Shown: positions 1 through 64,000, counted from the first letter of the stretch. The stretch: 64,000 nt of DNA from Bugula neritina (GCA_964035545.1 OZ037766.1:20200767-20264766), one strand, 5' to 3'. Translations and numbers: made by a program. Notes: a model not told the origin generated them from the sequence alone.

Positions 1-24
1 TCTGAAAGGATTGAGAAGTTAGAA

Positions 25-1255
25 GTGTCATGCCAAGCTGCTCTGAAAGAAACTTCACAAAATCTGCTAAAAATAACTGAAATAAACAAGTCAGCCCAAT
101 ATCTAATGGCTAAGAACAACGAGATCAATGAAGCCGAAGCCAGAAAAACCAACGCAATTCTGTATGGCATTGAGGAAGATGATGAAATGAGTACTATCCA
201 ACAGATCGAACAGTTGAGGAAAAACGAACTGTACATGCACTGCAATAAACCGGTGCAAGCCTGGAGATTTGGAAAGAAATTTGAAGACAAGCCGAGACCA
301 ATCAAGCTCAAGTTTAAAGACGAATGTGCAAAATGGACATTCATCAAGCGTGTTAACAACAAGTCTACCAGAACCACTGGCATTTTCTGTAAGGTGAATG
401 AAAGTAAAACACTGAGAGATCAGGAATTCAAGCTTCGATCTCAAGTAAGAGATCTCATAAAAGAAAATGGAAAACACCAGTACAGAATAAGAAACCTGCA
501 AATTCAACAAAAAACACACCAGGGGGAATGGCCGGTCATGAGCACAGCCAGGGAAAAAACCACGTAAAACTATTCCTTGCTAACATAAGATTCGCTACTG
601 GAAAATCTGCCAAACTTACATCTCTTACTACTGATCACGACATCATTTGCCTCACTGAGACGCACCTTGACAGCCGAGTCTCAAACAACTGCATAATAGA
701 GGCTGATAACAAAATTGTGCTTCGGCGTGATAGAAATCTCTACGGTGGGGGTGTACTTATTGCTGTGAACCATTCGCTAAAGCCCTATAAAACTGACATA
801 AACACCTCTGAAGAGGAGATAGTAGTCGTGAAGGTTGAGCCAAATATCATATTATGCTGCTACTATAGACCACACATGCATACAAAAAACATTGAAAACT
901 AGGTGAAATACTAGAGGGTATCTATCAAAAGTTTCCAGGTTTCCGTGTTATCCTGCTTGGTGACTTTAACTTATCTGGTATAAATTGACAGACCCAACAA
1001 ATAAAGGACGACTATCAATACAAACACTTGCATAGAGAATTCCTAAACCTGCTTCATGACAACATGCTATCACAACTTATCTCAGGTGCCACACACATAC
1101 ACGGAAACACCTTGGACCTAATTTGCACTAACTCCCCTGAATTATTCTCTGAACTTAATGTCATAGAGCCGGGCTTAAATGACCATTACCTCATCAGTAC
1201 AAATCTTGATGTAATACCGAGAAAAACGAAAAGCGCAGATTGTTCAAAAAGGTAG
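25..1255 (+). mobile_element. Decayed non-LTR retrotransposon: ORF1 remnant (25-567) plus APE endonuclease of ORF2 (528-1255), truncated
   Basis: ORF1 'NAILYGIEE...RFGKK...PRPIKLKF' resembles LINE ORF1. APE motifs ICLTETH, RRDR..GGGVLI, YRP, LGDFN (~955), GNTLDL and NDH are split by stops. Confidence 0.85.
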
Positions 1256-1768
1256 ACCATATCCACTCCCAGCAACACATGGAAAATATTAGTAAAGAGT
1301 TGAAGGAAATGAATGACCCTGATTGTATGTTTTCAATCTAGACATAGATTTAAAAAAAGGTGCTTACCACAATTTGTTTGCTGATCTTAGAAATGGAACC
1401 AATCGAGAGTATTGTCACCATGATTATTTTATAGTGTTAAAGTATACCTTTGACTATATTTTGGACAAAATCGATCATAGGTAAGTCAATGCCATATTTA
1501 TTATTTAAGAATGATGAACTATTTTTGATTTTATCATTTTTATTTTAGTTACTTTTACATTTCGTATAACTATAACATTAAGTATGGTAATACTAATACA
1601 TGCCTATTGCCGCTTTGTTTCAAGACTCAACTTATCTTATAGGATACGGAGACAAAACAGGCATTTGGGAAAGGCAATACCACCATCAATGCGACTTGCT
1701 ATAACCCTCCATCGTCTCGCAGAAGGCACTTCTTTTTCTGCTATAAGGTATCATTGACGACTGGGAAG

Positions 1769-4700
1769 TGTAGGATGATCCGATATTGACAAGCTACTGA
1801 CAAACGATAGCAGGTACAAAAGCCACTCAAAGCGAATGGTCTCGTGACTACTGAGAAGTGAAAGCCAGATGTAAGCCAACACAAGGCACTCGATAGCTAT
1901 AGCTCGAGAGGGTAAATTAACAATACATGGCGCAGTTGGCAGGATTCTAATCTGCCCGAGTTAGTGATTACTTTTCGTGATTGTGAGAGAAACGAGACAA
2001 CTATTTAACGAGAGGTTTCAGTGATACGACGAGAAATTCAGAAAGCCAAATTTATATTATTGAGGAGAACTGTTGAAAAGGGTGAGAGACAAATGTTACA
2101 TTCGAATACTTGGTGAGAGTTTAAATTCAAATTCAAAATCGATACCGTGATATTAGTTATACTATAGATTTTTATTAATTAATGAATCTGGTACTTATAT
2201 TGATAGTGATACTAGTGTTGGTACTTAGCATGGCTCTGTCTAACCTCGATTTAAATGCTTTTCCTGAGTTAGTATTAGATGAAAGTAACGTTGCTAAGGA
2301 GTAGAACTCGGGGCTAACGCATCAGTCAAGTGTTGAGGTAACTTCTCTCAACTTAGGTTCCGAAGAGGTAGACGGGGAACAAGTTAATAGATTCAGGAGT
2401 AGAACTAAGCTGTTGGCTTTACTGAGTGCTATTGGTTCAGAGAAGCTAAATACATTACAGTCGCTTGGCTTTAATCTAAATGATAATTCGAATGAGGAGT
2501 ATTATACTGCTTTAGACTTACTAAAAGCCGATTACTCTCAAGATGACAGTTTTATGTTATAACTATGTTGTTAGCGTAGCCCAAGCTTGTAGGAAAATGA
2601 GATAGAGTATTAATTAAAGGTTGAAAAACTAAGTAGAACCGTAGAGTTTGGAAATGATAATGACGTAGTCCGACAAAGGTTTTCAACAGCATTAGCTGTT
2701 AATGGTCTTAGTGACTTAGGCTTGCGTAGACACCTCTTACAGGAACCTGACTTGACGTGGGGACAACTTAGAACAAAAGCTCAGGCTAAACACTTGGGTA
2801 GACTATCCGAAGCCACTTTAAACGAGGCAAGGGTGGGTAGTTTTAATGTGAAGAAAAGAATTAAAACTGAAATTGGTAAGATAAACCTGGACCCCCAAGA
2901 CAAGCTAAACAGTAGTTCAGACGAATCTAACGATGGTAGACCTTTGAATGCTAGGTCCATCTCTCGAAGTAGATATAAGAATAACAGTAAACGACGCTTT
3001 AGTGGGAGAGGCAGAACGGACGACCGTAATGGAGAATGCTCAACAAAAGGCTACTGGTCCAGTGATTCGGGTAGTGACTACCCCTACCGACAAAGTGGTA
3101 GACGGCGAGACGAAAGCCTCCGGAAAAAACCATGAACGACCCCAACAAAGAGGTGATAGGGAAACCAGCCCGGATAGATGTTTAAAATGTGGCCAGCTCG
3201 GACACCAATTGTGAAATTGCCCAGAAAAAAGCTGGTTTTCATGCAACCGGTTAGAACATATTTCACAAGATAGTCCCCAAAAAAGGTTTAGATGTAGAAG
3301 CAGGGATAGATATTACAGCGGTTCTAGTGATAATAATAGGACACCCAGCAACAGGCTTCGAAGTAGCCCTAGACCTAGCCCTAAACGTGATTATAAGATG
3401 AACACTAGAAGGGTTAGATTAAATGAATGACTATATGGTCAGGAAAAGTGCCTAATGAAAACCTCAAGAGTCAATGACTATAATGTAGATTTTGTGTTAA
3501 ACCCAAGTGCAAAAGTTACCAGAATCTACGTCGGACAAACTAAATATGCCATTTGAAAACCCAAATAAATGCCTGATAAGTGCAGATAGTAAGAGCCTCC
3601 AGGTTAAAGGTTAACATTAGAAGTAAAGCCGAATCGATTGGCTTTCGGATTTATGCCTTGAAAGTTTCCAAGCGAAATTCATCAGGGTTACCTGACCTTA
3701 ATAAATTGAATTTGCTAGCGGTAGTACACAGCCTGGTTGCTAATGCTTTTTACCCAGTAACAGTTCTCAAAAACGTTTTTGAAGGGCTGGGAACGCTACA
3801 GGATACTTTTCGAATTAATTGGAAAAAAGAGGCGGAACCTATATGTTAATATGCCCTTCCCGCCCGACCCATAGCAGCTGGTCTACGGACCAAAGCGAAG
3901 AATGAACTAGATAAAATGCAACGCAAAGGCGCAATAGAGATGGTAGAACAACCTACCAAATGGTGCTCAGCATCAACTATAGCCCCTAAAATTGGTGGTA
4001 AAATAAGAATGTGTGTAGAGTTTTCTAGTTTGAACAAGTATGTGAAGAGAGACGTCCACCCCCTTCCCAAAGGTTCTGATAAGTTAAGCCGTCTCTCTGA
4101 AGGGGTATTGTTTTCGAAACTAGATGTTAACCCAGGTTTTTGGCAAATTAAATTAGGTGAAAAAAGTAGGCTATTAGCGACTTTTGTGATTCCGTGGAAA
4201 AGATTTTGTTTTAAAAGAATGCCTTTTGGTATTCCGTCGGCTCAAGAATTTTTTCAAAGGGTGATGGAGAATATATTGAAAAGAATGAAGGGTGTAATTT
4301 GTTCGGTGGATATTTTAGTATATGGAAAAACGGCTGAGGAACATCGGGATAGATTGAGGGAAGTGTTAGTCAGAATAGAAACACCAAGCATGACTTTAGG
4401 AAAAGAAAAATGCAAGTTTGGGTGTGCAAAAATTAAATTTCTTGGTCACTTGGTCAGCAATACTAGTATAAAACCTAGGCCTGCACGATGGTTCGATGGT
4501 GAACGATGTTTTCGATGTGACCTACCAATCAAACCACCGATTGTCAGTTTATTAACAACCGAAAGCCATCGACCGAAGTTTCAGTGTCTTAGAGTTGCTC
4601 TCTCTCTATATAACTGTTTTTCTTTGCGTGCCTTTTTAAGTTAGTTCGTTATGCCGCTCCGTTAAGAGTGTTATAATTTGTAAAGTAGCCACTGTGTCAT

Positions 4701-7197
4701 AAAATGGAGTTAGTTCCTCAGACTATTGTTAGTACAAAAATTAGCTGCCATAGAAAAAATATATTAATTCGGGCTATTGTAATAGTTGGCTAAAATTGCA
4801 TTGTTTTTATTATAAATTTTATAAGCAAACAACTGAGGAAATTTTACATTAACAAGGACTCCCGGTATATAGATATGCTGAAATTGATGGTTGATAGTGA
4901 AGTGAACTAAACGTATCTCTTTGGGGGGCACATGCTCCCTACCCATTCTCCATATCTTTGTTGGTTAAATTTGTACAGTGATGTTTGAGAAAATATCATT
5001 CTCCATAAAGATGGCAGTCTTTTAGCTGATGGAAAGCCATGTAATTTATATTTTGCTTTGCTAATACCAGGACCTATTATGGGATGTCATTTTCTTCAGC
5101 TGGAACTTAATGTCTGATTTATTTTCTTGCAGGTAGGGGAGAATGAAACAACATCACTGGTTGTTTCTACCCCCCTTTCTTCTACTGGGAAAAGATCAGC
5201 TGCATGGACTTACTTTTACATCGCTGACATGATGGAACGCGTTTAGGTAACCTGTGACATATGCAAGCAAGTGGTCAAAGTCAGCCAAAGTTTAACTTCC
5301 AACCTATTTGGACATGTGGAGGCAAAATATCCAAAAGAACACGTTGCAGTTGCTCCAGCTAAGAAGTCACGGAGAGTTATTCTTAATTTACCAAACCAGC
5401 CAGTGTGTCTTCTACACCCAGTACAAGTTCATTATCATTATCTGTACCATCCGGTCAATGATTTATCACCGACATGTTTCATATGACAACAAAAGCCAAA
5501 GACACAATTCCCTGGTCAGTTCCATAACCCAGTATATAACATCAGGATGTGTTCCCGTCTATACTGTAGAAAAAGAATAATTCGTTGACATGCTAAAGGT
5601 CTTTGATGCGAGATTTATATTGCCTGGAAGAAATCTTTTCTCCCAAAGGACGATTCCGAGGGCATTCAATCATGTCAAGTCTAACATCATGGTTCAGCTA
5701 AAAAACGTCAAGAGTCTGTCCTGCACGACCGATGGTTGGAGTTCTTTGGCAAAAGACCCCTATATCAGCTTGACATGCCACTTCGTTGATGATGCTTGGA
5801 GTTTGAAAACATTTTGTCTCTCTACTATGCATGCTCCTGACAGCCATACGGCACTTAACATAGCACAGTTCCCTCGCAAAGGTTTGTATGAGTATGATCT
5901 GACATTGGACCAAATAGCCTCCTTCACCACTGATTCCGCAACAAACATGATCACAGCGTGCAGAGAGCTGAAGGTCACGCGTGTAAGCTGCTTCGGGCAT
6001 ATATTGAACAAAGCCATAACTACAACAATGGATGCTGACCAAGAAGTGGTTGAATTATTGAAGGCGTTGCGCAAGATAGTTTCTGTATTCAGCTACAGCT
6101 TCAAGTATCGCAAGCGGCCGTTGAAACTTCTGTTTGAGAAAGGGCTCTCTGAGCTTCAGCTGGTTAACGATGTTAGCACACGATGCAGTGCTCGATTAAA
6201 GATGATGGAGCGATGTCTCAAAGTAATGCCCGTTGTCGATTCGCTGTTCCATGATGGTAAATTACTGCAATTAAAATATTCAGCCAGTGTTTAGTTAATA
6301 TCGGTAAATACTGCTAACTTCCAAATGGCTTTTGCTCAATTAACTTGTCGTATATTATTGGCTGTAAGTTGTTGTACATTGCTGAAATTAGAACTTTATC
6401 GGCATATGTAAAACAGTAAAGTAAATGCTTCAACATTATTTGTTCTGTTAACCCCTTTTGTCATTTGTTTTTATGTGATAATTTTTAGATGGGAAGTATC
6501 AGTGTTACATGCTAAACTTCGAGCAAAAGGATCTTTTTATCGGGTGGGGATCGAGTGCAGTCTATGAAGACCCTCGAAATTCCCCATCTAGACAATAAAA
6601 TAATGGAATTGCGTATCGGTAAACAGGATAAACCTAGCTCCACCGCCAGTGGATTAGGCTAACCTGACTTAGAAAGCGCCTTCTTTGCACTCTCAGACGA
6701 CCTGGCAAACCAACAGGTGCAGTGCCTTGACGAACAGATAGGAGATAGACTAAACCACGGACAGCAGGTTGGGCCGGCCAAGGTTCCTGAGACTTGAGAG
6801 GACCTAGTCAAGAGGAAGGAGGATGAGCCCGATGAGCTGCTGAGTGACGAGGATATGGAGGAACAACCCAGTTAAGTATCCGTACTCCAAGGTAGTATTT
6901 ACTCTTGACATATGATGAATTACTACCAGCAAGCAATTACTGACCTCAAATGACATACAAATAGATATGATGATAATATAGATATGCATTATGAAAAATG
7001 TGCTCTTGTGCCCTACTTCTTGTTTGTAAGGACTGAGCGTGTGAGATGATCCAATATTGACAAGCTACAATCCAACGATAGCAGGTACAAAAGCCACTCA
7101 ATGCGAATCATCACGGGACTACTTAGAAATAAAAGCCGGATGTAAGCCAACACGAGCACTTGATAACTAGAGCTAGAGAGGGTAGGTTAACCTTACA
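1769..7197 (+). mobile_element. Ty3/Gypsy LTR retrotransposon, degenerate (gag, protease and RT remnants)
   Basis: Related ~158-bp LTRs at 1769-1927 and 7040-7197 (TG...CA). PBS TGGCGCAGTTGGCAGGATTC at 1928 is complementary to a tRNA-Ser 3' end. TSD GGAAG/GGAAA. CCHC knuckle CLKCGQLGH at ~3180. RT 3916-4475 has FSKLD..GFWQI, RMPFG and KIKFLGH. Confidence 0.9.
4476..6520 (+). mobile_element. hAT DNA transposon (BED finger plus transposase), 3'-truncated, inserted in the Gypsy RT
   Basis: TIR-like TAGGCCTGCACGAT begins where the RT frame breaks. BED-like W.YF...C..C...TSNL..H at ~5200-5340. Transposase motifs TTDGWSS, TTDSATNM, SCFGHIL and DVSTR in 5590-6294. Right end approximate. Confidence 0.85.
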
Positions 7198-9059
7198 GGA
7201 AAAAGCACTGTCACAGCAATTGTTTATGATACTTGCCATGCCATTTGGGATGAGATGTCTCCGAGATACTTCAAACCTTCTAGAACTCCTAGGGAATGGA
7301 AACAAATAAGCAAGGGTTTTGCAGATGAATGACATTTTCCACACTAGTTGGATAATGGTTACATTATTATAAGTTTGGTAAATTCAATTCAACCAGCGGT
7401 TATCATAGATTTTATTTAATTTATTTGTTTTCTTGAAGTTTATCATTAATGTGAGTTAAATAGAAACATCATCAAATATTTATTGTATGCATTGCACTTG
7501 TTTGATGGTGTAAAAATGTATTATGATTGCAGGCGCTTTGGATGGAAAGCATGTGAGAATTCAGGCCCCATCAAATCAAGGCTCTGAATTTTTTAACTAC
7601 AAACAATTTAACTCAATAAATCTGGTGGCTATTTGTGATTCTAAGTTAGAATTCTTGTTTTTTCATGTTGGTCAAGCTGGGCTTTGGAGTGATTCAGGAG
7701 TAATTAAAGTCTCCAGCTTTGGAAATGGTTTGCTTCGTGATAAATTATTGTATTCTGTTTCATATTTCCAATCAACGAGGGCTTTAATTAGGAAAAGCTT
7801 ACCAATCAAATTTATTAATATGAAAAACATAATCATATTTTTACATGTAATTTATCATTTATGCCTGTATATTTACAAGTCGTATCTCACTACACCATCA
7901 TGAATTTACTTCAAGACTTTCCAACCCCCTTGTCGTACTGTTTTGTGGCTGATGAGTCCTTTCCATTATAAACCTGGATTATGCGACCTTTTCTAGGGCG
8001 GGAGCTATGTAGGGAAAAAAGAGTTTATAATTATAGACTGTTTCAAGCTCGAAGAACTATTGAGAATGCTTTTGGTATTTTATCATCTGAATGGAGGCGC
8101 CTTCAAAGACCCATAGTAGGGTATTCTGCCAACATAGTTTTTATGGTAAAAACAATGTGCTTACTACACAATATTGTGAAAACCCGAGAGCCTGCATTTT
8201 ACACACCACCTGGATTTGTAGATTCTGAATATATGGATAATGGTCAGTGGCGAAATGAAAATTTTAATTTAGCTCAAGTACCGCGACAAGGTTCTAGGAA
8301 TGCTACTACAAGTGCTAACAATATGAGAGACAATTTTTGCAGATATTTTAATTCTGATGTGGGCAGTGTAGAATGGCAGGACAACTGTTTAAACCGATTG
8401 GAATAGCTTTAACAATTATTTTCATTCAAATAACCAATGTGGTAATAAAACGACTTTTATATAATCATGCAAAAAAATTATTTTTTATAATAATTTCATT
8501 AAATACTAGTTATATGATAATTATGGTGATTGGGTGATGTTGAAACACCGTTTTCACTCAAAGCCTCACCAACTATTTGCAACAATTTTGTTTGAGTTAA
8601 AACTCTTTTGGCTGGTGGCAAATGTCGAAGCTGCGAAGGTAGATTCATTGCAAAACGATAGCTATCATCTTGTTGCTGGATTATTATGTCAACTCATCAA
8701 GAGAGTAGTCATGATTTGGAATTTGGTTTGGCATTGTGATTGCGAGTTGAATTCGATGATGAGAATAAATTTGAAAAGTTGTTGGTGAGGTCTTGCACGT
8801 AACACAAGTGCGGCAAAAAGACTTCAAAGACAACCTAGCCAATCAGCGATTATCTTCCCGCCAATAGAATAGGCTGATCGCCGAATGCTGAACTTGAGTG
8901 TTCGCCATGTCGAACGCTGAACGCATCACGAAAAACTGACAGTTGCGTTCAGAAATCAGACAGTTGTGACGTCAAAAAGTTCAATGCTTAGCCTCGAAAA
9001 CGCGTTCACAGTCGAGTTTCAACTGTAGTCTGCCAACCACATAACCCTGGACATCGAAA

Positions 9060-9950
9060 ATTCAAGCCAGTATATAAAAAGAGAGTTCTCGATTTACAGC
9101 TGGAAGGCGAAATGTCAAATTACCTGATTACTTGCTCAAAGATGAACTATGGCTTGACATTGAAAAATGCACGAGCTCTTGCTTTTGAATTAACAACAGC
9201 TAATAGTCTAGTAGTGCCAGATAATTGGCACACTCACAAAATGGCAAGTCGAGACTGGATGACTGCATTCCTTGATCACCACCCCCTGAGTTTGAGTAAA
9301 CCAGAAGAGTGCAGCTTGGCTTGCAACAATGCATTTAACAGAGATAATGTGAACACTTTTTCCTCCAACCTGAAAAATGTCTATAAAAATTATTCCTCAT
9401 TAACTGATGGCGCACGCATCTATAACTTGGATGAAATTGGGTTAACCACAGTTGGCAACACTGGTAGAGTTATAGCTCAAACTGGTGAGAGGCAAGTTGC
9501 TCAAGTTCAAACTGCTAAACGGGGTTCTTTGGTTATTGCTTGCTATATTGTCAGTGCTGCAGAGATGAGCTTGCCTCCAGTCACGATTTTCCCAAAGAAA
9601 GAACGTCATACCACAAATGACCGTTGGAGCCCCGCCTGGCACTCTCGGATTGGCACTCTCCGGCTGGCTGCTAAAAGCCTATAAATGACTGGAGAGCTCT
9701 GTGCTGAACCACTCCATCAATCAAACAGGAACATCTAAAGAGAACCCTTATTATGGACAACCACTGCAGCCACATTGCGCCCAATGTGTTGAAGCTAGCA
9801 AAAGAAAATGGCATTGTCATACTAACATTGCCTCCTCACTATACACATCGACTGCAGCCTCTAGATATTGGAATATTTGGATTTTTGTCAGCATAGTACA
9901 ATCAAGCTATCTCTAAATACCGTCTCATGAATCCAGGAGCTAAAATTAAT
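9060..9950 (+). mobile_element. pogo/Tigger-type (Tc1-mariner) transposase pseudogene
   Basis: CENP-B HTH-like region 'MASRDWMTAF', then IYNLDEIG, LPPVTIFP and frameshifted LPPH.THRLQPLD (DDE_1 family). Confidence 0.8.
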
Positions 9951-9959
9951 ATCAGTTAG

Positions 9960-12127
9960 CAGTTGAGCTGAAAGGTTGTGCTTTGTGAGCTCTCACAGTT
10001 AATCCTTTCAGCTATAGCTTTTTTAACAAGACAGTTATACAGATACAACTTGAATACTGGAAATACACAACTAGACACAAGACTACAATAGAGATCGGGC
10101 TAATTGTTGACTCACAACGTGAACCCTCCCTAAATTGGGTAAGTGCTCTATTACAAATATGGCACCAAAATCTAAAAAACATGAATCCACATCAACTGAA
10201 GATGAGGTGAATTTCAAATCTTTAGACAGTAAATTGGATCTCATTTTGGGTCCACTATCATCTATAAATCAACGTTTAACCAAGCTCGAAGCAAACCAAC
10301 AACAATTTGAGGAATCCATCGAATATTTCGATTTGGAGACTGAAGAACTAAAGCAGAAACAAGGTCAAATGGAAAAGTCTATTAACGATGTAAAACAGAA
10401 ACTAGATGATTACAAGGATCTTGATGTTAGAGAGGAAGCGGCAGGAAATGCATCATGATATAAATGTATTTAGCTTAATGGCATTTCACACAAAAAAGGC
10501 AAAAACCTTGTAGAAGGTTTCAGAAAAATTCTTATTCATCTGAAAATGGATACTATAAAGCCTCTGGCTGATGTTGATACTATTTACAGAATTAAGCAGA
10601 CCGAGAAGATAATAATAAAATTTCTTCATACAAATAAGAGAGACATATTTTTTCAAAACCACAGAAAAAATGTTATGTCTACAACTGATCTCAGGTTTTT
10701 GGAATCATTTAAAATTTTCATAAATGAAGTGCTCAGTACTAAACAGAGAACCCTGTTCTGGCACACTCGAAGCTTCAAAAAAGAAAACAACTACAGATTC
10801 ATATGGACTTTCAATCAAAAAATATATTTACGAATTGATACGAGCTCTGATGCTATAATGATCAACTCCAATAAAGATTTGGAAAATCTTAAACTCTGCT
10901 AAATTAGGACTTATTTGAAACTATGGGATTTACTTGTTGCATGATTGATTTTTCAACATTTTGTATAGACTGTAAAGAATACTCTGTATCTTCTTTCAAT
11001 TCAGTAAATAATGTAGATCAATCGCATTTACAAATTCTTAACATAAATTGTCAAAGCATTAAAAACAAATTTAATGAGTTTCAACTATTCTTATCTAGTA
11101 TTAATATTCAATTTCATGTAATATGTGTAACTAAAACCTGGCTATACGACAATGAGGTTAATTTTTACAATATTTCTGGTTATAATTTTGTAGACGCTCC
11201 AGTTGACATGATTTTTCTGCAGGAAGCCTTTGTGCAAGCCACCCAGCTGTCATCTGCAAACAGTAAGATCTACTCTCTCAACCTTTCACCAAGGAGGTGG
11301 TGTTGGGCTCTATGTGCACGATGGTTTAGCTGTGGAGGCGCGGGATAGTGATTTTACTAGATCGGATTCATGCTCTCTCAGGTTAGTTGGTGGTAACTTG
11401 GACTCTACCTTGAGTGTAACTGGGATCTATCGCCGCCCTAGCGCTGACACCGATTTATATTTTTTGACCTGGAGAGATATCTATTATCCTCATCTGAAAA
11501 TCATGTCATTCTCGACTCTTCAATATAGACTACTTCAATGAAAAAATTAGCGACTCTGATAAAAATATTATCTCAATATATGGCTATTCTCACACAATTA
11601 CAATTCCCACTAGATTTTCTGAAAATCGAAATAGTTGTTTGGACCATATTTTAACTAACATTACTGAAAGCCCAATAATCGCCGGAACAATTTTTACAGA
11701 TCTAAGCGATCACCTACCAACTTTCTTTAAACTCTCAATCCCTAAGTTTTCTACCCAAGAAACTCGGGAAACCACATCAAAATTTATAAATTATAATTTA
11801 TTATCTGAAAGGATGCTTTCTATAGATTTTTCTGACATAACCCAAAATGCTGAAGATGATGTAGACGTTTTATACGATAAATCTATTGAGAAATTAGGCA
11901 ATGTAATCAAAGATTGCAGCTTTCCAAACAAAACATTTAATAAACAAACAAATTATCAAGCACAGAAAAAACCATGGCTAGATACCACCATCTTAAATCA
12001 AATATCTAAAAAGCACAGATTGTATAAACAATGCCTGAAATCGCCACTAAATACGAAACTGCAGGACCGTTATGTAAAACTTAGAAATTTGCTGTGCACC
12101 AAATTAAGACAAGCCAAAGAGTATTAA
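9960..12127 (+). mobile_element. CR1/L2-like LINE, 5' part: coiled-coil ORF1 (10135-10902) and degenerate APE (10923-12127)
   Basis: ORF1 'KIFINEVL...YRFIWT.N.KIYLR'. APE motifs NINCQSI, ICVTKTW, GGGVGLYV, YRRP, PTR, LDHI, SDHLP and KPW. Confidence 0.85.
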
Positions 12128-12329
12128 CGTTGTTTGCTGTTTTTTCTTTGTTTGATTTTGCTCAGTTAGAGCAGTCAATATAAAAAAATGCTGGGACTTT
12201 ACAAAAGTTGGGAAAGCTTTTCCCTAATACATTATAGCATTTTATGTATCATCATATTTATGCCAGTTATAGTATGCTTTGTGCACAGTCATTATGGCTA
12301 CTACACAATAGTAAAAAACCCAAGATTTT

Positions 12330-12440
12330 CATTTATCTTTACACTTGTGTCTTGCAACATGTCACTTGTAAATACTGTAAAATCAATGGACATCTGGAAG
12401 TAGTATGCCGGAAGAAGTATAGAGACAACAAATCTTGAAG
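12330..12440 (+). pseudogene. Gag zinc-knuckle remnant
   Basis: CKYCKINGHLEVVC is a CX2CX4HX4C knuckle, isolated from any other element part. Confidence 0.5.
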
Positions 12441-13694
12441 ATTGTGAAAGCCTTGAATAGGATAAACACAATTCTACAACTTCCAACTTATAACTCATAT
12501 TATAACTTTTCCACAATGCTATTTTTTATCAGTACGTGACAATAAACAATTCTATATGTAAAAACACAAAAAATATATCATGTTTGACACCAGTAAACAT
12601 CAAATCGTAATGGTGGCACAGCTATACAGTCATAACATTTAAGCTATAAAGAAAAAACTTTGAAAGTGAATTTTCCAACTTGGCTATAGATTGCAAGCAA
12701 GTCTGAAACTCAGCAAGTTCATAGAGTGGGGTGGGGAATTTCTTATTTTAAAGATAGTTAAGCAAAAGTGAAAGGTTCATTACAACAGCCAGCTTCTTCG
12801 AACTTGTAATAATAAAAACCATTTGACCAGAGAAAAGAATTGTTTTTCAACTCATCGAAAAAAAATTGTGTAACAAATACATCATTGTCTAAGTTGTTGG
12901 GTGTACATTTTACAGCAAGCAGTATAAACTAAAAGTTTTGGAAACATACTGATTGCTTTATTCAATAGCTACAATTAATATAATCACATGAACCTCTCCA
13001 GTAAAAAAGTGCTTAGGATCGTGTAGGATTGCAAACAGTTTTGTACTGACAGGTAGAGTTGTAGCTTTTACTAACATGCTTTTTATGCAGTTAGTGCAAG
13101 TTCAGGCAAAGGAACTTCTCTCCAAAACATGTTAGATGTGTTGGAGCAAACCTTTGTAGTCAATTAAGTTAAAATGTGCATGGCTAGTCCTAAGAAGAGA
13201 GGCTATTATTGTTTGGTAAATTAACACTGCAGTATAATGCCACACAGTATGGCACTGAAACCGAACTCAGTGAATGTGATCAAAGACAAAAATTAAAATT
13301 CATGAGCTAAAAATTCACCTGAATAAAAAAAGGTCCAGGCTTTTTGATTGAAAAATCAAATTGAAAATATTCAAGAGTGACTAGCTGACAAGACTCATCT
13401 TGCTCGGTGGTAGATAAGAGCCAGTCTAACTGGCAGCTTTGTGAGATGATGATGATTGTACAACTGTGAAGTAGTTTATATAAAAGCCCTAGCTGTGACG
13501 TAGGTACATACCCTGTTACTAACAATTTGACAACGCTGTCAGACAACAACCAAACCGCTAATCCTCTTCTTTCACAAACAGACCTGCTAGCTCTCATCAT
13601 GCCAATTTACTCAACCACTCTGCATGTGTAAGACAACCTGTTAGCACTGAGTTCCTCACCCACAAGAGTTCGTGTGAACTTGAAACTCAACAGA

Positions 13695-14600
13695 TAGGGG
13701 AAGGCGGGGTAAGTTGGGTCAAGGGGCAAGTTGGGTCAGGCCATTTTCTCAAAAACTGTAATGCTAGGAAACTGAATAGTTAGGTCAAGAAGTAAAGGCC
13801 AAACGAAAATAACTTCCTGCTACTACAACAACACTATCGAAAAAGAGGTGAGTGAAATATTAGCTAATATCAATATTTTTGCTTCATTTGACATTTTGTT
13901 CACCTAAACAGTAGACCAAAACTTTGTTATTAAGCATGAGGATAGAGTGCTGATGTTTTGTGTCATGAATGCTTAAGTAGTTAGCTTATATTTGGTGGAT
14001 TATAAAACTTTCTAAATTGATTTTTTTTTATACAAAAATTACATGCTTTACAAAATTGCTGCCAATGGGGCAAGTTGGGTCAAAATTTTGGGGCTAGTTG
14101 GGTCCATGGCCCAACTTGCCCCAATTCACTAAACATAGTGTTAATGTAAATTTATTGTTGCAGATCATGATACTGGATAATCACTGCTCACATAATATAT
14201 CCTTAGAGTCTGTAACTCTTGCTAAAGAATCAGGAGTTGTTCTACTCACCTTGCCACCACATACTTCACATCAATTACAGTCTCTGGATAGAACTGTTTT
14301 CGGTCCAATGAAAACATACTTTAACAAGGCAATGGATAACTTAATGATAACCTATCTGAACAGGAGCATAAAAGTGCAAGACATTGGCGCCCTAGCAGAG
14401 CGAGCATTTGGGCAAAACATGACTGTTGCTAATATAACATCGGGCTTTCGCTCATCTGGCATATTCCCATCAAAAGCAGGCATATTTACCGACGCCGACT
14501 ATGTTTCAACCGATGTTACGGACAAACCTCAAAGAGTAATCAATGAGCAAGATGATTTAATTCAACTTAGCCAAGTTCATCTCAGTAAACTTTATTCCAG
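13695..14600 (+). mobile_element. pogo/Tigger-type element with an internally deleted DDE transposase
   Basis: Terminus TAGGGGAAGGCGGGGTAAGTTGGGTCA with repeated GGGGCAAGTTGGGTCA motifs (~13723, ~14067; inverted ~14109). DDE_1 motifs ILDNHCSH, LPPHTSHQLQSLD..VFGPMK and SGF..SGIFP. Confidence 0.8.
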
Positions 14601-14884
14601 ATTTCAATCTACAATCTGTGCAACCACAAAACCTAGAAACTCTGTAGCCTATTTATATTTTAAGTACTATAGTAAATAATATACAAATACCCATAGAGAA
14701 TAGTCACCCAACAAAAACTTCATGCATCTGCTATAAATTATGTTTGTACATTACATTATGGTTTTTATATATTAATTTACACCTACAAACCTATATAACA
14801 ATACAGCCACTGCTATGTTTTCGTTACGTTTTACCTTGTGTTTAGCATTTCGATTTTCTTAATGTAAAAATTTTAATTTGTCAA

Positions 14885-14935
14885 TATTGTGCCTGAGGAG
14901 TGCCGAAGAGGCATGAAACTATTAGTAGTACAATA
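14885..14935 (+). ncRNA. Minimal type I hammerhead ribozyme in a Penelope pseudo-LTR
   Basis: Stem I TATTGTGC/GTACAATA, core CTGAGGA, stem II GTGCC-GAAGA-GGCAT, GAAA, short stem III CTA-T-TAG, GUA cleavage triplet. Confidence 0.8.
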
Positions 14936-14970
14936 AAACAACATCTATATAATTAAATTGCTCTTTTCCT

Positions 14971-15014
<44 letters not shown>

Positions 15015-15039
15015 GTAGTGTGTTCAGATTGTTAATGAT

Positions 15040-15686
15040 ACATATATATTTTTTTATTTAAAAAAATCTCACACGACTATATAGTTTCGTACAGTAAACT
15101 GCACTCGTCAGGTGTTAGACTAAAAATAAATAAAATCTATGAAGCATACCGATTATTCAAATTTTTACATAAAGAAAACTATCATGCTTAACACAACGAA
15201 AACGAAATGCAAACATAGTAGTGGATTTGGTGTTATCTATTAATTAATTAAATTGCTCTTTTTCTAAAGGGTTAGACTATAAAAGCTAGATGTTTGATGG
15301 AAAGGGTAATTTATAATAGGTAGTACTATGGTTGAGAATTGTTAGTATTGTTATGTGATGTTGCCCAGGTAGTGCTTACGTGCATGTCTGCATGTGGATA
15401 GAATCTCATTTCTGTTATTAAGGGAAGATTTGCTGGGCTGGTATATTATGAAATATTTTTCCCATAGGCAGAGGTTGCACCTTTTAGTGACTTTGTTGTA
15501 TGAGTTGGTCTTTTTCATAATTTTCCATGTTATGTCAAAATGGGTGTTCTTGTCTTTTAGTTTCCAGATATATTTGCTCAATTCAGTATGGTTCTTTTTT
15601 GTTTTGTTGTTAAAAGTTGATTTGTGGTTATACAATCTGGTTTTGAATTCTGTTTCTGATGTTCCCACGCAAGTCTGGGGTTGGCT
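15040..15686 (-). mobile_element. Penelope-like element, 3' fragment (GIY-YIG endonuclease 15351-15668 plus pseudo-LTR)
   Basis: VGTSETEFKTRLYNH, TELSKYIW and CNLCLWEK motifs; downstream hammerhead; (TA)n tracts on both sides (~14976-15012 and 15687-15702). Confidence 0.85.
15071..15115 (-). ncRNA. Minimal type I hammerhead ribozyme in a Penelope pseudo-LTR
   Basis: Minus strand reads ACAC-CTGACGA-GTGCAG-TTTA-CTGTAC-GAAA-CTATATAG-TC-GTGT: complete core, palindromic stem III, GUC cleavage triplet. Confidence 0.88.
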
Positions 15687-18038
15687 ATATATATATATAT
15701 ATAGAGAAAAACTATGAACTAGGCATCAGCCCTTGAGTATTTAACTGTTAGCTGTGCTATTACTCCCCAGTAATGGCTGGTGATGGCTACTCAAACAGTA
15801 ATTGTAGTATGCTAAACTTATTTACTACATTTTTTTTCCAATATTCATCATAAACATCCCCCAGACAAGTTGTAGCCTTAGCAGCAAACACGCATTTAGC
15901 AATTATAGAACAGAATGTGGAATACATCTTATAGTCATAACTTAGAAATTATAACTTATAAACAACCATAAGTGGGCCTGCAAAACACCCTTTAGCTATT
16001 TTGACTGCCTATAGGCATTTGATGACAAAAATTTAAATTCATTCATTTTTCGAGCACAATGTGTTGATATAAAAATTATTCAGGATACTTTCATTTAACT
16101 GGCATATTAGACAGATGTAATTGAATCAAATCACATGCAGAGGAACAGGTTCAACCAGTAACATGTAATGAACATGCAGGTGTGGCTAGATAACAGAACG
16201 TGAACGCACCTGAGCAGGTTCCTCCATAGAGTAGACATCATTGTCAAACTAATGCCATTAATAGAGTAGACATCTTTGTCCAATTAATGACATAATAATA
16301 GTCAGTAAGTTATTCTCAACCCATTAGAAGTCATCTGCAGAAGAGACTACTTGGTAAGTATTTTCATAGGTCAAACAAAACAGCTGAATATTATGAAATT
16401 GCAGTTTGCAGTTACTGTAAACAGAATACAAAATTAAAGCTTTTTAATTATCAGAATTCAAGCAAAATCAACCAATTTTCACTAAATCATAAAACTACAA
16501 AACCCATGTTGTGACATAATTCATTTAACCACTACTTATAAATTATAATATAATACATATAATAAAAAATCTCACACTCACTTGCTCAGCTGCCAGAAAC
16601 AGAGTTGGACTTAGCTCCGAGTTAAATTAAGTTTTAAGGATTTGTCGCCAGAGTTAGCAAAAATCATTGTACCTGCAAAGAATGGAATAACAGCCTAATG
16701 ACAAGAAAATTGCAACATTTGGCCAGAGAAGAAAACTGGCATGGAGACAGCATCAAATTTAAAAAATGATCAGTAAACAAACCCATATGAATAAGCACCA
16801 CATTAAATTAAAGGACCTACGATTATAACTAGTAAGACTAGTATAACAGTATATAGCACACATGAATGGTTGCCAGGAGCAAAAAGAGAAAAATTCTACC
16901 AGCTATTGGGTAGTTTGTAGATTATGTTTGATGAAATTTATAATAGTCTATTTTAACAGAAGTCAATATACAATGCTCCCTCAGTATCTCACTAAGTTAC
17001 GGGTCATAAAGCCTCAATTTGTGACATAGTAGATAAACAGATTCAACTCACAGATATGTTGAGTTTAGTCGTTTGGTACCTATACACATACGTACAGCTA
17101 ATAAAACCGTTTGGCCATTTACTTTAAACAAGTTTGTCAATTTATTCACAATTGCATTTGACCTTCAGTTCATTGCTATTAAAAAACAGATTTCACGCCC
17201 ATATGAAAGATAGCATCCCCAATAATGGCTGCAATACTTACTCAAAATTTTAAATTGATACGAGAAAATTTTATGTTTTGGAGTTTCATTAGTATTTCAG
17301 CCGAAAATAAGGTCCAGGCCATTCTCATGACCCATAGAATTTCGTGAGAGCGGATCTGTGAGCTATGGGGAGAGCATTGTACTTTATTTCAGGAAGTTGA
17401 GACAACAAATAAAGTTACGGTTACACAGCAGTTTTTAATAAAAGCAAAAAGCATTAGATTAGTTTTAAAGAAAGCATTCATAGGCATGACAATTCCAAAT
17501 TATATATTTGCTAGTAGCTCAATTTCATATGCATTGTTGATTGTTACTTCAACACCAGCAGGCTAAAATAGTAATGCTGACCTTGTACAATCTTTAACCA
17601 ATACTAGCAGCAGCTTCAGCTTTATCCAGTAAGACCAGCTCCTTGAAAAACATTTGTCATAGTTGTTTATAGAATGCCCCCTTTTAGCTGCATATTAATG
17701 CAGAATCTTAAATAATAGCCAAAAGGTAAAGAGTGCATTCTGTTGAAGAGTGGGTGAGTCTTTCCAGCTGATGCAATCTTGACCCAAAATATAACCATTT
17801 CAGCCATCAGCTATAAAAATAAAAATAACCTTGAAAAAGCTTAACATTATATAAATGCTTACTAAAGGCTTACTAAAAGCTTACTACAAGCTTACAGAGC
17901 TATCAACTTTGAATGCTTTTAAACATAAGTTTTGGCATAATAATATGATTGGACCATTGTTTTACCAGACCACACCCCCTGGCTAACCCCCTATTCACAC
18001 TATTCCTAAACATTCAAAGCTAAAAAGATGCTTTCTAT

Positions 18039-18721
18039 CCCCCTATTCACACTTACCGTACCGTACGCCGTAACAGCAAATTTTAGCAATTTTTGTTAAC
18101 ATCCGGGCTAAATCGTACTCCGGTATACGTTGCGGCGTTGATCAAGCAGTGCTTGATTCAAAAAATCACGGCGGGCTCCTATTGGGTAGAGTTGATCTGG
18201 TACTAAAACTTAAAGAACATTTTCGCTAGTTTATTTTATTCGCTTATTTTTGATTTAATTTAACCAATTCAAAAGTTTTAAAAGATTAAAAAATCTTTAT
18301 CCGGCTTGTTTAAATTAAACTCAGCTTAAAAATCTAGCTTTCCCTAATCACAAAACCAAGCAAACCAAAAACTTAAAAATGATTTGGACGGCTAAAATAT
18401 TCATTATTTAAATTAGTTTGCACAATTATTTTAAAAACGGATATATTTAAAAGAAAGATTCTTTTCATGTTATTGCTTTTATTTAGTAAATAGCATTTAT
18501 ATAACATCTTTTGATAAGAATGTTGCGAATAATTTGAAAATAATATTCAAAGGCGTTCAAATCACCGCAGACAAGAGTTGGCTTTATTATGATTGGTCAC
18601 AGCTCAACGTCATGCATTATACTTTTACGGCAATGTGTGAACACCCGTTGACAAAATGCAACAGCGTCGCCATTTTGTTTTTGCTGTTACGGCGTACGAT
18701 ACGGTAAGTGTGAATGAGGGG
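18039..18721. mobile_element. MITE with Harbinger-like TIRs
   Basis: CCCCCTATTCACACTTACCGTACCGTACGCCGTAACAGCAAA ... TTTGCTGTTACGGCGTACGATACGGTAAGTGTGAATGAGGGG, followed by TAA. Confidence 0.8.
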
Positions 18722-18903
18722 TAAGAACTGACATTGTGGAATAACATGCAAAAAGCAATTTTAATCAGAACAGATTATCAGAGTTACAGTGTAATGGTCA
18801 GTGAATGTACACCCTCAGTGTCCCCTGGTAAACATAATACAATAGATTATGGTCAGGAATGGCAACTCCAAGTCATGCCGTCTCTACGTGCGGTGCCCAC
18901 TAA

Positions 18904-19221
18904 CCCCCTGTTCACACATTGCCGCACCGTACGCCGTAACAGAACAAACAAAATGGCGTATAAAGATTTTTTAATCTTTTGAAACTTTTGAATTGATTAA
19001 ATTAAATCAAAAATAAGCGATTAAAATAAACTAGCGAAAATGTTCTTTAAATTTTAGTACCAGATCAACTCTACCCAATAGGAGCCCGCCGTGATTTTTT
19101 GAATCAAGCACTGCTTGATCAACGCCGCAACGTATACCGGAGTACGATTTAGCCCGGATGTTAACAAAAATTGCTAAAATTTGCTGTTACGGCGTACGGT
19201 ACGGTAAGTGTGAATAGGGGG
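18904..19221. mobile_element. Second, internally deleted and inverted copy of the same MITE
   Basis: Same TIRs; 18958-19221 is a near-perfect reverse complement of 18039-18301. Confidence 0.8.
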
Positions 19222-19329
19222 ATAGAAAGCATCTTTTTAGCTTTGAATGTTTAGGAATAGTGTGACTAACTATATTTTTTGCATATTCTATTGTACAATT
19301 GAGTTATAACAATCAACACTCCTAAATCA

Positions 19330-19895
19330 CATTATAACGTGCCGCGCGCGTGCGTGCGTGTACGCGCATAAAGTTTCCTGCGTAAGATGAAAGATTCGCC
19401 CAACTCACCAGGTTCATGCTAGAAGTCCCCCAACGTGCGCATTCAGTTCACCATTACAGCTATCGCAAAGCTATATCAATAGTAACAGCTATGATGACAT
19501 AAGTCTAATAACAACAGAACCATAATCTTACATCCTAAAAATTGTATTTGGATCAACTTCATTATCACCTACCTTCAATTTTTTGGATTAGCGTGTTAGA
19601 GTACACGTGCGCGCGATGAGGGTCACAGACATTAACTCATGTGATTAGAATTAGTAAGCCAATCAGAGACGCTAGCCAGTTAACTAGCTAATTAGTCAAT
19701 CAGACAATGTCTAACTCATCGAACTTAATAATATTAACTTTCCCAGCTCAGTGGTCTAACTACTGGATGCCGAGCTAGTGGACTGCATGTCGAAAAATCC
19801 CAAAACCAATGCCGAACTCCAAGTGAATAAAACGGAACCGGTGCTACTTCCTGTTCTCCGAGCACTCCACTGGATCAGAATTGTGATCAGCATTA
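19330..19895. promoter_or_regulatory. Probable CpG-enriched, possibly bidirectional promoter / first exon of the kinase gene
   Basis: Local CpG enrichment, CCAATC motif at ~19660, plus-strand donor-like GTAACT at ~19896, minus-strand donor GTGAGT at ~19407. The kinase ATG exon has an acceptor at 27940, so an upstream UTR exon is needed. Confidence 0.35.
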
Positions 19896-21163
19896 GTAAC
19901 TACTAATTAGTTTAAGTAATTTTAATACTCCTATTACTATTAGTATAACTATAAGTATTGCTAATTGTACTACTATCAGTATTATATAATTATAAATATA
20001 TTATTATTATTATTAGTAATAGCATAAGTCACTTAGAGTAAAAGTAATAGTAATAGCGAGTATGACTATTACTATTAGAGTATTACTATTACTATTATTA
20101 GTATTACTATTAGTATTAGTATAAGTATTACTATTAGTATTAGTCAGTATTACTATTAGTATTAGTATATTGGTATATTAAATTTAACGATAGTTTCAGT
20201 TTTTATTGATTAGAATTGAAAGAATACCCATTATGATTATGATAATGATTATGATCATTTGTTGTGGTGGGTTTTACTGATTTTGAGTATTGTAAACTCA
20301 CCGAATAATATATATAATATGGCCTTGGGGTGAGCTCGGGGTCGGTATGCAGTTGCGGGTTGATAGCTTGGCTGCGAGGTAACTCCAGCTCCTGTCCGTC
20401 TGGTAGGGGTGAAGTTGAGACTCCGGGTTAGAGTAGTTGGCTGGTGGTGCTCCTCGGTCTATGGTCCTGAGCTAGCACTCACAAACGTACTCTAACACAT
20501 TCTAATTAAGTTGTATACATTCTATATAAATAATCTCAATTGTTCCTCAATCAGTCTCAAGTCTCCCCCATTCTCCCATTTTCACTAGGTTATATAGCTA
20601 TCACACTCACACAAGCCACACCCACACTATAAGTAATATTAATGTCAAACTTAGAGTTGTGCACCCCACACACATGCAACAGCAAGAGATGACAACTACA
20701 CATATACTTATAAATCCAGATATAACATTCTCCGTCACAATAAAAATTTACAGTTCCACCTGTAAATACTTGACTAGGGGCATTGCGATTTAAGGATAAA
20801 TATTGCAGTAACAAGGTTAAACTATTAAATATGTAATTACTTTAGGATTACTGGACATATTAGAACTTGCAATATATTAGACATTGGGTATAATTGATAT
20901 TAATAGACGTATTGGAAATTACTACATACATAGTAACTTTTATATATAGCTGTGAGCGTCTACTAGCCTCACAACTGTTTAATAGGGCTGTGGGATTTAC
21001 TACTACTATTGACCAAGTTATAGAATAGGTAACATACAAGAGAACAGCACAGCAAGAATTAGTTCAACTTCTGTCTATTGAAAGTTGCAAATTTCCTTTT
21101 GTTACCTTTTATAAAATAGAGCCTATCAGACAAAATGCTATAGATGCATGTATGCTATATATG

Positions 21164-21196
<33 letters not shown>

Positions 21197-23947
21197 ATAT
21201 ATATATATTTTTTTTTTTTAATCACCTTGTGGATCACTTTATGTTCTATTGGAAGAAATTAGTATATTAAATATTAGTCTGTACTATACCTACACTTGAA
21301 AAAAATAAAAAACGTTTATCCAGTAAATATAACCATAATATGTTAGTGCACGTAGCATGTAGCATGCAAGATCTGAACGATGAAACTTGAACAAGCCAAG
21401 ACCTAGGTAGAAAGTAGCTTCATCAGTCAGCGTTTATTTATTTTTTTTTTGCAGTGATTGCATCAATTTCTATTTTTTTTTTTAAACTAAATGAGTTAGC
21501 ACGACTTAAATCTGAATTTTATAGTTAACTAAGCATTATAAATTAAATCTTAAAATTGAAAATTATGCAGGGTATTTGTAAATGAGTTGTGGCTATGTAG
21601 CCCTATCTTCAAAGAAAGTATCAATTACTATTTTTCTAGATTATGAGATATTATGAGACATATGCAATTTAATTATAAGCTTACTTCCACATTAAATATA
21701 ATAACCTTTTAATCTGACAGATGTTGCCAGACCAATTATTTTGATTAATGACTTATCTAATTCTAAGTAGCCCCTCTTATTAGTATAAAATCGGCAAGGA
21801 TTAGCATAATTAGTATAATTTATTCTATATACCATCTTTGTAACTATAGTGGAAAAACTGTAGTCTGCAATGTTATACACACAGTAATAGCAATGGCCTT
21901 GTATTATATTCTGTTTATATAGCACTAAACTCATATCAGCGGTTACTCTAATCTGTGGGACTTGAACTAAGGAATTATAATTAATTACTCCTGACTTTTA
22001 ATATTGGCTGTGGCGACTTACATTTATAAGCTTGTATTCAATGCTAATTCCAACTATATACATATCAAGCACATTATATGGCGTGGGAAAAGACTATAAC
22101 GGAGATTGGAGTATGGTGGTACCAGTCTATACCAATGTAATATGTGATTAAGGATTAGAGGTCTACGTAGATAAGTGTATTTACTGGGGCTAGTATATTT
22201 CTTTATAAGGATAAGGCTAACATAATTAATATAATATGATGACTGTATGAGCCTGTCGTAAACTAAGATGTATATAAATATGGAGAGAATGACAATTGAT
22301 ATAGGCAATAGGCCTGAGTATCTTTATCACAATAATAGAAATGTCTACAAAGTAAAATCCAGGACCCAAAAGAGAATGGAAACACCTTCATCATACAGAG
22401 TTGTGTAATATAATATCTCAAGCAATAATTTCAAGCTGTCTTGCTGGGTAAGGCTTACAGCTCATTAAAGTTTATGTTTGGTCTACTATTTCCTAAACTG
22501 TCTAGTTTGATTCACTTAGAGCCAGCTATCAGGTTAATTAACAAAACTACTTCCCCTTAGATTATCACTAATTGCTTCCAACCTTCAGAACTCAACTATG
22601 TCAACATTTTCCTAGAGAATAAAAATTAACCTCTGATTATTGCTCCAGCAGCAAGATGATATCAATTAATAAACACTATGAACCTGTAGATTCACAAGAC
22701 TATGGTTGTCATACATATTGAACTTTTCCAGTTCATTGATAATACACATCAGTTAGAGAGTAATAATGGTATGGTGCAGTAGTCACAGACGATGACTACC
22801 TACCAGCTTGAGTTTATCAAGGTATATAGGCCTGCGTGGTTGGTAATGAGCTTAATAGATGATTACTTCAAGAGAAAATCTTATAAGGCGATAAGACGTA
22901 TTATATATTAATTCGATTAGTAATTTGACTAAATAGTATTGCACTCAGGTATAAGAAGTTTTAATTAAAGTTAACTAAGGCCATAATCTAAACAAAACAT
23001 GGGAGTGACTGAGACTGTACAGGTGGCAGCTGACATGCCCCATGCGCTGCAGTCACATGTAGCAATGCCAGCCCCCACAGTGCCTGTCTCCACATATATC
23101 CTACTAACAATAACGCTTATATTCTATTCTCCTCTTGAAAAAGTAATTGCAAACAACATTGATCCCTGGTGACTCTTATATGAGTTTGGTACACATAACT
23201 ACAGTATAATATTTTTATAGCTAGTTTTATTTATGTTTTCAAATAAGTAAATTACTGGATTACTGTCGTGTCATAGCCTACTAAATAAAGTCATATACTG
23301 TCGTACGTGAGGCGCCAGCACAAGTTGTGCTTAAATGTGCGGCGTGGCCAGGCAGCAGCAGCGCTTCATTAATAGAAAATTCACAACATGAGATTGTATA
23401 CATATATCCATCACCAACATATAGACAGTGGTTAGTATTAATAGCTAGCATGCAGGGTAGCAAAATGCACCAGAGTAATGTGCACTCAGTCTATTTCATA
23501 CGTCTATGAAATTTAGTCTAGTCAATGTCAGAGTATAGAGCTCTATGGACGTCCAGTAGTAATTTTTGTTTTTTGCAAGGCCTGTAAGTTTGTTGTGTTT
23601 CCGTACGGATTTATGCATGCTGTTGGTATACCATTGTGAAATTTTATATATTCGATCTGTGTCGGTGTCCCATTTTCTGTAATGATTCTACGTACGTGTT
23701 GCCCTACTGACGTGTCGTCATGGCGATATAAATTATACAATTGTTTTTCGATTCGTTTGTTGTTCGGGACAGTTTGTGTTTGAAAGCGCTTTATATAAAT
23801 ATCGTATGTAGCCTATTTGTTGAAGTAGCCTATATATTATGACAGTATACTGTGTAGCCCTAGTTTTTTGATTGAAGTTTAACGTCATTCTGGACGAGCC
23901 CTGTAATTCCATAAAATTGTTAGTATATGTGCACATACATTGAATGA

Positions 23948-24130
23948 TGGCCTGCAAGCGTCCAACAGCTCGATAGGCTGGGACTACGGAGTAAATAGTA
24001 TATCGAGTTGGGCATTAGTGGCCTGCACATGTCCAACAGCCGGATGGGCTGGGACTACGGAGGAAATAGTATATCAAGTTGGGCATTAATGGCTTGTACA
24101 TGTCCAACAGCCGGATGGGCTGGGACTATG
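23948..24130. repeat. 71-bp tandem repeat (~2.6 copies) just downstream of gag
   Basis: Units start at 23948, 24019 and 24090 and share GTCCAACAGC..GAT.GGCTGGGACTA. Confidence 0.9.
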
Positions 24131-24215
24131 AGAAACTAATATGGAGCTTTATAGAAACTCTTAGGCTGGCTACATAATGGGCTAGTAATTTAATTATATA
24201 AATACCTATCTAGAT

Positions 24216-25523
24216 CTAGGTACTGAGGGCTTGTATTTGGGCTAGGATGTTGTTATTGTTCAGACTGCCAGGGGGGAGAGGGTCAAGTCTGACAATAGCT
24301 TTTGAGAAGTATCTCAAAAGCTTGTTGGCCAACCTATAAATGTATTTGGTGTGTGGGCCGAATTTTGGCTTACTCAACTTAGGAAAAATTATTTTGTAAT
24401 TTCCAAGTAATAGAATACCGTTATGCCCTTGGGTTTGACATTTAACCCTGCCACTTGAGTAGATGTCTTTACCCAGTTTAAAGATAAAAGTGACGCCAAA
24501 ATAAATGCTTGTGATGGTGTACACCAGGTGTTGTAGAGTAGAGAAAAGCATGTATACAAGAAGATATATGGCTGCTGTCACAGGGTGATTGCACACATTA
24601 AATACCTTATCAGAGGCTTTTGAGCTTGAGGGAAGGTTGGTTGTGGCAGTCATCACATCCTGATGAAGGCTTGCAGCTATCTTCTCTTCTGGTGAGACTT
24701 TGATAGTAGGTCGGACTTGCTCTCCAGTAGCTGAACATGGCGGTGCCGATGGACAGCTGGGGTTCATACCTTCTGCCTCAGTGGTACCGTCTGAGGTTGC
24801 AGGTATCTCCGTTGCTGGGTCGCAGTGCTGGGTGCTTCCGGCAGGTTGTGAGGTGGAGAATCTGGACTCGGGGGTCTGGATGTTTGATTCTTCATCTGCC
24901 GGTCTGCACTCTGGACCTACTTTAGTAATAATACTGGCGCAGATATGGCATTTGATAGGTTTCCTACTCGGACTGTCCACACTGTGCTTATAGCAGAGTG
25001 AGAACAACTCCTCTATGGTTGGTGGATTTTTAAACCTACCAGCCAGTTGTGGCAGCAAAATGTAGCTTAGCTCACGGTTACCTACACCAGTAGCAAAAGT
25101 CTCACCTATAATAGTAAGTTTTGAGCCACTATCTAGCATATGTAGATTATTGCCCTCATCGATAACTCTACATAAAAAATCTTCTGTAGACTCATGGGCC
25201 CTAATATGGAGGTCTAAGAATTTTTTCATTTTTGTAGAGTGGTTCTTATTAAACTTTTTGTCAAGAACATTAATCAGGGTGTCAAATGAGATTTGGAACT
25301 TACTAGCTTTGACTACATTTTCATAACTCTTCTTTGCATTACCATAGAGACAAAGGCCTAAAAATTTAACACTTTGCTCATCTGTGAGGTTAAGAGCTTT
25401 TGCTCGATAGCTAAAATTAGCTTTGGTTCGATACCAATTGTCAGATATGTCACCAAATTGATGAACAAAAGCCCAACTTTTGGGGCATCTAAATAAGTGG
25501 CACCAGTCACTACATGTGGCCAT
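24216..25523 (-). CDS. Gag-like protein (435 aa): capsid-like N-terminus, broken zinc knuckle, S/T/P linker, hydrophobic C-terminal segment
   Basis: Uninterrupted ORF ~300 bp after the PBS. Capsid-like pattern 'W...F..RAKAL..TDEQ...L...L.GNAKK.Y', 'ES..DF..R', 'F..G..N.EL'. CHIC followed by no knuckle His. Hydrophobic run AAIYLLVYMLFSTL...SIYFGVTFIF. Confidence 0.75.
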   Translation of the reverse strand: MATCSDWCHLFRCPKSWAFVHQFGDISDNWYRTKANFSYRAKALNLTDEQSVKFLGLCLYGNAKKSYENVVKASKFQISFDTLINVLDKKFNKNHSTKMKKFLDLHIRAHESTEDFLCRVIDEGNNLHMLDSGSKLTIIGETFATGVGNRELSYILLPQLAGRFKNPPTIEELFSLCYKHSVDSPSRKPIKCHICASIITKVGPECRPADEESNIQTPESRFSTSQPAGSTQHCDPATEIPATSDGTTEAEGMNPSCPSAPPCSATGEQVRPTIKVSPEEKIAASLHQDVMTATTNLPSSSKASDKVFNVCNHPVTAAIYLLVYMLFSTLQHLVYTITSIYFGVTFIFKLGKDIYSSGRVKCQTQGHNGILLLGNYKIIFPKLSKPKFGPHTKYIYRLANKLLRYFSKAIVRLDPLPPGSLNNNNILAQIQALST

Positions 25524-27029
25524 TGTGTGACATAAAATGATATAGGCTATTTATATATGAAATTTGTATGAAATTTGTTTATGTAAGCCTATGTATAGTT
25601 AATCATTTTTGCTTGCACAATAAATGATATAATATTTCCACCCCATATTTAAAACAGACACGTCCTCGTGTCAATTCGTGCACAAATCAACAGTAAGATA
25701 AAAACAAGCCACATGAAAAAAAACAAATTGGAAAAAACTAACTGTACGGGACTTCTATGGCAGTCTCAACTAATAAAACACACAGATAGACTGAGAAACT
25801 GGAGCGGTGCACGAAAGCGACTGCACCTCCACCAAAATGTTGTGGTGGGTTTTACTGATTTTGAGTATTGTAAACTCACCGAATAATATATATAATATGG
25901 CCTTGGGGTGAGCTCGGGGTCGGTATGCAGTTGCGGGTTGATAGCTTGGCTGCGAGGTAACTCCAGCTCCTGTCCGTCTGGTAGGGGTGAAGTTGAGACT
26001 CCGGGTTAGAGTAGTTGGCTGGTGGTGCTCCTCGGTCTATGGTCCTGAGCTAGCACTCACAAACGTACTCTAACACATTCTAATTAAGTTGTATACATTC
26101 TATATAAATAATCTCAATTGTTCCTCAATCAGTCTCAAGTCTCCCCCATTCTCCCATTTTCACTAGGTTATATAGCTATCACACTCACACAAGCCACACC
26201 CACACTATAAGTAATATTAATGTCAAACTTAGAGTTGTGCACCCCACACACATGCAACAGCAAGAGATGACAACTACACATATACTTATAAATCCAGATA
26301 TAACACATTCACTTAAAGTTAATTCAGTTAATTTAACATTGGCCATGGCATATTGATATAGTGATATACCGTCATATACGCCTACGGTATACCAATATCA
26401 GTATGAGTATGACTATCAGTATTACTACCACTATGACTATCAGTATCACTGTAACTGTAGGCCTAAATCAGTAAATGTTTCACCGATACTCGGTCTCATG
26501 CTTTGACTATCATAGTGATACTGATAGTATCAGTATCACTATGAGTATGACACGCATATCACTATCAGTAGCTCAATCTCAATCTGTATGAGATTGAGTA
26601 TCCTTATGGCTATAATTATCACTCTCATCATGCAATATAAATTATTATATAATATAACTTTTTGAAAATAATAAGTTCAAATGATCTTAATAATCATAAT
26701 GGTAAGGATAGTTATTATGATGTAACACTTTGACTTACACATCAACATGACCATTTTGATACACCTATATTGATTAACATGAGCATGTTGCATTTGATAA
26801 AAAAAGCTTCTTTAAGTTTATCATTACTATTATGACAAGTGTCACTTAATCATAAGATTGAGCTAATGTTTTTACTATAGCTATATGTATAACTATAGGA
26901 TTACTTATATTTTTCTTCATGTCCATTACTACTAAACTCTGTATTATAATTACCATTAGTAAATCATGAAATTAAAGTAGTATGGTAATTGATATAATGT
27001 TGTACTTTTGTGCACTACTGATTTGGGTA

Positions 27030-27440
27030 TTATTGTGCGCTGGTATTTACTGCATCTCTACTTGCGAGGTTATAGAAGTAACCAAGCTAGTTGAATGTTC
27101 GATGAATAACTGTATTATAATTAATTACATACAATGAAAACAATCACAAATACAATGAGAAAAACAGCATAAGTATAAAGCGTAGAGCGTTACATGTAGT
27201 CAACTAGTTATCCACTACTACTGTCCAAAACTGCTGTGGGCGCCAGAAGGTATTGCTTGTATATACAGAGTAGATCCGGATTGGATGACACAGGGTTCCG
27301 GCAGTGTCATCCGTAGTTACTAATAGGGCACCGCATAGACATGCAGCAAGGGTTTGCGGAGTTGTCGTCCTTGATGTTAGTTTCACCATAATCTATAGAG
27401 TCATGTTTAGCAGGGGGTACTGGAGGGTATACTTCCCCTA
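27030..27440. repeat. Dispersed repeat with an inverted homolog at ~34730-35050
   Basis: AGCAGGGGGTACTGGAGGGTATACTTCCC matches the reverse complement of GGGAAGTATATCTTCCAGTACCCCTGCT, with further shared blocks. Confidence 0.6.
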
Positions 27441-27950
27441 ACCATTACAATAAATCATAATTGTAATTATTTTGATTATCATTTTGAATATTAATAATCA
27501 TAATACTAATAATTTTGTAATATTAGAATTAATTTCAATTGTAAATAAGATTAAGCATTTTAATTGTATCAGTATACATAATATTACCTTCGTGTCATTA
27601 TGTTTAATAGCAATAGGCTCAACAGGGATGCTCAGTGTTTTCTATCAAAATGTGGCAATGAAAATTTGTATTAGTTTTATTTTTGTTCTTTGCTACATAA
27701 AGCAGGTTAATATTCACCTAACTGAGTGTTTGTCTATTTTGATAAACTCCTACTGACGATTGTAATTTTATTATGTAAAAGTTAGATTTTATGGTTTTAA
27801 AAGTTGTGTTAGAGAAAAGTGTAACATTTATTCCTGTGTATAGCTAGTAATGTAGTATTCGAGGTACCTTCTGGATTACTTAATAGACCACAACCTCTCT
27901 TTTAGGGGTACAGTACACTGCTGCTATTGAAATTTTGCAGACGCTAAATA

Positions 27951-31614
<3,664 letters not shown>

Positions 31615-32648
31615 TAAGTTATTGCTAGTAATAATGTGTTTCTGTCTGATTGGTTACATGTTTGATGGGATATGTGTTGCTACAAATATTGCCCTAATAT
31701 TTTGATTATTTTACTATACGCATGTTTTCTATGTTTGTGAAGGTCATTTTAAACTCTTTTAAAGATGATTTATTCAGCTTATCAATATTCTGTTGTAAGG
31801 TTGGGAATGAACTGGTGGAATTTGCCAAACTTCTAGAACTAATTTATAATTTAAAAAATATTCAATTTGAAATTATCTTTTTATAAATAATAGAAAAATT
31901 TGCACATGCTGTATCTTTCAGAGTTTATTCAAGTCATTGATCAGTAAATTAGTATCTCTTATTCCTTGAAGTCAATAATGCTAGGAGACAAAGAATTTTA
32001 AGCTGCTAATGTTGTGTGCCATATATGATTAATTTTTTGGTTTTTATATTAAGTTTCATTGGAAATAAAAATGTGTTTGTTGCAGCAAATATGAGGAGTT
32101 ATTTCTCGGTGTTGATTATCATTTAGGTGAAAGTCTTGGTTGTTTTAAGAGATGCATTTAATTTTTAATCAACAATGTTTTGTGGAAAGAAATAGAGACC
32201 AGAATAAAAGTGTGACTTTTGACTGAGTAATAACATATAGGTTAAAAAGTCATAAATTTAGGAATTTTATCATTTGTCAAAGTGGGGAAACAAGTGAGCA
32301 TATAATGACATACCAGCTAACAGGAAAAATTTGCTATAAACACACAAGTAAAAAATTTTATACTTGCCCTTAGAGTTTGGACTATATACAATTAACTTAA
32401 ACTTATATATTATAGTATATGTAGAATATGCATATGTTTGTATGTGAGTTGACTGAGGAGCAAGCAATATATGAAATGTAAAAATAACATCCCAAAAGTA
32501 TTTTAAGTACAATTAACATTATAATGTGATGAAATGAAGTTTAGGTATTTGAAGCAGTTTAAGTAGTACGTAGTTTTGCCTGCATGTAAATTGTAGATGT
32601 TAATTCTGATTTCTTGTTTCTGCTAGATTTGCACAGCTTGACATAGTT

Positions 32649-32987
32649 CAGGGCTGTCCAACAGGCGGCCCCAGGGTCGGATGTGGCCCCACCCTACATT
32701 TATGTGGCCTCCAAAGTCATAAAGCTAAAATTATTTTTTACAGTAAACATGAATTAGAGTGAAAACCGCCTGTTAAATGTCTTATTTATACACATGCTAC
32801 AAAACATGCAGCCTGCAGTAACTATCGTCGACTTCATTGTGTAATGATTCATAAGAATTTGGAATGAAATAATTTGAAAAATACCGACACCGTGGCCCCT
32901 CAGCTGAAGTTAAGGCTTACAACGTGGCACTCGTCGTGAAATTTTCCCTTTCAGTGGCCCTTGCTCTGAAAAGGTTGAACACTCCTG
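32649..32987. mobile_element. hAT/Charlie-like MITE
   Basis: TIRs CAGGGCTGTCCAAC / GTTGAACACTCCTG, subterminal GGCCC motifs, 8-bp TSD ACATAGTT/GTATAGTT. Confidence 0.8.
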
Positions 32988-35387
32988 GTATAGTTTCTGT
33001 ATTGCACAGCTGTTGAACTGTCTAGATGTTGGTTTATAACTGGTGCCGTGGTTTATGAGCTTCCAAGTGATGAAAGATAGAAAAATCATTAGGTAGGTCA
33101 GTTCGTTGTTGTGATGTAAAAACACACTGAAAATTTTATGTGCTCTATATATACTATCCTCGTGTGAGAAAATCGATTCTGTAAATGTTGAACTGGGTGA
33201 AAAGTTGTAATTATTTATATAAATTGTACTGCCTACAGTTACATAAATCTTTTAAATTTGATTGATCTTCTTTCTCACTTTTTTCACCTTTCGAATAGCA
33301 AACAAAGACTGCAGGACATTTAAACATTTATTCATAGAATAAAAATTAACTGTTGACCAGTAACTTTTGCATACCTCACTTGATTAAAAAGAATGTTACA
33401 CAGATTTTTGGAGTTACCTTCCTCGAGCAGGAAAGTTAGAGGTCTGTTGCCATATTAGTTGAAGCTTGTAATTCAATTAAAGCTAGACTTTATAATGCGA
33501 TAAAACAAAGTGAATTTGTAAAAGTGAAGAATCTTAATTTACTATTGCTTAAATTAATTTCACATTTTGCAGCTGTTGTGTTTTTAGTAAGCTGTCAATA
33601 ATAATAAAAGTGGCTCTATTATGTCAAAAACATTCCAAGCTTGCAGCTGGGAAAACTTTACTATGTAATTATTGCTGCTATCTCAAATGATTTTAGAATT
33701 ATCTCACAACATAATTTCAATTGGTATGTTATTTATATTAATTTAAACTTGATAGTTTAAGTATATAAGAAAATATCTTTTTGCTATATAAAAGACCTTG
33801 AATGCATACATATTCAAGTTACTAATAACTGTAGTTCTTATTTCAGTGACACATATATGTTGTGTAATAATAAAAAAATTATATACAAGTAAAACATGTA
33901 ATTTTCATTATAGTATAATAATCAAATACTATAAATTCAAATGAACGTAAGTGAAAAACTAGTAGTTCAATATTTGAGAATACTGTACACTTTTTACTGC
34001 AAAACAAGATTTAACAGCCTTCAGCCATTTTTTATTTGCTCCAACTTTGGAGCAACAATTTTTATTTTGTCTATGGGATATATAGCTTTAGGGTCACTGT
34101 CCCTACTATTCCTAATTTTCCTTCTGATGCTACAAAGTACATTGTAAAGTACAGATTTGAAAGTTGTCTTCCTTTCACTGATTGAAGAGACAACTTCATC
34201 AACATTTTCTTCTTTGATATCTTCCAATGTTATGCAATGGTCTATCACTTTTTTCAAACATACATACTCCATCATCTAATCCATCTCTACCAATAGCACT
34301 CTTCACTTTTTTAATAAAGACTTCCATTTCCATAACTTCATCAAGATTTCTAAAAACATGCTTTTTAGATTGTCATATTGGCAATGCATGTATAATTCAT
34401 GTTCATAACCCATATAAACTGCACCACAAAAGTATGCTATAATCACTAAACAGAGATTGCAGAAAATTAGAAAACAAGTATATTTTGGAATTGTATTCCC
34501 TGCTTCATGTTTTGTACTGTGATGTGCAATGCATTGTGTCACTCATCATGTATTGCACTACGTACCAACTGATAACTTTTCAAATAATATTTTTAACATT
34601 GATCTTTGTAATGAAGTTAAAAGTTTCAGTCTATAACTAATTTCTAGATAATATGTCTAATTCTATAAATCAGTGTCATTATTGTTATCTAGTAATTATA
34701 TTATATAATCACGGGTGACTGCATGGTGTAGTGGAGCTGTGGGAAGTATATCTTCCAGTACCCCTGCTTAAGTACTTGTACTATATTATGAAGCACAAAA
34801 GTTCCAAGAGACTACAACTCCGTAGCGATGCAGTTGGACAATAGCTATCAACCAGATAGGCTCACCTTGTGTAATCATTTTCTTATTGTATTCTTTTGGC
34901 TTGTTTCTTATGACTTTGATTATGTGTAATTAGAATTTCAATACAGTTTTCTCTTTAAACATCAACTAGTTCGGTTCCTCACATAACCTCACAGTGATAT
35001 GTAATAATTATTCAAGCACACAATGATACCCTCCATAGTAGTACATAAAACTACAGCAATATTATTAGGCTATTGATTTTGACTTTCTACTTAAAGTCTT
35101 ATTAATACCTTAAAAAGTTGCAAATAAACTTACTCAGTAAAAGTGTAGATTGGAGAGACAATTTCATTCACATCAGTAGTCAGAGATGTATTATTAGCAG
35201 ATCAGTAAATGTATTCCAGAATCCATTTGAGTAATAACACATATCAAGAGAGAGGTAGTTGAACCAAGCAGCTTGCGTCGCCAAGATACAGATATAAAGT
35301 GAGCTTTTACTTATTTTGATTGCTGAACTGTTTGCAAGACGCAACGTATCATTTAAATTTGGTTAGTGTCGACATTATGCTATATAT

Positions 35388-35431
<44 letters not shown>

Positions 35432-36074
35432 TTTCATTTTACTTATTTTAGTACACATCGGAAATCTCCAGTTTTCAGCTATTTTTCACAAATTAGCTGC
35501 CAATGAACATGGGTTTTTGCCCAAAACTAGTAAAATATGAATGAACACACCTTATTAATCAAGGTTCTTCTTAATTTTGCTTAATTTCCCATGTTTTTTT
35601 TTCTAATTATTCAGCAACTTTTGATTGCAGAGTGTTATGAAAAAACCATAACTCTCCAAAATGAGTGAGCTGTTAATTTGTTGGAATTTTATCATCAGGA
35701 ATCTATATTTCAAAGCAATAAAATGAAAAGGTATGTCTATAGTTTGATCGACTTATAGTTTATACTCGATTTTAATTATTATAAAAAAAGTTCTGACTGA
35801 ATTATGACTATACCCATCAAAAATAATACTCACTGCAAAAATAAGTTATAACATTGTGCACTAGATTCGTTTTGAGCCAACACAAAGCTACTAAGTTAAC
35901 AGACAATGCTCTTTTATAGATGCACTTTCTTGCACAAACTTTGATTTAGGGAAGCATCAGCAAAACTTAATTTTTAAATTCGAATAAAATAAAAACTTAT
36001 AAAATACATCTTGGATGGGAATAAATAAATAAAGATAGGTAAAAGCAAAATGTATTATGATGAAAATCCTGCAG

Positions 36075-39000
36075 CTAAGAGTGGATGGCTTCATCTAGAC
36101 AACCCACTTTGTAGGCTTCACTAGGTTGTTCAATATTGTCTATTCTCTCTCTAACTGAATAGTTATTGTCTATATTATCAACATGAAGGACTCCCATGTT
36201 ACTAGACTGCTGAGCAAAACAATCCACACTGCCTGTGACTGACACGTCTGTAGAAGGCTCAACCCTATCTAATTCTGAGTTATTACTTTCTTCAAACCCC
36301 GAGGAGCAAGAACTACTGTCAATGGAAGTTGGTTGCATTGGAGGGGCATGATTTGGGAGATCTCCAAACTGTTTAATGCCTGTTTGATTGTCATCTGTTT
36401 TTGTAACTGGAGCAACATTATTTTTCCGTAAACGCCAACAAACTACGATTAGAATTACCACTGAAACCACCAGAAATATGGCAAGAATAATAACAGCCCA
36501 TGTTAACAAAGTAGCCTTATTTCCATTTTCAGTATCATTTCCCTCATGTTGAGGTAGCTTTTCAAAGTTGACAGGAATACTCCTGATGGCATTTGCTGCA
36601 GGGTAATTATTGTAGGCAGTAACTTCACAAGAAGCGAAGCCGTCTACTTCATCGCTAGGAATAAGGTATCCACCTGCAGAAAGGAAGCTGTCTTAGCAAA
36701 AAATACAACAGGAGCTTACTCAAAGAAACAGCAGTTGGATTGTTTACACAGAAAAGATAAACTTTAACGAAGCTAGGTTGGTCAATACTGGCATTGTCTA
36801 CTGCAGTGAGAAATTTTTCAGAAAGCAATGAAATATTATATAAATATGTGGTGCAGGCTTTACTATGACTAGGTGAAGACCAAGATTTACCAGAAAGCTT
36901 TTCAACATGGCTGACCCTTTGACCATCACACAACAAATCCTTGAACTTGATGGGTAGAGGAAATTCCTGTAGAATCTTTACCTCAAGAAAGACAGTACTA
37001 TTTATAAAAGGGATCCAATGAAGACTCATGTCTATGGTTCCAGGATCTACAAAGAGTAGCAGATAGTAGCATAAAGAAGTACGATACATATTGGTAGTAT
37101 ATCGTTGCATACATGTAATACACACATACATACATTTAATACATACATACATGTAATACATACATACATATAATACATACATACATGTAATACATACATA
37201 CATACATGTAATACATACATACATACATGTAATACATACATACATACATGTAATACATACATACATGTAATACATACATACATGTAATACATACATACAT
37301 ACATACATGTAATACATACATACATACATGTAATACATACATACATACACGTAATAGGCTACATACATGTAATACATACATACATGTAATACATACATAC
37401 ATACATGTAATACATACATACATACATGTAATACATACATACATACACGTAATAGGCTACATACATACATACATACATGTAATACATACATACATATAAT
37501 ACATACATACATACATGTAATACATACATACATACATGTAATACATACATATATACATGTAATACATACATACATACATGTAATACATACATACATACTT
37601 ACAAGTAGTTAAAACGATATCTAGAAAGCAGATATTCTGACTCATGGATTTTATCTTCAAATGATCAACGACAGAGTTTTGTTGAGAGGGGGTATTGGTA
37701 GCTGGGTTTGATATATTGTAGAAGGTATACTCGAGCACACAGGGTAGCCCTGCTTCACAGTGTACTGTATCAAACACATGTTCATTCAGTATACGGGATA
37801 TCGGATCTCCATTAGTATATTGTGCATCCTTAGATACCAAAGAGAAGCTTTGTGTGCCTTCTCTCTACAAAATTTACTAAAATTAATAACCTATCAGTCC
37901 GAAATGCCCTTTAGAATCTTGAGATTTTTAAGATCCCAAGTTTGGCATATTTATTTCAACACAACACCTAGCAGCTGCCTTTTGTATTTATATTTACAGC
38001 AGTAAGTACTACAAACAGTAAGCTCATGTAGTCAAACTCCATCAACATTCAAAACAAGGTAATCTTTAGACCAAGCATCAATAGCATTTTCAATGCTAAC
38101 TAAAAACCTACTCCAGAAATTTGTAATTGAATTTCTGAAAAAAACAGCTTTCACACATTTTTGTGCAATGTTATTTTGTCCTGAAGTACACGAAAGTAAA
38201 TTGCATCTAATATTTTGCTGTCAAAAACCTCTAATTTTACTCAGCTGAAGAATTAAAGTTTCAAGTTCAAATTCAATTAAAATGTCGAACTAAATTCAAA
38301 TGAGCCCACAGTCAACATTGCTAATTGAGAGCTCTTATGCATTTCCTTGATGTTGGTAATGGTTATATTTTTCTCAATCCTAATTATTTATCAGTGTGAT
38401 TATTTCACTGATGTAAAAATAAATAAATATACATTAATAATAATTATATTAGTAATTATATCAATAATAATAATAAATTATTATAATTTGTTTATCATTA
38501 TTATTATTATTATTAATGGTAATGATGAATATTTAATTTCATTAGAAGGGTAAATAAAGCAAATCTTTGTAGTCTGCAATATTTTAAAAGTTATTTGAAG
38601 TATTAGAAATACAGTTTAGGAAACATAGTGAATGAGTTCAGTTTACACTTCAAGAATATGGCTAAAAGTGTGGTGATGGGGTGCTGAGAGATCTCTGACA
38701 GAGCAAGAACTTCCTACCAGTAAAGTATTTGATGCATATACACCAGTCAAGGTGGGACAAGCTTGTTGATAACTCTACCATTTTGGTAGTGTATAGAACT
38801 CTATGAGCTCTGATAACTTGCGCTTTGCTTAGCTTGATTGGTTATAGATTAACGACATAGTGTGACTGCATATAGACATAGCCACAAACATTTAGATATA
38901 GTATTATAATGGAGAACAAAGGATGACTCAAGGAAAGAGTACTTTATAGTTCTAGACAACAGAGATACCAACCAATATTGGAAGTTCAAATTTCAGAACG

Positions 39001-39810
39001 AGACCATATGAGTTCATGTCCTTATGGTAGACATCAGAGTATATGAATTTAATACTTGCATACTGGTCAGTAACAAGCCTCGTTCCGTTAACTGATACTT
39101 TACAAGTTGAGAACTTCTTTGTCTCATGGGAAGAGTCTACAGAATATTAAAAAATTACCACCTATTAGCAATTACTAAAGTTTATTGTAAAAATTACAGA
39201 CACAATTTTAACAAAATTAGCAAGAGTTTCTCTGCAATATGCACGAAACTTTACGGTAGTAGAAATAATGATTGACTAAATCAAAACCCATATAATTTAC
39301 ATATTAGACTTTACAATTTATATTATTACTTTACCAAGTAGGTAAAAGAACTTTATATTTATACCAATAGAAATAATGTGCAATTTAAGCTGTCAAAATA
39401 AATTTAGTGAGCCTTCAGTTGCTAAGTAAACAAGCTCATTTATTTAAGAGGATATATGGTTAAAATGTCATAACAAAAACTAATTCCTGCTTGATTAAAA
39501 TTGCACGAAGTATATTGCTATAAACACTGTGGTAGATCTACTAGACTTTCTAGTGATCACACTCAGGGGGATATAATAGGCAGCAATACATCTTCTCATC
39601 AATTGCGTTGTGAATATTGCAATATTGCCTCAGACAAAATGGCGGAATACTGATAATTTGAGCGCAAAGTAATGGCTGCAACTTTACCTAGACTAAGTGT
39701 TGTTACAGCACATTTAAATATCAGATAAAGGTTTGACTTTTACCTTGAATTCTGAGGGCAGCAACAGTGTATAAAATAGCCAAAGTGATGACAGTGTTCA
39801 AAGTCCACAT
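36075..39810 (-). CDS. Type I membrane protein with Ig-like ectodomain, paralog A; exons 39810-39744, 39136-38973, 37864-37603, 37046-36891, 36673-36075
   Basis: Signal-peptide exon MWTLNTVITLAILYTVAA; phase-consistent GT-AG splicing (1,0,1,1); Cys-containing beta-rich ectodomain; TM segment LLTWAVIILAIFLVVSVVILIVVCW followed by RLRK; Ser-rich tail; exon-by-exon similarity to paralog B. Confidence 0.82.
37107..37596. repeat. Compound (TACA)n-TGTAA microsatellite in intron 3 of paralog A
   Basis: Directly visible; it produces the spurious MYVC-repeat ORFs. Confidence 0.95.
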
Positions 39811-42157
39811 AGCGTCATATTTTCTAAACAAAATAATAATACAAGTACTGTTGCTGGTTCCTAACTTCACTCAGTTTACAAGCAGAAAAAGTTTTAGTCT
39901 GGATAAAATTCTACACTCAATCAAGCTTCTTGAATAATCTAATAGCTACCAGCACATAAGCTTACAGAACTAGATTTGTGAGAGTTTAACAGCCAGGTAT
40001 TACTGATATTAATTAACTAAATAAAGTAAGTTGGCAGCACCTATTAGCAAGTTCAATTAATTAGAAGGAGCAATGTGCTAACTTTTAATAAGTCATAAAA
40101 TAGTTCGACTATAATAAACTTTACATAAATAATTGGTGCATTTGTAACTAATTTTATATTAATTTTATCTAAGCATGTACTTGAAAGTCCAAAGTATGTA
40201 TAAAGCATAAATTTAATGTTTTATTTCAACTAGTAACTTAGAACTTTTAGTTTCAAAACAGGAAAATATCAGTATTTAATTTTAATCAATAGAGCTTAGC
40301 AACTGTAAAAGAATATGCTTCTGTGACTAGTTCAATGTCTAAGCAAACAACATCTTAATAGTGCCTTGCAGCTTCATCATGCTGATGTGTTTCAATTATA
40401 AAACTCAATGCCTAAAAAATAGCTTGGGCAAAGCATAAACTCAAAAGCCAGCCAAAAGAATAACCCAGATCTAGATGGAACAAATTTATTGGTGGACACT
40501 CAGGAGTCACTGTCACAGGTGGTACACCCTGACACATCTAATCAGTAAACTACAATAGTAATCGCAACTACTCATATCAGTATCATTAACTCATAAAAAA
40601 ACTCAGAAAAAATGTATATTACATTTTGGTATTATGTAACATTCATATTATCTTTGTGCATAGTGTTTAGACTTTAGAGCACGCAACACAAACATTCATT
40701 GTGGTTATTTACAAAGTTAAATACTAATAGTTGTGTTTATAGGCATATTAAATAAAAAGGCATTTTAGAATTCTGAAAAGAGCAATGCTCAATAGAAACT
40801 CAAATTCTTTAATTTTCTTACTAAAAGGTCATAGCACCAGTGTTTTATAGACAAAAATAGAATATACAGGTGTATTTTAATTTAGTAGTTTTAAATCAAT
40901 GTTCATTCTATCTAAATTTAATTAAGAAGCTGGAAAAAGAGGAAGTAATTACAGGAAGAAAAAAGATGGTAATTGCAAGTTACTGTCTTCTTAAATAATA
41001 ATGAGTCATGGTGAAATAATAAGAAAAAACAGAAGTACAAGACCTACTTACAGTTACTTTCAGTCTTAATAATGTTTATACACTAATACTTGGAAATATG
41101 ATTCAAGGGATTAGTAAATTACTATTAGTATAAGAAAATAATTTACTGCTCACAATAAATATAATACTAATAGTAATAGTATTATCAAAGTGTTAATTAA
41201 CAGGCAACCTGTCTTCTCTCTCATAACAAAGAGGTTCATGTTGACATCAGCTTGGTTTCATTGACAAACCCACAAATATCACACTAATACAGTATTAGTA
41301 TTACTAATAGTAATAGTAATACTAATAGTGATACTAATACTATTACTATTAGTGTTAGTAATACTAATAGTACTACTACTAGTACTAGTATTAGTACTAG
41401 TAGTATTAATACTTAATAGTAAATGTAATAGTCTAACTTATAACTTATAACTTTAACTAATACTATAGTAATAGTAATACTATTACTATAACTATAACTA
41501 TAAGCCAAAAGATAACTATTACTATTACATTACTATTAGTATTAGTATTACTATTAGTATTACTATTACATTTACTATTAATATTACTATACTAGTAATA
41601 GTATTAGTATTAGTATTAGTATTACTATTACATTAGTATTATTAGTATTAGTATTAGTATAAGTATTACTATACAGTATACTAGTAATAGTATTACTATT
41701 ACTGAGTACTAGTATTAGTATACTATACTAGTATTACTATTAGTATTAGTTATACTGTATTGGTATTACTATTACAATTAGTATTAGTATTAGTTACTAT
41801 CAGTTAGTGTTACACATCAAAACTAAAAGTCGAAGATTAACTTTAAGAAAATCAAAATGAAAATGTAGCCGTGCAGGTAAATAACAACACTAACTCACAT
41901 AATTATTTTACACTACCCTTTTGACTATCATAGTCAGATTAGAGCAATTATGGAATTATCTAATCAATTAGCCTTAGGCACGTTTGATAATCACACCATC
42001 TAACCCACTGAACTCAAAATATCTTTTCCAGTTCAGTGTTCTAACTTCTAACCCGCGTTAACGTTGTTGTAGTTTTTGTTCCTGCTAGTGCTACTCAGTC
42101 ACATGAGTGTCGGTGTCCCTAGAATCAGAGGAATCGGTATGAGACAGTCTCGACCCG

Positions 42158-42527
42158 AGTGCTTTAGAAATCTGAAATATATACTAGGTGATGAGTAGAT
42201 GCTACAAAATTGTCTTTAAAAAAGGTACGAACCCAATGAACTCAATTCTAATAACTATTAACTATTCCAGCTCAGTGGTACGAACCCGTCTTATTTCGAT
42301 ATCTTAGAGTTATCTTCTTTATGTAAAGCAGCTACTATAAAAAGTGCTTTAGAAATCTGAAATATATACTAGGTGATGAGTAGATGCTACAAAATTGTCT
42401 TTAAAAAAGGTACGAACCCAATGAACTCAATTCTAATAACTATTAACTATTCCAGCTCAGTGGTACGAACCCGTCTTATTTCGATATCTTAGAGTTATCT
42501 TCTTTATGTAAAGCAGCTACTATAAAA
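42158..42527. repeat. 185-bp tandem duplication, exact by eye
   Basis: Copies start at 42158 and 42343 (AGTGCTTTAGAAATCTG...). Confidence 0.92.
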
Positions 42528-42586
42528 ATGTTAAAGGGCAGATAGTTTCAGTTAAGTGGATAGGGGACCACTTTATGTTTAACCTT

Positions 42587-45500
42587 TAGCCCTTTGACTA
42601 CCATTGGCCACTCTGCTATAGGTAAGCCCACTGAGTTATATATTTTGTTATGATCATTTTAAGCAAAAGTAAAGAAGAAGGAGGTGATTTTCGTGTCCAG
42701 CTGTTTGTAATGAATATTCTATTCGATACGATTTAGTTTTTTGGCTTTTGCAAATAATGCTATATAGTCTAGACTCTAGAAGTAACTTGCCAGAATGTGC
42801 TCAAAAAATTAACTTATTTCACTTTACTCGGTGGCCACTCAAAAAAGTTGTCTCTAGACCAAAATTTTGTGCTGATTCTGAATCTACAAACTCTAGAATC
42901 TTATCTCTACCCAACCTCAGGCCATTGCAAAGAACAAATCCATATCTTGAATGGGTAATAGAAATAAACCCGACCGTGCAAATAATAGCATCCACTATTA
43001 ACTAGCTGTCTATAAATAACAATATTTGGTGAGAAACCAAAATTGGTTGTTTCTTTTTTAAAACTCTACACTGACTCTGAATCTATAAATTGCAAAACAC
43101 TATTTTTATTCAAAACCAAGTTGTCAATAGAAACACTTGTTTGCTATATGAATGAGATACGTATGACATATTTGGCAGAAGCATATGAAAGGAGCTAGTT
43201 ATGTAAGATCGAAAGCCTTTTATACTGATATGTAAAAGAATTAAGTGTTTGAAAAATATACATATTATCGATTCATTTTGCAATCTTTTAAGCACCGACC
43301 AAATGAGTCTTCTATTGATTTGGCAGTAATCACTAAATATGTGTAAAAAAATAACAAGATTCTGTATATGTATTTTAAAATCACAAAAATATGAAGAAGA
43401 TTGAAACATACAATGTAAATTTCTTGTTAATTGAAGCAAATTATATAACAAATGTTTCAAAGTAGTGCTTCATTGCATTAACTATAAAAATTTTTTACCA
43501 TTACTGCCATCAATTTCATTTGTGTATTTTTCTCCAAAGTATTTTTTGTTTGGACAATTCTTACATTGGCGTACACACTTCACAGTGCACTGCATTTGAG
43601 ATTTCTGACATTCACATCAGGATGTATTGCAACTGGTTTTACACCAGCGGTATAATATGTTTTTAATGCATTTTTGGGCACAAGGGCTTGAGTCAGTCAT
43701 CTTATAGTGATGCTGCCATTCTCAACAATTTCTACCCATAATATTGTGGAAATGGAGCATTGACAAAAGCAATTGTTGCCCTTCTCTAGGTGGCTGTCTG
43801 ATCAATATTTTACGTGCAGTATAAGTTCACTTTTTGTGGGGAAAGCTGCAAGTTTTATTGAGCCGTCTTTAAGTTGGAGAACAGAATACAGCATATTAAA
43901 CATCATCTATGCTTATTTACAAACTTCTCTATTTAAGTAGTTTCAGTTGTGACTTGCAATATACTTTCCAAGCTGTTCAAAGCTTTCAGCACATTGTAAA
44001 TGTGTTTTCAAAAAGGAGTAAATTGGTCACTTTCTTTTTCCATAAAAGTGCTAATCAAATCACAACCTGGTTGAGCATGAAAGCCAGGAAGTGCTGCACT
44101 GCACGAAACTCATATCCAAGTTCATTTGCAGCAGAATTGACATCTAAATATCTCATACAGGATCACCACGTTATGTGAATGGATATACATTTTCAAATAG
44201 TAATATATTGCAAATATTGGGAATTTATTGTTATGCACAATGATTGAGAGAACATTCTTCAGGACATAATATTTTACATGTGAGATCATGCGTGTAGGTT
44301 GATTGATTGATTTATTACATATCACAAACATGACAACACGTTGCAAAATTCAGTGTAAATACTGGCTATAATAAGTAGGAATGAACAAAAATAAGAGAAA
44401 AAATCAAAACTCTGTTGGATTATTTAAAATAAAAGCTCATTTAAAGTATTTACAAGATGTCGCAAGAAGCTATCTCTGCCCCATGCCCCTCTATATTTTA
44501 TGGTTCGATATCTTCCAGAAGGGCATTGACTAAGAAAGTTATTGATGAAATGGTCATTGTCTGTTATATATTTGATGGCAAGTTCTTTAGTGAGTTTCTG
44601 AATGTGCAAATCAATGTTTAGATACTTAATTCCGAGTTTTGAGCAATCTTTGAGAATTCTTCGAATAGCCTTTTTATCACTGGCATAGATACAAGTAAAA
44701 ATAGTAGGTAGACAATAGGCGATGCGGGACATGATGAAACTTTTGAATAGCATATTTGCTAGAGGTTTAGAGCTAAGATACGCAAAATTCTTCACAATAT
44801 ACATTCTTCTTGATGCTGATGTTACTACTGATTGTACATGTTCATGAAATCTCAAATTCTGATCCACTAACACACCAAGATATCTCACTTTTTCAGACAA
44901 TACAATGTTTGTTCCATTCAATACGAGAGTAGGGGTATGAGGTTTAGCACGTTGGGTTGAGAACATCATTTCTTGGGTCTTACTAGGGTTTAATAATAGA
45001 TTTAAATCATCACATTGCTTAGAAATTCTTTTAATCTCGTCAAAGTAAATATTTAGATCAGACTGTTTGCCAATGCAGCCAATAATGCAAGTATGTGTCT
45101 CATTACACTATACTTCGGTTTTCTTATGAACTCTGCCATGTTTTGAAAGTTCTAGCTAAATGCAGTTTTCTTCAATTCCCACAGCTAAGAAAATATCTCT
45201 CTATAGCCTTTTTTCACCCTATGTTTTTCACAAAAAAGCACTATAATTGCAAAAGTTGACAAGAAATTTTTGATTTGAACAAAAAAATGCTGTTCCATGA
45301 CCACATATCATGCCTTGATCTCTCCATAATTATTCTTAAAACTGGTTTCTCGATAAGTCACAGAAAAAATCTATCATGCATGAAGAAGAGAAATGGGCTT
45401 TTACAACAATTTTTGTAAGGAATGTATCAGCATGCAACCCAAATGTAGGAACAGCGTTCACTTCTTAAAGTTTGCCATTTCATCAAAGAAAATAGTAGGT

Positions 45501-46553
45501 TTTTAGGCAGGAGTATGTGTGAAGCATAGCAGTCTGCAGTCAATTCTATTTCAATAACATCCATGGGAGCACATACATACGTTTATAAGATTCTTATACA
45601 TGATATAAGATTGTGTTTAACGTATCATATAGGTATGAGGTGTTATGAATTGTCTACCAGAACCAGACTCTAAATGGGCCTGCAAGTACAGAGCGATTTT
45701 AATGGAATTGAGAGCGGGTAATCTGATGCATGCGAGTTAATTTTATCATAAGTTGATATTAGTTATAGCAATGCTTATATGTGTTTGACGAGGAAATTTT
45801 CATTAGACTCGTACTTTCATTGCTATCATCTAAGCTTCTCCCATACTTTCTAATGTTATAGCAAAAATGCTGTCTAAAATTGTGTAGGGATATTTTTATA
45901 ACAGCAACACATGCCTAGGTAGTCCTTACCTTAAATGTGTTGGGTCTGTGCTAATTAACTTGCTCAAACTTGTGGTGATACCTGGTGTTAGTTTTTCTGG
46001 TTTACTCAATTAGTCTAGATTTTAGAACAGCTTGGCCTAGTTTTCTTGTGAGAAATTATTCTTTTTTGTGACACATGATGCACATAAAAGAAGTATACTT
46101 GCCCATGATTTTTGAATAAGGCACCACATCAAATTAGTAACCATATTTAAAGTCATTAGCTTTAATAATTTCAAAATATTTAATTCCAATTGATACAGAA
46201 TTAGGGAAAAACAATTCCTTTAAAAGTTTTTAAAGAGCTTTGTAACCTGCTGGGTGGACAAAACAGTCTAGAAATTTTACAAAGTATCTATGGTCATCTG
46301 CAAATTTTTTTACCTGTATATAAACTAAATTAGTTTTAATAATTTCAAGATACTTGACTGATTTAGACAAAAGTAAAGAGAAGACAACTCTTAATTTATT
46401 TTAAAAGTTTGAGGGCTTTTGTGGCTAACTGAGTGCACAGAACGCTCTAGAGTTTTCAGATTAATTCAGACTCTTAAAACTTTCAATTTCTGAAAAAATG
46501 ATGTGGTCACCCCTCGGAGTGTAAAGATTCAAGGATAAATGAAGGTTAGGCTA
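42587..46553 (-). mobile_element. Degenerate AcademX-like DNA transposon (XPG-like domain plus Cys-rich finger), interrupted by a LINE fragment
   Basis: Minus-strand frameshifted remnants 'ALPGFHAQPGCDLISTF' (~44030-44100), 'FPTKSELILH' (~43820-43850), Cys cluster ~43550-43620 and 'IFFDEMA' (~45480). Inverted subterminal similarity between ~42820-42900 and ~46440-46520. Ends approximate. Confidence 0.6.
44300..45090 (-). mobile_element. 5'-truncated LINE (RT C-terminus, ORF 44424-44969) with AATAAA and (AATC)n tail
   Basis: LNPSKTQEM, RYLGVLVD..LRF..HV and LFKSFIMSRIAY motifs; simple-repeat 3' tail. Confidence 0.85.
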
Positions 46554-47399
46554 CTTCCAGACTAACATTGTATTTTTCCTTGTGCATAAATAGGGACTAA
46601 AGTGAATCTAACTTCAGTAACTGAAAATGGAGAGTAGGTATGACCTAAATTTAATAATATTTATAAGTACATATAAGAGAGTATGTGACCCGCTACCCGA
46701 ACAGGACAAATCGGAGATAGGTGAGAATAGAATAAGAGAGTATGTGATGGAAAGAGGGAGAGGGAAGAAGTAAGAGGGAGAGGGAAGGAGAGGGCAGAGT
46801 TTTGTTAATATGAAGTTTCTGAACGTACGTCACTTATGTGCATACATGCATTTCTTAAATTCTTTTTTTACTGGATGCATTATTCAACCAGCCAGACATA
46901 GTTTTAGCAGACCATTTAATTCTGCATGTAGGTTTCAAATTATTGTTCGGCTCACTACATAGTTATTTAGTACAGTGCCATTACGTTACTGGATTTAGAA
47001 AAGGATAGCAACAGTAACAATTTTACAGAGCATTAGCTACTGAGAGTTTTATTAGAAATAGATATAGATAAGATAAATACTGCAGTCTAAAATATATGAC
47101 ACATGCAACTTTGTCATTTCAAAAACAATTTTACAAAAAAACTTTTATAAAATGAAAAAAAGAGAAATTTGTGACTAGTTATTAGCACCAAACATAGTCT
47201 TCCACTATATAAGGAAAATCTGAAAGTTGCATAAAACAATCTGGCACCAAGTTAGATGAAGATGTGGAAGAGCTCAACATGCTTCGATATTTAAATACAA
47301 TATGTACATTTAAATTTTATAAAACAACTAATGGCCTTTGAAACTAAAACAACAAATGATTTTTAATGGCAAGGACTCTTAAATTCCATTCTTAAGATA

Positions 47400-47610
47400 A
47401 TGTCCTGATAGTGGTAGTAGTGGTAGCAGTGGTAGCAGTGGTTGCAGTGGTAGCAACAGCAGCATTAGTAACAGTTGCAGTAGTGAAAATAAAGTCCTAG
47501 CAATAACACCTAATTGTAATAATAGTAATGAATAATGAAAATAATATCTATAGTAAAAAAGTAGCAGTAATAACAGTAGTGGTAGTAGTAATAACAGTAG
47601 CAATATTAAA
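47400..47610. repeat. Degenerate TAG/CAG/TAA trinucleotide tract downstream of paralog B
   Basis: Visible triplet repeats; they explain the poly-Leu ORF 47379-47675. Confidence 0.8.
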
Positions 47611-47655
47611 CATAGCCAGTATAAATTTAAATTTAAAATAAAAGTGTTGGAATTG

Positions 47656-50600
47656 TTAGCAATTATGTTTTTCATTTAAAACCTGTGGCTTCAAAGTACC
47701 CTGTTGTTCTGGAGAAATGCTAGATTTGTGAGCTTCATCTATACAACCACCTCTGGTTGCGCTACAACCTATGACTGCTGAATGTGCGGAGTGACTCGAG
47801 CTATCTAGTCTTACAGAAGATCTGCCATCAGTAACCAAGTCGATGTCTGAGCTGTAGACACTGGCTCTATCAAACTCCCAGGTCTTTGGTGCCGGTGGCT
47901 TGTATTTTTCAGCCATTTTATCATCACAATCTCTCAGTTCATTGTCAGGAGCCAGAGCTTGATGAGGTGATGCGTTTATTATATTGTTTATTACATTACT
48001 ACAATAAGCCCTACGGGTAATCAACATAATCACTGAAACACCTAACGCAACTATGATCAAGCCTAGAACAATAACTACTGCATGGAGACTGGTGAAAGAT
48101 GGAGAGACCGAATACGTAGCACCGGCTGTTTGGTCTGTGACAAAGGTTTGTAAAACTGTAGTTGAAGGATGGTAAACCCGCTTGTGTACAGTTCGGGAAA
48201 ACAGTTGGTTTGATAGAGTAACAGCACACTCAGTGTAAATCATCAGCTGCTCAGTTAAAATAAGGAACCCATCTACAAATCACAAAAACATTAGTTTTTA
48301 GTAAATCTACATTATTTCAAATATGGTTAGGAACAGTAGTGGAGAAATTAAGATAGCCTAAGTTCTTTAATTTTATTATTAAATTTTGGTTTGGGGCGCA
48401 GGTTGACATTCCTGCGAGAACATAACTTATTTCACTACATTTCTAATTTAGAATACAGGCTTTTTCCAATTTCTCCATTACGGCACCTACCTCCACTTCC
48501 TATGTAGCTTGCTACGTGTAAACAATTTAGAATTCAAAATCTTACTGACAAAGTAAGATAGACAAAACTCATTGTAGAATTTTGGAGTCATCTTACCACT
48601 AGTTTCATTGGCTATAGTGTCCTTGTCGTTACACAGCAGATGTTTCTGTTCAGGGTAAGGAAAACCAACTACCTGAACCAGTTGAAGTTTGTGAACAGGA
48701 CCTAAATTTAGCCATTTCAGTTTAAAGCTGGGCTTTTGGTAATCTACAATCGAATGTATGTTGTCTTTCTGAGTAAAAGGTCAAAACATGTAAGCAATTA
48801 ACATGAACTCAATAATTTCAGTACAGCTTTCTGAATAAAATAATTGTGTTAACATTGGCTAGACTACCATTACTATACTAAGCAAATAAACTGAGTAATT
48901 CTTCAAAAAAAGTTTAATAGTCCAAATTTCAATATTCATTTCGTGAAAATGGCAGTTTGAACAGAAATATAATTCTATGCACCTAATATTATTGAAATTA
49001 CTACAATTTAATGCACCTTTTAGAATCAACAATTAAATTGTGTATCATTAAATAATCTACCTAGTTTATAACACATGGAAGTTGTAGGCTGTTACTTTAC
49101 TGAAGTGCAGTACAACTATCATTTTACAGTTTCTACTATTGCCTTAAGCCTGTTTTTGTACTAGTTCATCATAATGAGTAAATTGTACGATTTCATAACT
49201 TACTCATATTATTACCAATAATTATTCTTATATTTAAAAAAATTCTTTTTGGCTCCTATAACCAGTAAGCAAAAAACATCAATATATTGGATTGGCAACC
49301 AATAAGACACTACAGCCTAGTCTATCATTCAGTCAAATCTATACACCTATTGTGAAAAATTGACCTCACAGAACTGTTGAGATGTACATGTATGTTGTAG
49401 AAATGAAAGAACTGAACAAGTATCTGATCTTTACAATGACATTATGGTTGTAGATTTGAGCTTTTTATCAAGTTTCAAGGTTATATAAGAAACAGAAAAA
49501 TTAATCTTAGACAGGAAACTAAAGATTGCTTCAGAAAAAAATTGTGCAACTATTTATAGAGGCATTTATTTTATACCGAGCTTACAAAATGTTGTAGAAT
49601 TTATAGTGATTATGGCACACATCTTTGATTAACTGAGTTTCAAAATACCAGAAAAAATAAATTCAAAACTTAAATAAGCTTTAGTGAAGCTCATAAAAAA
49701 CACAAGTTGCTAATATTTTACTATCTGGCCGCACATTATTTTCAGAGATAAATAATTTACAGTTGACACAAAAACATCTTTCATAAATAAACATGTTTCT
49801 TCACCACTCACTTTTTTTTATAAAAAATCAAATGCCTAATACTAAAAAAATTCTACAAATAAGTAATTATTGGCGGCAGTTTAAGGAATGAGTACGTAGA
49901 AATTATTTTCATTTACTGTTTGATTAGAAAATGATTGGTTGTGACAGAACCTTATTATGTGTGTTGGCTATTTCAGTGGATAATCAGATGTATTGAAGTC
50001 AAAGGTATACCTTACATATGACTAACTTGATATAATGATGAATAAACACAAGAAACAGGCAAACTAAGGCAGTTTACCTGTAGCACAGTTGTTGTAGTGT
50101 ATGCAGTATGCACCATATAATACATATATTATATAACAGAATATAGATGAGCTATAGAGCTGCAGAGCATATTACACATGTATATGAATTGAGGTACCTC
50201 TAGCTGTGGTAACGATGAGCATACAGACATCTCGACCTTCACTCTTTACCACAAACAATTCATTTCTTTCCAGATTTCTAATCTCATTCAACAAGTCAGG
50301 CACTCTGTGTAGAAAGTTTAGTTGGCAAGTCCCAGTTGCAGAATCTTCTTTATGGCATTCTTGTTGTTTAACATTAGGAATTTCAAACCTTTGAAAGTTT
50401 TGTTGCTTCTAGAAAATTCAATACAACAATTTTATACAAACATATGATCAAAGTAGTATTACAGTATTTAGAATAGCTGTAAATGAACCATATTAGGGAA
50501 GCCATGTTATTGCAGATTATTTGTAGACCACAGAGGGCTTGTTTGTCATGTTACAAAAAGACAGCTACTAAATGGGAAGTAAAATTCAGCTTGAATTTCA

Positions 50601-52730
50601 ATTATATGTGTAAGAATCAGTGGGGAGTAGTGGACTTTTTTGCATACATATATCATAGTAGTTAGTACCCACATAATCTAATCCCATAAACTAGATTGGG
50701 GGCAGTATTTAAGTTTTCAATTGCAATACAAACCATTTAAATGCAATGAGTGACATGCAGGATTCATTAGCAACCAGCATATTTTAACAACTATACATAA
50801 GCTATGCCATTTAAATCATGCAGGAATACTTGCATAAGTATCTATCTTTATCTCCATGGTAATATTAAGATACAAAAGATGTTCAGACTTGACTTGATAT
50901 GCATAATGGGTGTGAGGGTTTCTTCTGTCAGCTGCCACAGACTGGCCATCTATCATCACAGTGCACTCACCGCTAACTAGAAATGTCAACAGAACATTAC
51001 AAGATTTGAAAAGTTGGTGACAATCCAGCATAGGGTATACAAAACATGAAAATGGGAAGTAAGACATTGTATAAATGGGCTGCTTCTTAATTGTATTGAA
51101 GCTTTAAGTCAAAACAATTTCAGGAAAAAACGTTTTGTTTGACACTTTTTGACATTACACTGATGTAAGCATAACAAAGAAACCACATAACATTTGGATC
51201 TAGATTTTTAAAAACTCATTTCATGTAAGAGTAACTTGATGGAAGCCTTAAATGTCCAGCTCTATTGTATTAGGTGTTGTGTAGAAAATTTGGGCGCATA
51301 TGTTAGGCAAGAGCTCAGCAGCTTTTAGATTCTATTCGAAAATGCTAAAATGTTCGTGTTTAATATACACTAACACTACGGGGATGTGTTGGAGGTGCTA
51401 GGCAATGATGAAGAGCATTCAAAATCTTCTATTGGGAATGTTTAATAGTCAGTAAACACTCTAAAGAGATCAGTCATAAACCAGTGACTGGAAGGCAGGT
51501 TTAGTATAACACAGGTCATGGGTTTGAGTCAAGGTAATGTCAGGAAGATCATCAGGCTATAATTGCTCTTGTGTCACTGCAAAAGCCCTCAAACCATGCT
51601 GCAGCATACAGTAAGAGGCACAGTCCCTAGTCCTCTTGAGAAACTGCTTGTCATCAGTGATTTCACAGGAATGGGGACTTTTAAAAACGCGTTTCATTAT
51701 CAACACTACGCAAATTTGTTTGAAGTGTTAGACAGTGGCTAAAAGCCCCTGGAATTATATGTATTGAAATGGTATTACATAGATGAGAACCTTAATAACC
51801 CAAGTTCTTAAATTGCCTTGGTGTCCGTTGGTTTGGGGTTGAAATTCTCAAGAGGAACATAACTCTGTTACAGATTTTTTATTTAAATCACAGGCTTTCT
51901 CAATTAATTTTTCCATTACAGCATAACAGCGAATTTGGTAAGCTAAATAATAGATTATAAGTTGCATAATTATAGTTGGGTAATATAATTATAAGACGAT
52001 CATCATATTTTTTTCAGGAGGTCAAACTTTCAAGAAAAAGACATATCTACAACAAGGCAATCAATTCGAAAATAATCAACTATGAAAAAACTACAATTTT
52101 GAAAGTTTTGTGAGTTGATTGTTTGAGCACGACATACAGCTGCACACAATTTACTTGATAAGTCAAGTTACCAACAATTACAGCCTACATTTGGTACACT
52201 ACTAACATATGGTTAAATATCTCAATAATATAAACCATCAAACGTTTTGTGTCAACTTAGAGCAAAGTTGTTTAGCCAGTTTTTAATTTTTCTGCCGTAT
52301 ATAATTTTAAACTTGAACAGTTTTTTAATATGATTTTATCAACTTTTAAAACTTCAATATATTGTGTGAATTGTTTGCTGTTACTTAAAAATTGCTGATA
52401 CCGCCTCATGGCGTTTCAAGTTCATATATATACTTAAAACGCTGCAATCAATGTGTCTTGGCTGTTTTGGCTTCCACGCTTCTCCAACCTAACTAATACT
52501 TGAGATATTAAGGAAAAATTTAATTAAAATAATCATAGCAACATAGGAAATTAAATAAAGCATAAATTTTGCAAGTAAAGTGATCTGCCACAACACTAGT
52601 GTACTATGCATAACTTGCAACAACAAATATTAAGATAATGCATTTACACCCATGCAAGTTAGTTTCAACAATGCTCACCTAATATCCAAAACACAGAAGA
52701 TAAGATTACACAGGAAAGTGACATCTGCAT
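47656..52730 (-). CDS. Type I membrane protein with Ig-like ectodomain, paralog B; exons 52730-52679, 50976-50834, 50408-50198, 48743-48597, 48272-47656
   Basis: Signal-peptide exon MQMSLSCVILSSVFWILG; same intron phases (1,0,1,1) as paralog A, with intron 2 GC-AG; GFPYP..LLC and YTECAVTLSN motifs; TM segment AVVIVLGLIIVALGVSVIMLI followed by TRR; tail contains GCIDEA. Confidence 0.82.
51505..51690 (+). mobile_element. Degenerate SINE related to the copy at 57960-58147
   Basis: B-box-like GGTTTGAGTC and shared core TGTCAGG...ATAATTGCT. Confidence 0.5.
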
Positions 52731-53899
52731 AGGTAGACTCATATCTTATCTCATTCATCTCACACAAATGCATATATCTAATATCTAAAAGGGTTACTAT
52801 AACTGTAACTAGCAGATTGAACAAAGATCAAGATACAATTTGTAATCTTGAAGAAAAAAAAATTGAAAGCAAGTAAACAAGTAAAAGTATATACAAAAAA
52901 TTGATGTACAGTTCAAACTACAAACAAATAGCAAAGTATAAAATTTAGTAACGATATGACTACAGAAAGCAGAGACTGCAATTCATACTACTAGCAAATA
53001 TCTCAAATGCAATATACCATAGAAAACTCATTAGATTTCAGTCTTTTACAAACTCTAAAAGTCTAATAGTGACACCCCACCATTACAGCCACTAGTTTAG
53101 GAACAAATGTGTGCTTTCAAAACAATAGTAACATAAAAGTTTTTGTTCCATGCACCATTACTATCTTTTTTCAATTGTATATAATTTGAATTTCATTCGA
53201 GCAGAATTAATTTTTTAATTTAAAATGGTCTTTTTTGTTTCAGACTACAGTTCAAACTTCATTTTAGTATAGCTGTAAGCATATATTATAACTATATTTA
53301 CTTTATAAGTATAAATTTAAAAAATAATCCTAAGACTTAAATTAAGATAAGCAAATACTACTATTAATTAACTATTAAGAATGGAAAATTAAATTTAGTA
53401 TATATAGCAATTATATCATAGATATATAAAATATTAATAATAGTCTAATACTAAAAGTACTTTAAAGTTTATACTATTATTATTACAATTATTATTATTA
53501 CTTATAAATTGTAAGTCTAATCATTATAATTTTTATATTTATAGTAATAGTAAAACTAATAGTTATACTCACTCTGTGACGATAGAACATTCAGTTATCA
53601 CAAAATGTTCAAGTTAAATGCCTCATTTATAACAGTGCGTTACAGTGGGCATGACAAATAATCGTCACATCACATCACTGATTTGTTGTCACTTGAGAAA
53701 ATTTATTCTCAAGTACCGGTATGGTTGGAGTAAGAAAACAGTTGTGCCAAGTCTTTGCAGCTATTGATGTCAACTGGCTTCTGCTCTCAGTTCTAGTGAA
53801 CACAGTTGTGTTAATGATCTCATCATAGTTATAAAATTGAGTGTTATTGAATGCTTCATTTTCTATAAATTTTGAAAAATGTCTTCAGGTGATTTCGTC

Positions 53900-54180
53900 T
53901 CCTGGATTTTAGCAGTATGAGTTAGAAAAGCTTTTCGGCTTCAGTGACACTTTCACGTCCTTTCTGCAGCAGGCTATGCAGTACTCTATCAAAAGCTTTT
54001 TAAAAATTAAGACAGGAGATTATGCAAGTTTTTTTCTGTTCCATTGAATTGAGAAGATCATGGAAAGTGGTACATATCTGGGTCTCACAAGACATTCCAA
54101 TGCTATACTGGAGAACCAATGTTGTCTGTGGTCAAGAAGGGTATCTAGTATTTTAGTGATGTGATGAATGACAATATGTT
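53900..54180 (-). mobile_element. Degenerate LINE RT fragment
   Basis: Minus-strand 'ETQICTTFHDLL...NF*KAFDRVLHSLL'. Confidence 0.65.
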
Positions 54181-54777
54181 TAATAACTTTATATAATGTT
54201 AGTATTGATGTGACGGAAGTAGGCCTATAAGTACAAATTTGGTTAGCCTCTCCTCATTTGTAAATTAGGGTCAGATTTGTCATATAAGTATATTCCATTA
54301 TGATTATTATTATACAAGCGCATTACTATAGTAATACCAACAGTAACAGTATTACAACAAATATTAGTATTAGAGTTTGATTATTAACATTATGTCTATT
54401 GTTTATTAAACGTAGCGTTAGTATTACTATAACTATTGGTACTACCCAGTCTTGTACTACTATAACTACTACTACAGTACTAGTAGTACTAGTAGTAGTG
54501 GTACTACTACTAGTACTTAGGCTATAGTAATACTAATAGTTAATCTTAATGTTATATTAGTATTATAATATTACTTATACTTACAGTTATTACTATGTCT
54601 AATACTATAGTTACTAGTATTAGTATTACTATTAGTATTACTATTAGAGTATTACTATTAGTACTAGACTCAGACTTAGAGTTACTGCCAGTGTTGGCAT
54701 TAACTCACTAACTCAGTAAGTTACTGAGTTAGTGAGTTAATGCCAACGTTAACAGTTAGTGTTACTGAGTAACACTA

Positions 54778-55740
54778 CTTGACTTACTTGACTTACTTGA
54801 AGATGCAATCACGTTAGACCACTATATTAGTGTAAGCGACGTGCCTCGTTTGGTGAACAGAATTATTAAATGTAGTTAATACTTTTATCGCATAAGTGCA
54901 GTTCTGTTTTAAGACTTTGGTGCCAGTACAGGGCCTTATGAGTCCTGTCTGTGAGCAGCATTTGATGTTATTTTCATATCACGTATTGTTCTGGGTAGGA
55001 AGCTGGCATGAAATAGTGAGGTGTTAGTTCTAAAAGTGGTGGGCATGCCATTTGACTGGGACCTGGTGGTAACTGATGTAGTGGGCTGATCGATGAGGTG
55101 TTCATACGACTTTGAGAGTGAAGGATGATATTCCTCTTTGGCCAGGATCCGCATCAAGAGACTAAGTCTGTTTTGCAGGGGGGTTAATCCAAGCCTAGAT
55201 CTTGCCTCATCTGAGCCAACCCTGCCTTTAATACCTGCCACAAATCTCACAGCCTGCTCTTGCACTTGCTCAATATCTACTACAGCCTTCTTGGAGCTGG
55301 GGTCCCACACAGCAGCAGCATATTCTAGGTGAGGACGACACAGGGCTTTGTATGCTATTAACTTCACCTTTTCTGGTGCCCAATACAGTGCCCTTTTAAT
55401 CATCCCGAGTTGTCGTTTTGCTGTGAGTAATTTCTGCTGGATATGCATGTCGAACTTCAGGTCTGATTGTATTGTGACACCAAGATACAACGCGTGGTCA
55501 ACAACTGCGAGAGTCTGGCCTCCAAGTGAATAGTTATGTGTGAATTTTTTGTTACTAAAGATGATGATCTTGCTTTTTTTTACATTGAAAGACATACCCA
55601 TCCTACATGCCCAGGAGTCCAAAGAGTTCAGGTTGTGCTGAAAACGGGCTGTGTCCTGCTGGCTTGTGATGGTCTGGTACATTAAGGTGTCGTCTGCAAA
55701 TAGGGCGACTGGGCAATCTACCTCGTTTGGAAGGTCATTA
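54778..55740 (-). mobile_element. 5'-truncated LINE (RT C-terminus, ORF 54936-55682) with (AAGTAAGTC)n tail
   Basis: INDLP, LFADDT, FNVKKSK, YLGVTI and RPHLEYAAAVWDP motifs; short tandem 3' tail. Confidence 0.9.
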
Positions 55741-57079
55741 ACTAACTGTTAACATAAGATTTTCACTTAGCAAAAGTAAAAGTAAAAGTAAAACTAAATG
55801 ATACTTGACAGTACATTTAATAAATCAGATTTAATCTTATACTTATACTTATAGTTATACTTATAGTTATACTTATAGTTATAGTAAGTAAGTCACTAAG
55901 TTAATCACAATAAAGAATAATTATTATTATAATAAATATTATTGAAAAAAAATTAATGATGATCTGCACTAAGTTCTAGGTTATAGCATAACTAAATTAA
56001 TAATCTTTTATTTAACTGAAACAACAAAGTTAAATGGAGTGGAATTTTGTTGTATTCTCGGTATTTTCTGTCACAGCATCAGAGTGGTATATATTACCAC
56101 ACTGCACAGCATGAGTGTTTTCTTCACTGAACTGGAAGAGGTTATTATTTCTAGTTCTTTGGTTTTCTTGGAACCCGGGGTCCAACATCGCTTTATGATA
56201 AAAAGCAGTGGAAATCACCACCGCCAGTAGGGTACTCCCGCTTCGTTTGTCCACCACTAGTAGTTAAACCTGAGACTATGTCAAGTATAAGCAGCTGTAC
56301 TGAACCCCTCGAAAGTTGCTGGAAGCGGTACCAAAATGATGCTTACTGAGTGTATTGGTTTGGAGTTTCAGACAACGATGCCTCAATAAATTCTGCACTC
56401 AAAGTGATAAATTTACTAGGGCGAGTGGGGATGTTTTTTAGACGTTAACATTGGGGTCACCCCCAACTTGGTACCCGTACTGCTTCTAGTTCTAGTTCTA
56501 TTTGGATTTCTAACAAATAACAATCTTCGAACCCCTAGGACTACTAGTACTAGTACTAGTACAATAAGTACTCTTCTTATTAGGAGTATGATTAGGTCGC
56601 AGTCATAACTACCAGTGAATGTGATTTTAGAATAGAAGTTACTTCCAATGATTATCATTTTGGCAAAGTTATATTTTTATTAATTAGTATTACTATTATA
56701 ATTATGTGCAAACAGTTTGAGTTTCAGTTTGTCGGTTGCTCAATTTCAATGCCTGTTAGTGTTTTACATGTACTTAAAGTTTTAGTATAAATATAATGTT
56801 TTAACTTACTATAAGTATTAGTATAACTATAAGTATTAGTATAAATAATATTATTTTTTAAATTTATGCTGTGATAATCTGCTAGAAGACAAAGTACTAG
56901 AAGTTTTGTAATTTTAATTTAAAAATCTAAACTTTTACTTTTAGTTTGAGTTACTTTGTAATCTCCAATTGTTAGTTATACATATTAATTTATTATATAT
57001 TAAATTTAACATATATGAACTTATGGCATTAAACTTGAATTTTCCCAATACAATGTGTTTTAGCATTTTTCAGGAGACA

Positions 57080-57720
57080 CTCATTAATCAAACAGGATAG
57101 TAACCACATATTTTTTTCCATCTCTCTTGTGTGTTGTTAGCAATCTTCCACGCACCTGCGAGTACATTTTGTTTCAAGGAAGCAGAGAAGATATGCTAAA
57201 GACATTCTGCATTGATATTAGGCTTTATTAGTAATTGGTACTTAAGAATCTGGTCCTGGCCTGATGATCTATTGCTTTTAGGTTCGTTTTTCAGCATCCT
57301 GCAATGTAACGAGAAATAATGTTTGTGCTGTTTATGCATTCGATTTATTTGTCTTGGTGACTCAGTCTAGCCCTGGAAGATTTATATCTTCAAGCAAAAT
57401 GATCTCACAGTCTGGAAAGTTGTATTTGATGGAGAGTGTTTGATATCTTGTGTTAATGCCCTCGGTCTATAGTAGCAACATAGGTCTAGATTATTTGGAA
57501 TTAGAATAATTGCTATTTCTTTTTATTTTTGTTTCAAAGGAGGCATTTCTGGCATTAAGTTTTCATTGACAGTAATCACAACCCCCTCCCCTATATGTTG
57601 CAGTCATTTCTAAAGAAATCTAAGCCGGGTGCTTCTATTGCTGTCTCGCTAAACACAAATTGGTCAATATGTGTTTCTGTTAAACAAATCAAGTCATAAT
57701 ATTGGCTAATTACAATTTTC
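57080..57720 (-). mobile_element. Degenerate LINE APE endonuclease fragment
   Basis: Minus-strand YDLICLTETH and RND...GGG remnants with stops. Confidence 0.6.
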
Positions 57721-57959
57721 ACTAGTTTTTTTCAATACAATAATAACTTCCTGTCCTCAAAAGACTTTAATCATCAGCGGTGTGTTTCACAGTCTACCCT
57801 AGTGCTGTGCTATATTTTTGATGTTAGAGCAATAATCTAGTTGCTTGTGGTTTAAGGCTTCTATGTAATAGTTTCTTATCAAAGCAAGTAATGGGCATTG
57901 GAATAAATAAGTATAATATTATTTACATGACATATCTAAACACATATAAAACTCATGGG

Positions 57960-58147
57960 TGTATATAGTTACTATCCCAAATGAAAAGGGTTTTTTGATG
58001 CAGGCTAAGGACTTATTCAGTTGAGGAACTATAGCAATTATGACTGGATGCTTGACCTGACATCACCAATGGCCTTTACTGAGATTTGAACCCATGACTT
58101 TATGTTTAATAAACCAACGCTCTAGCTCTTCGACCATGACTGCTCCC
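57960..58147 (-). mobile_element. tRNA-derived SINE
   Basis: A-box-like TGGTCGAAGAG and B-box GGTTCAAATC at tRNA spacing, followed by a non-tRNA body shared with ~51505. Confidence 0.65.
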
Positions 58148-58586
58148 TTTATCTAAACACATATATTGTGTTTTAAATCTATATTAACCATTCTAGTTTG
58201 TCTCTTGATCAATCTTGATATGACAATCATAAAAATTGCATTAAATTAAATAATACCTAATTCGGTAACAAAAGAAATTTTTAGAAAATCTAAATACATT
58301 GTGCAATTTTTTTTCTAGTTTTTTAATAAGATAAATATGATTCAGAGCATTTTTATGTTTACTGTCCCATTAGCACTAGGCTTCGCTTAGGTTTGCCTAT
58401 TTTCATTTATTTGGCAGCATTGTATCATTCAAATAAATAAGGTGAAACTTTGTGCAAAGTTTTTATTTACTAAAAGTAATGCATTAAAATAACATTTATA
58501 CAACAGGTATATTATAAATCATAAATACCTTATTTGTTTTTAGAGATTTCTATGGAATATAACCTCTTTAGCCAGCCTGAATAGAA

Positions 58587-61500
58587 ATGTCTGCAGCTGA
58601 AAGCATTGCATCTCTAAAAACTTCTATTGACCAGATATCGCATAACCTTTCTACGATTACTGCCACTGTTTCTAAGTCTAACATCTGCAATGGAGGCAGT
58701 AATGATACGCTTGATGCTGTTGCTAAGGAAATGCGTGAAATTGATAGTCGAGTGTCAGATCTTCTGTTGACGGTAAGGGAATAGCTAAAGATGTAGGTTC
58801 TCTGTTTATCTTAGATATGTTATGGTGATGAAACTTTGCATACTTCTGCTAATCACACGTCCCTATTTCTTAAAATGTACAAATTCACAAATTTACTTTA
58901 TTTCAGCAATCAGCCAATCATGCTCACAGTGTTCAAAATCTATTTTTAGCTATGCTAGACAGTTGTCGAACTAATTGCTTGTAAATAGTTTGTACAAGTA
59001 GGCGCTTAAAACTTGAATTTTCTAAATTAAAACAATTTTGTATTTTTAACAACTCTTTTTTTGAGTTAAATAATTTCGCGTGTTCGTGTGTGTTCGTGTG
59101 TGTGTCAGAAAAGACAAAACTGAAATTAGTTGTGTTTTTAATAATCATCCAGGATTCTAAATTTTGTTGAGGATATTGCTGTATCTTTCAAGATTTTTTA
59201 ACTTTCATTGTTTCTATTGCTTATATTAAGTTATAACTATTATCATTTTGATAGTTTGCATTCATATGTTGTACTTTGAGAAATTTAAATGAGCCAGTTA
59301 TTCAATTAAAAGGTTTAATGAAGGTAATACATGCTTATCTAGATAGAGCATTGTGAAGATTTAGAGAAGAGTGACATTGACTTAGCTGCTTTATTGGCTA
59401 CTGATACTCCAAGCCAAAATCTACTCAATTCTGAGGTTAGTGAAATACTTTCAATCTGATTTATTGAATACACCACCAAGACATGCTTACTGCATCACAT
59501 TGTGTTTTCTAAATTCTTATAATTTATTTTTATCTTGAAATTTTTTCTCATCAGTTATGAATCTCCTGAGCATTGCGCCTTACTAATTGTATCACAAAAT
59601 TCATCAACCTACATACTCTATTTATGTTTAGGAATTCCCTGATGACGATGAAGATTTGTTTGATGATGATTTTGAAGATTCCCTTATTGAGGTATATGTG
59701 AATACATAATTATGAAATGAAAATGATTTTATCTATTACTACAGTGATATAGTTACTAACTTTGAAGTAAGTATAATGCACATTTTTGAATATACCGTTC
59801 ATTATTGCAGGAAATGGATAAAAGCGAAAAGTCTCTCAAAAATTCAACTGATTCAGACCCTGTTACCAGCAATGGTATGCATCATCAAATACATACTAAG
59901 TGTAGATGGCATTGTCAACTTTGTATGATAGTTTCTATAATAGTATTCAGTATAATAAATGCTTGTTGATTTTCTGTTTTCATGCTGTGGTGGAATCATC
60001 TTCTCTCCATCTAAAAAGAGTCACATTAATATGCATATCTTTTTAATATGAAGTTGGCAATGAGTATAATAACAAATACACGTCAATTGTAAGTTGTTGC
60101 AATATGTAAAGTATCAATGTTACGAATAATTTACTGTTTTTCAGCTAGCTTTAGAATTGTGGTATAACCAGTTTTTCAAATTCTACAGAAGTTGGAGATG
60201 TTTCTGTTGATAAGAAGTACTTGGATGTATTGAAGAGGTTCTTTGGGTTTTCAAGTTTTAGGCCGTAAGTTGCATACAGTAAGATACATATAGTAAGTTA
60301 TATACAGTAAGTTATATACAGTTATATACAGTGAGATATATACAGTAAGATATATACAGTGAGATGTATACAGTGAGTTATATACAGTAAGTGATATACA
60401 GTAGGATATATATACAGTAAGATACATATACTAAGTTATATACAGTAAGTTATATACAGTAAGTTATATACAGTGAGTTATACACAGTAAGTTATATACA
60501 GTAAGATATATACAGTAAATTATATACAGTGAGATATATACAGTAAGTTATATACAGTGAGATATATACAGTAAGTTATATACAGTGAGATATATAGAGT
60601 AAGTTATATACAGTAAGTTATATACAGTGAGTTATGTACAGTGAGATATATACAGTGAGTTATATACAGTAAGTTATATACAGTGAGTTATATACAGTGA
60701 AATATATACAGTAAGTAACATATATGGGGGATAACTGGACATGTAGATAGTGTAGAATAACAGCATTGCTAATTGGCTGCAGGTTTTGACATGGTACATT
60801 ATTAGACTGAATTTCCTCACATGTGAATTGTTTGGATACTTTTTAGAATGCAGTGGAAAATTATTAAAACAGTTTTACAAGAAAAAAGAGATCAATTGGT
60901 AGTGATGGCTACAGGCTATGGCAAGAGTCTATGCTATCAGTTCTCATCAGTGTATACAGAAAAGGTGACGGTTGTCATATCCCCTCTGCTCTCATTGATG
61001 GAGGACCAGGTTCTTGCTTTGATGTAGGTTCACTTTTCTACAGCAAATGAAGTATTTGTCTACCAGTAAATATGCACGGATGTTTTAATTTCCATAGAGC
61101 TTCAACTCTCCAAGTTGCTTTTCGTTGAAACTGCACTATATACTATATAATATCACACTATACACACACATGCACGCACACGCCGCACACGGTGTTGAAA
61201 AGTCTGTTTATACCATTGAAGGACATCCGGTATCTCAGCCTGCCAGCTCAGCTCATCTACAAATGATATGCAGTTGAAGAAACAAGAATGTTTGTCAGGA
61301 AAGTATCACATCATCTATTTGACTCCTGAAATGGTTGACCTTGACTTGACCTTTATCAACTCTCTCAATGACGGTGTTGGTGAGTGAGTTATTCATGGGT
61401 TAAAACTATTCATATAGTTTGTGTCAAAATGAGGTATTTTTAAGTTTAGTGTTTGCCTATTAAACTCTTCTGAAAAATATAGATACTAAGATTAAGATCT

Positions 61501-63984
61501 TCTTTAGCATGTTATCTTTATGTTCATCCTCTGAATGATAATATATTTTGCCTTGTAAGTTCTTAGTTCGATGAGCTTTATCTCCACAAAATAAAAAAGC
61601 GTGCCATAAAACAAATTCAAATATTCTTTTTAAAGTCTTTTTTACAAATAAAATAAAATATTTTTACAAAAATTAGCAGCAGCAAACATTCAATATCAAT
61701 TGATATTATTTGAAATAAATGCAGTGTTTTCCAACCAATTAATTTTAATTTTATTTGTATTTAATGTGTTAACTAAAAAAACAGTTGTTTTCTGTATAAC
61801 ATTATTTTGAGTCATGTTTGGAAAAAATAGTTTATGCCAATGCCATGTTACTTTAAATTTTGTTATTTCATCATCAAAAGAGTTAAAAGTTCTAGTAACA
61901 AAATATCTAGTAATTCAGTAAAATCAAAGTAGTAACTGTACTAAGGTTGACTGTAGCATTGTGTATAAATATCATCTTCAGGATGCTTGAAAATTTAAAT
62001 CACATATTAATTTTAGATCAAATAGTTATTATTGTACTGCTGGTGTATAATCAAAACCAGTGACCACAATCAGCATGCAAAAATAGCAATGCTTGGATTA
62101 TGAACACTGGCAAAAAACTAAAAATGCCTTTTCTCTAACCATAATTTTGTTGCATTAGCAACTACTATGATTGCCAAATTCTGCTCTTTACGACTTAGGG
62201 CTTGATATGATTGCTATTGATGAGGCACATTGTGTGTCGCAATGGGGACATGACTTTCGACCAGCCTACCGTCAGCTACACAAGCTTAAAGAGCAATTTC
62301 CAAAGGTGAGACATTAAAACGCCTCCAAATATTCTCTGAACTTTAGTTTCTGCTTGTAACGTATTTCGATTTTATCCTTCGGATGCACTTGCCACCTTAA
62401 ATCGAAATCAGTATTTTTTATAAAAATGGAAGCTTCTAATATGCTATAGCTTGTTTGTAATTTGAATATTGTTACCTAGTCTGCTTGCTAATTGCTAATT
62501 TAGATGAAGCAAGTTTAAACTAATCATCAACAAAAAGTAAAATAAATGCGTCTACCTTATGCTAATCTACCAATAGAAGTTTTTTATTGGCCCAATTTTG
62601 AATCCGGAAAATTTTTAAAAATATTGTGAAACTGTTATAATTATTTGTTGGCCTGCGCAGCTCTTGCGTTAGACTGAGAACCAAGCCTCGCTAAATTGCT
62701 GATCGTTTCTGTAGATTCCATTGTTGGCACTGACTGCGACAGCCACGCCTACTGTTCGTAAAGATATATGCAGGGCATTGAAACTTGTTAGACCGGTTGT
62801 GACTTGTGCTGGATTTGACAGGTGTGATGTGTACATTATTGTGATATAACCATCGGTATTATTGTGAATAATATATACCCTGTCTTAATGTAGATATACC
62901 ATAGTTATGTATGTACATACTATGTATATCTGAACTGGGTTAAATGGTAAACCTAGTTAGTCAAAGTTGCTAGGACCTAGTGTTGAGCTATTTGATAAGT
63001 TGAGTGGACTATTTGACCGATCGTTCTAGTCCTGCACTAATTAGTTGTATAGTTTTAATATTGTAATTATCAACTTTTGTAATTTGAAAGGGGTGCATCA
63101 ATATAATTTCAATATTTAGTTTGGGGTTATGCTGATACTGCAATACCTTTGAATATGTTAATCAACAGTAAGTAAATTGCTGGTGATGAATTAATTATTA
63201 GAACTGTTAGAGTCAAAGTGATGACAAACAGTCTGTTGAAATTTTATGATCTGTGTAGGCCAAACTTGTACCTTTCCGTAACCTTGAAGTCTCCCAGTAT
63301 GGCTAATGATCTCCGGTCTGTTATGAAAAGAGGAGTTGATAATAAGCACAGGTTTGAAGGCTCAACTGTGATTTACTGTCCAACTAGGAAACAGGCAGAG
63401 AGTTGTCAGTCCGTTTTGTTGAGTGAGATTATTACCTTTATTATATTATGTTATTATATTATTGTATTACATTATGTTATAATATTATGCTATAATATTA
63501 TGTTATTTTATTGTGCTATTATTGCTACCCTTTTCGGTGTTTCAATACACTGTTTTATCTTAATTATATTACTACTATATGTTTCAAGCCTGTAATATCT
63601 ATCATACAATTACATCTTACTCCAGCTTGACACATATCATGTTTATAAAGTATCATATAATCATGTATTACAAGCAAGCTTTCTACACCGCATTCATTTT
63701 TCATAGCGTGAGCTTTAAGTTTTGAAATTTTGCATAATAGTTTCTCTATGCCTTTATTTTATATAAAGTGTTTAGCTTGGAAGAATATTTCAAATTTCTT
63801 ATCAACTAAAATTTTGCAGCACTCGGGGTGGAATGTGAGTTGTATCATGCCGGAATAAGCTACACCAACAGACGCAAAGCTCACAAAAGTTTTGTGAATG
63901 ATAAGATACCAGTTATAATTGCAACTGTTGCATTTGGGATGGGTATTGATAAGCCAGATGTGCGAAGAGTTATTCACTATGGGG
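58587..63984 (+). CDS. WRN: WRN-type RecQ helicase, continuing beyond the window; exons 58587-58772, 59343-59435, 59632-59691, 59811-59874, 60189-60264, 60847-61023, 61222-61379, 62199-62305, 62715-62821, 63259-63422, 63820-63984
   Basis: Motifs [88 protein letters not shown]; phase-consistent GT-AG introns. Confidence 0.92.
60275..60716. repeat. 15-bp minisatellite (TATATACAGT[A/G]AG[T/A]T-like) in a WRN intron
   Basis: Directly visible tandem array. Confidence 0.95.
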
Positions 63985-64000
63985 GTAGGTAACTCCTAAA

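What the first reader, a model, noticed from the sequence alone, without database searches (positions are those of the whole stretch)
36075..52730. Tandem pair of highly diverged Ig-like surface receptors: candidate immune or allorecognition family
The two same-strand genes share five coding exons and identical intron phases (1,0,1,1) but little sequence. Anchor motifs align: CKVSVNG/CTVMIDG, CVL/CQL, KSMSQNICFL/KSEGRDVCML, W..EFPLP..LLC/W..GFPYP..LLC, GYL..SCEVTAYN/GFL..ECAVTLSN. GxPxP and C-x-V-x-x-x-N patterns suggest Ig-like folds. Signal peptide, two or so Ig-like domains, TM segment and disordered tail in a rapidly diverging tandem cluster parallel invertebrate recognition loci such as Hydractinia Alr. 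That is an analogy only; I do not recognise these as a known family.
Basis: partly seen in the sequence, partly recalled or inferred. Interest (0 to 1): 0.8.

Follow-up and report, generated by a model that had tools for sequence, protein, structure and literature searches.

The report
Bryozoan orphan Ig-like receptor gene pair
Two neighbouring genes of the moss animal Bugula neritina encode fast-evolving single-pass surface proteins with one predicted antibody-like (Ig) domain and no detectable relatives, and nothing tested points to an immune or self-recognition role.

Summary
Two minus-strand genes lie at 36075-39810 (A) and 47656-52742 (B). Each has five coding exons with intron phases 1,0,1,1, giving intact reading frames of 415 and 393 aa. 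B's intron 2 needs a GC-AG donor.

A-B similarity is too weak for BLAST or HMMER, but it is collinear:
- Exon-by-exon pairing beats all but 5 of 5040 permutations.
- All six ectodomain cysteines and all four exon boundaries sit at matching positions.

The genome is Bugula neritina. Gene A matches GenBank KAF6028627.1, a "hypothetical protein".

"Ig-like" is supported for the membrane-proximal domain only (AlphaFold2 pLDDT 80; structural Z up to 10.1 against Ig domains). No Pfam Ig model matches it. The N-terminal ~140 aa module is unresolved.

An exhaustive search of 1.84 billion proteins and profile searches of the own genome found no other member, so this is a pair and not a cluster.

Gene A evolves fast (pN/pS 0.62 against 0.08 for the neighbouring kinase), but its distal tail is conserved (0.11). 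Six North American sequences are nearly identical. The tails carry no ITIM or ITAM motif. Allorecognition therefore stays an untested analogy. No RNA evidence could be obtained.

The parts
39744..39810 (-). Gene A exon 1: start codon and 22-aa signal peptide; phase-1 donor G|GTAAAA
   Evidence: donor identical in the other lineage; matches the N-terminus of P0002
38973..39136 (-). Gene A exon 2: first half of the N-terminal module, with Cys1 (CKVSVNG); phase-0 donor TTG|GTTGGT
   Evidence: same junction as in GenBank model P0002. Cys1 lies 44 residues before the exon end in both A and B.
37603..37864 (-). Gene A exon 3: second half of the N-terminal module, with Cys2-4; phase-1 donor T|GTAAGT
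37108..37598 (.). 21-bp minisatellite (about 24 copies) inside intron 3 of gene A. It is open in all three minus-strand frames and produces a spurious 313-aa ORF.
   Evidence: It is collapsed in the other lineage, where GenBank model P0002 reads through the intron.
36891..37046 (-). Gene A exon 4: first half of the Ig-like domain (strands A to C'/D), with the W, FPLP and LLC motifs; phase-1 donor G|GTAAAT
36713..36890 (-). Open-frame read-through after exon 4 of gene A. It is intronic, not coding.
   Evidence: It has a stop codon in all six other Bugula sequences and is not in P0002. It would add about 58 residues between the C' and E strands.
36075..36673 (-). Gene A exon 5: strands E-G of the Ig-like domain (GYLI...C.VT..N), stalk, TM helix, juxtamembrane Cys and 117-aa tail ending in GCLDEA...; stop codon at 36075-36077
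   Evidence: Distal tail pN/pS is 0.11.
52679..52742 (-). Gene B exon 1: start codon (a second ATG lies at 52730) and signal peptide; phase-1 donor G|GTGAGC
50834..50976 (-). Gene B exon 2, with Cys1 (CTVMIDG). The inferred donor is a phase-0 GC-AG donor, TAT|GCAAGT.
   Evidence: There is no in-frame GT donor. The boundary falls 44 residues after Cys1, as in gene A.
50198..50408 (-). Gene B exon 3, with Cys2-4; phase-1 donor G|GTACCT
   Evidence: Cys4 is followed by 8 residues and then a split codon, as in gene A.
48597..48743 (-). Gene B exon 4: first half of the Ig-like domain (W, GFPYP, LLC); phase-1 donor G|GTAAGA
47656..48272 (-). Gene B exon 5: GFLI...C.VT..N, stalk, TM helix, juxtamembrane Cys and 112-aa tail with GCIDEA; stop codon at 47656-47658

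Best explanation
Genes A and B are an old tandem duplicate pair in Bugula neritina (chromosome contig C2, about 20.237-20.254 Mb). Each encodes a single-pass type I membrane glycoprotein of about 400 aa.

Architecture, from N- to C-terminus:
- a signal peptide;
- an N-terminal beta-rich module of about 140 aa with four conserved cysteines (exons 2+3, fold unresolved);
- a membrane-proximal Ig-like beta-sandwich (exons 4+5);
- a short stalk and a TM helix with a cysteine at its cytoplasmic end;
- an acidic, Ser-rich tail of about 115 aa with a PxxP at the same distance from the membrane and a shared distal segment (D.ID ... SVR ... GC[LI]DEA).

The Ig-like domain lacks the canonical B-strand Cys and C-strand Trp. 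Its two conserved cysteines sit in the C/C' region and in strand F.

Shown here: the gene structure, the paralogy signal, the predicted Ig-like fold of one domain, the absence of detectable relatives, fast non-synonymous change in the Ig-like domain and proximal tail, and strong constraint on the distal tail.

Inferred: the proteins sit in the plasma membrane as adhesion or recognition receptors. Their ectodomains are free to change, or are driven to change, while the conserved distal tail docks a conserved intracellular partner. The ligand and the biological role are unknown.
For: Gene models: intact 415-aa and 393-aa frames with phases 1,0,1,1. All gene A splice sites are identical in a lineage about 7% diverged. 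Exons carry no frame-shifting indel, whereas introns have many. GenBank model KAF6028627.1 uses the same junctions for introns 1, 2 and 4.

Paralogy: exon-wise z-scores reach 4.7, and only 5 of 5040 permutations match the collinear pairing. The six ectodomain cysteines and the juxtamembrane cysteine occur in the same order. Distances from conserved residues to exon boundaries are identical. GC[LI]DEA occurs only in these two tails within the window.

Ig-like fold: AF2 of P0002:197-305 with the window's exon rows gave pLDDT 79.9 and pTM 0.68. VIA-align gave Z 10.1 (rmsd 2.2 A, 84 residues aligned), and nearly all of the top 50 chains are Ig domains. Foldseek hits were all antibody light chains, with TM 0.55-0.62. 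The nearest ESM Atlas structures are C1/C2-set clusters, and all ten top language-model neighbours are IgSF membrane proteins (0.90, 187 features).

Orphan status: phmmer against 1.84 billion representatives found only its own cluster. There was no Pfam or PDB sequence match and no further copy in the genome.

Selection on gene A: pN/pS is 0.62 overall, 1.2 in the Ig-like domain and 0.11 in the distal tail. The neighbouring OSR1-type kinase scores 0.08.
Against: Gene B has no counterpart in any searchable data set and needs a rare GC-AG intron, so it may be unexpressed or decaying.

The Ig-like model rests on a 5-row alignment. The same region scored below pLDDT 50 when the whole ectodomain was folded from a single sequence. 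No Pfam Ig model matches even at E<=10. Foldseek E-values are only about 1e-2.

The pN/pS values for sub-regions rest on 5-22 substitutions each. The receptor function is inferred from architecture alone.
Confidence: 0.6

Rival explanations
1. The pair is a self/non-self (allorecognition) or immune recognition locus. Variable ectodomains would act as identity or pathogen/symbiont sensors, in parallel to Hydractinia Alr or Botryllus fuhc/fester.
For: The architecture is a type I IgSF-like protein, and the Ig-like domain and juxtamembrane region evolve fast (pN/pS about 1.2-1.3). The genes are a lineage-restricted tandem duplicate. Language-model neighbours include 'Allorecognition 2' and 'Histocompatibility ligand' clusters at 0.88, which counts only as a lead. 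The host is a colonial animal in which allorecognition is expected (PMC9546547, PMC7576161).
Against: Four North American sequences have identical coding regions, and two partial ones differ by 1-4 nt. The 7% gap to the window's copy equals the genome-wide divergence seen at an unlinked dynein locus. There are only two genes, not an expanded family. The tails have no ITIM or ITAM. The substitution counts are too small to show positive selection. Sampling is thin and partly from the same project.
Confidence: 0.07
2. Gene B is not a functional paralogue. It is either a decaying duplicate or an unrelated set of open frames, and the A-B motif matches owe much to chance and to shared composition (signal peptide, TM helix).
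For: BLAST and HMMER do not connect A and B. Five of the seven exon-piece z-scores are below 2. Intron 2 needs a GC donor. B's last exon was not found in the 5.8-billion-protein word search, and B lies outside the fetched part of the GenBank contig.
Against: All five exon frames are open with matching phases. A 207-codon open frame in 33% GC DNA is very unlikely by chance (about 1e-7 per start, my estimate from base composition). The permutation test gives p of about 0.001. Six of six ectodomain cysteines and all four boundaries are in register. AF2 confidence for the Ig-like domain rose from below 50 to 80 when the rows from the window (its own gene A exons and gene B's exons) were added. This is consistent with a compatible fold but is not proof.
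Confidence: 0.15
3. The proteins are extremely diverged members of a named family of type I membrane proteins, for example the dystroglycan/sarcoglycan type.
For: Pfam DAG1 (PF05454) matches P0002 residues 258-344 at E 2.3e-4 and 21.1 bits. It matches gene A's exon 5 at E 6.5e-3.
Against: The score is below the curated cut-off of 23.3 bits. The match covers the stalk, TM helix and basic juxtamembrane stretch, where composition drives scores. Gene B gives no such hit. Neither the exhaustive search nor the PDB sequence search returned any dystroglycan or sarcoglycan protein.
Confidence: 0.04

Closest known systems
Immunoglobulin superfamily single-pass receptors with C1/C2-type membrane-proximal domains (structural neighbours here: antibody constant domains, IgNAR C domains, butyrophilin and PD-L1/PD-L2 C-type domains, titin/obscurin I-set domains)
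   Same: Type I topology. The predicted beta-sandwich of about 90 residues superposes at Z 8-10. Phase-1 introns bound the domain-coding exons, which from general knowledge is usual for IgSF genes.
   Different: No Pfam Ig model matches. There is no B-strand cysteine and no C-strand tryptophan. The two conserved cysteines lie in the C/C' region and strand F, so any disulfide would lie within one sheet. I recall a similar arrangement in CD4 domain 2, but that was not tested here. The domain is split by an intron. The N-terminal module has no assignable fold.
Hydractinia Alr family (Huene et al. 2022, PMC9546547)
   Same: Invertebrate colonial animal. Type I proteins whose Ig domains lack the diagnostic sequence motifs and are recognised only by structure prediction. 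Six conserved ectodomain cysteines. Tandem arrangement.
   Different: Alr is a family of 41 genes in one complex, is highly polymorphic, has V-set plus I-set domains and often carries ITAM or ITIM tails (PMC9546547). Here there are two genes, near-identical sequences within one lineage, no tyrosine motifs and no detectable sequence relation.
GenBank KAF6028627.1, hypothetical protein EB796_013063 [Bugula neritina] (P0002)
   Same: It is the orthologue or allele of gene A in the Virginia draft genome: same exons and 86% amino-acid identity (57 of 408 residues differ).
   Different: That model retains intron 3 as about 33 spurious residues, because the minisatellite there is short and in frame. 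It carries no annotation, and no partner gene B is linked to it.

Membership tests
Immunoglobulin superfamily (Ig-like fold) | Seven- to nine-stranded Greek-key beta-sandwish of about 90-110 residues | tested here: met
   For the membrane-proximal domain only, and on a predicted model: AF2 pLDDT 79.9; VIA Z 10.1, rmsd 2.2 A, 84 residues; Foldseek and Atlas neighbours are Ig domains.
Immunoglobulin superfamily (Ig-like fold) | Match to a Pfam Ig-clan profile (ig, I-set, V-set, C1-set, C2-set, Ig_2, Ig_3) | tested here: not met
   There was no Ig family hit at E<=10 for P0002, for its halves or for any exon.
Immunoglobulin superfamily (Ig-like fold) | Canonical B-F disulfide and C-strand tryptophan | tested here: not met
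   The predicted B strand (model residues 18-27) has no Cys. The two cysteines are at model residue 40 (C/C' region) and 68 (strand F), and the only Trp lies in strand A.
   Single-sequence AF2 of the whole ectodomain gave pLDDT 40. The Atlas's own model has pLDDT 0.41. Cys1 and Cys4 are about 120 residues apart, too far for a standard Ig B-F pair.
Allorecognition loci of the Hydractinia Alr / Botryllus fuhc type | Exceptional allelic polymorphism within populations | tested here: not met
   The coding sequence is identical in L007, L008, L018 and L019, and L016 and L017 differ by 1-4 nt. The sample is small and partly from one project, so this is a weak test.
Allorecognition loci of the Hydractinia Alr / Botryllus fuhc type | Locus-specific divergence above the genomic background | tested here: not met
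   Introns and flanks of gene A diverge by 5-7%. An unlinked dynein locus diverges by 5-6%.
Allorecognition loci of the Hydractinia Alr / Botryllus fuhc type | Genetic linkage of fusion or rejection phenotype to the locus | not testable with these tools
   This needs crosses or association data.
Hydractinia Alr family | Expanded gene family in one complex, with ITAM/ITIM tails in many members | tested here: not met
   Only two genes were found, with no ITIM, ITAM or YxxPhi motif.
Dystroglycan (Pfam DAG1, PF05454) | Score above the curated gathering threshold | tested here: not met
   The score was 21.1 bits against a cut-off of 23.3. The match lies over the stalk and TM helix only, and gene B gives no hit.

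The most novel reading that the evidence does not exclude
The pair is part of an undescribed bryozoan recognition system, either for self/non-self or for the Endobugula symbiont. In that reading the membrane-proximal Ig-like domain is under diversifying selection, the conserved GC[LI]DEA tail signals through a conserved partner, and gene B shows presence/absence variation between lineages.
Probability: 0.06. Interest if true: 0.8.

Novelty: new member of a known kind. Interest (0 to 1): 0.3.

Why it matters
No recognition or adhesion receptor of bryozoans has been characterised at the molecular level. This pair is a concrete, lineage-restricted candidate surface protein. It is also a second example, after Hydractinia Alr, of an Ig-like domain that sequence profiles cannot see.

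As it stands, it is one of many orphan IgSF-like membrane proteins in invertebrate genomes. The available polymorphism data speak against the more exciting allorecognition reading.

A practical by-product is that the public model KAF6028627.1 contains a retained intron.

Tried and rejected
- Pfam, exon by exon and on P0002: only sub-threshold hits driven by the TM helix (DAG1, SIT, SNORC and similar), which I rejected.
- PDB sequence search: no match.
- Whole-ectodomain AF2 from a single sequence: pLDDT 40, unusable and not searched.
- One MAFFT alignment of all exon fragments to P0002 scattered gene B's fragments and was discarded.
- Looking for gene B in the GenBank contig: the 10 kb upstream of gene A there holds a GC-rich retrotransposon-like insertion, and B lies beyond the fetched range.
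- Word search with B's last exon: nothing found. A full-length model of about 393 aa would fall outside the tool's length window, so this does not show absence.
- First attempt at a genomic baseline, with a dynein exon against metagenome contigs: only other eukaryotes came back. A second attempt through a Logan contig worked.
- The long reading of exon 4 (to about 36713) was rejected.
The exons were joined only inside a local script, to check the frame, count stops and cysteines and list sequon and hydropathy positions. The only full-length protein used was the public model P0002.
Full report
**What is there**

The window is AT-rich eukaryotic DNA. It lies at G000:C2:20200767-20264766 of a 216.0 Mb assembly. 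This matches the Darwin Tree of Life assembly of the bryozoan Bugula neritina from Plymouth (216.00 Mb, PMC11480708). A public protein 86% identical to gene A is named "hypothetical protein EB796_013063 [Bugula neritina]", KAF6028627.1.

I read the minus strand around each open segment and placed the exons by splice signals.
- Gene A: 39810-39744, 39136-38973, 37864-37603, 37046-36891, 36673-36075.
- Gene B: 52742-52679, 50976-50834, 50408-50198, 48743-48597, 48272-47656.

Both sets give uninterrupted frames of 415 and 393 aa, with intron phases 1,0,1,1 and AG acceptors behind pyrimidine tracts.

Three qualifications apply.
- Gene B has no in-frame GT donor for intron 2. The only solution that keeps the shared phase-0 acceptor (AATTTT[G/C]TAG|A in both genes) is a GC-AG intron with the donor TAT|GCAAGT. 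This places the boundary 44 residues after the first cysteine, exactly as in gene A.
- Exon 4 ends at an early donor..S G|GTAAAT in A and ..S G|GTAAGA in B. The open frame that continues behind it in gene A carries a stop codon in all six other Bugula sequences and is not used by the GenBank model.
- There is no transcript evidence.

No joined (spliced) protein was given to any search or fold tool. Exons were searched by reference. They were joined only inside a local script, for frame, stop, cysteine, sequon and hydropathy bookkeeping.

**Is gene A real?**

Six other sequences of the locus were recovered:
- the GenBank draft from Virginia (L008);
- three Logan contigs from runs SRR4020080, -83 and -84 (L007, L017, L016);
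- two JGI contigs (L018, L019).

They differ from the window by 6-9% overall. In the coding sequence, 89 of 1227 nt and 57 of 408 aa differ. All exons stay open, and all eight splice sites are identical. Exons contain no frame-shifting indel, whereas introns contain many.

pN/pS is 0.62 for the whole gene. It is very uneven along the protein:

| Region | pN/pS |
|---|---|
| N-terminal module | 0.44 |
| Ig-like domain | 1.2 |
| Proximal tail | 1.3 |
| Last 63 residues | 0.11 |

Three exons of the neighbouring OSR1/SPAK-type kinase (Pfam Pkinase and OSR1_C) give 0.08 between the same two genomes. Gene A is therefore a real, fast-evolving gene with a strongly constrained C-terminal segment. The sub-region values rest on few substitutions.

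**Are A and B related?**

Standard searches do not connect them. Local alignment of corresponding pieces against shuffles gives these z-scores:

| Piece | z |
|---|---|
| Signal peptide | 0.1 |
| Exon 2 | 1.4 |
| Exon 3 | 1.6 |
| Exon 4 | 1.7 |
| Extracellular part of exon 5 | 4.7 |
| TM helix | 1.4 |
| Tail | 0.6 |

Non-corresponding pairs average about zero. Only 5 of 5040 permutations of the pairing reach the observed sum.

The registers also agree.
- All six ectodomain cysteines occur in the same order, and a seventh sits at the cytoplasmic end of the TM helix.
- Cys1 lies 44 residues before the end of exon 2 in both genes.
- Cys4 is followed by 8 residues and then a split codon in both.
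- Trp is the 10th full codon of exon 4 in both.
- The exon-5 motif G[YF]LI starts at the first full codon, and its cysteine is 15 residues in, in both.
- The tails share a PxxP at positions 56 and 58 from the start of the TM piece.
- The hexapeptide GC[LI]DEA occurs nowhere else in the window's six frames.

I put tandem paralogy at about 85%.

**Fold**

No Pfam family matches at a meaningful level. The best hit is DAG1 at 21.1 bits, below its 23.3-bit cut-off. It lies over the stalk and TM helix and is absent from gene B. The PDB sequence search returned nothing.

AlphaFold2 on the whole ectodomain of the public model, from a single sequence, gave pLDDT 40. Only the TM helix was confident.

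The membrane-proximal domain (P0002:197-305) was then folded with the window's exon-4 and exon-5 translations of both genes as extra rows (alignment A3). This gave pLDDT 79.9 and pTM 0.68, with strands at 6-13, 18-27, 34-35, 39-40, 43-44, 49-51, 54-58, 67-75 and 78-86.
- Foldseek against the PDB lists only antibody light chains (E about 1e-2, TM 0.55-0.62).
- The Foldseek-independent VIA-align scan gives Z 10.1 (rmsd 2.2 A, 84 residues). Fifty chains reach Z>=8, and nearly all are Ig domains: antibody and IgNAR constant domains, titin/obscurin/myomesin, butyrophilin, PD-L1/PD-L2 and Dscam.
- The nearest ESM Atlas structures are C1/C2-set clusters.
- The Atlas's own ESMFold model of residues 205-300 also aligns to Ig and FN3 sandwiches at TM 0.56-0.67.
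- The language-model neighbours of the whole protein are all IgSF membrane proteins (0.90, 187 shared features).

I accept an Ig-like sandwich for this domain. It is atypical: there is no B-strand cysteine and no C-strand tryptophan, and the two conserved cysteines lie in the C/C' region and strand F. The N-terminal module (exons 2+3) remains unassigned.

**Relatives**

phmmer with P0002 against 1.84 billion representatives found only its own cluster. Searches of the 216 Mb genome found only genes A and B. These used gene A's and B's last exons, B's exon 4, the whole of P0002, and A+B profiles of exon 4 and of the exon-5 ectodomain. So this is a pair, not a cluster.

**Polymorphism**

Four North American sequences have identical coding regions. 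The two partial ones differ by 1-4 nt. Overall pairwise divergence among the six is 0.04-1.0%.

The large gap to the window's copy is not special to this locus. An unlinked dynein locus on contig C4 differs by 5-6% between the window's genome and run SRR4020082. The neighbouring kinase has pS 0.19. The Virginia animals were typed as genotype S (PMC7576161). B. neritina is a complex of cryptic species (PMC11480708), so the two genomes represent deeply split lineages.

The tails have no ITIM, ITAM or YxxPhi motif.

**Verdict**

The most likely reading is a lineage-restricted pair of IgSF-like single-pass surface glycoproteins. Their ectodomains change quickly while a conserved distal tail contacts a conserved intracellular partner. 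The specific function is unknown.

The allorecognition or immune analogy gains no support from the tests that could be run. These covered polymorphism, locus-specific divergence, family size and signalling motifs. It stays at a few per cent. Gene B's expression, and its presence in other lineages, are untested.

Noticed in passing
window 37108-37598 (intron 3 of gene A); also L022 and L026: A 21-bp minisatellite (about 24 copies) is open in all three frames and makes spurious ORFs of up to 317 codons. It is almost absent in the other lineage, where GenBank model KAF6028627.1 reads through the short in-frame intron and gains about 33 false residues. Similar frame-open minisatellites sit in dynein gene introns elsewhere in the genome.
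   Followed up: partly
window 27450-31620 (+ strand): An OSR1/SPAK-type Ser/Thr kinase gene (Pfam Pkinase 5.6e-39, OSR1_C 5.4e-22) lies downstream of gene A. It is under strong purifying selection between the two Bugula lineages (pN/pS 0.08, pS 0.19).
   Followed up: partly
window versus L007, L008, L016-L019; L023 versus L108: The Plymouth genome differs by about 5-9% in nucleotide sequence from North American B. neritina data, at this locus and at an unlinked dynein locus. The Virginia draft was typed as genotype S. This is deep lineage divergence inside what is called one species.
   Followed up: partly
L008:2500-6300: The GenBank draft carries a GC-rich insertion with long open frames that look like a retrotransposon, upstream of gene A. 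The window's homologous stretch lacks it. Its identity was not checked with a family scan.
   Followed up: no
window 44424-44969 (- strand): A 181-codon ORF lies between the two genes. It has no Pfam match at E<=0.01. It looked like the remnant of a mobile element, but that is unverified.
   Followed up: partly
window 42158-42528 and 41291-41814: A perfect 185-bp tandem duplication (2.0 copies, 100% identical) and a roughly 500-bp AGTATT-type microsatellite lie in the intergenic space between genes A and B.
   Followed up: no
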